IMG/VR virus record: IMGVR_UViG_3300020044_005158 | Coordinates: 1 to 63,828 of that record | Reading direction: 5' to 3' (one strand) | DNA: 63,828 nucleotides | Origin: a virus | Taxonomy: Duplodnaviria > Caudoviricetes | Part shown: piece by piece, positions 1 through 63,828 of the stretch | How positions within the stretch are numbered: position 1 is the first letter of the stretch | Layout: every line of letters starts with the position of its first letter | Program-made: the position numbers and the translations under genes | Notes under the pieces: model-generated | What the model saw: only the letters and a program-made list of their open reading frames with translations | What the model was told of the DNA's origin: nothing | The model's database searches: none

Positions 1-121
1 AGCATTGACCCTGCGACATACTCTATAAAACTAAACGAGTTAGGAAAGGTATGCAGTAAGAACGAGTGTCCTACATCAACAACTACTACTACAACTACAA
101 CCACTACTACAACTACAACTA
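1..121. repeat. Terminal direct repeat identical to 63708-63828 (circular assembly overlap)
   Basis: First 121 nt match the last 121 nt, and the reading frame continues across the junction. Confidence 0.95.
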
Positions 122-1185
122 CATTGCCTACAGGTGATTACTTTGTGGGTACATCTTGTGTTGATCCAACTGTATCGGCTGTTCTTTTTGATGCGACTAC
201 ATCAGGAGTAATTGTGTCAGATATTGTAAAGACGGATGATGGTAACTGTTGGACAATTACATCTGTTACTACAGCTACATTCCCATACCTATCGATTGAG
301 CATCCAGTAGTTACGTATGCTGACTGCGACACTTGTTTGAGTGTTACTACAACAACTACAACTACAACAACAACTACAGCAACTCCAATAACGGCATTTA
401 GTATTGATGCGGATGCGTTTGTGTCATCATCTCTAGCTTGCGACAATGGTGCTGCTCCTTGGACTACTAGGTATCATAACGGAGCTGGTGCTGTGCCTAC
501 CGTATCAGACTTTGTGTTTACAGATGCTGGTGGAACAACTATATTTAATGGACTGTCAAAGTGGTACAAGGTATCTACTGGGATAGTAGTTCAGATTGGA
601 CTACTTGGTCAGGTGTTGGCTGTAGTAAATTGTTCAGCGACAACTACCACAACTACTACCACACTTCCTACTTGGTTTTATAACTGTACGGCATGTGGCA
701 CTGCTTCTCCATCAGTTATTATTAGCGAACAAACATTATTACAGCTACCGTTAGGAACTGTAGTAAAGGCAGTAAATGGAACATGTTATACAATAAACTC
801 ATACGCTGGATCTGGACCTGCAATATCAACAATTTTGTTTACTTTTGATAACTGTGTTGACTGTCAAGGAATAACTACAACAACTACTACAACCACGACA
901 AGTACAACCACAACAAGTACAACGACTACTACAACCACCACAACTACTGCAGCGCCACTAACTAGGATAATTCTTAGATACGGAACTACTGGAGCATTGT
1001 CTTGTAATGGTACAATATCTGAATACTGGATAGATGGACCAATGGGAGTAGCTGGAAATAATATATATACTAATTCGTCAGGAAGTTCATTGGCTCCATC
1101 AGGATGGTATCAAAAAATATCACAGACAATATCTGAATATTGGGATAGTAAGATCTGGTATGAAGTATCTTACACATGCAGTTAA
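1..1185 (+). CDS. 3' part of tail fibre: Cys-rich modules separated by poly-Thr mucin-like linkers
   Basis: Four Thr tracts, CxxC pairs (DCDTC, NCVDC), repeated YHxG..PxxGD modules. Confidence 0.8.
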   Translation, partial: SIDPATYSIKLNELGKVCSKNECPTSTTTTTTTTTTTTTTTLPTGDYFVGTSCVDPTVSAVLFDATTSGVIVSDIVKTDDGNCWTITSVTTATFPYLSIEHPVVTYADCDTCLSVTTTTTTTTTTTATPITAFSIDADAFVSSSLACDNGAAPWTTRYHNGAGAVPTVSDFVFTDAGGTTIFNGLSKWYKVSTGIVVQIGLLGQVLAVVNCSATTTTTTTTLPTWFYNCTACGTASPSVIISEQTLLQLPLGTVVKAVNGTCYTINSYAGSGPAISTILFTFDNCVDCQGITTTTTTTTTSTTTTSTTTTTTTTTTAAPLTRIILRYGTTGALSCNGTISEYWIDGPMGVAGNNIYTNSSGSSLAPSGWYQKISQTISEYWDSKIWYEVSYTCS

Positions 1186-2093
1186 AATTAATTAGTGCCC
1201 AACCTGCCACTCAGTATTACGCTTGGCAGGTTGAGGTATACCTAACCCAGTTCATTCGACTGGGATACAATCCAGAAGATATTATTGTACTTGGTGGATA
1301 CACGTCAAGCTCTGGAGTTGATAAGTCATGGACGGTGTTAAAACAAGCATTCCCTGACGTGGAAATTCACGTATACGAGTACCATGATTGTGAATACGCA
1401 CCAGCCATGCAGAGTGCAATTTTATATAAACACTTCGAACTGCACCCATACTTATCTGAGTGTGCCTTGTTTTTCCATGATGCAGACTTCTTATTCACAA
1501 AATACTTTGACTTCACTCCATTCCTACAGGACGACATTTGGTACTTCAGTGATACGGTAAGTTACATCGGATCGGAGTATATTAAAAGCAAAGGTTCGGC
1601 AGTACTTGACATGATGTGCCAAACCATAGGAATAAATCGTTCGTTAGTTGAGTCTAACGAGAAGAATTCAGGTGGCGCACAGAAGTTAATGAAGAACGTA
1701 AATAAGGACTACTGGAGGGAGGTAAACTCTCATTCGGTAAATCTATATCAACTACTAAAGAAAGTCGCTCACATCAAGCCAGAAGGGCATAAGTATGGGA
1801 TACAGATATGGACGGCATCAATGTGGGCAGAACTTTGGACTGCATGGAAGCACGGATACCAGACACTATGTCCGAAAGAATTTAATTTTAGTTGGGCTAC
1901 ATGTCATGCTGACAGATGGTACGAGAATGCGTTCTTCCATAATGCAGGGGTGTCAGGTCCGAATAGGGGGATGTTCTTTAAGGCTGACTATATTGACAAG
2001 CTTCCGTATGGCATTGAGCTAGAGCTTTCGGATGACCACTGCTCGAAGAAATACTTTGACTTAGTTCAGTCGGTTGATACTTGTTTAATTTAA
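1176..2093 (+). CDS. Putative GT-A glycosyltransferase, HPAT/SGT1 (GT95/GT96)-like
   Basis: YYAWQ, YAP, HDAD (DxD), WTASMW and HNAG motifs in the order seen in peptide O-glycosyltransferases. Confidence 0.6.
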   Translation: MQLKLISAQPATQYYAWQVEVYLTQFIRLGYNPEDIIVLGGYTSSSGVDKSWTVLKQAFPDVEIHVYEYHDCEYAPAMQSAILYKHFELHPYLSECALFFHDADFLFTKYFDFTPFLQDDIWYFSDTVSYIGSEYIKSKGSAVLDMMCQTIGINRSLVESNEKNSGGAQKLMKNVNKDYWREVNSHSVNLYQLLKKVAHIKPEGHKYGIQIWTASMWAELWTAWKHGYQTLCPKEFNFSWATCHADRWYENAFFHNAGVSGPNRGMFFKADYIDKLPYGIELELSDDHCSKKYFDLVQSVDTCLI

Positions 2094-2094
2094 C

Positions 2095-2102
2095 TATCTT
2101 TG
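2095..2102 (+). promoter_or_regulatory. Bacteroidota -7 promoter box TATCTTTG
   Basis: Matches TAnnTTTG; ATG 5 nt downstream. Confidence 0.7.
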
Positions 2103-2106
2103 CATT

Positions 2107-2853
2107 ATGGCAGATAAGACTATATCATATTCACCTACGGGTAATGGCTGGACCTCTTTTTGGTCCTTTATTCCTGACTGGATGACTGGAATGAATAATA
2201 CATTCTACACATGGAAGGATGGAAGCCTTTACAAGCACGACTCCAATTCTACTAGAAATGCTTTCTATTTTGACTTCATAAATAATGAATACTTTAAGTA
2301 TGACTCTTCTATAACCATGCTATTTAATCAAGATCCGACAATAATGAAGGTGTTTAAGACTATCTCATTGGAGAGTAATGATGTATGGGATTTATCAGCA
2401 ACTACAGACTTAAATACTGGAATAATTGATAGCGAGTGGTTTGTTCAAAAGGAAGGAATGTGGTTTGCATATTTAAGACGTAACTCTGGAGATGCAGACA
2501 ATAGGGCATTATCAACTCAAGGAATTGGGGAGGTTGATTCATACTCTAATCCTGTAATTTCTTTTGACTTTAATATTGGTACATCGATCAGTCAGGGAGA
2601 TGCAATCTACAAGGTAGTTGGTGGCGCACTAATTTTAGTTGGAATGGTAGCCTCACATGACGCTCAGTCCATAACTCTCGTGTCGGAAATCAGCGCACCA
2701 GCATCTTCTGACTTGATCGTGTACGTTAAAGCCAGTCAGGCTGAGAGTTTTGGTGCTCGTGGTGCATGGATGGAGGTAACAATAACTAACAGTTCAGAAG
2801 ACGAGGTAGAGATATTTGAAATCAGTTCAAATGTTTTTAAGTCAAATCCTTAA
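2107..2853 (+). CDS. Tail structural protein resembling the C-terminal part of tail stabilisation/nozzle proteins
   Basis: TISYS..GWTSFWSFIP..NNTFYTWKDGSLYKH and FVQKEGMWF motifs. Confidence 0.6.
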   Translation: MADKTISYSPTGNGWTSFWSFIPDWMTGMNNTFYTWKDGSLYKHDSNSTRNAFYFDFINNEYFKYDSSITMLFNQDPTIMKVFKTISLESNDVWDLSATTDLNTGIIDSEWFVQKEGMWFAYLRRNSGDADNRALSTQGIGEVDSYSNPVISFDFNIGTSISQGDAIYKVVGGALILVGMVASHDAQSITLVSEISAPASSDLIVYVKASQAESFGARGAWMEVTITNSSEDEVEIFEISSNVFKSNP

Positions 2854-2871
2854 TGATAAGGTAAATTTAAC

Positions 2872-2879
2872 TATCTTTG
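2872..2879 (+). promoter_or_regulatory. -7 promoter box TATCTTTG
   Basis: TAnnTTTG upstream of 2896. Confidence 0.7.
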
Positions 2880-2895
2880 CGTTAAAATCATAACT

Positions 2896-3492
2896 ATGTT
2901 CGGACTTATTTCAGCAGGCGTACAAATAGCAGGATTAGGCATGAGCGCTATTCAAGCTATCCAAGAGAATAGACGTATGGCAGAAGCCAAAGCATCTACT
3001 AATGCAGCACTTAATGCTGCCCAACAAGACAAAGAGCAGAACGCATTCGCAGCAACTAGAGCGGCTGACGTTTCAACGAATCAGAAAGAAAAGATAGATC
3101 AAAATATGTCTCGAACTGTTGATACCTTAGCACAGACAGGTGCTGAAGGAGCAATTGGAGGTACTGCTAATGCACTTCAGGCAGCAAATGATGCAAATCT
3201 TCAGGCTACTCAAGCGCAAGGTCAGGCTAACTACGAGCGTGATTTAATGGTGGCAGGAGAGCAGTCTAGGATTAATTCGGATGCTATAAAAAGAAGATTT
3301 GATATCTATGGATTTAAGGCAGGTCAAGGTGCTCAAGATTATACAGATTCGTCATTAGCTTTAACAAATGCTATATCTGGAATGGGAAGTCAAGGAGCTG
3401 GTGCAATAGCAGCATTACAAGCAGATTTCGATCCAGCTACTGGTCAGTATAAGGATAAGGAATGGTATGCAAACAATCCTCCAAAAGCCTAA
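2896..3492 (+). CDS. Internal virion/ejection protein
   Basis: Gly/Ala-rich hydrophobic N-terminus, Ala/Gln-rich helices, position before large ejection genes. Confidence 0.55.
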   Translation: MFGLISAGVQIAGLGMSAIQAIQENRRMAEAKASTNAALNAAQQDKEQNAFAATRAADVSTNQKEKIDQNMSRTVDTLAQTGAEGAIGGTANALQAANDANLQATQAQGQANYERDLMVAGEQSRINSDAIKRRFDIYGFKAGQGAQDYTDSSLALTNAISGMGSQGAGAIAALQADFDPATGQYKDKEWYANNPPKA

Positions 3493-3570
3493 CCCATAAA
3501 AGATAACCGGAAAAATAAATCGATTAACCGGAAATTTCCGGATATAAATAAAAGATTAAAATAATTACTA

Positions 3571-5034
3571 ATGGCAGATAACGCATTTCAAAATATTGAT
3601 TACGGCAGAAGAAGTACTGTTGACTGGGCTAAATTTACAGAGAAGTTATCTGGAGCTATATCTAAGGTAGGAACGGACAGAGAAAAAGCTGTAGAGGAAA
3701 ATGAGAAGATATACTCCGACTCTATAGCTAAACTAAATCAAGCATCAAATCGTGAAGGTCAGTCATTAAATAAATTTGTTATTGATGGAGCTGGTCAAGT
3801 TAAGGAGAAGATGTTAGAGCTGAAGAGAAAGTACTACAATAAGGAGATATCAAATCCTGAATGGAAGGCTATCTCAACAGCATATGTAGAGAATTTCTCA
3901 AACTTAGCAGAGCAAGTTAAGACGGCAGATGATAGATTTAAGTTATACCAAGATAGATCTAAGCCTAATGCTGATGGAGTTATAGAAGGTTCAAATGCTG
4001 AATCTTTCCTAATGAATGAGTACCTTAAGATGGCTGATCTTAATAATAAAAAACTAGTAGCTGGTACTGATGGATCATTGTATATGCAGCAATTAGATGC
4101 TAGTGGAAATCAAATTGGAGAACTAATTAATTACAAAGACTTCTCTCGTCCTGAAAACTTAATAATTAATAAAGTTGACTTACCATCCGCTGTAAATGAT
4201 TTGATAGGAGAATGGGCGACTATAGATAAATGGAAGAATCTTGGTAGAGGAGGAGAAGAGACAAAAACATCTGCTCGTTTTCAGGCAGATTTTGATCTTA
4301 TGAAACTGAATACAGCCGAGGCACTAACATCTAATCCTAGGATGGCTTTAAGTATTCTAGTTGATAATGGTGCAATAAGCTCTCCAGTATATTACACAAG
4401 TGAATCAGAAAAGGATGCCTTGTTAAAAGAAAAGCTTGCTACAGAAGAGGTAAAATATCAAACAGCCAATAAACCTTTTACTGATGATGACAAGAAGAAA
4501 ATTGAGATGTCATTCATTAAGTTTGAAAAGAATCCTAGTACTGGAGTATTCGAACCAGCACTTACTAAGGATCAAATAGATACAGCAAATAAAAGAGTTG
4601 ACCAGCAAATAGAGATTGGATTGGAAACTAAGATAAGCGCTAGTGCACCTCAGGCGTATTCAAGCAGTGGTGGTGGCGGAAGTACTGACGACCAGAAAGT
4701 AGCTATTAACGCATATACGGCATCAGTTGACGCTCTTTCTAAAGGAAATTTTGCAGGATTCGATACTGACAACTATACATTCCAATTGTCTAAAGATAAA
4801 GATGGAAATCCTTATGTTGTAGTTGATTCACTAATAGACGATACTAAAGGAGGACGTAAGCCTGCTAATCAAAAAGTAAGAATATACAGTCCTGATGGAA
4901 TGACTCAGTACTTGAAAAACGTAAAAGGTAATGTTCCTTTGTATCATAAAGGAAAAGATGATTACAAGAAACTTTACGGTGATTACTACTACAAACCGGG
5001 AGGCAGCACAAATATTAATACATCAGGATATTAA
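3571..5034 (+). CDS. Internal virion/ejection protein
   Basis: 487 aa helical protein in the ejection-gene position. Confidence 0.5.
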   Translation: MADNAFQNIDYGRRSTVDWAKFTEKLSGAISKVGTDREKAVEENEKIYSDSIAKLNQASNREGQSLNKFVIDGAGQVKEKMLELKRKYYNKEISNPEWKAISTAYVENFSNLAEQVKTADDRFKLYQDRSKPNADGVIEGSNAESFLMNEYLKMADLNNKKLVAGTDGSLYMQQLDASGNQIGELINYKDFSRPENLIINKVDLPSAVNDLIGEWATIDKWKNLGRGGEETKTSARFQADFDLMKLNTAEALTSNPRMALSILVDNGAISSPVYYTSESEKDALLKEKLATEEVKYQTANKPFTDDDKKKIEMSFIKFEKNPSTGVFEPALTKDQIDTANKRVDQQIEIGLETKISASAPQAYSSSGGGGSTDDQKVAINAYTASVDALSKGNFAGFDTDNYTFQLSKDKDGNPYVVVDSLIDDTKGGRKPANQKVRIYSPDGMTQYLKNVKGNVPLYHKGKDDYKKLYGDYYYKPGGSTNINTSGY

Positions 5035-5043
5035 ATTTAATTT

Positions 5044-8000
5044 ATGAACGAAAAAGCACTTCAAGACTCGTACAACATATTCAAAGCTCAGGGATACAAT
5101 AAATCTATTGAGGAGTATAAGACGTTATTAAAATCTAACGGAAACGCACTGAATGACTCTTATAAATTATTTAAGTCTAAGGGATATAATAAGTCTATTG
5201 ATGACTATAAAGTATTGATGGGAGTAAGTGGTGATCCTGTAAAAAAAAAAGAACCTACGGCATCAGTTTCTCCATCAGGTCAAAAACCTACTTCATCGGT
5301 TACTCCAGCCAAGAAGGCGCAACCGCAATCGGTATTTTTGCAAGACGCAGATACTGGAGGTAAGCTAGAAATACTTACTGGATATCCACAGAAAGAAGAT
5401 ATAGAATATAACTTTGCTAACGGTCAGTGGAGAAAAAGAAAACCCGGTCAAACATCTTGGTACAACATAACTAACGAGGGATCCATAAGTTCTCTTAATA
5501 AGTTCTTTAATAAAGAAAAGATTCCAGATAATAAAAAAAGTGTAGACCAGCAAGTAAGAGACCTTGAGGATTTAAGAGAGCTATCAGACCAAGAAACAGC
5601 TGATGCATTAGGGTGGTCATTAGAAGACCTTCAAAAAGCAAATAAAGGAACAAAGGTAAACAAGGTGAAAACTACAGGTGCTACTGTAGCTCCTAATATT
5701 ATCGAAGGAAAAGATGCTATATCAGTTCAAGCAAATAGCATAGCTAAGGCAAGAATAGAACTTGGCTCATCTGCAAATCAAGAAAAGATAAACGATAGAG
5801 CTAAATATCACGAAAATATAAATCTTCAGAAATATTTAAAGAACAAAGGGTTTGATGTAGATGTAAATGGAGATATCGAAAGTGATAAAACAAAGTCAGC
5901 TCTAGATAAGTTAAAGGCTATAGAAGAACTTAATGAAATAGAAGATGCAAACAGAAGTAAATTCATATCAAAAATAAATAGCGATATAACATCTGACATG
6001 TTATCTTCTCCTGAAAGTATTGATCAATTGAGATCAGAATTTTCTAAGAATGGATATGTATTTGAATCATTTGGTGGATCTATAGCTGGATTAGGAGTTG
6101 GATCTGGTAGGTATATAAAAGTAAAATATACCTTACCTGATGGTACAGAAACAAGAGAAGAGACATTCGATACATCTGATCCAGAAGCCAGTCGTAATAT
6201 GAGACTATTTATGTCTCAAACATTTATGAGTAAATCTGAAAAGGAGGCTATTATTGGAGGTGATGCACCTACTGACGAAATGGGAAGATTTGAGTATATG
6301 TCTTCTCTAGTCGGAAAAATGGCGGCTAATCCTAGTAAGTACGGAAGAACACTTGTATCTGATGAGTTTATTTCTAATCATATGAAAAGTACTTATCAGT
6401 ACTTGAAAGATGAACAAACAGGAATATCATTAGAATATGATAACTTAAAAAAGAGAATAGATCAATTTAAACTTAATCCTACAGAAGAAGAAAGACAGCT
6501 TATTAATAACAAAGTCCATGAAATATCTGTAAGGGAAATTAAGTTAAATGGACAATACGAAAAAGCCAAAGAAACTGAAAAGAATTTTTCTTCAATATCT
6601 GCAGCTTATGCAACTGAAATGGAGAAAAAGGGGGGATTTTTCACTGGATTAACAGCTCAATTTGCTAAGGGTGTTACTAGTATACCAAAAATGATGTTGA
6701 CCACGTCAGCAGATATACTTCCATATGTAGTAGATGCAGTAGATCCTATCACAAAGAATAGATTAAAAAATGATGGGTATTCAGATTCTGAAATAGCAGA
6801 CTATGCCTCAAAGGAACTAAAAAATACGGTTGTTAAAGAGATAGAGAAAGGAGTAGTAAACATAGGATCATTAGGTCAGACTACTGAAGAGTATTTACAG
6901 TCAGAAGATAGAGGTGTTTTAGAAAACACATTAGGATTTTTAGCTAATAGTATTGGGACTGGATTAAGTGGAGGCGGTAATGGCGCATTAACTAAACTTG
7001 CATTTTTTAGTCAGTCATATAATGGCATGTCAGATCAGATGACAGGACCTGAATTTGATAGGTTAACAGAGACAGAAAAGAAACTAATATCTGTACCTTA
7101 CGCATTGGTTATAGGTGGACTTGAAAGACTTGGATTTAAGTTTACAACGAGTACGAGTAAGAATCCTTTATTAAATAAACTAATAAATAATACTATAGCT
7201 AAGACATTTTCTGGCATACCAAAAGATGCATCAATACAAACAATTAATAGAGCTATATCGGAGAGTTTAACAGCTACTATGGCTCAAGCTGGACTAAGAG
7301 TAGTAGGTGGATCTATAGTAGAGGGAGCAGTAGAAGGCTCACAGCAATTAGCTGAGATATCTATAAAGAATATAGCTAACAGAATAATTGGAGAGGATGA
7401 GGATGGATTTGACTTTTTCAAAGATGTACCAGACATAACAACAGCTGAAGGAATTAAGGAAGCGTTAAAATTAGCGTCTGTAGATGCTGCATATGGCGCA
7501 CTAGGGGGTGCTATTATGTCAACTGGAGAAAATGCTGTCTCATCTATTAAAAATTATGGAATTAAGAAAGAACAAGAAAAAGATTTTTTAACGTTAAGAG
7601 CTACCCTTCTTGATGGTAATCTTAGAGCACTTCAAGATTTAGATATAGAAAGAAAATTATCTTATGGAGAGATCACTCAAGAAGAAGCGGATGAGATGAC
7701 CAACTCTATGAATAATGCTACATCAGCATTAGGAAAAATACCTGAGGGATTATCTACATCAAGAGCAAGAGAGTCTTTTGGTCTTTTGATTGAAAGAGAT
7801 AAATTAGAGCAAGAAGTTAAAGGTAAAGACGAAAACCTAGTTGTAGCTCAGAAGGAAAGAATTAAAGAAATTAATAACGAATTACAAACAATAAGCAAAG
7901 ATGCCGTTCAAGAGCAAGCAGCAGGTGAAGTTTCTGTACAGCCAGAAGCCACAACTAGCGAAGAAGTGGTCCAAGGAAAACCCAAATCAGGACCTGAAGT

Positions 8001-11000
8001 CGTTACCGAAGAAGGTAAAAAAGAAGAAGTAGATAAGAAAAAATCAGATAGAATATCAGAAATACAATCTATTTTAGCTAATGATGATGCTAAATTTGCT
8101 GAAGAAGGTCAAAGACCTTTACTGGCAGAGGCACGAGCTGAGTTAACATCTGAATTAGAAGGATTAAACCAAGAATCAACTACTAAAGCAGCTCCAGTTG
8201 CAGAAGTATTTGAATTTAATGGTAAAAAATACGAACTTACTAATGAGTCTGTAACAGATCTTGAAACAGGTAATCTTGTTCCAATTGAACTAGCTACACA
8301 AATTCGTGAAGAAGGAACTGTCGCAACCGAAGCTAACCAAGAACAGGTAGCAACCTTAAGAGCACAAGAGCAAGTAGAACTAGCTGAGGCTATACCTAAC
8401 ATAGACGAATATAAGGTTGATGGGAAGGTAGCCAAAAGTACTATGCCAGCTGATGTTTTGGCTAAGTATGAAGAGATATACGATAGGTATGACAAGCTAA
8501 TAACTCCTTTGTTAACTACTGCACAACCTATCACATCTAAAAATCAAGTCACTCTAGATAACTTCCAAGAATTAGAGAATCAAGCCGTACAGGAAGGAAA
8601 CGATACAAAGATAAAAACGCTTCGTGCTGCAAGAATGGTTGTAAAATCTCTTCCGGGAGTAAAGGTATTCATCCATAACTCACCTGAGGAGTACCAGCAG
8701 GCGTTAGCAGATGCATCTGGTGATTCCATTGATACTATCAAGTCAGAAGAAGCATCAGAGCGTTCATCCGGACAGTATGTAAATGGTGAGATACACGTTG
8801 ATGGAAGTATTGCAACAGAGCGTACAGTATACCATGAGGCATTCCATGATGCAATCCTAAAATCAGGACTGTCAGTAGAGATGGCTAAAGGGCTTCTTAA
8901 GATTATTTCAGACAAGAAAATCAAGTCTCAACTAGAGGCATTCATTAGTCAGTATGAGTCTAGTGAGCAGAATGAAGAAATGGTTGTTGAGCTTGGAGCT
9001 ATCATGGCTGAAGCAGGGACTGAATTGTCTACTACTAAACTTCAGCAGTTTAAGCAGTTAATAAATAAGTTAGCACAGAAGTTAGGACTTCCTGTAATGC
9101 TTCCAGCGTCAGCGGATCGTCAGCAGGTTGTTGACTTTATTAATACCATGTCGAAAGCAATTCGTACTGGACGTGCTGTTGATCTGAATATAAAAGGAGC
9201 AAAAGACAAGACAGGTATTACTGAAGAAATAAATCCAACTGCACCTGACACTGGTACAGGTGTTGATACATCATCATTAGAGAATAGAAAAAAATCTTTA
9301 ATACAAAACCTTGGGTTAGTAAGACAAAAAGAAATAACTCAAAGATTAAAGACTGGAATAAAATTATCAGATTTAGGAAGAGTAATATCTCACTTAACAT
9401 TCTCAGATAGACTTGTTACTGGAAAAGTTGGAGATAAAGATTATCTTGGAGGTATATTATTTGCAGCTGCAACTAATAGAGTATGGGCATCATTCTCTAA
9501 AGGAAGAGTTAGTTCTATAATAAATGGAATGCCTGTCAATAAGGATGGATATAGATATCTAATGCCAGCATTACTCACTGAACAATCTCACATGTCGAAT
9601 AAGGACATGATGAATACATCTCTTAAATTAGTAGAAGATGCTGTAATAAATGGAGATGTAGATTTTAACTCTGCTAACGACAGAATAAGAAAAGCATTAA
9701 ACAGAAAAGGACTAGAGAAGTATCTTGAAATATATAACAAATCTATTGGTGATAATATAACAGCTAAAAGTGTAAAGAATGCTATAGATGAGGCTATTGT
9801 AAATAGCGATAGTACATTTGAAAATAGAAAAACATTCTTAGAGGCATTACTTGGAAAGGCTGATATAGATCTAACTAAAAGATTTGGGAATCTTCCATCA
9901 TTTTCTGAATTAGCAAATGGACTTGCTGAACCAATAACAGAAGGACATGAATATGGTGATATACTTTTAGTTATAAGAACTAAGGGTAATCTTATTGCTG
10001 TTCAACCAAAAGAAGGAGATGCAGATTACCATCCATCTTATCCTTGGGTCATCAGATCAGTAGATGAAAATGGAGATATTTCTGATGTTGAAACATTAAT
10101 ATTTGATAAATCTTACAATGCTATAAATGTATTTCCTAAGGTAACAAATAAGATTGGTAAAACATTATCATACCAAGATTATGTTAACAAGTATGGAGAT
10201 AAAGCAAAATCAGCATATCTTGGATACATAGGAGGTAGATCAACTATGTCTACATCTTTGACTGAAGAAGTAAATATTGAAGCTGAACAAAAAGAAAAAG
10301 TAGCTGAAGTTTTTAAAGGCAGAAAGAAAAGAATGACTGAGCCAGTTGCTGGAAATAAATTATTCAATGAGCCACTTAGAGACGCGTCAGTTATTGCTAA
10401 AAAGTATTCAGAAAAGTCTGGAATAGAGTATGTTACTGTAGAAAAGATATCAAAGCTAGACGAGTCTAACTCTAAAGAAATTGCTGCTGAATATGATAAG
10501 ATGAAGAACGATCCTACCAATCCAGAGGTTAGGAAAGCATATGATGCAATGATAAAAGAGACTGCTGATCAGTATGAAGCAATACTGGATGGCGGTTATG
10601 TTGTTGAGGTTAATAATAATGAGCCATACTCTAGCTCTGAGGATATGATACAAGACCTTCGTGATAACAAGCGAATGAAAATATTCTCTACTGAATCTGG
10701 ATTTGGGGATGATCCAATTACTGACGAGCAAAGAGCAGAGAATCCATTACTACAAAAAACAAAGTACTCAGATGTAAATGGAATTCCATTACTAGCTAAT
10801 GATTTATTTAGATTTGTACATGACTTCTTTGGTCACGCAAAATTAGGAAATGGATTCGGACCTATTGGAGAGGAGAATGCATGGAGAGTTCATTCTGTTA
10901 TGTATTCAGATTTAGCTAGAAGAGCTATGACATCTGAGACTAGAGGTCAAAATAGTTGGGTTAATTTTAGTGGAGCAAATGACGCTGTATTTAAATTAAG

Positions 11001-14000
11001 AGATAAGGCTAGAGCTCTTCGTAAGGAAGGAAAGATAGATGAGGCAAATGAGTTGATTGGTCAAGTATATGACGAGATGCAGTTTGCTGAACAGAAGGTT
11101 GGACTTATGCCTGAGTGGGTGTCAGAGACTGCACCTCGTAAAAAGCAAAAGTCTGGTGGAAAGAAAGTAACTGCCCAAAAAGTAAATCAGTCGTTTAAGA
11201 ATCCTGTAAAGAAGGTGATTGTGAATGACCGTACTGCCTTAAGAAATCAACTAAGACTTGAGGCTAGGGCTGCTCGTGAGTCACAAATGGACTTAAAGCA
11301 GAAACAACGTGCATTAATTGTGGCTATCAATAAGATGAAGCGAGGTGGACTTATTACGGTAAATCAGGCATCTATACTTGCTAAAAGACTAGCGTTCGTT
11401 AATGTAGACAATCCAATAATGATCGAGAGATTTTTAGGATACGCTGATAAGTTATTTGCAGATGCTGAATATTCAGCTAAACTTAATTCTGCATTTGAGC
11501 TACAAAAAAAGATAAAGAGAGCTATAAAATCTGATAAGCTTCAAGCAAGTGTTGTAGCTACAGCGAAAGCATTTTCTAAATTGAATCCATCATTAGTTGA
11601 GGATATTGATACATACATTGAGAATGCTGAAAAGGTAATGAACGCAGTTAAGTCGTCTCGTGCAAACGTAAAAGATGGTGTAGATTTAGATAATATTATT
11701 AAAGGCAAAAAGGCAGATATTGCTATTGAATTAAAGACTGCAATGGACTTTAATGAGATTGGTGAGTACACAGATAAAGCTATTGAGTTAGAGAATGAGT
11801 ATAGAAAGAATGAACTAATGTCTATCTACAAGGACTTATCTGATGCAAATATTATCACTAAAGAAATGTCTATCGAAGAGATGAAGGAAGTGATTACGTC
11901 AGTTATGAATGAATCTAAGGATAAAATGCCAGCAGAAGAAAAGCTTGCATACATTATGTCTTGGCTTGGAAGTACTGCAAATGTATACCGTCCAATCATT
12001 AAATCAATGCTTAATGGACGAGATCCGTTTACAGGTGATGATGTAGTTCTTTCTGAGAAGCAGGATCAAATAATTCGTAACTTCCTAAAAATAGATGTCA
12101 CTAAGATGGATGTTCGTGAGGCAATGTTTGTAGTTGAGGCTATGGATAATTTCATTACAAATAAAATCACTGATGGACTTGAGACTGTAATAGCTAAATA
12201 TGAAGGAAACTTAGAAGCTAAGAAATTATCTGATTCAGGATTCAAGACTAGATCCATGAATACATTTGGAAATGAAAAGTCTAAGTTAGGTACTGGTAGG
12301 TTATGGGCGCAAGAGATGATGTCATTAAAGACATTGACTGACTTGGTATTTAGAGGTGTAAATAACGCTCAGAAAATAACTAAGGCAATGGGTCTTTCTG
12401 CATACGAGAATGGAGTAGCACTTGCAAATAGATTATGGAACAACAGCATTGATTCATACTATAACGAGTTCAAGAAGACAAAACCGAATGGAGAAAAGTT
12501 TATGTCAGCAAAAAATATATACGAAAGAGGTATGTATGCTGCACTTAAAAGAACTATTCCGGGAGATCAGAAAGTACAAGATGCTGAATTAAAAAGAAAG
12601 ATTAAGCTAATCAACGACAGTATTTCCACATTGATGAAAGGATCTGAAAGAGATCAAGATATTGCAAAGATGTACTCTGAGGTTGCTGAAAAACTTGGAA
12701 TAAACGAGTCTGGAGTTACAATGCTGGATATAGAGTCAAGAGTTGATTCAAACAATATGAAGGCTGTAGACTGGTGGGTTAGTAAATGGGCTGATAACTA
12801 TAGCGAACTAGCTGATGTAAGTCAGAACGTTTACAATACAATCCTTGATAGAGATATGTACTACACACCTGATAAGTTTTCTAGCACAAAGCCAGTAGAG
12901 AAGTCAGTAGAAGAAGTATTTGAATCAGGAGGTGCATTCGGACAGTTTTTAGATTATGAGTACGACAAGAAATCTGGTGTATTAATGCCTTCAGCAAAAC
13001 AATCATCAATGGCTGAAGGAAGATTCTTGGACCTTAATTTCGATATGAATAACTCAAAATCTTTGAAGGCTGCATTGGTTGACATGAAGACGGCTACATC
13101 CATTCGTAAAATCAGCGGATTCTTAAAGTCAAAGGACTGGGAGAAAGTGATGACGGCAAAAGAAGATAGAGATGTATTCAGAAAGAAGATTGATAACTAC
13201 ATACTTCGAAGCAGAAATAAATCAACTGGTGCAATCGATAATGATTACGCACAGGCATTAGATAAGGCTGGTAAGATTTGGGCATCAATGGGAGCTGCTA
13301 GAGCATTAGGTGGATTTACTCAGCCATTAAAGCAAACGATTCCAGTATTAATGAGTACAATCATTAACTCAGGAAGAGTTGATTTTGCTATAGGTAAGGA
13401 TCAGAATGATTGGATTAGTAAAATAGGTAGAGGGATATCAAACAGAGGGCTTGAATCTCAGGCTGGATTTGAGGATGCAAATAGAATGATGGATGATGCA
13501 GCAAATAGTGGTAACGCTGTAAAGATATTGGCTGCAATAGAAAAATCTAATAGGTTTGTTTTAAGAGCAGTTCTTGCGAAGCCTGACGTATTTATAGCTA
13601 GATCATCTTTCATATCTTACTACAAGCAGTATATGGCTAATAATGGGATGTCTGAGGATATTAATTACTCAAAGCCAGAAGATGCAAATCAAGATGCATT
13701 GGATTATGCTCAACGAATGATTGATCGTCAGCAGAACGTATCTGATGGAGATTTAGCTGGTGAATTTATGTCATCTAATAAACCATATAAAAAATTAGCT
13801 AAAAATATATTATTACCATTTGCTTCATTTGTGATTAATCAGAAGTCAAGAATGTTTACTGATTTCGCAACACTTATGGGTAAGGAGGTATCAAGTCAAG
13901 ATAGAGTATTAGCTATTAGATCATTAAGTGGATTAGCCGCTGAAATTGCTGTATTTAACGCTATAGCATTTGGTATAAAGGCAGGTGTAATTGCAATAGC

Positions 14001-14850
14001 TGGAGAAATAGTACCTCCAGCTCCAGAAGATGAAAAAGAAAAAGAAAAAGAATTATGGAAGCAGTGGGGGTATATTATTGGAAACGTAATTGCAAGTATT
14101 ATTTCTCCAGTTCCATTTACAGATAGTTCTGTAATATCATCTTCTGACTGGGTATATAAGCAGGTAAATAAAATTGCCAAAAGCTCTAGTGGTGAGACGA
14201 AAGAGGCTCTTAAGAAGCATAATGAGGAGAGAGAGTTAAATGGTCAGAGACCACTTGTAGGTAGAGAGGCTGATAGATGGATGGAGAATCATCAGGAAGA
14301 AGATCGATTTAAGATTCGTGCGTATACTAATGAAAACATGGCTGGTACGTATACCATTACATATAATAAATTAGTTGAACTTAAGAAATCATATAACCTA
14401 GCATTCAATGGTGAGTACGAGCAAGATATGTATGGTAAGGTCCAGAAGAAGTATATTCTAAAGGAAGATAGAGACGTTCTTAAATACATGTGGATTGGAA
14501 ATGCAATAACTAATATTGCAGGATTCCCGTCAGAGTATAGCTCTGTAAATAGAAGAGTTGAGAATAACGTCAAGAAGAAGAGTGCAATTTCAGAAAAGAA
14601 ATTTGATACATACAATGATGTTGTTAGCCACAAAGGAGGAGAATTAAATAAGGCAGAATTGTTCTTGGTAAAGAACATGGATGGAACTAAGTCTCAAAGT
14701 GGAACTGATCGTGTAATTGAAGAGATCGAGTGGATTAAAGAGAATGGAGGATTTGATAATGAACGTCAGATGGACAAGTACATTGAAATATATCAAAAGG
14801 AGAAGTCAGTTAGTTCGTCTGACATGTATGAGATTAAAAAAATAAAGTAA
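5044..14850 (+). CDS. Giant polyvalent virion/ejection protein (3268 aa) with zincin-like HExxH domain
   Basis: YHEAFH..EEMVVE motif; HDFFGH..GEENAW..SETRGQ domain; PG-binding-like LQKYL..GF..NG..T segment; tandem N-terminal repeat. Confidence 0.75.
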   Translation: MNEKALQDSYNIFKAQGYNKSIEEYKTLLKSNGNALNDSYKLFKSKGYNKSIDDYKVLMGVSGDPVKKKEPTASVSPSGQKPTSSVTPAKKAQPQSVFLQDADTGGKLEILTGYPQKEDIEYNFANGQWRKRKPGQTSWYNITNEGSISSLNKFFNKEKIPDNKKSVDQQVRDLEDLRELSDQETADALGWSLEDLQKANKGTKVNKVKTTGATVAPNIIEGKDAISVQANSIAKARIELGSSANQEKINDRAKYHENINLQKYLKNKGFDVDVNGDIESDKTKSALDKLKAIEELNEIEDANRSKFISKINSDITSDMLSSPESIDQLRSEFSKNGYVFESFGGSIAGLGVGSGRYIKVKYTLPDGTETREETFDTSDPEASRNMRLFMSQTFMSKSEKEAIIGGDAPTDEMGRFEYMSSLVGKMAANPSKYGRTLVSDEFISNHMKSTYQYLKDEQTGISLEYDNLKKRIDQFKLNPTEEERQLINNKVHEISVREIKLNGQYEKAKETEKNFSSISAAYATEMEKKGGFFTGLTAQFAKGVTSIPKMMLTTSADILPYVVDAVDPITKNRLKNDGYSDSEIADYASKELKNTVVKEIEKGVVNIGSLGQTTEEYLQSEDRGVLENTLGFLANSIGTGLSGGGNGALTKLAFFSQSYNGMSDQMTGPEFDRLTETEKKLISVPYALVIGGLERLGFKFTTSTSKNPLLNKLINNTIAKTFSGIPKDASIQTINRAISESLTATMAQAGLRVVGGSIVEGAVEGSQQLAEISIKNIANRIIGEDEDGFDFFKDVPDITTAEGIKEALKLASVDAAYGALGGAIMSTGENAVSSIKNYGIKKEQEKDFLTLRATLLDGNLRALQDLDIERKLSYGEITQEEADEMTNSMNNATSALGKIPEGLSTSRARESFGLLIERDKLEQEVKGKDENLVVAQKERIKEINNELQTISKDAVQEQAAGEVSVQPEATTSEEVVQGKPKSGPEVVTEEGKKEEVDKKKSDRISEIQSILANDDAKFAEEGQRPLLAEARAELTSELEGLNQESTTKAAPVAEVFEFNGKKYELTNESVTDLETGNLVPIELATQIREEGTVATEANQEQVATLRAQEQVELAEAIPNIDEYKVDGKVAKSTMPADVLAKYEEIYDRYDKLITPLLTTAQPITSKNQVTLDNFQELENQAVQEGNDTKIKTLRAARMVVKSLPGVKVFIHNSPEEYQQALADASGDSIDTIKSEEASERSSGQYVNGEIHVDGSIATERTVYHEAFHDAILKSGLSVEMAKGLLKIISDKKIKSQLEAFISQYESSEQNEEMVVELGAIMAEAGTELSTTKLQQFKQLINKLAQKLGLPVMLPASADRQQVVDFINTMSKAIRTGRAVDLNIKGAKDKTGITEEINPTAPDTGTGVDTSSLENRKKSLIQNLGLVRQKEITQRLKTGIKLSDLGRVISHLTFSDRLVTGKVGDKDYLGGILFAAATNRVWASFSKGRVSSIINGMPVNKDGYRYLMPALLTEQSHMSNKDMMNTSLKLVEDAVINGDVDFNSANDRIRKALNRKGLEKYLEIYNKSIGDNITAKSVKNAIDEAIVNSDSTFENRKTFLEALLGKADIDLTKRFGNLPSFSELANGLAEPITEGHEYGDILLVIRTKGNLIAVQPKEGDADYHPSYPWVIRSVDENGDISDVETLIFDKSYNAINVFPKVTNKIGKTLSYQDYVNKYGDKAKSAYLGYIGGRSTMSTSLTEEVNIEAEQKEKVAEVFKGRKKRMTEPVAGNKLFNEPLRDASVIAKKYSEKSGIEYVTVEKISKLDESNSKEIAAEYDKMKNDPTNPEVRKAYDAMIKETADQYEAILDGGYVVEVNNNEPYSSSEDMIQDLRDNKRMKIFSTESGFGDDPITDEQRAENPLLQKTKYSDVNGIPLLANDLFRFVHDFFGHAKLGNGFGPIGEENAWRVHSVMYSDLARRAMTSETRGQNSWVNFSGANDAVFKLRDKARALRKEGKIDEANELIGQVYDEMQFAEQKVGLMPEWVSETAPRKKQKSGGKKVTAQKVNQSFKNPVKKVIVNDRTALRNQLRLEARAARESQMDLKQKQRALIVAINKMKRGGLITVNQASILAKRLAFVNVDNPIMIERFLGYADKLFADAEYSAKLNSAFELQKKIKRAIKSDKLQASVVATAKAFSKLNPSLVEDIDTYIENAEKVMNAVKSSRANVKDGVDLDNIIKGKKADIAIELKTAMDFNEIGEYTDKAIELENEYRKNELMSIYKDLSDANIITKEMSIEEMKEVITSVMNESKDKMPAEEKLAYIMSWLGSTANVYRPIIKSMLNGRDPFTGDDVVLSEKQDQIIRNFLKIDVTKMDVREAMFVVEAMDNFITNKITDGLETVIAKYEGNLEAKKLSDSGFKTRSMNTFGNEKSKLGTGRLWAQEMMSLKTLTDLVFRGVNNAQKITKAMGLSAYENGVALANRLWNNSIDSYYNEFKKTKPNGEKFMSAKNIYERGMYAALKRTIPGDQKVQDAELKRKIKLINDSISTLMKGSERDQDIAKMYSEVAEKLGINESGVTMLDIESRVDSNNMKAVDWWVSKWADNYSELADVSQNVYNTILDRDMYYTPDKFSSTKPVEKSVEEVFESGGAFGQFLDYEYDKKSGVLMPSAKQSSMAEGRFLDLNFDMNNSKSLKAALVDMKTATSIRKISGFLKSKDWEKVMTAKEDRDVFRKKIDNYILRSRNKSTGAIDNDYAQALDKAGKIWASMGAARALGGFTQPLKQTIPVLMSTIINSGRVDFAIGKDQNDWISKIGRGISNRGLESQAGFEDANRMMDDAANSGNAVKILAAIEKSNRFVLRAVLAKPDVFIARSSFISYYKQYMANNGMSEDINYSKPEDANQDALDYAQRMIDRQQNVSDGDLAGEFMSSNKPYKKLAKNILLPFASFVINQKSRMFTDFATLMGKEVSSQDRVLAIRSLSGLAAEIAVFNAIAFGIKAGVIAIAGEIVPPAPEDEKEKEKELWKQWGYIIGNVIASIISPVPFTDSSVISSSDWVYKQVNKIAKSSSGETKEALKKHNEERELNGQRPLVGREADRWMENHQEEDRFKIRAYTNENMAGTYTITYNKLVELKKSYNLAFNGEYEQDMYGKVQKKYILKEDRDVLKYMWIGNAITNIAGFPSEYSSVNRRVENNVKKKSAISEKKFDTYNDVVSHKGGELNKAELFLVKNMDGTKSQSGTDRVIEEIEWIKENGGFDNERQMDKYIEIYQKEKSVSSSDMYEIKKIK
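7901..8032 (+). CDS. Nested small basic protein MPFKSKQQVKFLYSQKPQLAKKW... (43 aa), +1 frame inside the giant gene
   Basis: ATG after A-rich leader, TAG at 8030-8032; resembles the widespread phage MPFKS..Q..L....P..A..W small proteins. Confidence 0.7.
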   Translation: MPFKSKQQVKFLYSQKPQLAKKWSKENPNQDLKSLPKKVKKKK

Positions 14851-14852
14851 AG

Positions 14853-14882
14853 AAAAAGCCCCGATCGAAACCGGGGCTTTCT
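14853..14882. terminator. Intrinsic terminator between the convergent arms
   Basis: AAAAAGCCCCG..CGGGGCTTT hairpin with A and T flanks. Confidence 0.75.
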
Positions 14883-14885
14883 ATT

Positions 14886-14976
14886 CCTTAAGTATGTAAT
14901 GTTCGGATTATATCTCGTCATTCTAATCAGATTCTTTTCTTAACCAAGCGCTTGGTGCCTGAACCGATACTTAAGG
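14886..14976. ncRNA. Candidate multi-branch structured RNA
   Basis: CCTTAAGTAT/ATACTTAAGG closing stem enclosing further hairpins. Confidence 0.35.
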
Positions 14977-14980
14977 CGTG

Positions 14981-15106
14981 TTAATTATACTTAAAGTCTA
15001 TAGTTACGCATAACCATGATACATAACAGTAGTGAGTAGCCTTAAAATCCCAATTTGGAAGTAGTAGCCATTCTGTAGGATGAATATTAATTTGTCGTAA
15101 TTTCAT
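14981..15106 (-). CDS. Small hypothetical protein (41 aa, MKLRQINIHP...)
   Basis: Manual translation; AT-rich leader. Confidence 0.5.
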   Translation of the reverse strand: MKLRQINIHPTEWLLLPNWDFKATHYCYVSWLCVTIDFKYN

Positions 15107-15128
15107 TGTATTTTATTTATCTGATTAC

Positions 15129-16259
15129 TTAAAATATATGTGTTAATCTAGCTACCTGACCGTGCTCCTTATGAAACACAAATCCCTCAATAGCTACAGG
15201 TGACCATTGATAACCTTGGCGGTGGTGCCAGCTGTCTGTACCACTTGGAGAACGCAGAGTCTCAACGTTTACAGACATGTAATCCTTACTACTCTTGTGA
15301 TGTATGTGATGTCCAAACACAAATCGGTGCTTACAGTGATGCCAGTGTTCAGAGGCTTCGTGAGCCATAAGCATTGGAAGGTCTGTAACCTTGGCGCCAT
15401 CCATGTGAGTAGTTCCGATTAGGTTCTTACCATAAACGGAATACTTTCTGTGAGACATATCTGTGTTGAAACTAACGTTCTTACTTTCACGGAACCAGCT
15501 CTTAACTGAGTCAATCATCATGAATCCAGACATGTAGTCATGATTTGATGGGTTATATACAACCTCAACGTCAGCTATTGTCATCAGTGTTTCAATGATT
15601 TCAACAATTAGTTTCTTAGCAATGACGAAGTTATCGTACCACATTCCGTCCGTGTCTTGAGGGGTTCCACTAGTTGTGGTCCTTCTAGGTGTGTCGGTAT
15701 GTAGTACATCATTTCCAGCAACAAAGATAACCTTGTCAATATTCCATCCGTTAGACTTCTGAATAATTCCATGAAGACCTTCACGAACTCGTTTAACAGC
15801 TATCTGTTGGTTGTAGTCCTCTCCAGTCTCAAATGAGCTGCAAAGTTTCCCAATATGGATATCTGCAGGATCAAATAATAAACAGTGACCGTCCTTAATT
15901 GGCTTGCGTTCAATCGTCACGTATTTAGGACTCCATTTAGATATCTCTTCAATCAGGTTATCACGGAAGTCTTCATACCTGAACTCGTTACTGTCTCCCT
16001 TAACCTTTAAACTGAAGTGCTTGCTCTTGTGCCAGTACGCATCAACCTTTGACGGATCGATACCAACTCTTTCACACTCAGCAATTAGAGCTGGGTCATG
16101 TTTTTTAGCCTCTACCTTTAGTATGCAACGGCTTGTGGCATGTCTAACTGCATTGTACTCTAACGATAACTCCTCAGATATGATCCTAGCCATGGCAGAC
16201 TTATTGGTCATGCCAGAAGCATACAGCTCTAAGGCTCGTTTTTTAACTTCTTTATTCAT
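15129..16259 (-). CDS. Calcineurin-like metallophosphoesterase with N-terminal HTH-like region
   Basis: DIHIGK, GND, NHD, THMD and GHHIHH motifs. Confidence 0.8.
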   Translation of the reverse strand: MNKEVKKRALELYASGMTNKSAMARIISEELSLEYNAVRHATSRCILKVEAKKHDPALIAECERVGIDPSKVDAYWHKSKHFSLKVKGDSNEFRYEDFRDNLIEEISKWSPKYVTIERKPIKDGHCLLFDPADIHIGKLCSSFETGEDYNQQIAVKRVREGLHGIIQKSNGWNIDKVIFVAGNDVLHTDTPRRTTTSGTPQDTDGMWYDNFVIAKKLIVEIIETLMTIADVEVVYNPSNHDYMSGFMMIDSVKSWFRESKNVSFNTDMSHRKYSVYGKNLIGTTHMDGAKVTDLPMLMAHEASEHWHHCKHRFVFGHHIHHKSSKDYMSVNVETLRSPSGTDSWHHRQGYQWSPVAIEGFVFHKEHGQVARLTHIF

Positions 16260-16455
16260 CCTTGATTGATTTTCGAATGTCCAGTAGGACCTTATTCAAT
16301 TTCTTAATTGCTGTCTCCACCTCGTCCTGACTTCCATCAGATAGTGCCTCATACAGCTCACGATTATATTCGTCAATCTCATCCATAGTTGAGTTGACCC
16401 ATTGTATATTTCGAATCATGCTCGCAAAGCTAAGACATTGATTACTAATATCCAA
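16252..16455 (-). CDS. Hypothetical protein
   Basis: Operon-packed ORF. Confidence 0.5.
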   Translation of the reverse strand: MDISNQCLSFASMIRNIQWVNSTMDEIDEYNRELYEALSDGSQDEVETAIKKLNKVLLDIRKSIKDE

Positions 16456-16461
16456 ATAAAA

Positions 16462-16890
16462 TTACAGTTGGTCTATGAATTTATCTAACTGTAAGACAAG
16501 TTTTCTACCATATCTTTTGCTTCTTTCGATTGGAATGTATATATTTTCGATAGTTCTTAACTCATAGTCCAAGTAGTATATACCTTCTTTTGAGTTATTA
16601 ACGTACTTAGATTTTGGATACATCCCTTTATCAATCCACTCAAACAAAAACTTGTTTACCTCCTTCATGCAGTCCTTTCTAGGTGTGCACTTTAGGTAGT
16701 TGTATACGGTAGACCGTTCGACATGTATGATCTTAGCTATACTTGGAATTGATGCCCCTTGACTTTCTAGTTGTACCACTACCTGACGTCGCATCTCTGA
16801 CACCCAGTCGCCAAATCGTACACGATATAGCGGCTTGAAGTATTCATGAATTTTTACGATTTGATTTTCTGTTAACTGCTCCATTGACAT
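16462..16890 (-). CDS. HTH DNA-binding protein
   Basis: SIPSIAKIIHVERSTVYNYL helix-turn-helix. Confidence 0.6.
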   Translation of the reverse strand: MSMEQLTENQIVKIHEYFKPLYRVRFGDWVSEMRRQVVVQLESQGASIPSIAKIIHVERSTVYNYLKCTPRKDCMKEVNKFLFEWIDKGMYPKSKYVNNSKEGIYYLDYELRTIENIYIPIERSKRYGRKLVLQLDKFIDQL

Positions 16891-17123
16891 TTACTTGAAA
16901 AATTTAAATTACTTACTTTATATACGAGTCTGTATCTCGACATCTCTCTATCCTTGAACATTCTATTTACTGACTTAATAAACATATCATGGTGCACGTC
17001 CTTATCATCAATCAGTACTACTGGGTATCTGGTTAGTAACTTATGTATTGGATGAAGCCTTGACTTACTGTTTAATGGGATTAGTTTAATATCAATGTCT
17101 GCTATGTATACCGAGGCGTTCAT
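16872..17123 (-). CDS. Hypothetical protein
   Basis: Overlapping start/stop in operon. Confidence 0.5.
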   Translation of the reverse strand: MNASVYIADIDIKLIPLNSKSRLHPIHKLLTRYPVVLIDDKDVHHDMFIKSVNRMFKDREMSRYRLVYKVSNLNFSSKCQWSS

Positions 17124-17350
17124 AGCTTCTTAAATACAATATTACATTCGTGCAGGTGTTCAGCCAGACGACCTAGGTTAGCCTCACGCATTGGCTGAAA
17201 CTCGGCATCAAGAACTACTGCATGTTTGATGATTAGTTCGTTGTTACTTACTGAATATACGTCAATCAGGATGTTATGCATCTTTGGTACCTTCAGGTCA
17301 AACATCTCAGCTAGTAGCTGTACGTTAGGATTGGCTAGTGTTGCTTTCAT
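17120..17350 (-). CDS. Hypothetical protein
   Basis: Overlapping start/stop in operon. Confidence 0.5.
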   Translation of the reverse strand: MKATLANPNVQLLAEMFDLKVPKMHNILIDVYSVSNNELIIKHAVVLDAEFQPMREANLGRLAEHLHECNIVFKKL

Positions 17351-17762
17351 ATAGTTCTTCGTTGGTTAGTGCAAAGTACAAATTTTGTAGTTGATGTACG
17401 TTATTAATATCTATGTTTAAAGTGTAACATTCATCAGAGAAATAATCTCCAATAAATCCAACTTTAAAAGGCATTGATATAGTAAGCGTTTCACAGTGAT
17501 TTTCACTTCCAACTATAATACTTTTACTATAAATTTTCTCTTCATAATCGTGCGTATATCTTTTTACTTCCTTAAAACCAAACTTCAACAACCATTCTTC
17601 TGTTAGTGGGATTGGTTCAATGTGATTATGATGACCAGTATTTCTGTATGGACTCCATGCTATTATCTTGTCACTTAAAGAAGTTATTTTAACAATTTCT
17701 TCGTTAGACCTATTTATAGTCTCATAAACTAAATTCCCTATTCTTAATTCGTTTGCTTTCAT
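17325..17762 (-). CDS. Phage protein of MKA.ELRIGN...LQNLYFALT family (paralog of 25123-25497)
   Basis: PIPLTEEWLLKFGF and VHQLQNLYFALT motifs. Confidence 0.7.
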   Translation of the reverse strand: MKANELRIGNLVYETINRSNEEIVKITSLSDKIIAWSPYRNTGHHNHIEPIPLTEEWLLKFGFKEVKRYTHDYEEKIYSKSIIVGSENHCETLTISMPFKVGFIGDYFSDECYTLNIDINNVHQLQNLYFALTNEELYESNTSQS

Positions 17763-17816
17763 AATTACTTACTTTAAAATGTCCAGTATATTTCAATAAA
17801 AACTAGAAATATTTCC

Positions 17817-18104
17817 TTATAATTCGTTTACTGTTATTGACTTGTGGGGTTTTGACAGGTATACGTTTGTACCATAAGGTGGCTTGATAGAATCAACAAA
17901 TATATCATCCAAGTAAATAGCGATAGACTTTACTTCACCTACTATTTTACGATCCCCATCCGTTATTAACGTAACACTGTCTCCAATATTGCATGGCGCA
18001 CATTTCTCAATGTATTCCTTGCGAAGATTAGCTAATGCCTTATTGATTGCATTGATCTCTTCATGCAATTCTTTCTTTCTGTTTACATACGATTCTTTAG
18101 TCAT
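17817..18104 (-). CDS. Hypothetical protein
   Basis: Operon-packed ORF. Confidence 0.55.
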   Translation of the reverse strand: MTKESYVNRKKELHEEINAINKALANLRKEYIEKCAPCNIGDSVTLITDGDRKIVGEVKSIAIYLDDIFVDSIKPPYGTNVYLSKPHKSITVNEL

Positions 18105-18109
18105 CTTTT

Positions 18110-18367
18110 CTATTCTTTAAATAATTTAGTTTCTCCGTCATGTACGAAACACTTTACGTACTTAGACAGCTCTTTCATTCTGTATTTCTGCAACTCTCTC
18201 GGTTGCTTGCCGGGTTGTTTAACCTCGTAAAACTCAGCAATGCCAGAAGGTCTTATGCATACAAGGTCAGGTATTCCTGTCTTGTTTGTTACCGACAACT
18301 TGATCACATAGCAACCCTCTGACTCTAGCTGGTTAATTAGTTTTGACTGGATCTTTGACTCACTCAT
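18110..18367 (-). CDS. VRR-NUC nuclease
   Basis: E..IQ, GIPDL, EVK and LQ motifs. Confidence 0.8.
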   Translation of the reverse strand: MSESKIQSKLINQLESEGCYVIKLSVTNKTGIPDLVCIRPSGIAEFYEVKQPGKQPRELQKYRMKELSKYVKCFVHDGETKLFKE

Positions 18368-19590
18368 TTATAATCCTTCTTGAAGATATTAACTGTGTAC
18401 TTCTTCTTTGACTTTACAACCTTGTATATCTTATCTTCGATCCCCCCGTCTGCAAATATCCAGTAGACATTGTTCTCAAGTCTATCCATGGTAGCCATAC
18501 GGTCAGTTGCTTGTAGGTAAGACACAGCTGAGTGCTGTATGTTCATGAACACCAAGCAGTTGGCTTCCTTGAGTGATATGCCCTCCCTTGAGCTGACTAC
18601 CTGACCTGCAAAATGCTTGTCTGTAGTCTGAAACTCATGGAGGTCTGTTGTTATCTCATCACCGAATACTGACAAAAGTAAGTCAAGTTCTTTTTTAAAA
18701 CAATAAAATATGCCAATTTTTTTACCAGCAAAGTATTCTTTTATAAATTCAGCCTTTGTTTTGTCAATCATTACAGCAAGTCCACTCTCTAGTTTACATG
18801 TCCCGGAGTACAGCTGCATTAGCTTCTGCATTAGCTTGGCAGGTGTGTCGGCAAGTATTACGTCCGAGCTACCCTCAAACACTAAATCCTTCATTAACTT
18901 ATCGCATATCTTATAGGTTACTGGATTCATCTTGACGTACAAAACCTTCTCATTTATTTTTGACTTAAACCCTGACTGCTCCTGAGTATGTGTTATCATG
19001 TAGGGCTGTATGTCATGCATTATCTTAGCCTCAATTCCAGCTGAGTAGTCATTGATGGTCAAACTATTTATCTTACGCTGTACGATGTTCACGTAGTCAT
19101 GTGCCCACTTGTAGAAGTTACGGTAGTGCACCCAAGGTGAACGGCTTGATATCCAGAACTGATGGTATACCTGAGAGAATGACTCAGGTGACATAGTACC
19201 TGACAGCATGATGATTGGCTTCAAGAAGAAGCGTTCTCTCATACGTTTAGCCAGCTGTCCGGGCTTAGGTAGTCCTGCAGCCTTGTGTGCCTCGTCGAAG
19301 ATGATAACGTCAAACGAGTCAGCGTCTTGTAGCTTATGGAGTGACTCATGGTTTGTTACTACAATCTCAAATTGGTATCCAAATTCATTGTAGTCCTCAA
19401 GTATGCTTGATATTGCCTTCTTTCTTGTTAGAAATAGTACCTTCTTGGCTCCATACATCTCGGCTATCTTCATTGACGTAGCTGTCTTACCAGTCCGAAC
19501 TTCCATGGCTAAATACAGCAAACTGAGTTTTCTGAGTATGTCACTCCCTCTGTTTGCTATATCTAACTGATAGTCTCTTAGTTGCTTCAT
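18364..19590 (-). CDS. SF2 (SNF2-like) helicase
   Basis: LRDYQ, RTGKT, DEAH, LSGT, EGISL, QATDR. Confidence 0.85.
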   Translation of the reverse strand: MKQLRDYQLDIANRGSDILRKLSLLYLAMEVRTGKTATSMKIAEMYGAKKVLFLTRKKAISSILEDYNEFGYQFEIVVTNHESLHKLQDADSFDVIIFDEAHKAAGLPKPGQLAKRMRERFFLKPIIMLSGTMSPESFSQVYHQFWISSRSPWVHYRNFYKWAHDYVNIVQRKINSLTINDYSAGIEAKIMHDIQPYMITHTQEQSGFKSKINEKVLYVKMNPVTYKICDKLMKDLVFEGSSDVILADTPAKLMQKLMQLYSGTCKLESGLAVMIDKTKAEFIKEYFAGKKIGIFYCFKKELDLLLSVFGDEITTDLHEFQTTDKHFAGQVVSSREGISLKEANCLVFMNIQHSAVSYLQATDRMATMDRLENNVYWIFADGGIEDKIYKVVKSKKKYTVNIFKKDYK

Positions 19591-19592
19591 AG

Positions 19593-19985
19593 TTACATAC
19601 TATCATAATCAAATTCCTCACGAACTGGATCAACTATCTTAATCCATCGATCAGGATCAATGTAGTTACATACGATCAACATCTTGGACCAGTTACCAAT
19701 CCATGTTAGGTAGTCGTCATACTCCTGTCTGTTCAAGAATCCAAGCGCCACATTCTTCATGTGTTTCTTAGTTCTTAACAGACTGTCAATCGTGTAGTCA
19801 TCATGATTGTGATAGTTGTCCACCATCCCACACCACCAGACTAACTCACGTCCGGTCTTCTTGAGTCCTTTATGTACTGCATCAACGAAGTCCATGCCTC
19901 CGTTATAACTTCCAAACTTCTTGTAAAGGAAGTCGACAGCATCTACGCTGTCTTTAACTCCCTTAAATTCATTTATCAAATTCAT
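19593..19985 (-). CDS. Hypothetical protein
   Basis: Operon-packed ORF. Confidence 0.55.
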   Translation of the reverse strand: MNLINEFKGVKDSVDAVDFLYKKFGSYNGGMDFVDAVHKGLKKTGRELVWWCGMVDNYHNHDDYTIDSLLRTKKHMKNVALGFLNRQEYDDYLTWIGNWSKMLIVCNYIDPDRWIKIVDPVREEFDYDSM

Positions 19986-22341
19986 TTATTTTTAATTGTT
20001 TCATTGGTTCGACAAAGACAATGGACTTTCCAATATCTAATTTTTTCTCTCTAGGTAGTTCACCATACTTGATTAACGCAAATTCCTTAATCCAATTGTA
20101 GAATGTCCTATGCGCCAGCTTCATCTTTCCAAACGCTCCGTAATCAGGATATTGGGAAATAAAGTCAGCCATAAGATCAGCACCACGGAATTCAATTCCC
20201 GGCTTCAGTGAGTAACTCTTGTCAGTTCCTGTAGCCCATTCATAGAACTCCGGTGAGGTCTTGGCAAACAACTGTCTGTTATCTAGGTTTTTAAATTTGG
20301 CTTCTCTCAGTCCCTTCTGCATGAATATTTGCATGTTGGAAATCATGAAGCTATCAAATCTGGACCACTCGTCCGCATCCCAATCATCAAACAATCGTCT
20401 ACCAAGCTCATCCTTTGGAGTGTGTGACTTATTGTAATACTGATGAAATTCAACCTCCCATCTGCGTCTATCGTGGGAGTTGCCACCACCTTTAATCGCC
20501 CAGTTAGTTGTAATTATCATCTTTGGCACAAGCTCAAACGGAATAAAGATTTCTTTACTGTTCTTTACCTCGATCGACATACCGTCGGTGATCATCGAGA
20601 ATAAGGTCTGGAAGTGGAATCCCTTGTCAGCATCATTGAAACAGATTACTTGAGTATCAGTTGATACCCTCTGATAAGTAAACCTGCCCTTTAGATCAAT
20701 CTTCTGTGCGTCCAGAATGACTGACCGTCTTATCTTTGATACTGAGTTTACGAATATACCCTTTCCAGTTCCTCCCTCTGGCTTGTCTGTAATCGACTCA
20801 TCATTTAGAATCACAACGGGATTATATGCCGGGTCATTGTATCGATGTAGCATATAACCAAGTGTGGTCCGCATGGTAAGAAAACGATCTGACTCACTGC
20901 CTGCAATCGTGTAGATAAATCTCTCAAAGTCGCATCCGCTGTAGTCCATCTCTCTGTAGTCCCTATCAAGAATTGACTTCTCCCATACCAGACCGTTAAG
21001 GTCATCGTATGACATTCTAGAAATTCCTGACGGAGTTACTCTAACTGCACAGTTGCGGTAAAAAATATACGACTCCTTCTCGCCATCCATTAAGAATCTA
21101 TGATTGACTGACGGAAGGAAAGACAGGAAGTCCTCCTTCTGCAGTTTCAAGTTCCCAACGTATGCGTTGTAGACTGACTTATCTTCGAGTTCAAACATCC
21201 ACTCAGACACGAAGTCTTTAATGTGGTCATCAAGGACTTCTCGAATGACGTTATTCCTTAAGTGTACGAATATGAACGTACCCTCTTTTGATGCGTAATA
21301 CTTGAAGAAACCATTCTCAGTAAGGAACTCTCTGTACTTGTGATTAATAAAATTGACTGCTCCAGTTTTAGGATCCTTTGTCCAGAACTCAACCTCACTT
21401 ACCTTGATATCTTCTAACACATCGTCCGTGGCTTCGGGCACGATCTTTCGTATCTCTTCAGGCGTTACACCGTTGGCAACCAATGCCGTAACTTTCTGTA
21501 CTGTAGCCTTATCTTCCCATTGCTTTGTTCCGTGTATCTCAGTCTTTACATACGCTGATTCAACGGTTCTACTAATCTCTGATTCTGTGAAGTCTGGCTG
21601 TACAAATTGTAGGCAGGTCTGTAGTGCTTCATTTCTATCGACACCATACTCATTGAGTGCCTGAGCAAGTACGTACATGTTGTGATTCCGGGCGCCAGAA
21701 ACTAAGCCATAGTTCTTATTCCACCAAGAGAGAATTCCGATCGTAATTTTGTTCGTGTCATTGGTAGGTATTAGTACCTTCCTTTGTTCTCTTTCTGGCT
21801 CAATAAGTTTACCCGTCCATACCTTCGAGCTACTGTTCGAAAATACGTGAGGATCATATGACTCATATGTTATCCGACTGATATCACTGCATGCTGCATC
21901 AAACTCTTCACAATCATAGTACTGTTCGATTGCCTTGAAGTATTGCTTGTATTCATTTGCGTCACACATTGGAATTTGCACAAGAACCTTTAAACCATCC
22001 CCGGACGGAGAGGTAAAAAGGCTGTGCGTGTAATCGTCCATTTCTAACTCAAAACGTTTAGTCTCAAGTGATGTGGGTGAACTAAACCCATCAAAATCAA
22101 TTGACATAAATCCAGACGACTCAATAAGTCCAGCGATAGAACGACTACTGAATTTTCCTCCGTAACAAACGGCAGGTAGCTTTTTCTTTATTTCGTTTCG
22201 TTGTGGCTTATCTAAGTCAGAATTTCTAATCTGCTCGCACAGATCTTTGGATTTTCCATTTCTTATCCGATCGATTGCACCCTCCACAGATATGTAGTAG
22301 GGACTATTCGTTTCATTTAAATTTTTGAATATAGTTATCAT
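19969..22341 (-). CDS. Primase-helicase (BT4734/VirE-N-like primase, PriCT, SF3-type helicase)
   Basis: KKKLP, IDFD, SPSGDGLK, SYDP, GARN, GGTGKG, ITTN, DRRR. Confidence 0.85.
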   Translation of the reverse strand: MITIFKNLNETNSPYYISVEGAIDRIRNGKSKDLCEQIRNSDLDKPQRNEIKKKLPAVCYGGKFSSRSIAGLIESSGFMSIDFDGFSSPTSLETKRFELEMDDYTHSLFTSPSGDGLKVLVQIPMCDANEYKQYFKAIEQYYDCEEFDAACSDISRITYESYDPHVFSNSSSKVWTGKLIEPEREQRKVLIPTNDTNKITIGILSWWNKNYGLVSGARNHNMYVLAQALNEYGVDRNEALQTCLQFVQPDFTESEISRTVESAYVKTEIHGTKQWEDKATVQKVTALVANGVTPEEIRKIVPEATDDVLEDIKVSEVEFWTKDPKTGAVNFINHKYREFLTENGFFKYYASKEGTFIFVHLRNNVIREVLDDHIKDFVSEWMFELEDKSVYNAYVGNLKLQKEDFLSFLPSVNHRFLMDGEKESYIFYRNCAVRVTPSGISRMSYDDLNGLVWEKSILDRDYREMDYSGCDFERFIYTIAGSESDRFLTMRTTLGYMLHRYNDPAYNPVVILNDESITDKPEGGTGKGIFVNSVSKIRRSVILDAQKIDLKGRFTYQRVSTDTQVICFNDADKGFHFQTLFSMITDGMSIEVKNSKEIFIPFELVPKMIITTNWAIKGGGNSHDRRRWEVEFHQYYNKSHTPKDELGRRLFDDWDADEWSRFDSFMISNMQIFMQKGLREAKFKNLDNRQLFAKTSPEFYEWATGTDKSYSLKPGIEFRGADLMADFISQYPDYGAFGKMKLAHRTFYNWIKEFALIKYGELPREKKLDIGKSIVFVEPMKQLKINEFDK

Positions 22342-22356
22342 AATTTATCGGATAAA

Positions 22357-22388
22357 AATAAGGCAGGATTCCGGGAAGCATCCTGCCA
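22357..22388 (-). terminator. Terminator/attenuator hairpin after the SSB gene
   Basis: GGCAGGAT..ATCCTGCC followed by a T-rich tract on the minus strand. Confidence 0.55.
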
Positions 22389-22413
22389 TAATTACTTGAA
22401 ATTCAATTGATTA

Positions 22414-22767
22414 TTAGAACGGAAGATCTCCGTCAGCGTCTGCATCTCCAACTGTTGGAGCCTGAGTCTGAGCTTGAGTCGATCCTCCGATAACATCCAC
22501 TCTCCATCCGTCAAGTGTGTTGAAGTACTTCTCCTCACCTTGAGGACTGGTCCACATTCTTCCACGAAGATTGAATGAAACCTCTACCTCTTGACCTTCT
22601 ATTACACTGTCTAGGTGTGATGTCTTGTCCTTAGCGAACTCAAACATAATATCTTGTGGATACATTGTTGATGAGTCAGTTACCACTAACTCTCTCTTTG
22701 AAAACTTCTCAGATACTTGGACCGTATCTCCAATCTTCTTTACTACTCCTGTTAATTTAAAACTCAT
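22414..22767 (-). CDS. Single-stranded DNA-binding protein, DUF3127 family
   Basis: FSKRELVV..YPQ..F, VSFNLRGR.W, YFNTLDGW, C-terminal DLPF. Confidence 0.85.
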   Translation of the reverse strand: MSFKLTGVVKKIGDTVQVSEKFSKRELVVTDSSTMYPQDIMFEFAKDKTSHLDSVIEGQEVEVSFNLRGRMWTSPQGEEKYFNTLDGWRVDVIGGSTQAQTQAPTVGDADADGDLPF

Positions 22768-22789
22768 TTGATTTGATTTTGATTGTTTA

Positions 22790-22960
22790 TTAATCTACTA
22801 TATATTGATTGTCTTGTGTGAAGAGAATTCCTTCAACTAGCTCTGCCGTGTTACCATCAATGATTACCTTTACATGTGGGTGATGGTTTTCAGATAAGTA
22901 CTTCATTAAAGGCTTGCATGCCTCCTGAAACTCTTTTAACTGTTTTAGCTTGTTACTCAT
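22790..22960 (-). CDS. Small phage protein (56 aa, ..NHHPHVKVII..AELVEG..)
   Basis: Manual translation; ATGA overlap with upstream gene. Confidence 0.6.
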   Translation of the reverse strand: MSNKLKQLKEFQEACKPLMKYLSENHHPHVKVIIDGNTAELVEGILFTQDNQYIVD

Positions 22961-23769
22961 TTGATTTGATTTTTGGTTATTAACTTATTGTAATACTCTG
23001 TAGCGTATTTCACTGCTGCCTTCTCACGTCTCTCAATGTGGACGATATCAGCATCAGTTAACTCGAACTCAATGTATGTAATTCGAAGTGCAGGGTCTAA
23101 GTCATCGACATAGTGTAGGTCATCTCCCTCCCAGTCAGGAACCAATGTTTCAGGCGTGGACATAAGTACGTAGCACAGTCTAGCCTTGCTCCACTTTTCT
23201 CCAGTCATCTTGGATTTCATGTAGCAGTACATCTTCAACTGCCACTCATACGTGCCATTGCTGATATGCTCAGGAAGCTTAGGGAACGTATCCTTGGACC
23301 ATGAACACTTGATGTCAGTTATCATCTTGTCTACGCCATCCTCAAGGTCTGGATGTCCTCTGAAGTGTCCAGCAGATAGTGAAGAGTCTGACTTCTTCAT
23401 GTCTAGCATAAAGAAGTCATTCAAGAACTCAATTGCGTCTACCTCCACCTTAATTCCTTTCTCTGTCTCCTTACTTCCGAACGTCTTCTTGTACTGATAC
23501 ACCTCTTGATCAACTAACGACTCAACGAATGTACGCCCTCCTGTACTTAATTCAACTATCCCGTTCTCTAAGTTTGTCTTGATCAAGTGAAGCTTGTCAA
23601 ATTCAGCCTTCATGTTGTCAGTAAGTTTTTTCTTAGGATCTGTGATTGATGCTAGTGAACGCTCAGATAGTTCGTCATACTTTTTCTGCTGTGCTTCAGT
23701 CAGTCCGTCATCTCCGGAGAACAATGGTGCTGCACCGCTTGCTCTGAATTCAATTAAGTTCTCTATCAT
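22957..23769 (-). CDS. Lambda-exo/YqaJ-like PD-(D/E)xK exonuclease
   Basis: FRAS, KG..E..A, GHPD, DIKCSW, YEWQL. Confidence 0.75.
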   Translation of the reverse strand: MIENLIEFRASGAAPLFSGDDGLTEAQQKKYDELSERSLASITDPKKKLTDNMKAEFDKLHLIKTNLENGIVELSTGGRTFVESLVDQEVYQYKKTFGSKETEKGIKVEVDAIEFLNDFFMLDMKKSDSSLSAGHFRGHPDLEDGVDKMITDIKCSWSKDTFPKLPEHISNGTYEWQLKMYCYMKSKMTGEKWSKARLCYVLMSTPETLVPDWEGDDLHYVDDLDPALRITYIEFELTDADIVHIERREKAAVKYATEYYNKLITKNQIK

Positions 23770-24272
23770 GCCTTAGGTATAACTGATAATAGTTCCTTCT
23801 CTTGCTCTGGTGTAATTCTACGGATAGACTTGATCTTCTCGATTGTAGTTCCATTAGCTGCAATCTTATCCTTTGAAGAGGCGAACTCAGTCTCTGATAT
23901 GAACGGAAGTTCTTTCTTTGGAATAGGTCTCGTCGAGAAACGTAGACAGTCAACCATCTCCTTGTCCATTGCAGAGAAGTCCTTCTCAACTGTAAGAACT
24001 ACTGGTTTTCCGATGTAGTCATCATAAGAGTCACTACCGAAGAACTTACTTAGTCTCTTCATGTTCTTCTTGTTGACTACCATCGCCTTAGAGAATCCTA
24101 CAATGTTGGCAAACACCTTCATCTCCTTGCCTCCAGCAGTGATGAACTCTCCAACATAAAACTTCTCGATGATTACTTCCTTGGGTTCGAACTTCCCATT
24201 TACTTCTAGGTCCCAGTGACCTAAGTACGGCTGTTGTCCAGCTTGATCGTACAGCTTGCGCCAGTTACTCAT
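23766..24272 (-). CDS. Putative ssDNA-binding/annealing protein
   Basis: YLG..DL, NKKN, YIGK motifs; next to the exonuclease. Confidence 0.5.
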   Translation of the reverse strand: MSNWRKLYDQAGQQPYLGHWDLEVNGKFEPKEVIIEKFYVGEFITAGGKEMKVFANIVGFSKAMVVNKKNMKRLSKFFGSDSYDDYIGKPVVLTVEKDFSAMDKEMVDCLRFSTRPIPKKELPFISETEFASSKDKIAANGTTIEKIKSIRRITPEQEKELLSVIPKA

Positions 24273-24291
24273 TTGATTATAATTTTAGGGG

Positions 24292-24714
24292 TTAATAAAT
24301 TACTTTTTTATTGGTTGCAAAAGTACTTAATTTTTCATTCAGTTCCAAGTACCTATCTAATTTTGTTAATAATTTTTTCAATCTGTCTTTAAGTTCTTCA
24401 GTTTTGTCTGAATTTTTTTCCAGAGATATCAAATAATTAACTTTGTTTATTCTATTGTTCAATGTGTCAATGCATACCTTATAGCATCCCGGCAGCCATC
24501 CTTCGGTATCGAATACATTGTACTGTTCTGTTGATACCTCTGCGTAGTGCTCGTCAGCGAGTGACGCATTCTTTACTTCAATCAGTCCAGACTCTAGGTC
24601 CTTACTGATCCTTACTCCGTGATCGATGTAGTAGTACGATGTTGGATTCCTTTCGTCTCCATACCACCACAGACTTACGTTCGGATCACTCTCTAGTTCT
24701 TGCCATGCCTTCAT
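24292..24714 (-). CDS. Hypothetical protein
   Basis: Operon-packed ORF. Confidence 0.55.
   Translation of the reverse strand: MKAWQELESDPNVSLWWYGDERNPTSYYYIDHGVRISKDLESGLIEVKNASLADEHYAEVSTEQYNVFDTEGWLPGCYKVCIDTLNNRINKVNYLISLEKNSDKTEELKDRLKKLLTKLDRYLELNEKLSTFATNKKVIY
24318..24325 (-). promoter_or_regulatory. -7 promoter box TACTTTTG for the recombination/replication genes
   Basis: CAAAAGTA on +, upstream of the 24272 start. Confidence 0.55.
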
Positions 24715-24733
24715 ATTAATTGATTTTAATTAT

Positions 24734-25126
24734 TTAAAAAGGTAAATCACAATCAACAATCATTACCCTTCTTTTAAAAGCCAATGAATCCATTGGTAGA
24801 TCTTTAAATGTTATATCAGGTCTACACGTAACTACTATCTTTGGATTTATGTAGAATGGCTTTTGGTATGCATTTTCAGCACATAATCCATCTGTAGCGC
24901 TGCTAACAATATTACATAAATTATTTATATCCTTAAGTTCTTCAATTATAACTAACTCAGTGTCTTTATTACATCTAGCATAAAAGAAAGGATCTATTCT
25001 CCAACAATTTCCATCAACCCAAACAACCTTGTCTGCATCATAATCCTTAGCTATACATTTAGCTGCTGTAGTTTTTCCGCTACCTCCTGAGCCAATGATT
25101 ACTGTTACCTTTTCGTGTATTTTCAT
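24734..25126 (-). CDS. Small P-loop NTPase (SF3/AAA-like fragment)
   Basis: GSGGSGKT, LVIIEE, AFKRR. Confidence 0.65.
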   Translation of the reverse strand: MKIHEKVTVIIGSGGSGKTTAAKCIAKDYDADKVVWVDGNCWRIDPFFYARCNKDTELVIIEELKDINNLCNIVSSATDGLCAENAYQKPFYINPKIVVTCRPDITFKDLPMDSLAFKRRVMIVDCDLPF

Positions 25127-25497
25127 AGTTCTTCGTTTGTTAGTGCAAAGTATAGGTTTTGTAGTTCGTGGACGTATTTTATTGTTGTAATTGAATACCT
25201 ATCTATTACGCAATCAAATTCATTATTGAAATCATCAAAATGTAACTCACATATAAGATTGTCATTAGAATAATAATTTTTATAATTTCCTACATCAAAC
25301 CCAAACTTCAAAAGCCATTCATCTGTTAGTTGTATTGGTTTAAAATCATCAATATCATACCATCCCGACCTGTCTCCATCGTGCCAATCGTAACCAATAT
25401 TTTTTGAATCTATATCCGTAACACGGACACATTTATGTTCTTGATGATTTACCCAATTCCCAATTCTTAATTCACTTGCCTTCATATCATATATCAT
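25123..25497 (-). CDS. Phage protein of MKA.ELRIGN...LQNLYFALT family
   Basis: Paralog of 17325-17762. Confidence 0.7.
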   Translation of the reverse strand: MIYDMKASELRIGNWVNHQEHKCVRVTDIDSKNIGYDWHDGDRSGWYDIDDFKPIQLTDEWLLKFGFDVGNYKNYYSNDNLICELHFDDFNNEFDCVIDRYSITTIKYVHELQNLYFALTNEEL

Positions 25498-25726
25498 TTA
25501 ATTGATTCTCTACCTCGGTCCATAAGTCATGCTGTCTAGACCATAAATATTCAGCGACTGGTGGCTTGCACTCATCCTTTATCTTATTAGCGATGTACTT
25601 TGCTATTACTAGCGCTGTCGGTAATTCGATCCTAGATCCATCAGACATCTTTTTTGATCGCATGTGAATAATGTCATCTAGTAACTCTGTAGCTATTTCA
25701 TTAGCCTTCTTCTGTATCTCTGTCAT
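25487..25726 (-). CDS. Hypothetical protein
   Basis: Resembles 27100-27321 (MTE..KKANE...W.EV). Confidence 0.55.
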   Translation of the reverse strand: MTEIQKKANEIATELLDDIIHMRSKKMSDGSRIELPTALVIAKYIANKIKDECKPPVAEYLWSRQHDLWTEVENQLNDI

Positions 25727-26252
25727 ACTCCTTTAGATATAAATCAATAACTAGCTTAGTCTTCTCCAAGTCCTCCTTGAACTGACCTTTCTCACGACAT
25801 CTAACAATTCTTTTAACGATATCGAATTCCCAAGCATTAAGACCTTGCTGCTCTGCAAACAGATAAAGACTTCCATGCTCATTGTCATAGTGCTCAGGGA
25901 CACTGAATGAATCCTTCTGATTTTCGATAATCATGAATTCTTCCGCATATTTTGGATCGTTGTATATAGTAACTTCACAATCACGCTCATAGATGTACCT
26001 ACCGTTCACATGTCCGTCATGCTCAACTAGGTAGGCATCGTGATCGTCTGAGTATTCAATAACTCTGAATGACTTGCCTACCTTCTTCTCGTACCAATGC
26101 CCTGCTGGACCTTTTGATACCTTTACAACTTTACCCATTTCTTTTTCTTTTAAGTACCCATCCAATAGACCACAAATCTTTGCTCCCATAGAGTTAGGTA
26201 AGTCACTACCCAACTCCCTACGTAAAAAATCTCTTGAGGTCATACTACACAA
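25701..26252 (-). CDS. DUF3310-like domain protein
   Basis: PEHY...IVKRIVR..KG..EDLEK. Confidence 0.6.
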   Translation of the reverse strand: MCSMTSRDFLRRELGSDLPNSMGAKICGLLDGYLKEKEMGKVVKVSKGPAGHWYEKKVGKSFRVIEYSDDHDAYLVEHDGHVNGRYIYERDCEVTIYNDPKYAEEFMIIENQKDSFSVPEHYDNEHGSLYLFAEQQGLNAWEFDIVKRIVRCREKGQFKEDLEKTKLVIDLYLKEYDRDTEEG

Positions 26253-26772
26253 ATTTAGTTTTACTGATTAATATACCTTCCGTTCTACCGGGGAAGACTG
26301 CCGTTTTATCAATAAGGAAATCAATCCTATTCTTGAATCTCTTGTTCATCGTGTCATGCAGTATCCACCACCCACGAATGCGTTTGTCAGGATGGTACAC
26401 GTATACCCTATCACCGTAGCTAAAATGTCCTCCATGACGATCAATCAGGTCTCTCGACAGTGCAATCCACCGTAGCTTACCTGAACGTAGCTTAGATTGA
26501 TCGATAATTTGTCCGTCAGCAGTCTCTAACGGACGTGCATCCGTCTGCCCTACATCGGCATGATAGTACGTACCGATGACCTTCCTGATGACTGGCTTCT
26601 CAACTATCGTCCTGATTGGATTAATGACTGTTCGACTGATAGTATAGTCTCTCGGAAGACATGATAGTATCAAGATAGTGAATCCGACTAACGTGGCGAC
26701 CATTATCTTTATCGGACGTGCGTTATGACGTTCGTATGACAGTGTGTCTGGATTGAATTTGTATAGACTCAT
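26245..26772 (-). CDS. Membrane-anchored 3D-domain (peptidoglycan-acting) protein
   Basis: TYY..QTD..P..TADG, IALSRDL, DTM..R...IDFL; N-terminal hydrophobic helix. Confidence 0.7.
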   Translation of the reverse strand: MSLYKFNPDTLSYERHNARPIKIMVATLVGFTILILSCLPRDYTISRTVINPIRTIVEKPVIRKVIGTYYHADVGQTDARPLETADGQIIDQSKLRSGKLRWIALSRDLIDRHGGHFSYGDRVYVYHPDKRIRGWWILHDTMNKRFKNRIDFLIDKTAVFPGRTEGILISKTKFV

Positions 26773-27026
26773 ACTACTTCTTTATTGTTAAAAATATCAT
26801 CTAAATAATCACTCCTAAAGGAAGTACCTCCTATCCTATGATCATCTGGTAATTCAATCACATGGTCTTGCTTTATTTTAAATTCAGGAAATACATCCTT
26901 GAATACTGCTACTGAATCTCTAACCATAGATGGTGCGTATGTATGCCTTCCATGTGCGTACCTTGCAGCCATCCATAGTATATCCTCAATGGCTGACTGA
27001 AGTCTTTTCTCATCTGATTTTTTCAT
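26769..27026 (-). CDS. Hypothetical phage protein
   Basis: RYA.GR.TYAP motif. Confidence 0.6.
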   Translation of the reverse strand: MKKSDEKRLQSAIEDILWMAARYAHGRHTYAPSMVRDSVAVFKDVFPEFKIKQDHVIELPDDHRIGGTSFRSDYLDDIFNNKEVV

Positions 27027-27099
27027 CTTATTTTAAATTAATTAAGTGTTAAAAATAACATCTTCCCAAAACATATTAACTTAATCGAGTTTTAGGATT

Positions 27100-27321
27100 T
27101 CATATCGATTTTATTTCTGATTTAACTTCATTCCAATAATCTATTCTCTGTTGAACATATCCATCTGTTCTATCAAACATATCATTTTCCTTAATTATCT
27201 CATCAACTGCAATTAATGCACATATTTTAGCGTTCTCAATTTGTCCTTCAGATGAGTAAGCCTCTACGTATTCAATGTACTTATCAACTAACTCATTCGC
27301 TTTCTTCTTTGCTTCTGTCAT
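27100..27321 (-). CDS. Hypothetical phage protein
   Basis: AK.CALIAVDEI..YW.EVK.EI motif. Confidence 0.65.
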   Translation of the reverse strand: MTEAKKKANELVDKYIEYVEAYSSEGQIENAKICALIAVDEIIKENDMFDRTDGYVQQRIDYWNEVKSEIKSI

Positions 27322-27335
27322 AACTTTTAATTTAA

Positions 27336-27569
27336 TTACTTACGTTTCACAATCATAATTGTACGGTCTGATGTACATATTATAATCCCAACTACATGAA
27401 ATCCTGACTGATTTAAATGCTTCGCTATTTGATTATCTACCGTCTCTGGTCCATGAATGAAGACCGTCTCCTCTGAATCATCAACTAAGTTCTTGACAAC
27501 TACATGTCCCTTAAACAGACCGTCCAATACCTCGAACGCTCCATCATAATTCTCTATCTCTATTCCCAT
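27336..27569 (-). CDS. Hypothetical protein
   Basis: Operon-packed ORF. Confidence 0.5.
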   Translation of the reverse strand: MGIEIENYDGAFEVLDGLFKGHVVVKNLVDDSEETVFIHGPETVDNQIAKHLNQSGFHVVGIIICTSDRTIMIVKRK

Positions 27570-27571
27570 AT

Positions 27572-27766
27572 CTAATTCAAAAATATATCCTCAAGTACTA
27601 CATGCAGACTGCTCTGACGTACTGAGTAAATGTTAAATATTGCGTCCGGATCCAAGTCACCTAGGTATTCACCTGCTAGGATTATTGCCGAACCTATATC
27701 TGCCGTGTCGACCGTTATAAAGAACTCGTTAGGTCCAAGTCTTGTCTGAATGATGTATGTCTTCAT
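27572..27766 (-). CDS. Hypothetical protein
   Basis: Operon-packed ORF. Confidence 0.5.
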   Translation of the reverse strand: MKTYIIQTRLGPNEFFITVDTADIGSAIILAGEYLGDLDPDAIFNIYSVRQSSLHVVLEDIFLN

Positions 27767-27926
27767 ACCTTTCTGATTATATAACTAAATGCTGGAATGA
27801 CTACCACTAGACCAAATCCATAAAACGCTGAGTACTGAAATGAATACATGATGCCTGAAATAACTGCAATATTCATTAGCAGAACTATAATTAAGTACTT
27901 TACCATATCAATTAGTTTTAAATTAG

Positions 27927-27997
27927 TAGTCAGGACAGGAATCGAACCTGTATACTCCGGCTTAAAAGGTCGGGCTTTACCATTAAGCCACCTGACT
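27927..27997 (-). tRNA. tRNA-Lys(TTT)-like, atypical
   Basis: AGTCAGG/CCTGACT acceptor, GCTT/AAGC D-stem, CTTTTAA anticodon loop, ACAGG-TTCGATT-CCTGT T-arm; no encoded CCA. Confidence 0.7.
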
Positions 27998-28193
27998 ATT
28001 AACTAGTTTATTTATAATACCCATTGCTTTTTACATAGTTGAATGAATAAATAATTAGTAAGAACTCATTCTTCTGGATTTAAGTTTCTAAAATTACAAC
28101 GTGACCTACCCATTAGAGATCTAATTATTCTATTCACGAACTTGTGTCTTCTTCGTTCATTCCTGTAGTCCAACAACTCTTTCTTTGATTTTC

Positions 28194-28406
28194 TCATTTG
28201 TAGTAGCCCTCACTCTTTACATGATTGAACGCATCAATCAGTTTGTCTAACTGGTCCTGATGAAAGAATATAGTTATCGGATTAATTGATACACGAACTC
28301 CCTTCATCTTGTATATGTAGTCCTCAACTACCGATATCATGTGCAAAATAATTCCTTGTGTGTTCATGATAATATTTTTAAGTGTTAGCATTTTTTCTAT
28401 ACTCAA
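28194..28406 (-). CDS. Hypothetical protein (true start probably MNTQG)
   Basis: Operon-packed ORF. Confidence 0.5.
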   Translation of the reverse strand: MSIEKMLTLKNIIMNTQGIILHMISVVEDYIYKMKGVRVSINPITIFFHQDQLDKLIDAFNHVKSEGYYK

Positions 28407-28758
28407 TCTCTTTTTTAATAAGATTCAAGTGCCAATCCGCACCGCCATAATCAAGCACTGCCTCTAAGTATTCATCATCCATATCGCGTATCGCGATGTA
28501 CGATAATGGCTGACCACCATCCTTACCTCTGCTACCTCTAGTAGCATATTCTCTTACAATCTCAAAGTCATCGTCATCATATACTGCAAATAATTTTATT
28601 TTATTCATGTATTTTGCACCATACCTCAAGTACTCTGTACCTCCATCAACCATTGCCTCGTTTGGACATGAGCATGTCTTGTAGTCATGACGGTGGTAAC
28701 TTACTATTGTTTCACTGCACTCCTGACAAGTTACAGAGTTATATACTAGTTGTTTCAT
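28378..28758 (-). CDS. Zn-binding phage protein
   Basis: CxxC..S.HRHDY..CxC...VDGG..Y.R. Confidence 0.7.
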   Translation of the reverse strand: MKQLVYNSVTCQECSETIVSYHRHDYKTCSCPNEAMVDGGTEYLRYGAKYMNKIKLFAVYDDDDFEIVREYATRGSRGKDGGQPLSYIAIRDMDDEYLEAVLDYGGADWHLNLIKKEIEYRKNANT

Positions 28759-28782
28759 TATCTGTTTTTTAAGTGTTCAAAA

Positions 28783-29025
28783 TCATTCAATGACTAATCC
28801 ATAGTCATTTGCCGTCTCCCGAATAAACTCTCTTAGCTTATCGGCAACATCAACCTCCTCAATGCTGGCAGGCTTGCTACAATCAACAAGACTGCTGTTA
28901 TACTTAACAACCTTCCTTAACTCCTGATCGATCTCCCAAACCAATGCCCTCCATTTCCCTCCATTGATGGCTGAATGCATTTCTTCCTGCTCCTCAATAC
29001 CATCGAACTCTATTGTTACCTTCAT
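28783..29025 (-). CDS. Hypothetical phage protein
   Basis: EF...E....AING.KW...WEIDQELR. Confidence 0.6.
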   Translation of the reverse strand: MKVTIEFDGIEEQEEMHSAINGGKWRALVWEIDQELRKVVKYNSSLVDCSKPASIEEVDVADKLREFIRETANDYGLVIE

Positions 29026-29040
29026 ATCTTTTCTTTTTAA

Positions 29041-29257
29041 TGACGAATTGATTTCTTGTTAGGTCGCACTATCACTGACGAATGACGTAACTGACGAATT
29101 GATTCCTATTACTATATATATCATGTACCTATGTACTTTTTATTTAAAGAAATCTTAATAGAGTAACTTCGTCAGTTACGTCAGAACACTAGTGTTTATG
29201 CGCTTCCTTGCGTCAGAACTTCGTCAGTTTTTTAATCAACTTCGTCAGTTCTGTCAG
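29041..29257. repeat. Iteron-like element A: TGACG x4, AT-rich core, CGTCAG x5 (candidate replication origin)
   Basis: Oppositely oriented pentamer clusters around an AT core; inverted homolog at 34763-35072. Confidence 0.65.
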
Positions 29258-29427
29258 CCTTAGTTATTAAATTCCTAGTACGTACCACTTAAGAGTAAAC
29301 AGCATCCCCACCATCATTCCTGCGAACGATAACGGAACACCGATTATACGAATGGCTGAATACCTTGAAACCGAACAGTAATACAACGTAAACGTGAATC
29401 CTATCCAAAATAATGGCGCGAACATAA

Positions 29428-29658
29428 TTAATCACATTTAATTATGTATCTATCAAGCATAGATGTTTCAATGTATTGACCTGTTTCTTTAGAACACAAG
29501 TCTGGTTGTGGTGTAGTAGTTGAAGTAATAGACCATGCCCCACCTGCACCTAAGTGTTCATTCTGTTGATAGCATTCACATTCTTTAGCGGTTGATTTAT
29601 CCTTCTTACAAGAAAATAATAATGCTGTCAATCCTAGTACTAATGTTACTTTTCTCAT
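29428..29658 (-). CDS. Small lipoprotein
   Basis: Signal peptide with LFSC lipobox. Confidence 0.7.
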   Translation of the reverse strand: MRKVTLVLGLTALLFSCKKDKSTAKECECYQQNEHLGAGGAWSITSTTTPQPDLCSKETGQYIETSMLDRYIIKCD

Positions 29659-29665
29659 GGTTTAT

Positions 29666-29980
29666 TTATTTATTGGTTAAACTTAAATTTTGATCGATGA
29701 ATGACTTATACTGCAAAATCAATTCATCTAATTCTTTTGATTTAATTGTGTAAGGTAACCTGATGTCTTCATTGTATAGCAACACCTCTATTCGATGTCT
29801 CCAATTGGACAGCGGCTCAAAATAGACAGACATACTGTCATAATTGTTTGCACAATAGATACCTATCTTCACGTCCTTATTTATAAAGTAAGTGATTGTA
29901 TCTAACACCAATTGATTGTCTTTACCAATCCTAGCACACTGATGCGCCAGTTCTACTAGCGTCTTAATTTTTTTATTCAT
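29666..29980 (-). CDS. Hypothetical early protein
   Basis: Operon-packed ORF. Confidence 0.55.
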   Translation of the reverse strand: MNKKIKTLVELAHQCARIGKDNQLVLDTITYFINKDVKIGIYCANNYDSMSVYFEPLSNWRHRIEVLLYNEDIRLPYTIKSKELDELILQYKSFIDQNLSLTNK

Positions 29981-30192
29981 GAGTTTAAATGTTTTAAAAC
30001 GTAATCAAATCCTAATGTTTCAATCTTTCCTTTGCTAAACATCAGCTGTGTGTCATCTTCTACCTTCTCGCACTCACACGTCTTGTTCACCTCGTCAATT
30101 GATTTGATGATGTAAGCGATTGTAACTCTACCATGACTCGCAGTCGCTGTTCTGCCTTCGTAAGACTCTGAAATTCTATTCCCTATTTCCAT
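29977..30192 (-). CDS. Hypothetical early protein
   Basis: Operon-packed ORF. Confidence 0.55.
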   Translation of the reverse strand: MEIGNRISESYEGRTATASHGRVTIAYIIKSIDEVNKTCECEKVEDDTQLMFSKGKIETLGFDYVLKHLNS

Positions 30193-30379
30193 AATTTTTA
30201 TTTTTAATTTACACTAACTAGTTTACTGTAATCACAATCATCCTTAAGGATTGAAATTATTTTATCACATATGCTATGAATCAACTCTACCCTCTTCTGA
30301 TTATAGAAAAGGATAAGGTCGATGTTGCTGTCTGCATTCTCTTGCAGCCTTGATATAAGACTGTCTAGCTCCCTTAAAT

Positions 30380-30751
30380 TCATAGCTCCGTAGTTTTATC
30401 GCTGTCAATGTGGTAGTATGCCCTCTGTCCATTCTTAACTGCAAAATGTAGCGCATCGCTCTCGCTATCGTATACCCTTGAGATGTCCAATACCAAGTCC
30501 TTGCCCTCTATCCATCCACCCAAGAAATTGATTGGATTGTTTAACTCAACACCGTTCTCTCCAATGAATAGAGATACAGCTGAATGTATTAGTATCTGCT
30601 TGGTGACATCATCTCCAAAGATCGGCAAGACGGATTCGAATCCCTTCTCTGATACCACAAATCCGGTAGTTGGTGCTGTGCCAGTCACGATGTTAAATGT
30701 TGCTCCACCGTTCTCAACGATGGACGCAACGAATTCATGTAAGTTTTTCAT
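30380..30751 (-). CDS. Early phage protein (GGAT..G.VVS..LGGW..LDIS..GQ family; start MKNLH)
   Basis: Start re-called at the repeated leader motif. Confidence 0.6.
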   Translation of the reverse strand: MKNLHEFVASIVENGGATFNIVTGTAPTTGFVVSEKGFESVLPIFGDDVTKQILIHSAVSLFIGENGVELNNPINFLGGWIEGKDLVLDISRVYDSESDALHFAVKNGQRAYYHIDSDKTTEL

Positions 30752-30940
30752 GGTGTTTAGTTTTAAATGTTTATAAATTTTCGTAAATCTCAGACTCTTC
30801 CTTGATGCTGTCAACACTGATTAATTCAGCATGTTTAATTCTTAGTAATTTAGATTCAATGAGGTCTTTAATGTCCTGCTTTGTACGTGTTACATCAACT
30901 TCTAAAGTTATAGTAACTTGAATTTCTTGTGTCATAATTT

Positions 30941-31141
30941 CTAGTCTTTATAAATTGAATAATACTCGTATCCTACTCTCAGAATCTCATCGTCAGAAAT
31001 CTCTGAATGAGTTAATCCGTGAAATAACTCTAACGTATCACAATCATCCTTTAGTATATCACGGATAACTTTTAATGCCTTCTTTTCGGAGTATCTAACA
31101 TCATTGCTAGATACTGTGCCCTCGTCTATGTATGGCTTCAT
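30941..31141 (-). CDS. Hypothetical early protein (start MKPYID)
   Basis: Repeated leader motif before ATG. Confidence 0.55.
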   Translation of the reverse strand: MKPYIDEGTVSSNDVRYSEKKALKVIRDILKDDCDTLELFHGLTHSEISDDEILRVGYEYYSIYKD

Positions 31142-31327
31142 GGCGTTTAGTTTTAAATGATTAATAAATTTGTTCATGTATGTCATAACCAAACTCGTTA
31201 TGCCTTCCATTTGCTACTACTAAAGAGGCATACTTAAGCGCCTCGCTTTCGTCATGAAAGTCATCTTGTTTGCGATAAATTTCATTACCTTCTATATCTA
31301 AAAATACTATAGTGTAAAACATAACTC

Positions 31328-31573
31328 CTACGATTTAATGCCTAGTGGCGTGAATAATAATCTCTTCAATCTAATCAGACTTGCATCATCGTACAAACTA
31401 ATTAACTCAGCAGCGCGTGATGGCTGTATTGTTAGCTTGCCTAACACAATATGGTTTAGCTCACCTGCCTGCTTACTTAGTGCGATTTGCTGCAATCTCT
31501 CACGGATTGTTAGCTGTCTGATTGTACCGGCTGTCGCTTGGAAGCCAATACCATTTGGAATTTTTCCGTTCAT
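31328..31573 (-). CDS. Hypothetical early protein
   Basis: Repeated leader motif before ATG. Confidence 0.55.
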   Translation of the reverse strand: MNGKIPNGIGFQATAGTIRQLTIRERLQQIALSKQAGELNHIVLGKLTIQPSRAAELISLYDDASLIRLKRLLFTPLGIKS

Positions 31574-31596
31574 GTTTTCTAGTTTTAAATTATTAG

Positions 31597-31833
31597 TTAA
31601 TATTCTTTTTCATTTAATCCGTCATCTACAGCACTATCTGTAATGCAAGAAAAGATTTGCTGTACAATGTATTCGTTCGTTAACGCATCATTTAATATAT
31701 CTTGTGCAGTATCATCGTCACATTCGAATCTATCTTGAACGTCATTTATACTCCACAAGTTATCAACGAAATAACCTGCTTGTTTCAATACTAACTTTGC
31801 GTTAGCTATTGCAATTGCTCTACTTGTTTCCAT
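31597..31833 (-). CDS. Hypothetical early protein
   Basis: GY..NLW...DV motif; acidic. Confidence 0.6.
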   Translation of the reverse strand: METSRAIAIANAKLVLKQAGYFVDNLWSINDVQDRFECDDDTAQDILNDALTNEYIVQQIFSCITDSAVDDGLNEKEY

Positions 31834-31920
31834 GGTTTCTTAATTATATTTGTTAATGTATAAATTCATTAGTCTTGATAATCCAATAAGGATTAATCTT
31901 TGGTTTGATGCGTTCATGTC

Positions 31921-32331
31921 TTAAAGTTTTTGATAAATAACTACCTCGTCATCTAGGTGATGACAGTCTTCCAATTGCTCAAAGTCTTCTGATTCCGACT
32001 TGATGTATTCAATCACCTCTGCGTCAGACTCTGCGTCATGTAGAGCATACTCGTTCACGTCCGGATTGATGGTGACTGATACAATTCCGACTGGCAATTC
32101 TTCAAAATGTACAGCACCATAGCTGTCATACTCGTCATCATCGATTGGATTGATGCCATAAATAACTTGGCGTTCCGTTAGAACCAAGCTACCATTGTCA
32201 CCACAGAATTCCGTAGCTAAATTGATTGCATATACCTTCGCGTCATCTAATGACTCGAATTCCTTTACTTCTGCCTTGCTGTTGCTGTAGCCTTCGCCAT
32301 TGAAGGTATCTACTATAATGAATTTATTCAT
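31921..32331 (-). CDS. Acidic early protein (start MNKFII)
   Basis: Repeated leader motif; Asp/Glu-rich. Confidence 0.6.
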   Translation of the reverse strand: MNKFIIVDTFNGEGYSNSKAEVKEFESLDDAKVYAINLATEFCGDNGSLVLTERQVIYGINPIDDDEYDSYGAVHFEELPVGIVSVTINPDVNEYALHDAESDAEVIEYIKSESEDFEQLEDCHHLDDEVVIYQKL

Positions 32332-32374
32332 GATTACTTGTTTTAAATGATTAGTTAATTTTGTTAATGTATTT

Positions 32375-32683
32375 TTACCATCTGATATAAACATAATAAC
32401 TTGGACTACAAGTCACAATTTTAAATCCCTTTTCTTCAAGGTAAGGTCTCATTTTTGTTTCAACCAATCTTTGCAAGTTACCATCATTAAATAATTCCGC
32501 TACAACTTTGTTGTGTGTATCTTCATTTTGAAAACTACCAATTGATAACTCATTCCGTTTTAAATTCTCTGCAATTCTAACCATTCTCGGAAAAAGTACT
32601 TCGTCATATACTCTATCAAACTTTGGTCTATCAATATCTTTGACTTCAGATATTAAACTTCTTAATTTTTCTAAATCATTCAT
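32375..32683 (-). CDS. Hypothetical early protein
   Basis: Repeated leader motif. Confidence 0.6.
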   Translation of the reverse strand: MNDLEKLRSLISEVKDIDRPKFDRVYDEVLFPRMVRIAENLKRNELSIGSFQNEDTHNKVVAELFNDGNLQRLVETKMRPYLEEKGFKIVTCSPSYYVYIRW

Positions 32684-32857
32684 GGTTTCTAGTTTTAAAT
32701 TGTTTATTACTTTATTTCGTAGTTGATATACTTGATTCCTTGTTTTCCGTCAACCTTGGCGATGTAATTCTCCAAGTGACGGATGTCATTGAATTCCTTC
32801 ACTACTTGGTAGTATTCCTTGCGTGAATTCTTGAACGTGATTACTGCTGTCATGACT

Positions 32858-33112
32858 CTAATTTTTGTAGTATTCATACTCGAATTTATTTCTGATTTCT
32901 CTACCGTATGCCGTATCAAATCCGTATGACGTAGCGCCTTGTATTGTGTTTGAACGCTCGATGATGTAGTGAAACAAGTCTTTCTTGTCTAATTTGTGAC
33001 ATTTTGCCGTCTCAATGATTGCATAGTACATTCTGTAGATGTCATGCTTCATTGCACCATAGTTGCTAGTGATGTAGTCAATTATGTATTTCTTACTGAT
33101 TGTATTTCTCAT
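32858..33112 (-). CDS. Hypothetical early protein
   Basis: Repeated leader motif. Confidence 0.55.
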   Translation of the reverse strand: MRNTISKKYIIDYITSNYGAMKHDIYRMYYAIIETAKCHKLDKKDLFHYIIERSNTIQGATSYGFDTAYGREIRNKFEYEYYKN

Positions 33113-33171
33113 GATTTCTAGGTTTTAAAATTGTTTTTTTTCTTTATGCTATAAATAAGACAAAGAGAGTT

Positions 33172-33348
33172 TTAACTCTCTCTTGCTTTTAAATACTCAG
33201 ATTGCGCTCTCATAGCAATGAGTTTTAGTTTCAATGCATCTATTTTCTCATACATAGATTCACTAATCCACCATTCTTCAGCATCTACTTTGTTTAAAAG
33301 GAATTGCATTAATTCTATTTCTTCATAAGTTAAGGTTATCTTTTTCAT
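33172..33348 (-). CDS. Hypothetical early protein (58 aa, MKKITLTYEE...)
   Basis: Manual translation; repeated leader motif. Confidence 0.55.
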   Translation of the reverse strand: MKKITLTYEEIELMQFLLNKVDAEEWWISESMYEKIDALKLKLIAMRAQSEYLKARES

Positions 33349-33386
33349 AATTTCTAGGTTTTAAAATTGTTACAATTTGATTACTG

Positions 33387-33584
33387 TCATGATTTAATTA
33401 TTTGATTGATTAACTCACTTTTAAATGGTTCTAATAATTCAGTTGATGGAATTATTTTTTCACCTTCAACTAAACGTATTTCAGATAAATTATCTTTACT
33501 CCATAATCCTATTTCATTATTTGAATATCTTAATGGAGTATTGTCTTTTTTGATTACTACAAAATCAGTTGGGAATAATATCAT
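33387..33584 (-). CDS. First early gene, hypothetical
   Basis: Repeated leader motif; directly downstream of the hammerhead. Confidence 0.55.
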   Translation of the reverse strand: MILFPTDFVVIKKDNTPLRYSNNEIGLWSKDNLSEIRLVEGEKIIPSTELLEPFKSELINQIIKS

Positions 33585-33612
33585 AATTTCTAGGTTTTAA
33601 ATATTTACGTTT

Positions 33613-33661
33613 GCTTTTCATCCTTTAGGAATCATCAGTCAGCATACACATGCTGAGAAGC
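33613..33661 (-). ncRNA. Type III hammerhead ribozyme
   Basis: Minus strand GCUU-C-UCAGCA-UGUGUA-UGCUGA-CUGAUGA-UUCC-UAAA-GGAU-GAAAAGC: full core and three stems. Confidence 0.8.
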
Positions 33662-33856
33662 GAGGGAATTGGCTTAGACTTTTCAGCCCCGTTCCCTCAT
33701 TCGGACGTCTTAAATGATTTCTTGTTTCAATGGTATATTGTCGAAAGTATAGAGAAACAATAAGGTCTATACTACCAAGGCTTTCCACCTCTAGTCAAAC
33801 CATGTAAGGAACTATTTTACTGACTATATTTTGTTTGTTGCCTATCTCATCAACCG

Positions 33857-33873
33857 ATATGTGTAAAGAACTT
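33857..33873 (-). promoter_or_regulatory. boxA-like antitermination motif AAGTTCTTTACACATAT
   Basis: Resembles boxA (GyTCTTTaACA) within the early leader. Confidence 0.4.
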
Positions 33874-34062
33874 ATTAATTGTATTCGTATTGTATTCTTG
33901 ACTGAGTTACTCACTACTCATTAAGACTGTGCTTGTACCATGCCTTAACTCTTCGTACTTCTCTCACCTCATGTAGCATACTGATTCATCATCGTAACAT
34001 CTGAAAGGCTTGTCATTTGTAAGCTAAGTAAAAGTGAGAACGTTTTCCCGACTTGCTTGAAA

Positions 34063-34094
34063 CAAATCTACTACAACTGTTTTGATTACACAAG
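34063..34094 (-). promoter_or_regulatory. Early promoter (-7 TAGATTTG, -33 CTTG, 20-nt spacer)
   Basis: Bacteroidota promoter geometry at the head of the leftward arm. Confidence 0.6.
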
Positions 34095-34130
34095 TTATTA
34101 TGTTAAATAGAACGAAAATAATTGCATAAA

Positions 34131-34184
34131 TTCGACGAATGACCTAATTCCTTCGACGAATGATAGGAATTCTTCGACGAATGA
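34131..34184. repeat. Three TTCGACGAATGA direct repeats, 21-bp period
   Basis: Copies start at 34131, 34152 and 34173. Confidence 0.85.
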
Positions 34185-34445
34185 TTAAAACGATTTAACA
34201 TCATTACTTAAGTCATTGAGAATGAATGAATTAACTCCCCTTACGCGTGCGCGTGTATATGTGCAGGATTTAATTAACGGGAGAATGGGGGATTGGTGTG
34301 GCTATTCAAACAGTCAGCAAGTACGAACGCATGCAAAAGTATCAGGCAAGATAACGCCAAATGAATGGATTGAATTGGATCCGGCAGACAGGCAGAAAGA
34401 ATGCATGACAGCATAAACGCTTGGGCATCAGCGCATTAGCAATGA

Positions 34446-34473
34446 CTGTCTTATAATATACATTATGTTAAAT
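34446..34473 (+). other. dif-like XerC/XerD recombination site
   Basis: CTGTCTTATAA-TATACA-TTATGTTAAAT: 11-6-11 layout, perfect XerD arm. Confidence 0.8.
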
Positions 34474-34762
34474 AGAACATGAATTGATGCGTAACGGTAT
34501 GGATGTCAGGCAGTTATACTGTATGACTTAAAGTAATACATCAAGCCTCAACACATGCATAACATAGGCAACATGTAGGTACATGCATCAGCGCATAGCT
34601 AGTGTACGTAAGGCATGCAGACAAAAAGGTAAAAAGTTAGGACGAAAGTCTGAAAACAAGCACCCCCCCATGCCGATTTTGGACGCTTTCCTTTCGCCCG
34701 GGCGCGCGTGAAATGTATATATAACGTAAACTCTCCGCACGTGCAATAACTCAAAAATTCTT

Positions 34763-35072
34763 TCTGACGTCAAATGTTAAAAAATGACGTAAAACTGACG
34801 ATACTGACGAATTACTGACGAAGTGCCCCTTCTGTAACCCTTGATTTTGCTGGATTCCTGACGGTACTGACGATTACTCTCCTATTAAGATTTCTTTAAA
34901 TAAAAAATAAGGTAAATAGTATATATATTATTAGAATATAATAGGGGACCACTTCGTCAGTATCGTCAGAAACTCAGTAAAACTGGGCATCTTGAAAATC
35001 CGTATCGTCAGTTTTTCGAGTTTTACGTCAGTCATTGATACTTTTACGTCAGGAATCGTCATTTATCGTCAG
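34763..35072. repeat. Iteron-like element B: TGACG x7, AT-rich core, CGTCA x7 (candidate replication origin)
   Basis: Same architecture as 29041-29257; core is its reverse complement. Confidence 0.7.
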
Positions 35073-35116
35073 TTTGCGAAAGTGTGATCGGCTCCGCTTC
35101 GTTAGAGATAATTCAT

Positions 35117-35124
35117 TATCTTTG
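35117..35124 (+). promoter_or_regulatory. First rightward -7 box TATCTTTG (TAnnTTTG also at 35310, 36530, 37200, 39618, 39780, 42867, 45414, 52471, 55874, 56482)
   Basis: Recurrent TAnnTTTG just upstream of + strand genes. Confidence 0.7.
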
Positions 35125-35147
35125 CGGTATAATTAAAACATTAGATC

Positions 35148-35303
35148 ATGCAAAAAGCTACAAATAGAGATTACCCACTAGCTCCTACATTCTCAAAAGA
35201 TGACAAGGAGAAGAGAAAGGAGAAGAGAAAGCAAAATAAAATTGAGAGAAGCTCAGGTCTTGAGTACGAGCCGAAGGTACGTAGACGTCACATGAAGGGA
35301 TAA
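35148..35303 (+). CDS. Small basic protein (51 aa, MQKATNRDYPLAPT...)
   Basis: Manual translation; own promoter. Confidence 0.55.
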   Translation: MQKATNRDYPLAPTFSKDDKEKRKEKRKQNKIERSSGLEYEPKVRRRHMKG

Positions 35304-35346
35304 TTTACTTATCTTTGCACCTGTATATACATTAAAAAAATAAATC

Positions 35347-36045
35347 ATGGCAAGACAACTAAATAACAATACTGTAAAGCCTAAAAAAAAGAATGATTTT
35401 GGAGTCATGACTCCTGAAGAAGAGGCAAGATTCAGAAAGGAGTATAACATACCAAAAGACAAGGATATCACGATATCTGAAGGAGACTTGACGAATTATC
35501 GAAAAGGATTAGTTGACGGTAAGTTGGCATACAGCTTAAATGACAAGAAGGTACCAGAGAAACCAAAAAGAGAAGAGATTACAGCAAAGTTACCTACAAA
35601 GAAGTTGGTATCTAAACCTATAGATAAATCAATTCAGAAGAGTTCCACTCCTAAGAAGGAAGCTGTTGAGAAGCCTAAGTTCGAGCCATCTCCTAAGACT
35701 AAGAAGTTAACTAAGGGTAGTGGAAGAACAGGTAATATTGGAACTGCTATAAAGAATGTTGTTGGAAAGCGAGTATTCAAGAAAGAAGAGAAGATGGCTG
35801 GTGCATACAACAGAGCTACAAGTGCATCTGGAACTGGTTCTCAAGCTGGAATGAATAAAGCAGATAGAAGTATAGACCTAAAAGATCAAATTAAAGATCT
35901 TAAGTCAGTAAGAAAGGACGTTAAGAAGAGTACTGGATACGATGTAAAGAAAGACATAAAGGACACCAAGAAGGCTTTAAAGTGGTCTGATCAGGTTGGA
36001 TCTTCAAAAAATAGGTATCTATCTATTAGTGGTAGAAAGAAATAA
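35347..36045 (+). CDS. Lys-rich basic protein
   Basis: Own promoter; low-complexity basic composition. Confidence 0.65.
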   Translation: MARQLNNNTVKPKKKNDFGVMTPEEEARFRKEYNIPKDKDITISEGDLTNYRKGLVDGKLAYSLNDKKVPEKPKREEITAKLPTKKLVSKPIDKSIQKSSTPKKEAVEKPKFEPSPKTKKLTKGSGRTGNIGTAIKNVVGKRVFKKEEKMAGAYNRATSASGTGSQAGMNKADRSIDLKDQIKDLKSVRKDVKKSTGYDVKKDIKDTKKALKWSDQVGSSKNRYLSISGRKK

Positions 36046-36159
36046 TAATTTACCGTTCATCATTTTATTTAACCGTTCATCATATTTTTGGTGGACGGTT
36101 TGTTTTTTATGTATATGTTCGTAATGTAATTAATCAGTAATAATTTAAAACAATAAATC

Positions 36160-36492
36160 ATGAAGACAACAATTTTATTATTAGCGATGACACTATCGTT
36201 CGCTGCACAATCTCAGACACTTAGTAATCCAATAGTTCTAAAGAACTTCAGCAAGGACATGGATAGAAACATCTGGTACACATCAAGAGATCCTGAGGAG
36301 AAAAACACTAGAAGAATTATCGGGACAAATGAGGTCATGGACGGGTACTACCAAGAGGTGGTTGAGTACTTCAACTTCGACCCAGAGGTTCCGACAAGAG
36401 TAGACGGAGTAGTTAAGATCTGGGAGGACGACAACTACCTAATAAGAGTTCCTATAAATAACCATACTCAAATATCAATAGAAAAACTATAA
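36160..36492 (+). CDS. Secreted/periplasmic protein
   Basis: Signal peptide MKTTILLLAMTLSFAAQS-Q; followed by terminator 36498-36525. Confidence 0.7.
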   Translation: MKTTILLLAMTLSFAAQSQTLSNPIVLKNFSKDMDRNIWYTSRDPEEKNTRRIIGTNEVMDGYYQEVVEYFNFDPEVPTRVDGVVKIWEDDNYLIRVPINNHTQISIEKL

Positions 36493-36551
36493 AAATTGAG
36501 ACCGAGAGATCGGTCTCTTTTATTTTTGTTATCTTTGTTAAAAAATAAATC

Positions 36552-37031
36552 ATGGCAGTAATAGAGGAAGGAACACAATTCATAGGGGTATCAGCAAATG
36601 TACCTATACCAGAGAACAAGTCATCGCAGAATAATTCCTTTCAGGAGGTATACACGATTGAGGACATATCAGAAAATGCTAAGTACGGAGAAATAGAAGA
36701 CTTTTTTGTTTTTACACAATATGACCAAAATATAGTAGTGCTTAATCTTTTATTTAAAAAAACAGGAGAACAAGTTAATGGAAAGCCAGAGTGGGCTGCT
36801 GAAGATAATTATACATATTTTATTAGAATTAATGGTGATCAGACTATATGGAAACTATATCAAGATGATAATGATATAGCATCAATAGATGATGCTGGAT
36901 CAGGATACAAATACCCACCATCAGGAGACTGGGACTTTAATGGAGATCTTTATCCTGTCACTATATCCTATGTATCTGGGTCAATTCAGCAAGCGATTGA
37001 ACAGATTTCATTGATTGCCTTCATTAAATAA
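36552..37031 (+). CDS. Hypothetical, probably virion-associated protein
   Basis: G.QFIG....E.KS..NN..EVYTIEDI N-terminus. Confidence 0.55.
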   Translation: MAVIEEGTQFIGVSANVPIPENKSSQNNSFQEVYTIEDISENAKYGEIEDFFVFTQYDQNIVVLNLLFKKTGEQVNGKPEWAAEDNYTYFIRINGDQTIWKLYQDDNDIASIDDAGSGYKYPPSGDWDFNGDLYPVTISYVSGSIQQAIEQISLIAFIK

Positions 37032-37056
37032 TAAAATAAAGCATAGCAACATACAT

Positions 37057-37093
37057 AAGCCCGGACATTTATTTATGCTCCGGGCTTTTCTTT
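37057..37093 (+). terminator. Intrinsic terminator
   Basis: AAGCCCGGA..TCCGGGCTTTT. Confidence 0.7.
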
Positions 37094-37223
37094 ATACAAA
37101 AAGTGCAATAAGACGCACAAATTAAGTATTTTTCACCTTAATTAAGTACTTTTCACGTAAGAAAGTGCATTATTACGCACGATTATATAATATTTTGACT
37201 ATATTTGCTAAAAATCTAATAAA

Positions 37224-38810
37224 ATGATAGTCAAAAAAGTACATTTAGGTGATTCTGGACAGGAGAAACTAAAGAAAGGAATCAGAATATTAACGGAGGC
37301 GGTTGCTTCTACGATGGGTCCGGGAGGTCGTCCAGTAATTATGGAGTCCGAGCACCATGTAGGAGGCAAGACGATCACAAAGGACGGTGTGTCTGTAGCC
37401 AAGGCGGTGAATGTGTTTGATGCGACCGAGCAGTTGGGCATCACGATAGCAAGGGAGGCATCAGTACAGACGGCTACGGCAGCTGGCGACGGAACCACTA
37501 CAGCTTTGGTGATACTACAAGGAATGCTAGATGCAGCGGATGCACACCTTACTGACAAGCATAACGTCACTCAGGTAGTTCGTCACATCCACACGCTGAC
37601 GGACGATGCGATTAAGTTTCTAGACAAGAAGTCCAAGAAGGTAACGAAGAAGAAGTTAGATCAGGTGGCAACTATTTCTGCCAATAACGACCCGGAGCTA
37701 GGAAAAATGATCTCCGATTTGTTTGGGAAGGTTAAGATTGTAACTGCCGAGATTGGAAAGCAGCCGTTCGTTACTACGGAGATTATTGACGGGATGAAGT
37801 TCGACCGTGGATACGCGAACGAGTACTTCATCACGGACCAAGAGCGTGAGGTAGCGGAGCTAGATAATCCGTTGATTCTCTTGACTGACATGACGATCGA
37901 GAAGCTGGGTGGACACCTTGAGTCTATACTGGGTCCAATCATCCGTGAGAACAGGTCGTTACTAATCATTGGCAACATGTCTGATCAGGCTCGTGCGACA
38001 CTAGCGGCTAACAAGATGAAGGGGGTAATCAAGGCGGTTAACGTGATCCCACCAAACTTTGGATACCGTCAGAAGGAGATGATGAAGGACTTGGAGGTAG
38101 TTCTTGGGGCGAAGTACTACTCGGAGGAGACTGGAGACGGACTTCACAACATTACGCTAGACGGACTAGGTACAGCGAAGAAGGTAATTATATCGGCAGA
38201 CAGGACAGTTATCTACCGTTCAGATGAAATAGATCAGGAGCCACTAAACAATCGCTTAGAGGAGCTTAAAAGCAAGATGGCGTCCGACAAGACGTTAGCC
38301 GAGAAGAAAGACACCGAGTCAAGGATAGCAAACATTGAGGGAGGAGTTGGTATTGTGCATGTAGGTGCGCCATCAGAGATTGAGACGAAGGAGTTATATG
38401 ACCGAGTTGACGATGCTGTGCGTGCTGTAAGTGCAGCCATTCAGGATGGAATACTTCCGGGTGGAGGTGCAGCTCTGATGTATTACACTCAGAGAGGACC
38501 AGTACAGACGGATGAGAACAAGTCAGTTGCTGAGAGCATTTTTTATACTGCACTAGCGGCTCCATTCAATCGAATCATGCTAAATGCTGGGCTTCATCCA
38601 AGTGAGATACGTTCAAACATAATGGAGGTCGGTGACTTCGGGTACGGGTTCGACGTGAAGAACGAGAAGTACGGGATGATGGAGAAGATGGGAGTGATTG
38701 ATCCTACGATGGTAACGAAGAGCGCACTGAAGAATGCGGTATCTGTAGCCACTACGATCATGTCAAGCCAAGTAGCAATTGTAAATATGAGAGAGAATGA
38801 GAGCTTATAA
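37224..38810 (+). CDS. groEL: Phage chaperonin GroEL
   Basis: ITKDGVSVAK, GDGTTT, GMKFDRGY, RVDDA, PGGG, GVIDP. Confidence 0.95.
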   Translation: MIVKKVHLGDSGQEKLKKGIRILTEAVASTMGPGGRPVIMESEHHVGGKTITKDGVSVAKAVNVFDATEQLGITIAREASVQTATAAGDGTTTALVILQGMLDAADAHLTDKHNVTQVVRHIHTLTDDAIKFLDKKSKKVTKKKLDQVATISANNDPELGKMISDLFGKVKIVTAEIGKQPFVTTEIIDGMKFDRGYANEYFITDQEREVAELDNPLILLTDMTIEKLGGHLESILGPIIRENRSLLIIGNMSDQARATLAANKMKGVIKAVNVIPPNFGYRQKEMMKDLEVVLGAKYYSEETGDGLHNITLDGLGTAKKVIISADRTVIYRSDEIDQEPLNNRLEELKSKMASDKTLAEKKDTESRIANIEGGVGIVHVGAPSEIETKELYDRVDDAVRAVSAAIQDGILPGGGAALMYYTQRGPVQTDENKSVAESIFYTALAAPFNRIMLNAGLHPSEIRSNIMEVGDFGYGFDVKNEKYGMMEKMGVIDPTMVTKSALKNAVSVATTIMSSQVAIVNMRENESL

Positions 38811-39057
38811 TAAGTTTATACTGTGTGAGAAAGTAAGCGAGACCCTGACAATGAAGTCGGGGCTTCAGCTTACGGAGACGGACATGGAGGAGATCCGTTA
38901 CCAGAGAGCGAAGGTTGTTGAGCAGCCGGGTAATCTAGTTGAGGGAATAAAGCTTGGTGACGAGATTTATTATGACAAGGTATACGGTCACGAGGTGGTC
39001 TTTAATGGGAAGACTTACACGATAGTAAATGAGAACAACGTAGCAGCTGTAATATGA
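38797..39057 (+). CDS. groES: Co-chaperonin GroES
   Basis: KSGL, AKVV, GDEIYY..YG.EV; adjacent to groEL. Confidence 0.8.
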   Translation: MRAYNKFILCEKVSETLTMKSGLQLTETDMEEIRYQRAKVVEQPGNLVEGIKLGDEIYYDKVYGHEVVFNGKTYTIVNENNVAAVI

Positions 39058-39248
39058 AATACTTTTGGCATACTATACACATTTTGCAAATACTATTTAG
39101 TGTTACGATGTGTGTGCTGTTTCCATTCTGGGTCAGTAATGGATACTTAAACGAGACGTATCCAATCGTTGGTGCGTTCGTTGCATCATACGGTGGATTT
39201 ATCGGTGGAGTTATTTGGTACTATCAAAACTATAGGCACATAGAATGA
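39054..39248 (+). CDS. Small membrane protein
   Basis: Two hydrophobic helices. Confidence 0.5.
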   Translation: MKYFWHTIHILQILFSVTMCVLFPFWVSNGYLNETYPIVGAFVASYGGFIGGVIWYYQNYRHIE

Positions 39249-39601
39249 TACTGTCGATCATACTTTTTTTACTGTCTGCTGCGTTTGAGGCGGTAATGGA
39301 CTTCCTTCAGTTCAGGTACACTAAGAGGAATCAGTTCTGGAATACGGAGTTGAGTTGGATGAATAAGTGGGACTTCTCAACGGTCCCACGGAAGGAAAGG
39401 TTTCCACTGTCGTCAACGGTACTTGTGTTCCTCACTGATGGCTGGCATCTGATGAAGTGGTGCAGGAACAGATGCCTTGACGGGATAATGTTTGTGTTAA
39501 CGTTTGAGCTTGCAGGGTGGTGGCTTGCTCTTATTATTACTATTGCAATTAGAACTCTTTATGGAGTTATTTTTGAATTTATTTTCAGAAAGATTCGATA
39601 A
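39245..39601 (+). CDS. Membrane protein
   Basis: AVMD..FW...SW.NKW..F..S.T.LV..TDGWHL motif. Confidence 0.65.
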   Translation: MILSIILFLLSAAFEAVMDFLQFRYTKRNQFWNTELSWMNKWDFSTVPRKERFPLSSTVLVFLTDGWHLMKWCRNRCLDGIMFVLTFELAGWWLALIITIAIRTLYGVIFEFIFRKIR

Positions 39602-39631
39602 TGTCGCAAATATTGCATACATTTGCGACAA

Positions 39632-39778
39632 CAGTACCTGAGACCGTTCTAACGTGTGGGAGTTCTCGCAGGCGGCACCAGCTTAGGTCTTTTCACGTGT
39701 AAAGGAAATCCAAAAGGTATAACTTATGACGAACCTCCATGCAAGACTATTGACGAATAGAAACTGCATGGATTTTTT
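39632..39778 (+). ncRNA. Candidate stand-alone structured ncRNA
   Basis: Own -7 box (39618), nested G-U-containing stems, terminator 39736-39778. Confidence 0.5.
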
Positions 39779-39791
39779 GTATCTTTGTAAA

Positions 39792-39953
39792 ATGAAGAAT
39801 AAGGTAAGAATTCAGCCGATGACTGGCATCCAGATGATGATCGAGGCTAAGAAGATGAAAGAGAAAATGGAGGAGCGTGAGGAGGCTATCACTGAGGCTA
39901 TGGCTTTAAAGATGGCTTTAATGAACGGATATTCTCCAAAGAAGGGTAAGTAA
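39792..39953 (+). CDS. Small basic protein (start MKNKV)
   Basis: ATG 5 nt after TATCTTTG. Confidence 0.6.
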   Translation: MKNKVRIQPMTGIQMMIEAKKMKEKMEEREEAITEAMALKMALMNGYSPKKGK

Positions 39954-41071
39954 TGATTAAAATACGCCCGTTAATACAAGTTTTAGGGAAGATAATAAAG
40001 CTACCTAAGGATAGCTACATCGACCCTGAATCACTTGGTAGTGGTGTACCAGATGGAACTAACTTCTTAAGGGGAGATGGTACATGGGCTGCTGCTGGAG
40101 GCGGTGGAGCTGGTAGTATACCTCATGGTACAGCTACTGGCACAGACACTTATGCGGTTACAATTTCAGGTATAGCGTCATTAAACGATGGGGATGCGTT
40201 CCTTGTTAGGTTTACTAATGGGAACACTACAGGGTGTACGCTAAATATAAACTCACTAGGAGCAAAGACGCTCTATAGAAACAATGACGGTCCGTTAATT
40301 GGTGGAGACATCCTTGCTGGAGCCGAGATGTTGTGCATCTATAATTCATCTTTAAACACGTTTCAGGCGATAGGAACTTCTCCAAATACACTACTTGCAT
40401 ACGTAACGAATGCAGACAGTGTAACGATAACAAAGGGTCAGCCAGTGTATGCGTTTGGAGGGACTGGAGACAGACTTAGGGTAAAGAGGGCGCTAAACTT
40501 ATCTGATGCAACATCAGCTCAGACGGTAGGATTAGTGTTATCTACATCTATTGGAGTAAATCAGAAAGGTATAATAATAGTTAGTGGATTACTAGACGGG
40601 TTGAGTATACTACCTACATCTACATGGGCGGATGGAGACCCTGTTTATTTAGGCGCAACTGCTGGAACAATAACGAACGTAAAACCATACGCACCAAATC
40701 ACTTGGTGTACTTAGGGTTTGTAACTACAGCTAGTAACGGATCTGCAGGAAGACTGTATGTTAGAGTTCAGAACGGGTATGAATTAAAGGAAATACATGA
40801 TGTTGATCTTATTACTACCCCACCTATTAATGGTGATGTACTAACATATAATGGATCACTTTGGGTTGCTCAAGCAGGAGGAGCTGGAGTTAGTTATGAG
40901 AGGAGAAGTGACTATGTGTACCCATATGTGTATTCAGGAACAGCAGCAGTAGGTACATTAGATTCAGGAACATGGACAATAAACAGGGTTGACTTTACAA
41001 CTCCGGGCTCACCTATAACTTTACAAGCTATTGGAGCTTGGACAAACAGATATTCATTAACTTATTTATAA
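39953..41071 (+). CDS. Tail fibre/appendage protein
   Basis: FLRGDGTW, ITKGQPVY, EL.E.HDV..GDVL.YNG..W motifs. Confidence 0.7.
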   Translation: MIKIRPLIQVLGKIIKLPKDSYIDPESLGSGVPDGTNFLRGDGTWAAAGGGGAGSIPHGTATGTDTYAVTISGIASLNDGDAFLVRFTNGNTTGCTLNINSLGAKTLYRNNDGPLIGGDILAGAEMLCIYNSSLNTFQAIGTSPNTLLAYVTNADSVTITKGQPVYAFGGTGDRLRVKRALNLSDATSAQTVGLVLSTSIGVNQKGIIIVSGLLDGLSILPTSTWADGDPVYLGATAGTITNVKPYAPNHLVYLGFVTTASNGSAGRLYVRVQNGYELKEIHDVDLITTPPINGDVLTYNGSLWVAQAGGAGVSYERRSDYVYPYVYSGTAAVGTLDSGTWTINRVDFTTPGSPITLQAIGAWTNRYSLTYL

Positions 41072-41074
41072 TTT

Positions 41075-41269
41075 ATGGAAACACAATACTCAATAGTTCA
41101 AAATTCAACAGGTGGAGGAATTAATGCCTTAGTAATGAGGTCATGGTATGTTGACAATGAAGGCAACCAAGTTACTATTAAATCAGATGTAAAGACAGGA
41201 CTTACACTTCAGGAGTGTTTTGATGAGGCTAAGTTATTTGTTGAATCATCAAATGAAATCAATCAGTAA
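41075..41269 (+). CDS. Hypothetical protein
   Basis: Packed between fibre genes. Confidence 0.5.
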
Positions 41270-42321
41270 TGGCAACTATAACAAGTGCGGCAAGTGGTAA
41301 CTGGTCAGCTACTGCAACATGGGTAGGTGGCGTTGTTCCAACAGCGGCAGATGATGTAATTATTGGTGCTGGGCATACTGTTACCGCAGATGTTGATTTC
41401 ACTATTTTAACTTTAAGTGGAGTGGGTAACGTAACTTCAAATCTTGCTGTAACAACTAATAGAAATATTACCTGTACTGGTGTTAATGGGATAACTGCTA
41501 AAAATGTAAATAGCGGTGTTGGATTAGTTAGAATAACTGGTATTGGTATAACTGTTAATATAAATTCAAATCTTCGTATTCCTGGTCAAATTTTAACATA
41601 TGCTGTAAGTGTCGATTCTATATCAACTGTTAATATAACAGGAAATATTTCAGGATTTGATAACTCAGACAACAGGTTTATTACATTAAATATTCCAACA
41701 TCTTCAACAGTTAATGTTATAGGTAATATTAGTGGGGGAGGATCTAATATAGCTGCTAATAATGGTTGTCAACTTAATATAACTGGAAATTTAATAGGTG
41801 GAAGTGTTTTAAACGGTGCATGTATTCAAAATACAAGTGGTGCAGTTACTATTAATATTATAGGTAGTTGTACAGCACAAAGTGGTAGAGCTATGTTGAT
41901 ATCAACAGCGTCAACTATATCTATAAATGGAATAATAACAGCATCTATTAATGCTCAAGCAATATCTGCAGCATTATCAAATGTTACTATTTCAACTCCT
42001 TGTTTTAATGGGTCAAATGGTACAATGGCAGTATTTGCTCCAAATATTAAATTATTTAATGCAGGTTCAGCTCAATGGCAATTTTCAACAGATGTGAGTG
42101 GCACAAATAAAACTCTTTATTCAGCTGGTACAGCACTTGGAAATCCAGCAATAACAGATGTTAGAAATGGTACAACTTACGCGAGTGGTGCATTAACAGG
42201 AACACTAAAAGTTCCATCAGCATCATCAGTAGCAGTTGGAGTGCCAGTAGATAATACAACAGGAACAGCAATGATTTCAGTTACAGATATGGGTGCACTA
42301 TTAGCATCTTATATTGTGTAG
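41269..42321 (+). CDS. Beta-helical fibre/adhesin-like protein
   Basis: [14 protein letters not shown], repeated NITGN, PA..DVR.G..Y motif. Confidence 0.7.
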
Positions 42322-42357
42322 TAATAAATGAATTAGTTTCTGTAAGGTGGGCAAGTC

Positions 42358-42837
42358 TTAGTACTCCCTTCTTTTCTGGGGGTTTTTAGATTGCACGTAC
42401 TTATTGAATTCCTCTATTCCAATCATCAGGGCTTTCTCGCTATAGTTCGTCCTAGCAACAGCTGGATTATTCTTGAGTGCCATTGGTATCTCCATCTCGC
42501 AGTTCAGCATCTTGTACATATTTCCGATCACATGTCTGCCATGGCGTGTAAGTTCGTACAGTCGGTATTCAGCTCCGACCTTATCCCTGAACATATGGAT
42601 CCAACCTCCTTCCTTCATGCGTTTGAACCTATGTCGGTCCCATGAGAAGTTGCTTGCGTACACGCTGAACTCTTGGTATGTAAACAGTCCAGCCGTGTAT
42701 AGGTACATCATCATCTCAAGGTCGGCAGTTGACAGGTCGTACTTCAGTAATGTAAACCTTCGGACTACCCGGTAGAACTTCAGGTAGTCATTCTTTGGCT
42801 CTTTACGTATGTAGTTCCGCTGTATTTGTTTTCGCAT
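42358..42837 (-). CDS. MarR-like winged-helix regulator
   Basis: DLEMMMYL..., GWI, YELT..G; divergent -7 box at 42858-42865. Confidence 0.6.
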   Translation of the reverse strand: MRKQIQRNYIRKEPKNDYLKFYRVVRRFTLLKYDLSTADLEMMMYLYTAGLFTYQEFSVYASNFSWDRHRFKRMKEGGWIHMFRDKVGAEYRLYELTRHGRHVIGNMYKMLNCEMEIPMALKNNPAVARTNYSEKALMIGIEEFNKYVQSKNPQKRREY

Positions 42838-42882
42838 TGGATTTTAATTAATTAAGACAAATTTACTATCTTTGCAATAGAT

Positions 42883-43092
42883 ATGCAAATAAGACTGATA
42901 AAAAAGCACAAGGGTATAGGTGATACTATTGCGGCAGTTGCAAAAGTCACTGGTGCTAGTTATATTGCAAACGCTATTTCGAACGGTACTCCAGCACAGC
43001 CTTGCGTACCATGTTCGAAAAGACAAGAGAATTTAAATGATCCAGATCTTCTGGTAAACAAGATATTTTATGGCACTGGGAAAGACAGCTAA
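42883..43092 (+). CDS. Small phage protein
   Basis: GIGDTIA...TG...C..C..RQE.LN. Confidence 0.65.
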   Translation: MQIRLIKKHKGIGDTIAAVAKVTGASYIANAISNGTPAQPCVPCSKRQENLNDPDLLVNKIFYGTGKDS

Positions 43093-43330
43093 GTTCTACA
43101 GAGATAATCCTGAAAGCAGAAAACGTCATCAGGAGACATCAAAGAAGGCAGCCGCTAAACCAGAAGCTAGGAAGAAACGAGCTGAGGCAAATAAGGCTAG
43201 AAGGGAGTTAGGAATACCAAAAGGAAGTCCAATTGATGCGAGTCATAAGAAGGACGGGACAATAGTTAAAGAACACAGAAAGCAAAATAGAGGTAGAAAC
43301 GGATCTGGTGGAAAGTCAGCTCTTAAATAA
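43070..43330 (+). CDS. Basic protein with HNH-like D.SH..NR.RNG motif
   Basis: DASHKKDG...NRGRNG. Confidence 0.55.
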   Translation: MALGKTAKFYRDNPESRKRHQETSKKAAAKPEARKKRAEANKARRELGIPKGSPIDASHKKDGTIVKEHRKQNRGRNGSGGKSALK

Positions 43331-43336
43331 TAAAAA

Positions 43337-43612
43337 ATGGCAGTAAGAACTTGGAATGAAATTTTAACGGCAGCAGCAGGGACAATAATCCTTAATGACA
43401 CCGATGCGTATACATCTCCAGTAAGTGCAATTTATGTGCTTCAGGATACAGTATTTAATACGCTAACTGACGCAGGCGGTAACGACAAGGATGACTACAT
43501 CACTACGTCAGCTACAGCAGTTAAGGCAGGGGCATTAATCACTCCGTTTGATAAGCAGAAGACATTTGTTAATATCGATCTTACATCTGGATCTGTAGCA
43601 CTTATTTTGTGA
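43337..43612 (+). CDS. Small virion-type protein
   Basis: C-terminal I.LTSGSV motif. Confidence 0.55.
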   Translation: MAVRTWNEILTAAAGTIILNDTDAYTSPVSAIYVLQDTVFNTLTDAGGNDKDDYITTSATAVKAGALITPFDKQKTFVNIDLTSGSVALIL

Positions 43613-43851
43613 TGGGTGCATTGACAGTAGAGAATATTTACGAGTTAGTAAAGAAGCATGGACTACTAGCACTCGTTGCTCTCATGCTTAATAATAGACT
43701 TTCAATAGTAGAGGATAGACTTTACGACTGCTACGAGGATCAACTAAGGTCAGAGGTACGGTCTACTGGGATTAATGAAGAAATAGAAGAGCATAAATTA
43801 GTGTACGCAATACTACCACAAGATCCAGTAGGAAAAATTAAGAGATCGTAA
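43609..43851 (+). CDS. Hypothetical membrane-associated protein
   Basis: Short hydrophobic segment; E.RLYDCY. Confidence 0.5.
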   Translation: MMGALTVENIYELVKKHGLLALVALMLNNRLSIVEDRLYDCYEDQLRSEVRSTGINEEIEEHKLVYAILPQDPVGKIKRS

Positions 43852-43852
43852 G

Positions 43853-44104
43853 ATGTCACTCTCAAAACAAATATCATCACTTATTTCTGATATCGCAAGA
43901 GACACGCTAAAGAAAGAGGTGAATGGTAAAAGGGAGTGGGATAGAATGAAGCTTACAATGTTTTCAGCATGGTTGTTTGTAATAATTGCTGCAATAATTC
44001 ATTTCATAATCTCTGGATTTCAGTTGGAGGTATGGCTTACATTTGTTGGAGTAGCAATGGGTTCCAAGCTAATTGATGCAGGAGCTAAAAAAATAGAGAA
44101 ATAA
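43853..44104 (+). CDS. Putative holin
   Basis: Two TM helices in the lysis cluster. Confidence 0.55.
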   Translation: MSLSKQISSLISDIARDTLKKEVNGKREWDRMKLTMFSAWLFVIIAAIIHFIISGFQLEVWLTFVGVAMGSKLIDAGAKKIEK

Positions 44105-44141
44105 TGTACGGATACGGATACACAATATCAGGACCTAAAAA

Positions 44142-44663
44142 ATGATTAGGGGAGTTCTATACTACATAGTTGGATTGGCTTTGTTCCTATTCATTGTTAT
44201 GTTTTTATCAAACTGTGCTACTCCAAATCCAAAGAAGCAGAAGAAGCACTACGATAAGTTTGTTTACTATGGCGGTAAGATAGACACTGTAGAGAAGACA
44301 GTAACCATTACTCAGGTAGTAAAAGGCAAGGACGGCAAAGACTCATTGATTTATGTTGATGTGACTGTACCATGTCCTGAAGCTACGATAGAGTACAAGG
44401 ACAGATGGCATACTCGCAGAATGGACAAGCAAGAACGAGACAGCCTTAAGCACGCAGAGAAGATGCTAAGACTTGAGATCAAACGCCTTGAAAGACAAGG
44501 GAAGACAGATGTTAAGGTAGAAAAAGAAAAAACTAAGCAAGCAAAGTCAGACGCTAGGACAGCCAAGTATGAGAACAAGAGTTCAGGCTGGAAGAATCCA
44601 ATGATATGGGTTATAATGCTAGTAGCACTTGCAATTTCAATTTATTTAATCAAGAGAACATGA
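44142..44663 (+). CDS. Putative spanin (lipobox, coiled region, C-terminal TM)
   Basis: LSNC lipobox, C-terminal hydrophobic helix, beside the endolysin. Confidence 0.5.
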   Translation: MIRGVLYYIVGLALFLFIVMFLSNCATPNPKKQKKHYDKFVYYGGKIDTVEKTVTITQVVKGKDGKDSLIYVDVTVPCPEATIEYKDRWHTRRMDKQERDSLKHAEKMLRLEIKRLERQGKTDVKVEKEKTKQAKSDARTAKYENKSSGWKNPMIWVIMLVALAISIYLIKRT

Positions 44664-45178
44664 GTTACGATTTTTTAAAGAGTGAGAAGTCACCAAAGGT
44701 ATTAGTTGAGGCTGTAAAGCTTATTGGTACTAAAGAGGTGGTTGGTAAGGCACATAATCCAGTAATACTTGGATGGGCTAAAGAACTTGGGTTATCTAAG
44801 GTATATAATGCCGATGAGATTCCTTGGTGTGGACTAGCTGTAGCTTATGCTGTATTTAAGGCAGGATTAAAGCCAGTAGATGCTCCACTATGGGCGCTTA
44901 ACTGGGCGAAGTGGGGTACCGAGGCAAAGGAGCCAATGCTAGGTGACATCCTTACATTCAAACGAGATGGAGGAGGACACGTTGGTTTTTATGTTGGAGA
45001 AGACAAGGACTGCTACCACGTACTTGGAGGAAACCAATCTAACGCAATGAACGTAACTAGGATATTAAAGTCAAGACTACATAAGGCAAGACGTACATCA
45101 TGGAAGTTATCACAGCCTGAAAACGTTCGAAAGGTAACACTTGATTCTAAAGGAACTATCAGCACAAACGAAGCATAA
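44660..45178 (+). CDS. Endolysin, NlpC/P60-CHAP (TIGR02594-like)
   Basis: DEIPWC, GGHVGF, LGGNQ; ATGA overlap start. Confidence 0.8.
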   Translation: MSYDFLKSEKSPKVLVEAVKLIGTKEVVGKAHNPVILGWAKELGLSKVYNADEIPWCGLAVAYAVFKAGLKPVDAPLWALNWAKWGTEAKEPMLGDILTFKRDGGGHVGFYVGEDKDCYHVLGGNQSNAMNVTRILKSRLHKARRTSWKLSQPENVRKVTLDSKGTISTNEA

Positions 45179-45315
45179 TGGCAAAGAAAGAACAATCATT
45201 AATTGCGAAGAAAGCAAAAAAGAAGATCAGTCGTCCGGGTGTTCATAGTAAGTCGAAGACTTCCAAGTTGAAGTCAAGCAAGAACTACAAGAAGACTTAT
45301 AGATCTCAGGGATAG
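45178..45315 (+). CDS. Small basic protein (45 aa, ...RPGVHSK...KKTYRSQG)
   Basis: Manual translation; TAATG coupling. Confidence 0.65.
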   Translation: MAKKEQSLIAKKAKKKISRPGVHSKSKTSKLKSSKNYKKTYRSQG

Positions 45316-45442
45316 TTTTGTATGATTTATCATTCATAACTTATCTTTTTAAGTGTTAATGCATAATTTATCATACAAATATTAAAATTCTTATAACTGT
45401 AACATTTATTGACTATATTTGTGACAAATAAATCAAATCAAA

Positions 45443-45694
45443 ATGAAAAAAGTAATTGAACTTAATCCTAAAGGGATTACACCAGAAGAGTTAGAGGAAA
45501 TGAAAGGTTTAAACAGAGCCTACCAAGAATTCAAACTTCGTATCGCTGACTCTGAAATCATGAAGTCTCAAGCAATTGATGCAATCAAGGCATTAGAGTC
45601 TAGGATGGGTAAATTCAACAACGACTTAGTAGAGAAGTACAAGGTATCTGAAGATACTAAGATCGACATGCATACTGGAGAATTCAAGTCATGA
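45443..45694 (+). CDS. Coiled-coil hypothetical protein
   Basis: L.EKY...ID..TGE. Confidence 0.6.
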   Translation: MKKVIELNPKGITPEELEEMKGLNRAYQEFKLRIADSEIMKSQAIDAIKALESRMGKFNNDLVEKYKVSEDTKIDMHTGEFKS

Positions 45695-45918
45695 AACCAA
45701 TAGCCATTAGAAAGATTTCTATAGGTACGGATCCAATGAATGCAATGCACTTCCAGATTGGGAGTACAATCATGCAAGGCTCTCATCAGATACAACATAT
45801 CGAAAGGGAGGAGTATGGGTATGACATATATATTAAGAACGGATCTAATGAGGTTTACGTATGGAAGACCATCAACAACTTCATGCCAGTCACTATTGAG
45901 CACAACCTAGACTTTTAA
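45691..45918 (+). CDS. Conserved phage protein
   Basis: IRKISIG.D...AMH..WK.....MP..IE. Confidence 0.65.
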   Translation: MKPIAIRKISIGTDPMNAMHFQIGSTIMQGSHQIQHIEREEYGYDIYIKNGSNEVYVWKTINNFMPVTIEHNLDF

Positions 45919-45919
45919 C

Positions 45920-46498
45920 ATGAGATCTCCACACTGCTTTATCGTAGAGCCAAAAGACGGAAAGCGGTACGATAACACCAAAGAACTTGGTGGTAAGGAA
46001 TTCGTCACGTCATCCTCTCAGGAGGACCACTTGGTGACAAATCGTATCGCTGTAGTAGAAAATGTTCCGATTATCTATAACGGACCTATCAAAAAAGGTG
46101 ACGAGATAGTTGTGCACCACAACACGTTCAGACTTTATCACGACATGAAGGGCAGGGAGAAATCCTCTGCCTCTCACTTGTTTGATGATAAGTACATGAT
46201 ATACCCAACAGAGGTTTATGCGTACAGATGTCCGGGTGGGAAGTGGAACGCAATCGCACCGTACTGCTTTGTTGAACCCATCAAGGACACAAACAATACG
46301 GAAGGTCTAATAAAAAACTCTGACGAATTATCACTGTTTGGGGTGATGGTATATCCAAACATTGAGCAGTCAGATATTAAACCCGGAACGATTATTTCAT
46401 TCATACCAGACAGTGAGTATGAGTTTAATATTGACGGTAAGAAGTTATACAGAATGAAAACAAGTATGATATGTCTAGTAAGCGAACGGAAATATTAG
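45920..46498 (+). CDS. Tandem GroES-like protein
   Basis: Two repeats of FxVEP...G/A.V..P....IK.G..I... Confidence 0.55.
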   Translation: MRSPHCFIVEPKDGKRYDNTKELGGKEFVTSSSQEDHLVTNRIAVVENVPIIYNGPIKKGDEIVVHHNTFRLYHDMKGREKSSASHLFDDKYMIYPTEVYAYRCPGGKWNAIAPYCFVEPIKDTNNTEGLIKNSDELSLFGVMVYPNIEQSDIKPGTIISFIPDSEYEFNIDGKKLYRMKTSMICLVSERKY

Positions 46499-46749
46499 AC
46501 GCAGGAATGATTGCGGTTAACGAGCTGATTAAAGTTCTAAAGGACCCAATCATTACTGGAATGGATGGAGACCTTACGGCTGATAAGATGCGAACGGCAG
46601 CAGCGGCTAAGAGACTTGCATTTGAGGATGCGCTCGTTATCTTAGATAAGATTGAGGGAGAGCAGCCAAGTGCTGACCAAGCAGAGATTGCTAAGAAGAT
46701 GGAGCAGATACCTGTATCTTTCGCTGAAGATAAAGCCAAGAAGAAATGA
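46471..46749 (+). CDS. Putative terminase small subunit
   Basis: Directly upstream of and overlapping TerL; AAAAKRLAFEDA. Confidence 0.45.
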   Translation: MSSKRTEILDAGMIAVNELIKVLKDPIITGMDGDLTADKMRTAAAAKRLAFEDALVILDKIEGEQPSADQAEIAKKMEQIPVSFAEDKAKKK

Positions 46750-48947
46750 GTTTGTACGCAGTACTTGATGATTATCTACCAAGTCAGGTTAAGAACCGGA
46801 AGTGGAAGTATGGATACGACGAGAAGTATGACTTGGTTGTAATATCCAAGGACGGTACTGTAGGTGAGGTTTATGAAATTAATGGCGTAAAGGTAGGTCT
46901 TCCAAAAGTCCAAAAGGGATTAAAGAAGGGAGAGAATAAATGGAAGCCAGAAGAGTATCCAAAAGAACTTTCTAGAATCAAGACGATATTTGAATGGAAT
47001 CAAATGTCTCCTGAGTTCAAGGTTAAGTGGGTGGACTACATTCAGGCTGAATTTGAGAAGAGGGATGACGGGCATTGGTTTGTCAATAACGGATCTCCTA
47101 CATACATTACGGGAAGCCACTATATGTACCTGCAGTGGTCCAAGATAGATATCGGACTTCCAGACTTCCGTGAGTCCAACCGTATCTTCTGGATATTTTG
47201 GGAGGCATGCAAGGCTGATGACAGATGCTTTGGTATGTGCTACCTTAAGAACAGACGTTCTGGATTCTCATTCATGTCTTCATCAGAGACGTCAAACATT
47301 GGTACTATATCGATGGATGCGAAGCTAGGGATACTATCGAAGACAGGTCCTGATGCTAAGGAGATGTTCATACATAAGGTAGTTCCAATTGTAAGAAACT
47401 ATCCATTCTTTTTCAAGCCAGTACAGGACGGTATGGACGCACCAAAGTCAGAGCTATCGTTCAGACTTCCTGCAAAAAAGATTACAAAGAAAAACATGGC
47501 TGAGAAGGACGAAGAGTCCATCACAGGTCTAGATACTACAATTGACTGGTTAAGCACGGCAGACAACTCCTATGATGGTCAGAAACTGCTTATGTTAGTA
47601 CACGATGAGTCTGGGAAATGGCTCGCACCGAATAACATCCTAAATAACTGGCGTGTAACTAAGACATGTCTTCGTTTGGGTAGTAGGATAGTTGGTAAGT
47701 GTATGATGGGATCAACCGTTAATGCACTAGCAAAGGGAGGTCAGAACTTCAAGGACTTATACTATGACAGCGACCCAAAGAGAAGAAATAATAACGGTCA
47801 GACAAAGAGTGGTTTATACTCATTGTTTATACCAATGGACTACAACTTCGAGGGATTCCTTGACGAGTACGGTCATGCTGTGATAGAGGACCCAGCAAAG
47901 CCAGTGATGGGTATAGATGATCGTCCAATAAAGATTGGGGTTGTGTCATACTGGAACAATGAGGTTGAGGCACTGAAGCATGACCCTGACGCGTTGAATG
48001 AATTCTATCGTCAGTACCCACGTACAGAATCGCATGCGTTCAGGGATGAATCAAAGCAGTCTCTATATAACCTGACAAAGATTTACCAACAGATAGATCA
48101 CAACGATAACTTAATACGTGACAGAGTAATTACTCGTGGACAGTTTCACTGGAAGGGTGGGGTTATAGACAGTGAGGTTGTATGGAGTCCAGATCCGAGG
48201 GGTAGGTTCATCATGGCATGGGTTCCACCGAAAGAGCTTCAGAATAATGTGATTGTGAAGAACGGGAAGAAGTATCCGGGTAACGCTGACGATGGCGCAT
48301 TTGGATGTGACCCGTATGACATATCTGGAGTTGTTGGTGGAGGTGGATCAAACGGTGCACTTCATGGGCTTACTGGTTCAAGTATGGACCCAAATATTCC
48401 ATCAAACATGTTCTTCTTGGAGTACATAGCCAGACCTGCAACTGCTGAGATATTCTTTGAGGATGTACTCATGGCTTGTGTGTTTTATGGCATGCCGTTA
48501 CTAGCGGAGAACAATAAGCCAAGACTACTGTACCACTTCAAGAATAGGGGGTATAGAGGATTCTCTATGAATAGACCTGACAGGACTATAGCACAACTAT
48601 CAAAAACTGAAATAGAACTTGGAGGAATACCAAACTCTTCTGAGGATATAAGACAAACACACGCAGCTGGAATTGAGTCATACATAGAGCAATACGTTGG
48701 ATTTGATAACGAGGGAGAGTACCGTAATCCTGATAGTATTGGTAACATGTATTTCAATAGAACGCTTGAGGATTGGGCTAGATTCGATCCAAACAATCGT
48801 ACAAAGCATGATGCCTCTATATCTTCAGGTCTTGCAATAATGGGAGTGAGACGACATACATTCCGTGTAGAAACTAAGAAGTCCAAAATTTCCGTATCTT
48901 TGTCGAGGTACAAGAATGACGGACATAGCAGTCAAATAATAAGATGA
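46746..48947 (+). CDS. terL: Terminase large subunit
   Basis: KNRRSGFS, HDESGKW, GCDPYD, AENN, HDASISSG. Confidence 0.9.
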   Translation: MSLYAVLDDYLPSQVKNRKWKYGYDEKYDLVVISKDGTVGEVYEINGVKVGLPKVQKGLKKGENKWKPEEYPKELSRIKTIFEWNQMSPEFKVKWVDYIQAEFEKRDDGHWFVNNGSPTYITGSHYMYLQWSKIDIGLPDFRESNRIFWIFWEACKADDRCFGMCYLKNRRSGFSFMSSSETSNIGTISMDAKLGILSKTGPDAKEMFIHKVVPIVRNYPFFFKPVQDGMDAPKSELSFRLPAKKITKKNMAEKDEESITGLDTTIDWLSTADNSYDGQKLLMLVHDESGKWLAPNNILNNWRVTKTCLRLGSRIVGKCMMGSTVNALAKGGQNFKDLYYDSDPKRRNNNGQTKSGLYSLFIPMDYNFEGFLDEYGHAVIEDPAKPVMGIDDRPIKIGVVSYWNNEVEALKHDPDALNEFYRQYPRTESHAFRDESKQSLYNLTKIYQQIDHNDNLIRDRVITRGQFHWKGGVIDSEVVWSPDPRGRFIMAWVPPKELQNNVIVKNGKKYPGNADDGAFGCDPYDISGVVGGGGSNGALHGLTGSSMDPNIPSNMFFLEYIARPATAEIFFEDVLMACVFYGMPLLAENNKPRLLYHFKNRGYRGFSMNRPDRTIAQLSKTEIELGGIPNSSEDIRQTHAAGIESYIEQYVGFDNEGEYRNPDSIGNMYFNRTLEDWARFDPNNRTKHDASISSGLAIMGVRRHTFRVETKKSKISVSLSRYKNDGHSSQIIR

Positions 48948-51391
48948 GCGACAACAAAGTAGAACTAATTTTAACGTCGGAAACATTCCCGTCTCATATA
49001 GCGTCTGATTCTGAAAAGGAATCAAAAGCTTATGGACTCAAGGTTTCTAAAGCTATTGAACAAGAGTGGTTTAGAAGATCTGCAGGATCTTGTAGATTCT
49101 ATGATCAGTATGCAGATTTTCACCGACTAAGACTTTACGCAAGAGGCGAGCAGCCAATTGGTAAGTATAAGACAGAATTTGCTATTGATGGCGATTTATC
49201 TTATTTGAACTTAAACTGGGAGATTGTACCTATCATCCCTAAGTTCGTTGACATTGTTGTCAATGGAATGTCAGACCGTGCATACAAGGTTAGAGCTACG
49301 GCTCAAGATGCAATGTCTGCTGAGAAGAAGAACATGTTCCAAGACATGATTGAAGCCGACATGGTTTCAAAGGATTTTCTTCAGATGACTAAAGATCAGT
49401 TTGGAGTTGATGCGTTTAATGTTGACCCAAAAGATTTACCTCAGACAGACGAGGAGCTGAATCTTTATATGGAGCTAAGGTACAAGCCATCTATTGAAAT
49501 TGCTGAGGAGATAGCAATTGACAACATACTCGAAATGAATGACTTCAAGTTAATTCAGGAGATGTGTGACAAGGACCAATGCGAGATTGGAATCTCAGCT
49601 ACAAAGCATGAATTTTTAAAAGGAGAGGGTATCAAGGTTGAGTATGTAGATCCAGCCAATATGGTTTGGTCATATACCGAGAAGCCTGATTTTTCTGATT
49701 GTTACTACTACGGAGAGATTAAGCAGGTACACTATACAGAACTAAGAAAAATAAATCCAGACCTAACTGATGAACAGCTAGAGGAAATAAAGCAGTACGG
49801 AACGTCTTGGTATGACGCATACAATATAACAAGAAAGCTATATGATGATGCGTTCCTTGATGAAGTCGTTACTCTGTTGTACTTCAACTACAAGACCGAA
49901 AAGAAATTTGTCTACAAGGAAAAAACAACTAAGTCAGGCGGTAAGAAGCTTATTCTTAAGGATGACTCTTTCTCTAATGCTGAGAGCGAGCACTTCCGGG
50001 TTGTTGAAATCGCTAAAGAGGTCTGGTACGAAGGAATACTGGTAGCTGGTTCTAATCACTTGTTGAAGTGGAACCTGATGGCAAATATGGTCCGTCCAAA
50101 GTCTGCCACTCAGAAGGCTATGCCAAACTACATGATGTTTGCACCTAGAATGTATAAGGGACAAATTGATTCACTAGTTAAGAGAATGATTCCATTTGCG
50201 GATCAGATACAGTTGACACACCTTAAGCTACAGCAGGTTCAATCTAGAATGGTTCCAGATGGAGTATTCATTGATGCTGATGGGCTTACAGATGTTGACT
50301 TAGGAAAAGGATTAGAATACAATCCGAACGAAGCATTGAAGCTATTCTTCCAGACAGGATCTGTAGTTGGTAGGTCTTACACAGGAGATGGAGAATTTAA
50401 TAATGCAAGAGTTCCAATCCAAGAGTTAACTCATGGGGCAGGTCAAGGAAAAATAAATGCATTAATTACTGCGTACAACTACTACCTAAATATGATACGT
50501 GATGTCACAGGTCTTAATGAGGCTCGTGATGGATCAACACCAAATCCAGACGCACTGGTAGGAGTTCAGAAGTTAGCGGCATTGAATAGTAATACCGCAA
50601 CACGTCACGTACTTGAGGGTCGTCTGATGATGACGAGAAGACTTGCTGTCGCTCTATCATTAAGGATGGCTGACATTCTTAAGTATGCTGACTTCAAGGA
50701 GCAGTTTGCTATGCAGATTGGTAAGTACAATCTTGCGATAATTGAAGACATAAAGGATTTATACCTGTATGACTTTGGTATCTATATTGACTTAGCGCCT
50801 GACGAACAAGAGAAGGAGCAGCTTGAGAGAGATATCGCAATCTCCCTACAGAGAGATCAGATTGACTTAGAGGATGCAATTGACATCAGAAACGTAAAGA
50901 ATATTAAACTAGCTAACGAACTCTTGAAAATGAAGAGACGTCGTAAGTTAGAGGATTTAAGAGCGAGAGAAGATCAGCAACAACAGATGCAGGCACAGAT
51001 CAACATGGAGTCTCAGCAGATGGCGGCACAAACGTCAATGCAGAAGACACAGATGGAGATTGATGGAAAGATAAGTCTTAAGCAAGCGGAGGTACAGTTG
51101 GATATTCAACGCATGCAAGCGGAGGTTAATCTCAAGAAAGAATTAATGCAGATAGAGTTCAGTTATAACATGGAGCTAAAAGGCATTGAGACTGAAGGGA
51201 TATCAAGAAGAGAGAAAGAAAAGGAAGACCGAAAAGACAAGCGTACAGGAATTCAGGCAACACAACAGTCTGAACTAGTTGAACAACGTCAGAAAGGACT
51301 TCCAGCAAAGAACTTTGAAAGTTCTGGTAACGACTTAATTTCTACAAGTGGTGCTGGAGCGTTTGATTTAGAATCGTTTATGCCGAAGTAG
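48944..51391 (+). CDS. Portal protein
   Basis: Follows TerL; PIIPKFVDIVVNG, TGLNEARDG, Gln-rich C-terminal coil. Confidence 0.85.
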   Translation: MSDNKVELILTSETFPSHIASDSEKESKAYGLKVSKAIEQEWFRRSAGSCRFYDQYADFHRLRLYARGEQPIGKYKTEFAIDGDLSYLNLNWEIVPIIPKFVDIVVNGMSDRAYKVRATAQDAMSAEKKNMFQDMIEADMVSKDFLQMTKDQFGVDAFNVDPKDLPQTDEELNLYMELRYKPSIEIAEEIAIDNILEMNDFKLIQEMCDKDQCEIGISATKHEFLKGEGIKVEYVDPANMVWSYTEKPDFSDCYYYGEIKQVHYTELRKINPDLTDEQLEEIKQYGTSWYDAYNITRKLYDDAFLDEVVTLLYFNYKTEKKFVYKEKTTKSGGKKLILKDDSFSNAESEHFRVVEIAKEVWYEGILVAGSNHLLKWNLMANMVRPKSATQKAMPNYMMFAPRMYKGQIDSLVKRMIPFADQIQLTHLKLQQVQSRMVPDGVFIDADGLTDVDLGKGLEYNPNEALKLFFQTGSVVGRSYTGDGEFNNARVPIQELTHGAGQGKINALITAYNYYLNMIRDVTGLNEARDGSTPNPDALVGVQKLAALNSNTATRHVLEGRLMMTRRLAVALSLRMADILKYADFKEQFAMQIGKYNLAIIEDIKDLYLYDFGIYIDLAPDEQEKEQLERDIAISLQRDQIDLEDAIDIRNVKNIKLANELLKMKRRRKLEDLRAREDQQQQMQAQINMESQQMAAQTSMQKTQMEIDGKISLKQAEVQLDIQRMQAEVNLKKELMQIEFSYNMELKGIETEGISRREKEKEDRKDKRTGIQATQQSELVEQRQKGLPAKNFESSGNDLISTSGAGAFDLESFMPK

Positions 51392-51392
51392 T

Positions 51393-51539
51393 ATGAGTAA
51401 GGGATTATACGCAAACATTCACGCTAAAAAAAAGCGAATAGAGCAGGGGTCTGGAGAGACTATGCGTAAGAAAGGTAGTAAGGGTGCTCCAACAGAAGAT
51501 GCATTTAAACGATCAAGAAAAACAGCTAAGAAGAAATGA
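51393..51539 (+). CDS. Small basic protein (48 aa, GLYANIHAK...KGAPT)
   Basis: Manual translation; recognisable small phage family. Confidence 0.7.
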   Translation: MSKGLYANIHAKKKRIEQGSGETMRKKGSKGAPTEDAFKRSRKTAKKK

Positions 51540-51814
51540 AAGATTCAAGACTAGAAAGAGCTGGGGTTGCTGGATTTAATAAGCCCAAACGTACTCCTAG
51601 TCATCCTACTAAGTCGCACATTGTTGTAGCTAAAGAAGGAGACACTATTAAGACTATTCGTTTCGGGCAGCAGGGAGTAAGTGGATCACCTAAGAAAGAA
51701 GGTGAGTCTGAATCCGCAAAGAAAAGACGTGCATCATTTAAGGCGAGACATAAGTGTGACACAGCAAACAGCAAATTAACTGCCAGACATTGGGCTTGTA
51801 CAAAAAAGTGGTGA
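51536..51814 (+). CDS. Basic phage protein
   Basis: KSH.V..IRFGQQG..RR.SF.ARH.C. Confidence 0.7.
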   Translation: MKDSRLERAGVAGFNKPKRTPSHPTKSHIVVAKEGDTIKTIRFGQQGVSGSPKKEGESESAKKRRASFKARHKCDTANSKLTARHWACTKKW

Positions 51815-52443
51815 GAGAAATAATAGACGATAGGATAAAGAATGTTGATGGTAAGTTTACATCCGTATGCTTATGTGGATCAAAATTATCATCAAAATAC
51901 AAGGATGCTGTGTTGAAAGCGCTAAAAAAAGGCAGATGTATATCTTGCACAGTACAGCCAAAAATGATTCAAACTGAAGATGTATTCATGACGAATGACG
52001 GTAAATGGTCATGTCGCTGTTTTAAGTGTGGAATAATAAGATCCTATACTAGAAAGGAACATGCAAGGAATAGTTTTATACTAAAATCAACATGTAAAAA
52101 ATGTTCTGCAGCTAAAAAAAGTAATTCTGCTAGTGTTGGATGGTCAAGGAGAGAATATAATAAGTATATGAAATCAGCTATGGCTAGAGGTATAGAATGG
52201 AATATATCTGAGGAATACATGAGAAATTCTTTTAATGGAAAATGTTCACTTACTGGCTGGGATATATCTGCAGAATATAGCGTAAAGACAGCAAGCCTAG
52301 ACAGGATAAATAGTAATATTGGATACATTGAAGGTAATATTCAATGGGTTCACCCAATGGTTAATATGTCAAAAAATAAATATGATCAAAACAAATTCAT
52401 AGAAATGTGCTCTAGTGTTCATTTAAATATGTCAAAAAGATAG
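51790..52443 (+). CDS. HNH-type endonuclease with Zn-finger N-terminus (homing-like)
   Basis: CxxC pairs; SLDRIN..GY..GNIQWVH..VN..K. Confidence 0.75.
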   Translation: MGLYKKVVREIIDDRIKNVDGKFTSVCLCGSKLSSKYKDAVLKALKKGRCISCTVQPKMIQTEDVFMTNDGKWSCRCFKCGIIRSYTRKEHARNSFILKSTCKKCSAAKKSNSASVGWSRREYNKYMKSAMARGIEWNISEEYMRNSFNGKCSLTGWDISAEYSVKTASLDRINSNIGYIEGNIQWVHPMVNMSKNKYDQNKFIEMCSSVHLNMSKR

Positions 52444-52500
52444 CAAAATCAAGCGTATCAATCTTTTTGTTAATTTTGTAACAATTAAATTTAAATCTAT

Positions 52501-53577
52501 ATGGAATTCAAATCAGTTCGAGTAGTAGACGGAAATGATAAGTCAGCCGTTGAAATCGAAAAAGAGTTGGTAGAACAGCACGAAAAAAGTCTTGAGGAAA
52601 ATCAAGACAGGCAGACGGAAGAGCAAGTAGTTGAGACTACTGTAGAACCAGTCATGCCAGAATTAAGAGAAGAAGACGTTCTTTCATTTATTAAGAGCAA
52701 AAGAAATATCGAGGTGAACTCATTAGATGAGTTCGAGGCGTTACTTCAAAACAAACCAGCTGACTTGCCTGAGGATGTGGCGACATATCTAAAGTACAAG
52801 CAAGACACTGGCAGAACATTTGAGGATTTCGTTAAGCTTCAGAAGGATTACTCTAAGGAGGACCCGATGAAGACCTTGAGAGATTTTTATACTGAGCAGG
52901 ATCCAGAAATTTCTGATCGTGAGTTGTCGTTTAAGTTGAGAAAATTCACTTATGACGTAGACATGGACGATGAAGATGAAGTTACTGAGAAACAGCTTTA
53001 TTTAAAAGAAGAGCTTTCGAAAGCGAAGGATCACTTCAATAAGCTAAAAGAACAATATAAAGTTCCTCTTGAGTCAAGAGATTCTTTCGTTCCAGAAAGC
53101 GAAAAGGAGAACTACAAAGCTTTCAAAAGAAATCTTGAGCAAGCTCAAACGGTTGAACAGGAGAATCAGGTTCGGTCCAAGTTTTTTGCTGAACAGACTA
53201 ACAAACTTTTTTCTGAAGGATTTGAAGGTTTCAAATTTAAGAATGGGGAAAGCGAATTGGTTTATAAGCCAGCAGAAGCAAAGACATTAAAGGAGTCTCA
53301 GTCAGACATTTCAAACTTCATTGGGAAGTTCTTGGATGACAAAGGATTTTTGAAAGATTCAGAGGCGTTTCACCGGGCAATTGCAGTGGCATCAGATCCT
53401 GATAAATTCTTCTCTTTCGCTTACGAACAAGGTAAGGCAGATGGAGTGAATGGATTAGAGAAGGATTCTAAGAATATTGATATGGGAACTAAATCGGCAA
53501 CAACTATAACACCGAAAGCAGGACTAATCATTAGAGATGCGTCAGCAGGAGAGCAGCCAAGGTATAAACTAAAATAG
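52501..53577 (+). CDS. Capsid scaffold/assembly protein
   Basis: Acidic, directly upstream of MCP; FAYEQGKAD. Confidence 0.65.
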   Translation: MEFKSVRVVDGNDKSAVEIEKELVEQHEKSLEENQDRQTEEQVVETTVEPVMPELREEDVLSFIKSKRNIEVNSLDEFEALLQNKPADLPEDVATYLKYKQDTGRTFEDFVKLQKDYSKEDPMKTLRDFYTEQDPEISDRELSFKLRKFTYDVDMDDEDEVTEKQLYLKEELSKAKDHFNKLKEQYKVPLESRDSFVPESEKENYKAFKRNLEQAQTVEQENQVRSKFFAEQTNKLFSEGFEGFKFKNGESELVYKPAEAKTLKESQSDISNFIGKFLDDKGFLKDSEAFHRAIAVASDPDKFFSFAYEQGKADGVNGLEKDSKNIDMGTKSATTITPKAGLIIRDASAGEQPRYKLK

Positions 53578-53604
53578 TAATAACAAAAACAAAAACCTAC
53601 AAAA

Positions 53605-55032
53605 ATGGCAGGAACAATCGGTGGATCTTATGATCTACAACCAAGCTCGGTGAAAGCTACTCTACAGAGTAACTACATCACTAATTTTGATTTCTTGAAT
53701 CAGTATCTTCCAGATACATATGAGCAAGAATTCGCACGTTACGGAGATCGCTCTGTATCGTCTTTTTTACGTAGAATGGGAGCAGAAATTCCTTCTAACT
53801 CTGACTTAATCAAGTGGACAGAAGAAGGTCGTCTACACACTAAGTATGCAGCATGTTCTATCGCTTACGGTGGTGGAAATGATACAGCTGTATTAACAGT
53901 AAATGATGTTGATGCAGCAGGAAACTACCTTAATTCTGTTTTTAGAATTGGTCAAACTGTATTCTTATCATCTAATGTAAATTCAGCACAATCTGATAAG
54001 GCTATCATCACAGCTATTTCAGCATCTGTTGGAGCTGTTACTCCAGCTACATTTACAGTAGCTTACTACGCTGCAGCAGGTGGTACTATTACTGATTCTG
54101 GAAACAATGACATTACTGCATTCGTTTATGGATCTGAGTTCAAGAAAGGATCTAACGGTATGTCTGGATCTTTAGATGCAGCAGTTGATATATTCGATGT
54201 ATCTCCTATCATTATCAAGGACAAGTTTGAAATCGCAGGATCTGACATGGCTCAAATCGGATGGGTTGAAGTAGAAGGTGACGGAGGTATGTCATACCTT
54301 TGGTACTTAAAGTCTAAGTCTGAAACTCGTATGCGTTTCGAAGACTACCTTGAAATGATGATGGTTGAACACGTTGAGGCAGCATCTGGATCAGGAGCAA
54401 TCGCTGCTTCAGGTGATGTTGGTAACAAAGGTACAGAAGGTATGTTTGCAGCTGTTGAGGCTCGTGGAAATACATGGTCTGGAGGTGTTCCATCTACATT
54501 GGCTGACTTCGATACAATCTTGAATCGTTTAGACAAGCAAGGAGCAATTGCTGAAAATACATTGTTTACTAACCGTACATTTGCTTTAGCAATTGATGAT
54601 ATGTTAGCTGCTCAAAACTCTTACGGAGTTGGTGGTACATCTTACGGATTGTTTGACAATGACGAGAAGATGGCATTGAATTTAGGATTTACAGGTTTCC
54701 GTAGAGGATCTTACGATTTCTACAAGACTGACTGGAAATACTTAAACGATGCAACTCTTCGTGGTGGTATCACTGGAGGTGTAGTTAATGGTGTATTAGT
54801 TCCAGCAGGAACAATGAACGTATACGATCAAGTTGTCGGAAAGCGTATGCAACGTCCATTCTTACACGTTCGTTACCGTCAATCGGAAACAGAAAACCGT
54901 AAGTACAAAACTTGGATCACAGGTTCAGCAGGTGGAGCTTCTACTAGCGACTTAGATGCAATGCAGGTTCACTTCCTTTCGGAAAGAGCATTGTGTACTT
55001 TAGGTGCAAATAACTTCTTCTTATTCCAATAA
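53605..55032 (+). CDS. Major capsid protein
   Basis: QYLPD.YE.E..RYG.R, W.E.GRLH, strong codon bias, terminator follows. Confidence 0.85.
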   Translation: MAGTIGGSYDLQPSSVKATLQSNYITNFDFLNQYLPDTYEQEFARYGDRSVSSFLRRMGAEIPSNSDLIKWTEEGRLHTKYAACSIAYGGGNDTAVLTVNDVDAAGNYLNSVFRIGQTVFLSSNVNSAQSDKAIITAISASVGAVTPATFTVAYYAAAGGTITDSGNNDITAFVYGSEFKKGSNGMSGSLDAAVDIFDVSPIIIKDKFEIAGSDMAQIGWVEVEGDGGMSYLWYLKSKSETRMRFEDYLEMMMVEHVEAASGSGAIAASGDVGNKGTEGMFAAVEARGNTWSGGVPSTLADFDTILNRLDKQGAIAENTLFTNRTFALAIDDMLAAQNSYGVGGTSYGLFDNDEKMALNLGFTGFRRGSYDFYKTDWKYLNDATLRGGITGGVVNGVLVPAGTMNVYDQVVGKRMQRPFLHVRYRQSETENRKYKTWITGSAGGASTSDLDAMQVHFLSERALCTLGANNFFLFQ

Positions 55033-55046
55033 GAAAAAGCCTGATA

Positions 55047-55080
55047 GGGGAGGGAAGCAATCCTTCCCCTTTCTTTTTTA
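55047..55080 (+). terminator. Intrinsic terminator after MCP
   Basis: GGGGAGGGA..TCCTTCCCC plus T-tract. Confidence 0.7.
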
Positions 55081-55104
55081 AAATTTAAATCAAATCTATA
55101 TCTA

Positions 55105-55839
55105 ATGAAAAAAGCAACAAAGGAGACTATCTTCTATCTAAAGAAGAAGTCAGGACCGTCTTTCATCCTTCAATCGAGAGACATGACAACAAAAAGACTT
55201 TTGCATAATGACGGGAAGAAGAATCGTTCTTTACGGTATGCAAGCAATCAAGACTCAGTATTCGTTGATGAACAAGATGAAAATATCATCTTAGAGCCTA
55301 TTATTTTTGAAGATGGAGTATTAAGAGTTATGCCCGGAAATGATGTATTGATAAAGTTCTTAGAATTACATCCCGGAAACAATAGTTTATATTACAGATG
55401 GGATCCAGAGAAAGATGCTGAAGAGCGAATGATTAATGAAGACCTAACACTTGATGCTCAGATTGCATGTCGAGAATTAAGTATTGAGAAGATGGCTTCA
55501 ATTATTCGAATATTTACAGACTTAAATCCAGACAAGATGGAGTCAAAGGTGATTAAGTGGGAGGCTATGAATTTAGCTAAGAGATACCCTAAAGATTTCT
55601 TGGACTCAATTGATGACCCAGATTTAGAGTTAGATGATATCGCAACTCGTGCAATAAGAGATGGATATGTAGGTCTTAGAAATGGAGATAGAGACATCTA
55701 CTACAACCTAAAAGACAATAAGAAGAAATTAATGACAGTTCCATTAGGAGAATCAGCTGCTTCGGCATTAGCTGCATTCCTTCAGACAGACGATGGAATT
55801 GATTTCTATAAATACCTTCAGGTACAATACGAAGACTAA
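55105..55839 (+). CDS. Conserved post-capsid phage protein
   Basis: RYASNQ.S.FVDEQ, FL.LHP.N. Confidence 0.65.
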   Translation: MKKATKETIFYLKKKSGPSFILQSRDMTTKRLLHNDGKKNRSLRYASNQDSVFVDEQDENIILEPIIFEDGVLRVMPGNDVLIKFLELHPGNNSLYYRWDPEKDAEERMINEDLTLDAQIACRELSIEKMASIIRIFTDLNPDKMESKVIKWEAMNLAKRYPKDFLDSIDDPDLELDDIATRAIRDGYVGLRNGDRDIYYNLKDNKKKLMTVPLGESAASALAAFLQTDDGIDFYKYLQVQYED

Positions 55840-55913
55840 TACAAGAGCCGATAGAGATATCGGCTTTTTTGTTTATCTTTGTACCTATTATTAACCCATT
55901 AACCTTTTTACAA

Positions 55914-56426
55914 ATGGCAAAATTTATCAAAATTAGAACACAGGTTCTATTACAAGCAGGTACTGCTGGAACAACAGTAACAAACAAATTAACAGTAGTA
56001 AACTCTGCTGGTCTTTCAGTTGGTGATATTATTCACAACACAACAGACAATACATTTGCTACAATTACTTTAATTGACTCAGGAACATTAGTTACATTGA
56101 GTGGAGACATTATGGCATCAGGAGAAACTTACTCAGCTTATAGCGCAACACAGTATGTTGACAAGCCTTTACTAGCAGAAGGAGTAGCTCTAGTGAAAAG
56201 ATCTGCGTCTAGCTATCAGACTTTTATCAATTATTCAGCTAACAGTACTGGAACTGACATCATTACAATCCTTCATCAGCCAGTTGCATCCAAATATGAA
56301 ACTACAGTTGAAGATGCAATTGATACAGCTATTCTTGAAGTTCATAGTAATGGACAACGTCCGGATGTAGCTAGATTAGTATCTTTACCTATAGGCATCA
56401 AAGCATTGGCAGTTACAATCGCTTAA
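55914..56426 (+). CDS. Virion-associated protein (start MAKFIK)
   Basis: Own promoter and terminator; VGDI.HNTTD motif. Confidence 0.6.
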   Translation: MAKFIKIRTQVLLQAGTAGTTVTNKLTVVNSAGLSVGDIIHNTTDNTFATITLIDSGTLVTLSGDIMASGETYSAYSATQYVDKPLLAEGVALVKRSASSYQTFINYSANSTGTDIITILHQPVASKYETTVEDAIDTAILEVHSNGQRPDVARLVSLPIGIKALAVTIA

Positions 56427-56493
56427 TAATTACTAACATCTACTTTAAATTAGGGCATTCATATCGAGTGCCCTTTTTTACTATCTTTGCATT

Positions 56494-57243
56494 ATGATTA
56501 ATACTATCAGAAATACGGTCTTAGCGATAGTAAGTAAAGACAATCGTGGATACATTACTCCTGAAGAATTCAACCTGTTTGCAAGACAGACTCAGTTGGA
56601 TTTATTCGGTCAGTACATGTACGACTACAGCAATGCAATCAACAAGCAGAACGCTAGAATGCATAACTCTGGATATTCAGACGTTCCTGAATTACTTCAT
56701 GAGATCATAGATAAGTTCTTGGTTGAAGACGTACTTGTGTACAACAACACATCAGACAAGTTCTATGTACCGGGGGATAATCCAGCACAGCCATCACAGG
56801 GTAGGTCATACAAGATTATTAGACTTACGTATAACAACTTTGTAGAAATTGAGAAGGTAAGTCCAGTTAAGGTATTGAACTTACTGTCATCAAGTATGGT
56901 AGCGCCTACTGACACGTACCCAGTATACGTACTTAATGAGTACGCAACAGGAGGAGACATTCAAGGGATACAGGTATATCCAGTAACAATAACGGCAAAC
57001 GTTACTATCAACTACTTGAGATACCCACTTGATCCTAAGTGGACATACTATACATTACTTAGTGATGGTGCGCCAGTGTTCAATCAATCAGCAAGTGACT
57101 TCCAAGACTTTGAGCTTCCATACACGGATGCACCTAGGTTAGTAGTTGGAATTTGTAAGTTGGCTGGGGTATCGATACAAGAGACTGACGTAGTTCAATT
57201 AATGCAGGCAGAAGAGGTTAATGACAATCAACAAAAATCATAA
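56494..57243 (+). CDS. Tail ring/adaptor protein
   Basis: RGYITPEEFN.FA.Q.Q, Y.R.P.DPKW, DFEL. Confidence 0.7.
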   Translation: MINTIRNTVLAIVSKDNRGYITPEEFNLFARQTQLDLFGQYMYDYSNAINKQNARMHNSGYSDVPELLHEIIDKFLVEDVLVYNNTSDKFYVPGDNPAQPSQGRSYKIIRLTYNNFVEIEKVSPVKVLNLLSSSMVAPTDTYPVYVLNEYATGGDIQGIQVYPVTITANVTINYLRYPLDPKWTYYTLLSDGAPVFNQSASDFQDFELPYTDAPRLVVGICKLAGVSIQETDVVQLMQAEEVNDNQQKS

Positions 57244-57246
57244 TAG

Positions 57247-58125
57247 ATGACAGATCAGCAGTACTATCAAAATTCAGCCAACTGGGGAAGTTATCAGTAT
57301 GTGACACTAGATGAGTTGGTTAATAACTACATGTTGATTAACGTTGGTGACGATCAGTTGATTAGCAATATCAGACGATACAAGGCATTGTTCTATGCAA
57401 AGGAGGCGGTAAAAGAGATGAGCTTTGATACGTCAAGAGAGGCAAAGTCTATAGAGTATATAGTTGGAAGTGACTTAAAGATGATACTACCACATGACTA
57501 CGTAAACTATGTTAAGTTATCATTAGAGATTAATGGAATACTGTTACCTATGTCAGAGAGTTTATCTAGAATATCAACTCCTGCATACGTTCAAGACGCT
57601 AACAATGATCTAACATTTGATATAAATGGTAATGTTATTACGGGTCAGTCCGAGCTTGACATCAGACGTCTTGACCAGTCTCTATACTCTGGACCCGGAG
57701 TCTATAACAATTGCATGGGCTGGTGTTTCGGTGGTAATTGGTACTTCGACGGGCAAGCTGGCGGTCGTTTTGGACTTGAGACAGACAGAGCGAATGCCAA
57801 CGGAACTTTCACCATCAACAAACGATCAGGGGTTATAGACTTTGCAAATAACATTACAGGTCAAAGAGTTGTTCTTGAGTACATATCTGATGGATTAGAG
57901 GTAGACGATTCAGAGGTTAGGATACACAAGATGGCTGAGAAGTATGTGTACGCATACATCACTTGGTGCATACTTGACAGCAAGGTTAATATCCAAGAGT
58001 ACATCGTTCGACGAGCTAGAGATAAGAAATCATCACTACTTAGAAATCTAAAGATTAGACTAAGTAACATCAAGGCAGGCAACTTATTGATGATAATGAG
58101 AGGACAAAATAAACAAATCAAGTAA
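57247..58125 (+). CDS. Tail ring/tubular protein
   Basis: LP.DYVNYV, LEYISDGL, KIRLSN. Confidence 0.7.
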   Translation: MTDQQYYQNSANWGSYQYVTLDELVNNYMLINVGDDQLISNIRRYKALFYAKEAVKEMSFDTSREAKSIEYIVGSDLKMILPHDYVNYVKLSLEINGILLPMSESLSRISTPAYVQDANNDLTFDINGNVITGQSELDIRRLDQSLYSGPGVYNNCMGWCFGGNWYFDGQAGGRFGLETDRANANGTFTINKRSGVIDFANNITGQRVVLEYISDGLEVDDSEVRIHKMAEKYVYAYITWCILDSKVNIQEYIVRRARDKKSSLLRNLKIRLSNIKAGNLLMIMRGQNKQIK

Positions 58126-61100
58126 TGGCAGAACTTAAGAATACATTTATACAAGGAGTAATGAACAAAGACCTTGATGAGCGACTTGTGCCTCAAGGTC
58201 AATACAGAGATGCCCAAAACATAACTGTAGAGACATCTACCGGATCAAATGTAGGAGCTGCACAGAACTCAATAGGGAATACAATAGCGGCTAACATAGC
58301 TACTGTATCAGGTAGAAACGCAACAGACGCTAGAACGATAGGATCTGTGACGTATGAGGCTGGAGGTTTATTGTACTGGTTTGTTGCTGGAGACTTCTTT
58401 GATGGAATCTATGAGTACGACGAGAACACAGGCACAACTGTTCGTGTGTTACAGTCAAACAAGGCAAACGAATCAGCTCAATCAAAACTTAATTTCAAGA
58501 AGGAATACTTAATTACTGGAGTAAATCATATCATTGGTCCAGACGGGAATACGTTCTTGTATTGGACTGACGACTATAACCCTCCACGAAGAATAAACAT
58601 AAAAAGAGTAAAGGCAGGAGCTAACGGTATCGGTGGATATAACATTGATGATGCACGAATTGACGATGACATTAATGTGATCCTTAATCCTCCAATGTAT
58701 GCACCTCATATTGATCCATTCTTGGATTCATCCGATCCAGAGGCAAACAACATGGAGGAGAAATTCCTTTATTTTGCGTATAGATACCTATACTTAGATA
58801 ATCAGTACAGCTCATTATCTCCATTTTCGGCAGTATCATTCATGCCTGATGAATATAATTTTGACTACGGGGTAGGAAATAATAAGTCAATGACGAATAT
58901 TTACAACGCATGCAGGGTTTCATTTGAGACAGGTAATGAGTTTGTAAAGGCTATTCAATTGGTAGTTAGAGACACTAGAAGCATAAATGTTGGTATTGTA
59001 GATACATATGAAAAAGATAACTTACCGGGATTTACAAATGGAGACTCTGCTACTGTTACATTTAAAAATAATAAGGTTTTAGCAGCACTTCCTACGGATC
59101 AGGTAACTAGATTATTTGACAATGTTCCATTACTAGCTAAGGCTCAAGACGTAATAGGTAACAGGTTGGCTTATGGAAACTACGAACAGTTTAGAGATAT
59201 AATTGATTGCAATGGGGATAATATAAATATCAATTTTGCATTGGCTATAAAACAGCCTACATTATTGCCTACAATTCTTAATCCAATGTCTACTTGGAGA
59301 TCAGATAGAGATCTTGAGTTTGCGTTGTTATACTCTGATGAGTATGGAAGACTTACGACTGCACTTACGTGTGACACTAACGCTATTTATATACCGCCAG
59401 CAAATTCGACTTCGGCTAATCAGTTGCTTCTAAGAATTAATCACACAGCTCCATGTTGGGCGACAAACTATAGAATAGCATTAAAGCAAAGTCAGAGTAA
59501 TATATATAATATATTTCCAATAATTTACTATGTAAGTGGGGCATATAGATATTTCTTGATTAATGACTCAGATGTAGACAAGGTAAAGGTTGGTGAATAC
59601 ATTATATTCAAATCAGAACCTGACGGACCCACTCAGTCAAACAAGAAATACAAGATACTAGAGCTAGAGTCAAAGAATGCTGGAGCAATTATATCTGGAT
59701 CTATACCGGGTGTATATTTTAAAATAAAGGTTGACTCACTATCTCAATTTTCTCCGGGCGCTGTTACGACTACAATTATTGAGTCTACTGGTTGGGGAGC
59801 TGGAGCTGGATTAATGCCAGTGTTGGGTAGATACGCAACTGTTGAACAGCCTATACATTATGGAGATGGAGATGCATCAGCATTACAATCAATAGCAACT
59901 CCATTAAATACTTCAGGAAGTTTACTTGGAGGAATTATAATAGATACTAGATTTACTATAGAGATATTAAACAATAACCAATTCAAATATACTAGATACT
60001 TAGATGGATCTGGAGGATGGTCTAATGCCGCTGATATAGTTCAAGGAGCAACAGTGACTTTAAATAGAGATGGAATACCTATTGCTCAAGTTATTTTTAC
60101 TCAATCAAACTATACAACTGGTGATGTATGGAAAGTAAATGTTAGAGGTAATATACATTTAAATGGTAATTACTTTGGAGGTGTTGGACTGCCTAACGGA
60201 AATTACAATCCGGGTCAATACGGAGGTGGTGCAATTGTAAATGCAGGATTTACAGATCCAATATATCCGGGTGCAGTAATAAGTCTTCAAATAGTTGAAG
60301 ATTCTCTTAATTCAGTACAGCAATCTCCAGTACAGCAATTTGATCCATCTAGCTCATATTATGAAAATATAGAGGAATGGTTTGTTGAGTCTGGGGCGTA
60401 TCTTGAGTTTAATCAGTACGATACTAATGGTATAAATATAAAATCAAGAGGAGTTAGTTTTAGAAAAGGTTCAGGTACGTATAACTCTGTTCAATCTCCA
60501 GATGGTAATACTCAATTAGTTGTTACTCAAAATTCTGGATCAGCAACTATGTATATGATTATACAAGGATTTGGATACGATGATAATAACAACGAAAATA
60601 AGATAACAGTTAAGTTCTCAATAGCACAAACTGATACTCCATTACTTTGCGAGACATCACCAAAAAATACAGACGCTGATATATTTCATGAGCTATCTCA
60701 GACGTATCCAATAGATCAGAATGGAAATCATATTGTAACTTGGAAGTTTGATGTTTCATCATTAGGATATGCTGGATTAGCTGCAAAGACAAGACTAAGA
60801 TTATCTGATAAGTCTAGACCACACTACTTTACTGTAGGTGATATCGTAACTGTTGCAGGTACTGACTATGAGATATTACAAACTAGAGATAGATATCAAA
60901 TGGTAATAGACAAGACTTGGACTGGATCAGTAGCTGCAGGACCTGTTATATTATCAGGGTCATCCAATCAAGATCAGAACGGATCATTTACTCCAGCCGT
61001 TATTGAGTTGAATACTCCAGCAAATCCAAACTGCGACTATAATGCTTGGGCATGGGGAAATGGATTAGAGTCTGATCGTATTTATGATGACTTTAATCAG

Positions 61101-62015
61101 ACAACTATTGAATACTCTCCAAGAGCCACTACAGTAATTGATAACTACAAGAAAATTAGAAATGATGCATCAATTTGCTACAGTGGGATATACAATGAGA
61201 ACACACAGTATAACCGACTGAATGAATTCAATTTAAGCCTTGCTAACTTCAAGTACTTAGATAGAGAATTCGCAAGCATTCAAAAACTTCATGCAAGAGA
61301 TACAGACCTTAGAGTATTCCAAGAGAAAAAGGTTTCAAGGGTGCTGTATGGTAAGAACGTATTGTTTGACTCAGTTGGAGGAGGGCAGGTGGCATCTATT
61401 CCTGAAGTACTTGGAAATCAAATACCAATGCAGTATGAGTACGGGATAAGTAATGCCCCAGAGTCATTCTCTACATGGGGAGACTTGATGTGGTTTGCAG
61501 ACCCTAGAAACGGTGTGGTAATACAAATGGAGGGAGATACAATGGTTGAGGTATCGTCTTTAGGAATGAGAGATTACTTCAGAGACTTGATGAGTGACAA
61601 TCCATTCACTCAGAAGTTAGGTGCATACGATCCATTCAATCATGTGTACATGATTAGTAATAACTCTCAAAGGTCTATACCGTGTGAGCTTTCTATAAGC
61701 AGAAACTCATTGAGTGTATCTAAGGATAATTTAGGATACCTATTGTTCTCTATAAATACTGACTCTCCTTGGACGATAACGGCTGTAAATATTGGATTCG
61801 GAATTAACTGGATAGGTAACTTCGCAACGTCTGGATCTGGATCTCAAAACATATATGGAACTGTGGCTGCAAATAATACTTCAATAAATAGAGAAGTTGA
61901 ACTTAGAGTTACATACTGTGATGGACTTACTGAGTCGTTTATTCTAACTCAAGCTAGAGGTAGAAAGGGGACAATAATAACACTAGTACTAAACGCTGAA
62001 AGACCTAAAAAATAA
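58125..62015 (+). CDS. Tail stabilisation/nozzle protein with C-terminal BACON-like segment
   Basis: MNKDLDERL.P.GQYRDA.N, WTD..NPPR.IN, NRL.YGNY, NGLESDRI.DD.N, GIS..PESF. Confidence 0.75.
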   Translation: MAELKNTFIQGVMNKDLDERLVPQGQYRDAQNITVETSTGSNVGAAQNSIGNTIAANIATVSGRNATDARTIGSVTYEAGGLLYWFVAGDFFDGIYEYDENTGTTVRVLQSNKANESAQSKLNFKKEYLITGVNHIIGPDGNTFLYWTDDYNPPRRINIKRVKAGANGIGGYNIDDARIDDDINVILNPPMYAPHIDPFLDSSDPEANNMEEKFLYFAYRYLYLDNQYSSLSPFSAVSFMPDEYNFDYGVGNNKSMTNIYNACRVSFETGNEFVKAIQLVVRDTRSINVGIVDTYEKDNLPGFTNGDSATVTFKNNKVLAALPTDQVTRLFDNVPLLAKAQDVIGNRLAYGNYEQFRDIIDCNGDNININFALAIKQPTLLPTILNPMSTWRSDRDLEFALLYSDEYGRLTTALTCDTNAIYIPPANSTSANQLLLRINHTAPCWATNYRIALKQSQSNIYNIFPIIYYVSGAYRYFLINDSDVDKVKVGEYIIFKSEPDGPTQSNKKYKILELESKNAGAIISGSIPGVYFKIKVDSLSQFSPGAVTTTIIESTGWGAGAGLMPVLGRYATVEQPIHYGDGDASALQSIATPLNTSGSLLGGIIIDTRFTIEILNNNQFKYTRYLDGSGGWSNAADIVQGATVTLNRDGIPIAQVIFTQSNYTTGDVWKVNVRGNIHLNGNYFGGVGLPNGNYNPGQYGGGAIVNAGFTDPIYPGAVISLQIVEDSLNSVQQSPVQQFDPSSSYYENIEEWFVESGAYLEFNQYDTNGINIKSRGVSFRKGSGTYNSVQSPDGNTQLVVTQNSGSATMYMIIQGFGYDDNNNENKITVKFSIAQTDTPLLCETSPKNTDADIFHELSQTYPIDQNGNHIVTWKFDVSSLGYAGLAAKTRLRLSDKSRPHYFTVGDIVTVAGTDYEILQTRDRYQMVIDKTWTGSVAAGPVILSGSSNQDQNGSFTPAVIELNTPANPNCDYNAWAWGNGLESDRIYDDFNQTTIEYSPRATTVIDNYKKIRNDASICYSGIYNENTQYNRLNEFNLSLANFKYLDREFASIQKLHARDTDLRVFQEKKVSRVLYGKNVLFDSVGGGQVASIPEVLGNQIPMQYEYGISNAPESFSTWGDLMWFADPRNGVVIQMEGDTMVEVSSLGMRDYFRDLMSDNPFTQKLGAYDPFNHVYMISNNSQRSIPCELSISRNSLSVSKDNLGYLLFSINTDSPWTITAVNIGFGINWIGNFATSGSGSQNIYGTVAANNTSINREVELRVTYCDGLTESFILTQARGRKGTIITLVLNAERPKK

Positions 62016-62018
62016 AAT

Positions 62019-63828
62019 ATGCAATCAAATCAATCATTCTCTCCTGATGGAGTCACTTATTATCAAATAGATAGAATCAATCTGTCTGACTCTGGCGTAT
62101 CTTTGTTTGACTCTAGAAACGGCATAGGTGGAGTTGACTATATGCCTGCAGATGGTGACACAGTATATGTAATCGCTGGAAATGGAGTAAATAAAATAGA
62201 TCAGAAGCTACAACCGGGATTAAACAATAAGGTGTACTACCTAGTGTCTGATATTCAATATGTTGCATCAGATAGATCTACAATCGTGTCTTTAGCTACA
62301 GAGATACCAGTGGTGTATAGTGCTACAGATGGAGGAAGATATGAGGGTACATTTGTATTCTCAAATCCTGATGATCTTCCGTTCTTGTATGTTATATGGG
62401 ATTATTCAGATAATCTAGATAGCGGAGTTGTATCTTACCTAGGTGCAGGTTCAGAACGAATTATTGATTGCGACTTTGGAACTGATTTAGGTAGAGCTGG
62501 AATTGATTATGTGATCCCTGACAAGCCAACTAGAGTTCAGATAGAATGGAATGGCGTAATAGTAGCAGACACTAAGTACGTAGGATTGAATTCTAATGCC
62601 AACTATCTAGCACTAATTGCTGACGGCATAAGTCCAGAAGACATAGGACTAGTGGCTCCATATGACGGATTAGTAAATAACGGAACTGGACAATTAAGAT
62701 TCAGTAAGCACCTATCTACTGGGGTATCTAATGTATATGCTACAACTATATCTACCAACACATCATTCTTCTTAGAGAGAATAGATCCTACGTTCACTTC
62801 TTTTTATATAGACTCAGCTGTTGGAACACTATCTAATGTTTGTTCTCAAGTAGCAGATGAGTTATATTTCCATGACGGAGTTGCATTACTTCCAACAACA
62901 GGAGATAGAATATACAGGCTAGAGAACGGAGAGTACATATTATTTGATGGTGGTGGTGCTTACTATCAGACATCAGTAACGTCATTACTTGTACCACCTG
63001 TTTCTGGAGGTACGTATATTGGCGTGGCATCTGACGGGGCTGTATTTGCTAATGGGGGATGTGACTGCAATGAGTTTGCTCCACCGTTTATACATCAAGA
63101 AGACTTATCACTTCTGGTTGGAAGAAATGTTAACATTCAATTACTAGCAACTGGAAATCCTACGTCTTGGGAGATAGTAAATGCAACATGCAATACATAC
63201 GAGCTAACGGGTGGTGATACCGGAACAATATTTAGTTACACAACATGCGATAATCAAGCGAAGAAGGTAACTGTAAGTGCAAACACTACGTCTTTAATAT
63301 CTTCTTCAACAACACCTTCAATTATCGGAGGACCCGGAGCGCAGACACTTGTTGGACCTTCTCAGGCTGACATACTTCCTGCAGGGATAACATTAAGTGA
63401 TACGGGAAGTATTTCAGGAACTCCTACAGACAGTTGTACGTTCACGTTTGACGTTCAGGCATCTAACTGTTTTGGAGATTCAGTAGTTAAGTCTCTTACG
63501 GTAACGGTAGGAACTGACATTCAACTGAAGCCATTCTTAATTGACGTAGAGAACTTTGCTGATACTGGGGACGCTGCATGTGTTCTAAGCACTCCACTTT
63601 ACTCAATAATGTATCATGACGGAGCTGGATACGTGCCAACAGAAGGTGATCACGTATTCAAGGATGACAAGGGACTAGAGCCATTTATGGGTGGAGGACT
63701 TTGGTATAGCATTGACCCTGCGACATACTCTATAAAACTAAACGAGTTAGGAAAGGTATGCAGTAAGAACGAGTGTCCTACATCAACAACTACTACTACA
63801 ACTACAACCACTACTACAACTACAACTA
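62019..63828 (+). CDS. 5' part of tail fibre/appendage protein continuing across the junction to 1185 (~957 aa joined); contains He_PIG-like Ig domain
   Basis: ATG at 62019, no stop reported before the window end, in frame with 1..1185; LPAGITLSDTGSISGTPT motif. Confidence 0.8.
   Translation, partial: MQSNQSFSPDGVTYYQIDRINLSDSGVSLFDSRNGIGGVDYMPADGDTVYVIAGNGVNKIDQKLQPGLNNKVYYLVSDIQYVASDRSTIVSLATEIPVVYSATDGGRYEGTFVFSNPDDLPFLYVIWDYSDNLDSGVVSYLGAGSERIIDCDFGTDLGRAGIDYVIPDKPTRVQIEWNGVIVADTKYVGLNSNANYLALIADGISPEDIGLVAPYDGLVNNGTGQLRFSKHLSTGVSNVYATTISTNTSFFLERIDPTFTSFYIDSAVGTLSNVCSQVADELYFHDGVALLPTTGDRIYRLENGEYILFDGGGAYYQTSVTSLLVPPVSGGTYIGVASDGAVFANGGCDCNEFAPPFIHQEDLSLLVGRNVNIQLLATGNPTSWEIVNATCNTYELTGGDTGTIFSYTTCDNQAKKVTVSANTTSLISSSTTPSIIGGPGAQTLVGPSQADILPAGITLSDTGSISGTPTDSCTFTFDVQASNCFGDSVVKSLTVTVGTDIQLKPFLIDVENFADTGDAACVLSTPLYSIMYHDGAGYVPTEGDHVFKDDKGLEPFMGGGLWYSIDPATYSIKLNELGKVCSKNECPTSTTTTTTTTTTTTTT

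Follow-up and report, generated by a model that had tools for sequence, protein, structure and literature searches.

A putative untranslated early leader with a hairpin-hammerhead module in a podophage of the Flavobacteriia-phage type

Introduction

Hammerhead ribozymes have been known in phages since 2011. According to Perreault et al. 2011 (PMC3088659) and a review (PMC6765202), the hammerheads of phages and prophages lie in intergenic or 5′-leader sites just 5′ of the first open reading frame of early polycistronic transcripts, multiple copies flank genes in some phages, and the role proposed for them is the processing of long phage transcripts. In the haloviruses HF1/HF2 the hammerhead is located 13 nt 5′ of the first open reading frame of the early transcript, whose 5′ end was mapped to within 3 nt of the cleavage site (PMC3088659). 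The hammerhead analyzed here is alike in its position and its subtype is alike in the multiple copies between genes; this compact subtype may already be listed in the supplementary alignments of PMC3088659. It differs from the phage and prophage hammerheads in its compactness, as stem I carries a UGUGU(A/G) loop, the 4 bp of stem II begin with U-U and stem III is short and open. It differs also in the strong hairpin which is regularly found upstream together with an ATG about 30 nt further on, and in the host clade, the Bacteroidota.

In RiboJ-type insulators a hammerhead that is placed 3′ of the promoter or other upstream context and 5′ of the ribosome-binding site trims variable RNA and gives a constant mRNA 5′ end. 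Our hammerhead likewise lies between a promoter context and a gene start, but it is natural and its accessory hairpin is upstream, on the fragment to be released, and not downstream. RAGATH-type motifs are RNAs that neighbor hammerhead and twister ribozymes. The leader described here is likewise noncoding sequence beside a phage hammerhead; in contrast to the RAGATH-type motifs it has no excess structure, and between 33200 and 34600 no Rfam family other than the hammerhead is found (E <= 10). To our knowledge, the transcription control of Bacteroidota phages is almost unstudied.

A further comparison is offered by the rrn boxA and the lambdoid nut sites, at which NusB-S10 is loaded in antitermination complexes (PMC13753749; PMC10250234). 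The B. subtilis boxA binds NusB (PMC13753749). The leader analyzed here has a similar short U-rich motif, GUUCUUU, in a single-stranded, promoter-proximal place of a long operon, and its relatives bear near-consensus copies of the motif of the host-family rrn leaders. However, its own copy is without the 3′ half, a boxB hairpin, boxC or N-like protein was not recognized, and, in contrast to rrn leaders, the leader would be cut by a ribozyme and not by RNase III. A literature search found no paper on boxA-type signals in the early leaders of Flavobacteriia phages.

Results

The window, that is, the whole analyzed stretch of 63,828 nt, is a complete podophage genome (63.8 kb) of the Flavobacteriia-phage type. 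All 87 phage records with a match to its TerL are phages of Flavobacterium, Cellulophaga, Tenacibaculum or Maribacter, or one other phage. Promoters for an N4-like virion RNA polymerase were considered and rejected, since the 3268-aa open reading frame has as its sole PHROG match a family of unknown function and the relatives of terminase and portal are Flavobacteriia podophages. The features between 33162 and 34184 are described on the minus strand. The leftward arm is about 19 kb long and extends up to a terminator at 14853-14882. Its first gene (33387-33584, 65 aa) starts with an ATG 31 nt 3′ of the ribozyme and carries the gene-start motif AAACCTAGAAATTATG at 33582-33597. This motif is recurrent, with nine matches (<=3 mismatches) against 1.38 expected, seven of them on the minus strand at 30.2-33.6 kb. 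Directly 3′ of the second early gene, a hairpin with a 9-bp stem and a T-rich tail (33162-33183), which was noticed by a consensus scan only, is a possible early terminator. The neighboring small proteins have no match in PHROGs, save a weak primase hint for the first gene of the related locus L002.

Upstream of the leader we found a promoter at 34063-34093, with a -33 TTG (34093-34091), a spacer of 20 nt and the -7 box TAGATTTG (34070-34063); it follows the consensus of Bacteroidetes-type promoters. The layout TTG-N19/20-TAnnTTTG is common to the window and three relatives, L002 (box TAGATTTG), L004 (TATGTTTG) and L158 (TACTTTTG). Transcription would thus start near 34058. A scan for sigma-70 promoters found 11 against 8.6 expected and is uninformative, the promoter type being wrong for the host. 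Further 5′, between the divergent arms, TCATTCGTCGAA is repeated directly in three exact copies with a period of 21 nt (34131-34142, 34152-34163 and 34173-34184). The repeats are conserved in the alignment with L002 and L004 and are probably operators, that is, protein-binding sites.

The presence of repeats raises the possibility that the region acts mainly as DNA, as a control or origin region of 1.8 kb (33585-35346) with arrays of binding sites in which RNA motifs are incidental. The minimum of the cumulative GC skew falls here, dense inverted CTGACGA arrays at 34760-35075 add to the three repeats at 34131-34184, and the 1.8 kb hold only one plausible open reading frame. Yet the repeat arrays all lie outside 33657-34060, and the hammerhead and its hairpin are features at the RNA level with covariation. 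We therefore regard a function mainly as DNA as highly improbable.

At the promoter-distal end of the leader is a type III hammerhead (33610-33664) whose core, CUGAUGA...GAAA, directly follows a stable hairpin. The core elements CUGANGA...GAAA and the NUH triplet are present; cleavage is predicted at CUUC^U, after C33657 (between 33657 and 33656), with C as H17. The Rfam model RF00008 gives 29.7 bits, which is below the gathering score of 48.5, at an E-value of 6.3e-4 in a local search of 1.4 kb and of 0.029 over the whole window. L004 keeps the hammerhead with changes on both sides of stems I and II. Two features of the window copy are unusual. Stem II opens with a U-U pair where G-C is usual, and stem III has four contiguous pairs, which is the weakest class (11 of 100 among the instances listed). 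In addition, the upstream hairpin, when extended, can sequester the 5′ strand of stem III. The assignment as a genuine type III hammerhead and candidate for self-cleavage is nevertheless well supported by core and covariation.

The hairpin (33657-33702) pairs GAGGGAA (33698-33692) with UUCCCUC (33668-33662), has an inner arm GGCU-GAAA-AGUC with a GNRA cap, and abuts the 5′ strand of stem III, with which it overlaps when extended. Its folding energy is clearly lower than that of shuffled sequences (z -3.02; 1 of 200 shuffles is as good), and it is conserved in L004, where a GUGA loop replaces GAAA and an insertion adds 3 nt. The original prediction had described just such a GAAA-capped stem next to the ribozyme, and had taken promoter, leader and self-cleaving element to be a single unit. 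Both descriptions agree with our results, as a conserved promoter is followed, some 400 nt on, by a hammerhead with three covarying stems.

We scanned viral contigs for the compact subtype and found it in at least 120 stretches; depending on the analysis 100, 105, 106 or 87 instances were used. The subtype with its covarying stems occurs in more than 100 viral-contig stretches. Among the matches listed, the 106 distinct instances have on average 6.97 of 7 pairs in stem I, 3.00 of 3 in stem II and 5.95 of 7 in stem III, versus 4.31, 1.86 and 4.11 when the arms are re-dealt among the instances. A first tally of 100 instances listed gave all seven stem I pairs in 97, all three stem II pairs in 100 and at least four contiguous stem III pairs in 100. 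The cleavage-site base H17 is never G in the 106 instances among the matches listed; A is found in 90, U in 11 and C in 5 of them.

The surroundings of the ribozyme are also regular. For the 87 flanked instances listed, the distance from the ribozyme end to the next ATG-started open reading frame has a median of 30 nt (IQR 26-37.5), and the 54 nt upstream have a median folding energy of -17.1, compared to -7.4 in random windows; the window has 31 nt and -16.9. Analogous hairpins stand 5′ of 60 of the 105 hammerheads of the subtype among the matches listed, and one contig carries seven such modules between its genes.

An active ribozyme would necessarily set free a leader of about 400 nt with a hairpin at its end. 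Sequencing runs were compared as contigs, with a maximum of 0.20 of the sampled words in any run. The contigs of one RNA library cover 33581-33700, which spans the cleavage site, 33791-33896 and 33877-33916, and are proof of neither transcription nor cleavage. Cleavage in vivo would be expected from the sequence of the ribozyme and its relatives.

What is the nature of the leader RNA? All motifs of the original prediction are present where it placed them on the minus strand, and its observation that the leader contains no long open reading frame is correct, as no ATG-initiated frame of 30 aa or more was found. There are just two GTG-started frames of 39 and 49 aa, the second crossing hairpin and ribozyme, and neither of the two matched PHROGs. 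The 5′ part of the leader (33898-34062) is 93.9% identical to L002 over 165 nt, and is noncoding because indels of 1 nt and 2 nt between the window and L002 break its sole ATG mini-frame. A coding leader peptide was for this reason rejected.

The leader had further been called structured. This is not borne out by folding. The whole leader of 404 nt (33657-34060) has a minimum free energy of -81.2 versus a shuffle mean of -83.0 (z +0.33), and 60 of 100 shuffles are at least equally stable. Segment 33911-34060 within the 5′ part is likewise unremarkable (z +0.53), and the A-rich stretch in the middle (33783-33900), which holds the boxA-like motif, is unusually open (z +2.24), all 200 shuffles folding at least as stably. 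Only L002 (for the 5′ 165 nt) and L004 (for hairpin and ribozyme) can be aligned. A single substitution hits a helix predicted for the 5′ part, and L002 has no compensating change for it. Searches of Rfam 15 at gathering score and at E-value thresholds gave no family besides the hammerhead, and beyond it only chance-level matches were obtained in 33200-34600 at E <= 10; the original prediction had not recognized a named motif either. Thus, a compact structured noncoding RNA is not supported; only the terminal hairpin stands out.

Within the middle of the leader the original prediction pointed to an 8-bp stem, AGUAUAGA (33773-33766) with UCUAUACU (33753-33746), as part of a pseudoknot, which would be of the H type (33722-33773). 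The stem is perfect and flanked by UGGU/ACCA, and the last nucleotides of its 12-nt loop, UUGUUUC, are the complement of GAAACAA (33728-33722). By itself such a hairpin is common: perfect 8-bp hairpins with loops of 3-20 nt occur in 228 of 2000 dinucleotide shuffles and 0.23 times per 404 nt across the real genome, and the region 33718-33782 folds unremarkably (z -0.88; 38 of 200 shuffles as good). Its combination with a 7-nt complement of the loop no more than 60 nt away was seen in only 4 of 2000 shuffles, for a feature which was picked post hoc and is without comparative support. The segment is absent from L004, and L002 has unrelated sequence in its place. The stem and its loop complement are real as sequence, and by their rarity in shuffles a folded element in the middle of the leader is conceivable, but neither folding energy nor the alignable relatives speak for it.

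The pseudoknot would gain importance if the RNA set free by cleavage, about 400 nt long, or a 3′ part of it of about 240 nt (33657-33898), acted in trans or as a decoy with the pseudoknotted 8-bp hairpin and the terminal hairpin as its core. Besides the rarity in shuffles, the loop lengths would sterically permit an H-type pseudoknot, and contigs of two other samples contain 33582-33895 with an identity of about 95-97.5%; one of them (a metagenome contig at about 97.5%) has both flanks unlike those of the window. Moreover, in another phage group hairpin and hammerhead are preceded by a truly covarying leader of about 200 nt, in which 23 of the 68 predicted pairs show compensatory changes, so that structured ribozyme-ended leaders do exist. 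Against such a role in the window stand the local folding and the unusually open 118 nt next to it, homologues which are only near-identical copies, the lack of an Rfam family match, the presence of hairpin and ribozyme without this segment in L004 and the post hoc choice of the feature. We consider a trans-acting RNA very unlikely, and nothing in the analysis favors the decoy of the original prediction.

The leader is mosaic among its relatives. Leader lengths are about 55, 250, 365, 370 and 400 nt; L004 lacks about 220 nt relative to the window, L002 is unrelated from 33898 onward, and in L158 the gap between promoter and gene is just about 47-60 nt. No hammerhead is present in the visible part of L002, in MW202828.1 or in L158, and thus it is not obligatory for such leaders. 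Few homologues were found. With blastn in distant mode 33300-34500 had no match in the phage collection, and blastn and nhmmer with the leader revealed no further homologue of 33724-33898 among the collected loci. In the viral-contig scan, both the hairpin pattern and the pattern of hairpin arm plus ribozyme matched the contig of L004 only, the operator pattern the contigs of L002 and L004 and one unrelated high-GC contig, and the promoter box 42 stretches, L158, L015 and L148 being the only relatives among them. A metagenome scan yielded ten stretches, the related ones being L025 (L004-like) and L016, with 71 nt from the operator region, and the two scans of genome contigs gave 0 matches and 10 chance matches.

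Such a pattern could mean that the leader is a functionless spacer, left by recombination at early-gene boundaries, in which the motifs of the middle are there by chance and only promoter and ribozyme module matter. Sharp breakpoints are seen at 33898, for L002 and for contigs of two runs, and at the ATG at 33582, for L004 and one run; lengths vary from about 55 to 400 nt, and remnants of gene starts (GCATGG) recur at similar positions of the window, L004 and L158. On the other hand, boxA-type motifs recur in the nonalignable parts of several leaders, and long untranslated leaders are retained in otherwise tightly packed genomes. A mere spacer is in our view improbable.

The boxA-like motif was assessed with a model built only from rrn leaders of the host clade, the Bacteroidota. 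In these, GTTCWTTGA (<=1 mismatch) is found in 77 of 87 16S leaders, and the Flavobacteriaceae variant is AAGTTCATTGACATATTGAA. The derived motif resembles boxA of E. coli (UGCUCUUUAACA) and of B. subtilis (AUGAUCUUUGAAA) as given in PMC13753749. From its position and this likeness we infer that it is the Bacteroidota boxA.

The motif AAGUUCUUUACACAUAU named in the original prediction is found at 33873-33857. As AUAAGUUCUUUACACAUAUC (33857-33876) it agrees with the model in the 5′ half (AAnAAGUUCUUU) alone, at positions 2-13, with 5.3 bits and an E-value of 0.034 in a search of 501 nt; the well-conserved GA is absent. By PWM it has rank 41 of 127,618 positions genome-wide, and at default filters neither this motif nor that of L002 is reported. 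It is located about 187 nt past the putative start, in the open segment (z +2.24), and thus promoter-proximal in an operon arm of about 19 kb. The relatives contribute more. In each of four related leaders the best site is this motif (P 0.12, 0.015, 0.09 and 0.03; Fisher combined P 0.0018). The leader of L002 has a boxA match of 10.8 bits, the top match of the L002 locus. In MW202828.1 the top match of the 12-kb locus (19.5 bits by PWM; 12.4 bits, E 0.017 genome-wide) lies about 100 nt 3′ of a TAnnTTTG promoter, the leader being about 370 nt long. In Cellulophaga phage phi18:3, ACAAAGTTCATTGACATATT (15.4 bits, E 0.002 genome-wide) lies in an early region poor in open reading frames, about 120 nt before a gene. 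The idea of a boxA-like motif gains comparative support from the strong copies in these leaders; the window itself has a half-match. L004 and L158 score 4.5 and 5.2 bits. Among five complete related genomes, two have a match in the leader and four other matches lie inside coding sequence, including the second matches of phi18:3 and MW202828.1; those in Elemovirus are antisense within genes, and phi38:1 and Gundel_1 have no boxA match at E <= 1. Still, the strong boxA matches in the leaders of relatives suggest that the leader is more than a spacer.

It is therefore worth considering an antitermination like that of rrn operons, in which boxA in the open leader would load host NusB-S10 and further Nus factors, the polymerase would read through, and the hammerhead would then detach the leader. 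A possible target for read-through is the terminator-like hairpin at 33162-33183, after the second early gene, and the polymerase would continue through the 19-kb leftward arm. The recurrence as best site in four related leaders, the strong matches in MW202828.1, L002 and phi18:3 and the position in the least structured part of the leader agree with this mechanism. However, the copies in the window, L004 and L158 score low, only two of the five complete related genomes have a leader match, by eye no boxB, boxC or N-like protein was recognized, and the identity of the motif as Bacteroidota boxA is itself drawn from position and likeness. We consider such antitermination possible but rather unlikely for the window.

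Discussion

We suggest that the region is a cis-acting untranslated leader of the leftward early operon which is detached from the mRNA by the hammerhead, a reading to which we give about an even chance. The steps could be as follows. The host RNA polymerase would start near 34058 at the Bacteroidetes-type promoter and make a noncoding RNA of about 400 nt, largely unstructured and mosaic among relatives, followed by the stable hairpin and the compact type III hammerhead. On cleavage after C33657 the leader would be freed with a hairpin-protected 3′ end bearing a 2′,3′-cyclic phosphate. The early mRNA would keep a defined 5′-OH end in the form of the ribozyme scaffold, with the first ATG 31 nt further on. 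The degenerate boxA-type site in the open middle, which is the one candidate signal of the leader, may load host NusB/S10, and the leader may thus act as an rrn-like loading leader for Nus factors.

Since cleavage would leave a protected leader end and a defined 5′ end of the message, the module of hairpin, hammerhead and start site would work as a natural processing unit of 5′-UTRs and intercistronic regions, or as an insulator. A stabilizing or insulating effect of the module is expected from its architecture. Whereas phage hammerheads as such are long known, the layout of hairpin, compact hammerhead and an ATG about 30 nt on provides a concrete and testable model of their role: the downstream message would receive a defined 5′ end and the upstream fragment a protected 3′ end.

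For the window itself the reading as a structured RNA fails and the boxA copy is degenerate. Its relatives, however, have near-consensus rrn-type boxA motifs of the host in long early leaders of several Flavobacteriia phages, and of these phi18:3 is cultured. Somewhat speculatively, podophages of the Flavobacteriia might hijack the antitermination of host rRNA by a long, open leader which mimics rrn with boxA only and needs no N-like protein, and in some lineages a mobile hairpin-hammerhead cassette (33582-33898) would sever this leader. We hold this wider proposal to be doubtful. If true, the host polymerase would be rendered termination-resistant, and the Nus-loaded leader and the translated message would have separate fates.

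The hairpin-hammerhead module

The hammerhead of the window scores 29.7 bits against the Rfam type III model, under the gathering score of 48.5, and despite this score we regard its identity as settled by sequence comparison. Locus L004 of a related phage, whose GroEL is 57% identical, retains the hammerhead; its core there reads CUGACGA, and both sides of stems I and II are altered. We scanned viral contigs for the subtype with only loop and core letters fixed, and at least 120 stretches match the pattern. Among the matches listed are 100 distinct instances, all of which have a complete stem II and four or more contiguous pairs in stem III; stem I pairs along its whole length in 97. As a control, the stem arms of 106 instances among the matches listed were re-dealt. 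The true arms pair at 6.97/7 versus 4.31 in stem I, 3.00/3 versus 1.86 in stem II and 5.95/7 versus 4.11 in stem III; a G at the cleavage-site base occurs in none of these 106. Novelty of the subtype is not claimed; Perreault et al. 2011 may include it.

The surroundings of these ribozymes are alike. In the 87 instances with sufficient flanking sequence (among the matches listed), the next ATG-started ORF follows the ribozyme end by a median of 30 nt (IQR 26-37.5), the distance from the end of the preceding ORF to the cut has a median of 67 nt, and the 54 nt upstream have a median MFE of -17.1 kcal/mol versus -7.4 for random windows. In 60 of 105 instances among the matches listed, the 70 nt before the cut contain a helix of 7 or more pairs; it overlaps the stem III strand in 33 of these 60 and abuts it in 11. 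The window conforms to this module, with a hairpin of -16.9 kcal/mol and an ATG 31 nt downstream, and therefore the GAGGGAA/UUCCCUC stem of the original prediction is the module hairpin. In L004 this hairpin is almost letter-identical, the inner loop changing from GAAA to GUGA. The window departs from the module in that its nearest upstream ORF is 617 nt away versus about 67, because its module is the first after the promoter.

On one IMG/VR contig (L013:218-1030 and L014:9215-12085), small genes that follow one another are separated by hammerheads of the window's subtype, seven in all. In six cases a GC-rich hairpin, nearly the same each time (CTCCTGGCGC-loop-GCGCCAGGAG), stands before the ribozyme and cctaggaa...ATG comes after it.

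The leader

The stretch at 33657..34060 (minus strand) had been proposed to be a folded RNA of about 400 nt. All motif positions were confirmed in the window sequence, and an ORF scan and a PHROG search found no credible ORF in the leader. The overall fold did not hold up: the 404-nt leader has an MFE of -81.2 kcal/mol versus -83.0 for its shuffles (z +0.33), and in segment-wise shuffles only the terminal hairpin at 33657-33702 stands out (z -3.02). The region of the 8-bp stem folds ordinarily (z -0.88), and 33783-33900 is less folded than 200/200 shuffles (z +2.24). A perfect 8-bp hairpin arises in 228/2000 shuffles and, with the 7-nt loop complement added, in 4/2000, a feature that was chosen post hoc, after sequence inspection.

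The leader is also mosaic, and for 33700-34060 there are few alignable relatives. Locus L002, whose GroEL is 99% identical, matches the window at 34062-33898 with 93.9% identity and then changes abruptly to unrelated sequence and a different first gene; no hammerhead was found in the 359 nt visible up to the contig end. The same junction at 33898 recurs in contigs from two further sequencing runs. Some 220 nt are missing from L004, among them the boxA-like motif and 8-bp stem, and in locus L158 the same promoter is just 47-60 nt or so from the gene. One contig carries 33582-33895 at about 97.5% identity with both flanks different from the window, which indicates that the stretch between 33898 and the ATG acts like a cassette that genomes can exchange.

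Another phage group, whose gene starts are of the Shine-Dalgarno type, shares a conserved leader some 200-300 nt long (L026:5623-5899, L031:158-434, L038:5424-5700, L042:692-968 on the minus strand, L128:3322-3598 and L142:5591-5867 on the minus strand). This leader is bordered on one side by a promoter region in which ATTTACA is repeated, and on the other by a hairpin and hammerhead. Compensatory changes affect 23 of its 68 predicted pairs, and an Rfam search gave no family match; as judged from covariation, this leader is genuinely structured and ribozyme-ended. Farther along early regions opened by the type III hammerhead lie type I hammerheads (Rfam RF00163) at L042:399-463 (minus strand; 38.1 bits, over the gathering score), L031:1143-1207 and L128:3880-3941.

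Promoter and genome layout

Upstream of the leader, the window, L002, L004 and L158 have in common the block TTG-N19/20-TAnnTTTG, which we take to be the housekeeping promoter form of Bacteroidetes. The -7 box reads TAGATTTG in the window and in L002, TATGTTTG in L004 and TACTTTTG in L158. The implied transcription start at about 34058 agrees with the originally predicted coordinates. Upstream of the promoter TCATTCGTCGAA is repeated exactly, three times at a 21-nt period, and these repeats are conserved too. GTTCTATTTAACATAAT occurs in two exact copies (window 34097-34113 and 34462-34478, minus strand) inside a 33-nt repeat of 79% identity; one copy is directly upstream of the -33 element, where the sequence differs in L002 and L004.

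A divergent 66-aa ORF (window 34216-34416, plus strand), a candidate small regulator, adjoins the three TCATTCGTCGAA repeats, which resemble operators. L002 keeps roughly the first 45 residues of this ORF, then the frames part; a PHROG search of this ORF gave no match. The following roughly 900 nt (34417-35346) hold few ORFs and dense arrays of CTGACGA-containing direct and inverted repeats, especially at 34760-35075, with a perfect 17-nt inverted pair at 34795-34811/34953-34969. The cumulative GC skew is lowest close by, and the stretch is a candidate origin or multi-site regulatory array.

The complete record of 63,828 bp has direct terminal repeats. A large terminase search returned 87 phage records (68 Flavobacterium, 15 Cellulophaga, 2 Tenacibaculum, 1 Maribacter, 1 unnamed), headed by MW202828.1 with 64.8% identity. 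Early gene starts have the common motif AAA(C)CTAGAAAnnATG (9 matches versus 1.38 expected), and the minus strand at 30.2-33.6 kb accounts for 7 of the matches; these starts lack a Shine-Dalgarno motif, which fits a presumed Bacteroidota host. The rightward arm (plus strand) begins at about 34.2 kb and the leftward arm (minus strand), which starts near 34.1 kb, ends in a strong bidirectional terminator (14853-14882). A weak Rfam 'rimP leader' match at 14836-14913 (35.4 bits, under the gathering score) overlies this 13-bp terminator where both arms converge and is probably merely the terminator hairpin. The phage also encodes a GroEL-type chaperonin (37224-38810, plus strand; PHROG 5725, E 6e-119), a tRNA-Lys(UUU) within the early/middle arm (27926-27997, minus strand) and a 3268-aa ORF (5044-14850, plus strand), a candidate giant virion or injected protein whose sole PHROG match is a function-unknown family.

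The boxA-like motif

The motif at 33857-33873 had been described as boxA-like, and the leader as a possible antiterminator. We obtained the motif of the host clade independently, by analysing the sequences that precede 16S genes in Bacteroidota genomes. GTTCTTT is the most frequent non-trivial 7-mer (35/80 leaders), and GTTCWTTGA is present with at most one mismatch in 77/87 Bacteroidota 16S leaders, with AAGTTCATTGACATATTGAA as the Flavobacteriaceae variant. The motif is similar to the boxA sequences published for E. coli and for B. subtilis, the latter of which binds NusB (PMC13753749). With a weight matrix built from these 16S leaders the predicted motif is the best site in the window leader, albeit weakly (5.3 bits, P 0.12). 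The equivalent sites score 13.3 bits in L002 (top match of the locus, P 0.015), 4.5 bits in L004 (P 0.09) and 5.2 bits in L158 (P 0.03), and the combined P for the four leaders is 0.0018. In MW202828.1 the top match of the 12-kb locus (19.5 bits) lies about 100 nt past a TAnnTTTG promoter; the leader there is some 370 nt long and has no hammerhead.

R1, a sequence-only boxA model built from Bacteroidota rrn leaders, gives 12.4 bits for MW202828.1 (E 0.017 genome-wide), 10.8 bits for L002 and 5.3 bits for the window, where the match is confined to the 5' half. In Cellulophaga phage phi18:3 the model finds a nearly perfect site of Flavobacteriaceae type, ACAAAGTTCATTGACATATT (15.4 bits, E 0.002). 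Its surroundings (L330, NC_021794.1 22450-23540, minus strand) are an ORF-poor early region spanning some 1.1 kb, in which all annotated ORFs are only 33-45 aa long. Speaking against the boxA idea, R1 has no match at E <= 1 in phi38:1 and Gundel_1, and four other matches fall within genes. The window copy resembles the L002/MW202828.1 motif with G changed to AC (GUUCUUUACACAUAU versus GUUCUUUGACAUAU).

For the phage group the boxA idea thus seems reasonable; for the window genome it is weak. That the leader acts as an antiterminator is a rival reading which we consider rather unlikely: it draws its support from relatives (L002, MW202828.1 and phi18:3) and not from the window's own sequence. 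A search for literature on boxA or antitermination in Flavobacteriia phages found none.

Role of the module

Processing of long phage transcripts has already been proposed for hammerheads (Perreault et al. 2011; PMC3088659). In the haloviruses HF1/HF2 a hammerhead lies 13 nt before the first early ORF and a mapped 5' end lies at the cut (PMC3088659), and a 2019 review regards the role of phage hammerheads as still unsettled (PMC6765202). Promoter, structured RNA and ribozyme had been proposed to form one unit. As promoter, untranslated leader, hairpin and hammerhead this unit is real, a folded RNA of 400 nt is not supported, and the solid functional part of the unit is the 3' processing module.

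Follow-up and report, generated by a model that had tools for sequence, protein, structure and literature searches.

In this study, we show that a freshwater tailed phage of Bacteroidota carries, in the gene-free region between its divergent gene blocks, a 28-bp site which, judged by its sequence, is a mimic of the dif site of Bacteroidota host chromosomes beyond what chance would give, and that no recombinase gene is recognised in the phage genome. We consider it probable that this site is a substrate of the Xer system and that the phage exploits XerC and XerD of its host. The stretch of DNA analysed, hereafter the window, takes in all 63828 bp of a virus record (Caudoviricetes), representing a complete genome and corresponding to the ~64-kb phage of the original prediction. 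The 121-bp overlap between the ends of the record falls within an ORF, which indicates that the record is an assembly circle and has no true terminal repeat. A location of the site within a terminal repeat, or cyclisation through such a repeat, was considered and rejected, as the overlaps found (121 and 127 bp) are assembly artefacts that lie elsewhere.

The gene-free strand-switch region spans positions 33585-35147 of the ORF map (~1.5 kb, assigned to neither strand) and contains the cumulative GC-skew minimum near 34 kb. To its left lie minus-strand replication genes (a primase/helicase-like protein, a helicase and exonucleases), and to its right the plus-strand genes for GroEL, GroES, terminase, portal and virion proteins, the site being ~12.3 kb upstream of the terminase gene. 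The phage GroEL (phrog_5725, E 6e-119) and Cpn10/GroES (PF00166) are encoded at 37224-39057 (+), and GroEL is a good family marker for this phage group. The rightward gene block ends with a 3268-aa ORF (5044-14850, +), a homologous giant "structural protein" being annotated in MW202828.1 and in an Elemovirus record, and the early region holds a single tRNA-Lys(UUU) gene (27926-27997, -).

The 28-mer, CTGTCTTATAA-TATACA-TTATGTTAAAT, lies at positions 34446-34473 on the plus strand, exactly where it had been predicted in the noncoding strand-switch region, and has an 11-6-11 layout. Its left, XerC-type arm CTGTCTTATAA (34446-34456, +) agrees at 10 of 11 positions with the Bacteroidota chromosomal consensus (T)TGTC[C/T]TATAA, the first base being C and not T; the 6-bp central region TATACA (34457-34462, +) differs from the common chromosomal spacers TTAATA and TTTATA; and the right, XerD-type arm TTATGTTAAAT (34463-34473, +) is shared, base for base, with E. 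coli K12 dif and with the chromosomal sites of Bacteroidota. The claimed identity with the E. coli arm holds against the K12 dif right arm in the table of PMC2731167, and the right arm of the Vibrio dif motif displayed in PMC12715192 is likewise identical. Immediately 3' of the right arm stands an AGAAC tail (34474-34478, +), and AGAA is found at the same place in Bacteroidota chromosomal sites, and the description of the site as a canonical dif was borne out insofar as it closely resembles the dif of the host phylum. The core that characterises dif-type sites, that is, two 11-bp arms, a 6-bp centre and a conserved right arm, is thus present in full. At up to 3 mismatches, the 28-mer is single copy in the window and matches none of 100 dinucleotide shuffles. 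The 11-nt right arm by itself is weak evidence: allowing one mismatch, it has 6 matches in the window against 4.09 expected, and 6 were reached in 20 of 100 shuffles. Only two exact copies of this arm exist in the window, 365 bp apart, both in the gene-free region and both within a repeated 17-mer, ATTATGTTAAATAGAAC.

The comparison with host chromosomes was made by scanning 185,579 species genomes for TGTCNTATAA-N6-TTATGTTAAAT, in which the spacer and one arm base were left free. At least 120 contigs matched, with one site each; Bacteroidota of many orders accounted for 72 of 80 among the match titles listed, and among these matches the pattern was found almost only in Bacteroidota chromosomes. 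Outside the constrained positions, the base before the left arm was T in 90 of 120 chromosomal sites, and the right arm was followed by A in 95 and then by G in 89, again among the matches listed; the spacers of the same sites were mostly TTAATA (61/120) or TTTATA (32/120), giving the consensus TT[A/T]ATA. In all five genomes that were checked, there was exactly one site at up to 1 mismatch, weaker matches being at control counts, and the GC skew passed from plus to minus at the site in four of the five, with a clean shift in G004 and G005 and a weak one in G007 and G008; the fifth, the MAG G006, has an irregular four-phase skew without a shift at the site. Kono et al. (PMC3025954) give a dif prediction for each of 19 Bacteroidetes, and for 14 of these it has the proteobacterial profile. 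The phage site and chromosomal dif of Bacteroidota are therefore alike in layout, right arm, left-arm consensus, AGAA tail and single copy per replicon. They differ in that the phage spacer is not of host type and in that the phage site adjoins the cumulative GC-skew minimum, the strand switch and origin- or operator-like repeats, and not a replication terminus. The GC skew of phages mainly tracks transcription, and the skew minimum consequently says little about a terminus.

The dif of Bacteroidota is not uniform. Of 401 sampled genomes, 31 have the inner left arm and the right arm with any spacer between them, and ~25 of the 32 matches carry dif-type spacers. When up to 2 mismatches were allowed, 37 of 121 genomes matched, many of them with the right arms TTATGTAAAGT, TTATGTAAAAT or TTATGTTAAGT, and a frequent form, TGTCGTATAA-TATATA-TTATGTAAAGT, occurred in 7 of the 121 sampled genomes, with one further case carrying TGTCATATAA. 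These several right-arm variants indicate that Bacteroidota dif has subtypes, and consequently the arms of the phage site point to a subset of Bacteroidota, those with the dif right arm TTATGTTAAAT, and to no single species. The suggestion that the XerC arm and spacer could identify the host therefore stood as far as this subset, and no species could be named from them. The window's spacer agrees with TTTATA at positions 1, 3, 4 and 6 only; it agrees at five of six positions with the rare TATATA, the spacer of two chromosomes, from which it differs at position 5, and it does not identify a host species.

The site is conserved in part of the phage group while the DNA around it is not. A relative whose GroEL is 57% identical (L007) carries CTGTCCTATAA-TTAGTA-TTATGTTAAAT-AGA 2.9 kb upstream of GroEL, with the arms kept and four of six spacer bases changed, and the right arm is identical in five relatives found through GroEL alone (L007, L256, L257, L260 and L263). 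A scan of viral sequences with TATAA-N6-TTATGTTAAATAG gave at least 120 loci, of which 118 sites were analysed; among these matches, T-G-T-C recurs at the left-arm positions that the pattern left free, and the spacer ends in A in 115 of 118. About 15 of the 118 loci belong to GroEL-bearing relatives of the window (tblastn; GroEL 47-51% identical), with the site 1.2-2.9 kb upstream of GroEL. Across 17 clade members, T, G and T at the free left-arm positions 2-4 recur in 17, 16 and 16, the last spacer base in all 17, and A at the third and fourth tail positions in 16 and 13, while the flanks are unalignable and at background conservation (5-11 of 17). Among relatives, the right arm does not vary and the outer left arm is kept loosely; the short iterated motifs flanking the site are lineage-specific and change between relatives while the arms stay. 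Each of eight site-bearing records checked has one site. No ORF adjoining the site is conserved across the clade, and the 232-aa gene that neighbours it in the window has two near-identical relatives only. In a shuffled control, there were 3 matches in 753 kb, at 4 mismatches only, against at most 1 mismatch for the real matches.

The distribution of the site in this phage group, for which more than 8000 terminase candidates were found, is patchy. A GroEL-based sample comprised 80 loci, of which 44 had at least 3 kb upstream; four of the 44 have the site, all with GroEL at least 47% identical, which is four of the five loci in that identity class, and none of the 39 loci with GroEL below 47% has it. 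In a terminase-based sample of 15 records, 4 have the site; of the 7 records with a completeness of 90% or more, 2 do. It is missing from the close complete relatives MW202828.1 (the closest GenBank genome, terminase 65% identical), NC_055853.1, G786, G788, G789 and G790, which indicates that it is dispensable; a cultured Flavobacterium Elemovirus is among the genomes that lack it. Absence from relatives, an outcome that had been named in advance as speaking against the prediction, was thus seen in half: several close complete relatives lack the site and others conserve it. In a quick, unrooted terminase tree (FastTree; local supports 0.87-1.0), the site-bearing genomes fall into two clades with complete site-less genomes between them, and the site points toward GroEL in the clade of the window (5 loci) and away from it in the other (12 loci). 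Taken together, the separation of the two clades by site-less genomes and the opposite orientations mean that the site is optional; it was possibly gained twice, or else gained once and then lost and inverted. An orientation that differs between lineages is also more readily expected of a self-contained recombination site than of a promoter element.

Several further observations were made in the course of these searches. Megablast of window positions 30-40 kb against GenBank phages returned nothing, and short blastn hits of a 61-mer against the same phages (E 0.04 to 5) were too weak to use. In 66 Rheinheimera phage (vB_RspM_Barba) records, 22 nt covering the inner left arm, the spacer and the right arm match the site at 95%, at E 2 only, which is a lead and not a finding. 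The contigs of L002, L003/L006, L008 and L009 start or end between a few hundred bases and 3 kb from the site region, probably because strain variation and repeats break the assembly there. Some homologues of the window's terminase (46746-48947), namely P0019, P0111 and P0114-P0116, are 1065-1074 aa long with Hom_end/LAGLIDADG domains (PF05204, PF05203 and PF14528), and these long forms probably carry inteins.

The absence of a recombinase gene, as originally predicted, was upheld by a six-frame profile search of the whole window, in which the tyrosine recombinase (PF00589), serine recombinase (PF00239) and rve transposase (PF00665) profiles each gave no match at E<=1. PF00589 likewise found nothing in five site-bearing relatives, of which four have a completeness of at least 99%. 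The likeness to dif, the conservation in relatives and the lack of a tyrosine recombinase in the phage and these five relatives make use of host XerC/XerD the natural reading, and with no phage recombinase any crossover at the site would be made by host enzymes. The window therefore combines the two features by which an IMEX is recognised, a dif-like attP and no self-encoded recombinase. XafT, which we take to be the DUF3653-domain Xer activation factor of the TLCphi class, has no counterpart at E<=1 in the window (PF12375), and a factor of this kind is not needed in all IMEX classes. Family scans of 50 ORFs recognised no repressor, partition, plasmid-maintenance or other lysogeny or persistence gene.

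The spacer offers a clue to the reaction. Among distinct sites with a TGTC arm, a host-type spacer is present in 1 of 21 viral and 14 of 37 chromosomal sites, chromosomal spacers being near uniform and phage spacers diverse. Agreement with the host consensus T-T-W-A-T-A at positions 1-6 is 15, 16, 19, 5, 9 and 21 of 21 in the viral sites, against 36, 27, 33, 28, 30 and 32 of 37 in the chromosomal ones. At the level of the group, phage spacers are thus host-like at positions 1-3 and 6, whereas positions 4-5, on the XerD side, are free to vary or deliberately unlike the host. In plasmid cer and psi, whose spacers are unlike that of host dif, the exchange is XerC-first and FtsK-independent. In VGJphi, as the reaction is set out in PMC4246890, attP has no homology on the XerD side, so that XerC alone exchanges strands and replication completes the process. 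Since VGJphi and cer/psi are both XerC-first, the pattern indicates a pathway and not a partner, and what it suggests for the phage is a reaction that would be FtsK-independent and XerC-first.

As to the partner, we place first, tentatively and at somewhat less than even confidence, a host-Xer site that acts on the phage's own free DNA; it is ranked first because no integrated form was found in fairly large samples. Host XerC and XerD would bind the two arms of the 28-mer, only the exchange on the XerC side would matter, and the usual crossover would pair the phage site with another copy of itself, so that it would serve non-integrated phage DNA. Dimers, multimers and cointegrates arising from circular replication could in this way be reduced to monomers, or terminally redundant DNA could be closed, and the private spacer would keep the host XerD/FtsK pathway from fusing the phage with the chromosome; the rarity of host-type spacers is counted in favour of this reading. 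Plasmid cer (ColE1) and psi (pSC101) offer a parallel in that they are host-Xer core sites on extrachromosomal replicons. However, these have conserved accessory sequences, and the phage core has none in 17 relatives and comes without plasmid relatives or maintenance genes. The loxP/Cre system of phage P1, a single site in a tailed phage that cyclises and resolves the phage's own DNA, is an analogy only, as P1 encodes its own recombinase and this phage encodes none. Several other points count against action on the phage's own DNA, among them the dispensability of the site, its VGJphi-like spacer asymmetry and the occurrence of the same site type on microvirus-size contigs. Concatemers are normal packaging substrates, which makes the benefit of multimer resolution in a lytic cycle doubtful.

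No relative of the phage was found among 72,556 plasmid records (PLSDB), and no recombination product has been seen, both of which also weigh against this reading. Parts of the region were recovered as assembled contigs from lake, freshwater, estuary and other runs of 15 studies, and among these contigs, which cannot show rare junctions, there was neither a dimer junction nor any other recombination product. A depth peak at 34414-34514 in four of four runs, together with a contig matching 34442-34477 only, was attributed to co-occurring related phages that share the site, the flanks of the contig being like those of L118, L089 and L114. A loose end before 34094 would complete the half-site there into a full site; it may belong to the site of another phage and was not counted as a junction.

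A second reading, which we regard as somewhat unlikely, is lysogeny without an integrase, after the manner of an IMEX of the VGJphi type. The double-stranded phage circle would pair with host dif, XerC would exchange one strand pair where the spacers agree (positions 1-3), and replication would resolve the junction, leaving a 64-kb prophage at dif in a reversible and rare event. The dif-like attP without an own recombinase is what such an element should have, and the divergence of the spacer adjoins the XerD arm, as it does in the VGJphi attP of the filamentous vibriophages in the description of PMC4246890, which is also a single double-stranded dif-like site, host-like by the XerC arm, in a phage with no recombinase. 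The chromosomes G528 and G710 have a site that, apart from spacer position 5 and the outer left arm, is the same as in the window, the AGAAC tail included. Moreover, the same site type is found on 4-8-kb viral contigs, of microvirus size, and integration at dif-like sites is published, in the accounts given of them, for microviruses of Bacteroidota as proviruses flanked by such sites (PMC3091885) and for PhiCjT23-like Flavobacterium prophages (PMC9719478). The likeness to the latter two groups lies in the host phylum and the borrowed XerC/XerD, by description and not by site sequence; as described in these sources, they are small ssDNA phages found as proviruses between two sites, whereas the present phage, which has a tail and 64 kb of dsDNA, has been seen as free genomes only, and in contrast to the VGJphi case no integrated form turned up in the samples searched.

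The idea that the phage integrates at host dif, which was part of the original prediction, gained no support from the genomes. The exact 28-mer is in none of the 185,579 species genomes, and the 120 bacterial dif loci of 8 kb (among the matches listed) contain no window-like genes. Among 401 Flavobacteriales genomes, two have terminase relatives, and these are confined to three contigs (59.7, 8.6 and 4.1 kb) that lack the site; among 401 genomes sampled across the phylum there are none, so that this sample of 802 Bacteroidota genomes contained no integrated relative. In one of the Flavobacteriales assemblies, the 59.7-kb contig (G078:C65; L392-L394) is separate, encodes a terminase 69% identical with four in-frame stops, and has no dif-like site. 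Contigs of relatives stop at phage size: among the best 120 terminase clusters (at least 74% identical), the longest contig is at most 68.2 kb in 118, the other two, at 97.6 and 118.7 kb, being ones that could favour integration; 80 of 80 metagenome contigs are at most 63.5 kb and 80 of 80 from IMG/VR at most 64.3 kb. The 80 terminase-centred metagenome loci stop short of the site and have no bearing on its presence, and in the loci with a flank long enough (L032, L073, L114 and L126) phage genes stand on both sides of the site. The lack of a recognised repressor or XafT-like factor points the same way, and the cultured relatives, which are phage records of Flavobacterium, Cellulophaga, Tenacibaculum and Maribacter, show no sign of lysogeny in two annotation tables.

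The control region in which the site stands is rich in repeats. Three repeats spaced by 21 bp, with the core TTCGACGAATGA (34131-34191, +; repeat families D1 and D4), are iteron- or operator-like and are kept in L002. A CTGACG/CGTCAG repeat array, inverted around an AT-rich centre (34764-35075, assigned to neither strand; arms 34845-34873 and 34954-34982; repeats I1-I7, D5, D10, D12, D14 and D16), looks like an origin or operator array, and Rfam hairpin matches below threshold fall over 34836-34991 within it. A TATCTTTG box of the form TAnnTTTG, presumably the Bacteroidota -7 promoter consensus, precedes the first rightward ORFs (35117-35124, +; repeat family D17), with a second copy at 35310-35317. 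Rfam gave no family at gathering score in 33585-35147, and sigma-70-type promoters and terminators were at chance level only in the region. At its left edge (33610-33664, -), there is a Hammerhead_3 match below threshold (29.7 bits against a gathering score of 48.5, E 0.0009). A 42-bp segment (34088-34129) that holds the half-site is replaced by an unrelated segment of ~31 bp in L002 and in contigs of run X3, a small allelic swap beside the repeats.

This setting brings in a third reading, which we judge unlikely, namely that the site docks XerC/XerD, or FtsK via XerD, in a control or origin region without recombining, with possible effects such as DNA bending, the timing of replication or of early transcription, or the diversion of Xer from the host chromosome. 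It would explain why the site is always within an iteron-rich control region between divergent gene blocks, why the right arm is invariant and the outer left arm loose, and how close relatives can dispense with it. It would also give a role to the extra right-arm half-sites nearby: the second ATTATGTTAAATAGAAC copy, an exact repeat (34097-34113, +; arm 34098-34108) with no ATAA left arm at the proper distance, and an inverted right-arm-like 11-mer with one mismatch, TGATGTTAAAT (34193-34203, -; inverted repeats I5 and I21). However, the half-site at 34098-34108 is absent even from L002, at 92% identity; the 11-6-11 geometry is preserved, as are spacer positions 1-3 and the last spacer base, which binding alone would not require; and the orientation flips between lineages while the neighbouring genes stay. 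Furthermore, no TAnnTTTG box abuts the full site, the nearest being 105 bp to its left and 644 bp to its right.

That a phage-encoded protein binds the 28-mer, its likeness to dif being coincidental or only ancestral, is in our view very unlikely. Few of the small ORFs around the region could be assigned to a family, and the lineage-specific iterons show that phage DNA-binding proteins act there. Nevertheless, the host chromosomal site, AGAA tail included, has precisely the letters that are conserved, and the arms of the 28-mer do not follow the iterons in changing between relatives, nor is there an ORF by the site that is conserved across the clade. Chance, or a functionless relic of host DNA, is extremely improbable: by itself, the right arm is no rarity in AT-rich DNA, but the full site is not produced by shuffling and is kept across relatives with unalignable flanks, and their differing flanks and spacers argue against recent transfer of one segment.

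The literature searched contained no paper on dif-like sites in tailed phages, the Xer-exploiting phages there being small and non-tailed (filamentous phages, microviruses and double-jelly-roll phages), and PMC12715192, where it deals with IMEXs, treats them as non-tailed. Our results suggest that two freshwater tailed-phage lineages may each have taken up host dif and may use host XerC/XerD, XerC first, without a recombinase of their own. In its boldest form, which we hold as a doubtful possibility, they would be the first tailed-phage IMEXs, with reversible, integrase-free lysogeny at dif. The phage group concerned is large, tailed, lytic-looking and very common. As a by-product, the analysis has provided a working dif consensus for Bacteroidota with its subtypes, and if a group such as this one keeps a mimic of host dif, the arms of the site would offer a sequence-level clue to the hosts of uncultured phages. 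If the proposed use of host enzymes is correct, tailed phages would be able to carry out site-specific recombination without encoding a recombinase, and in the prediction of phage lifestyle the lack of an integrase would no longer mean that a phage can neither integrate nor resolve its DNA.
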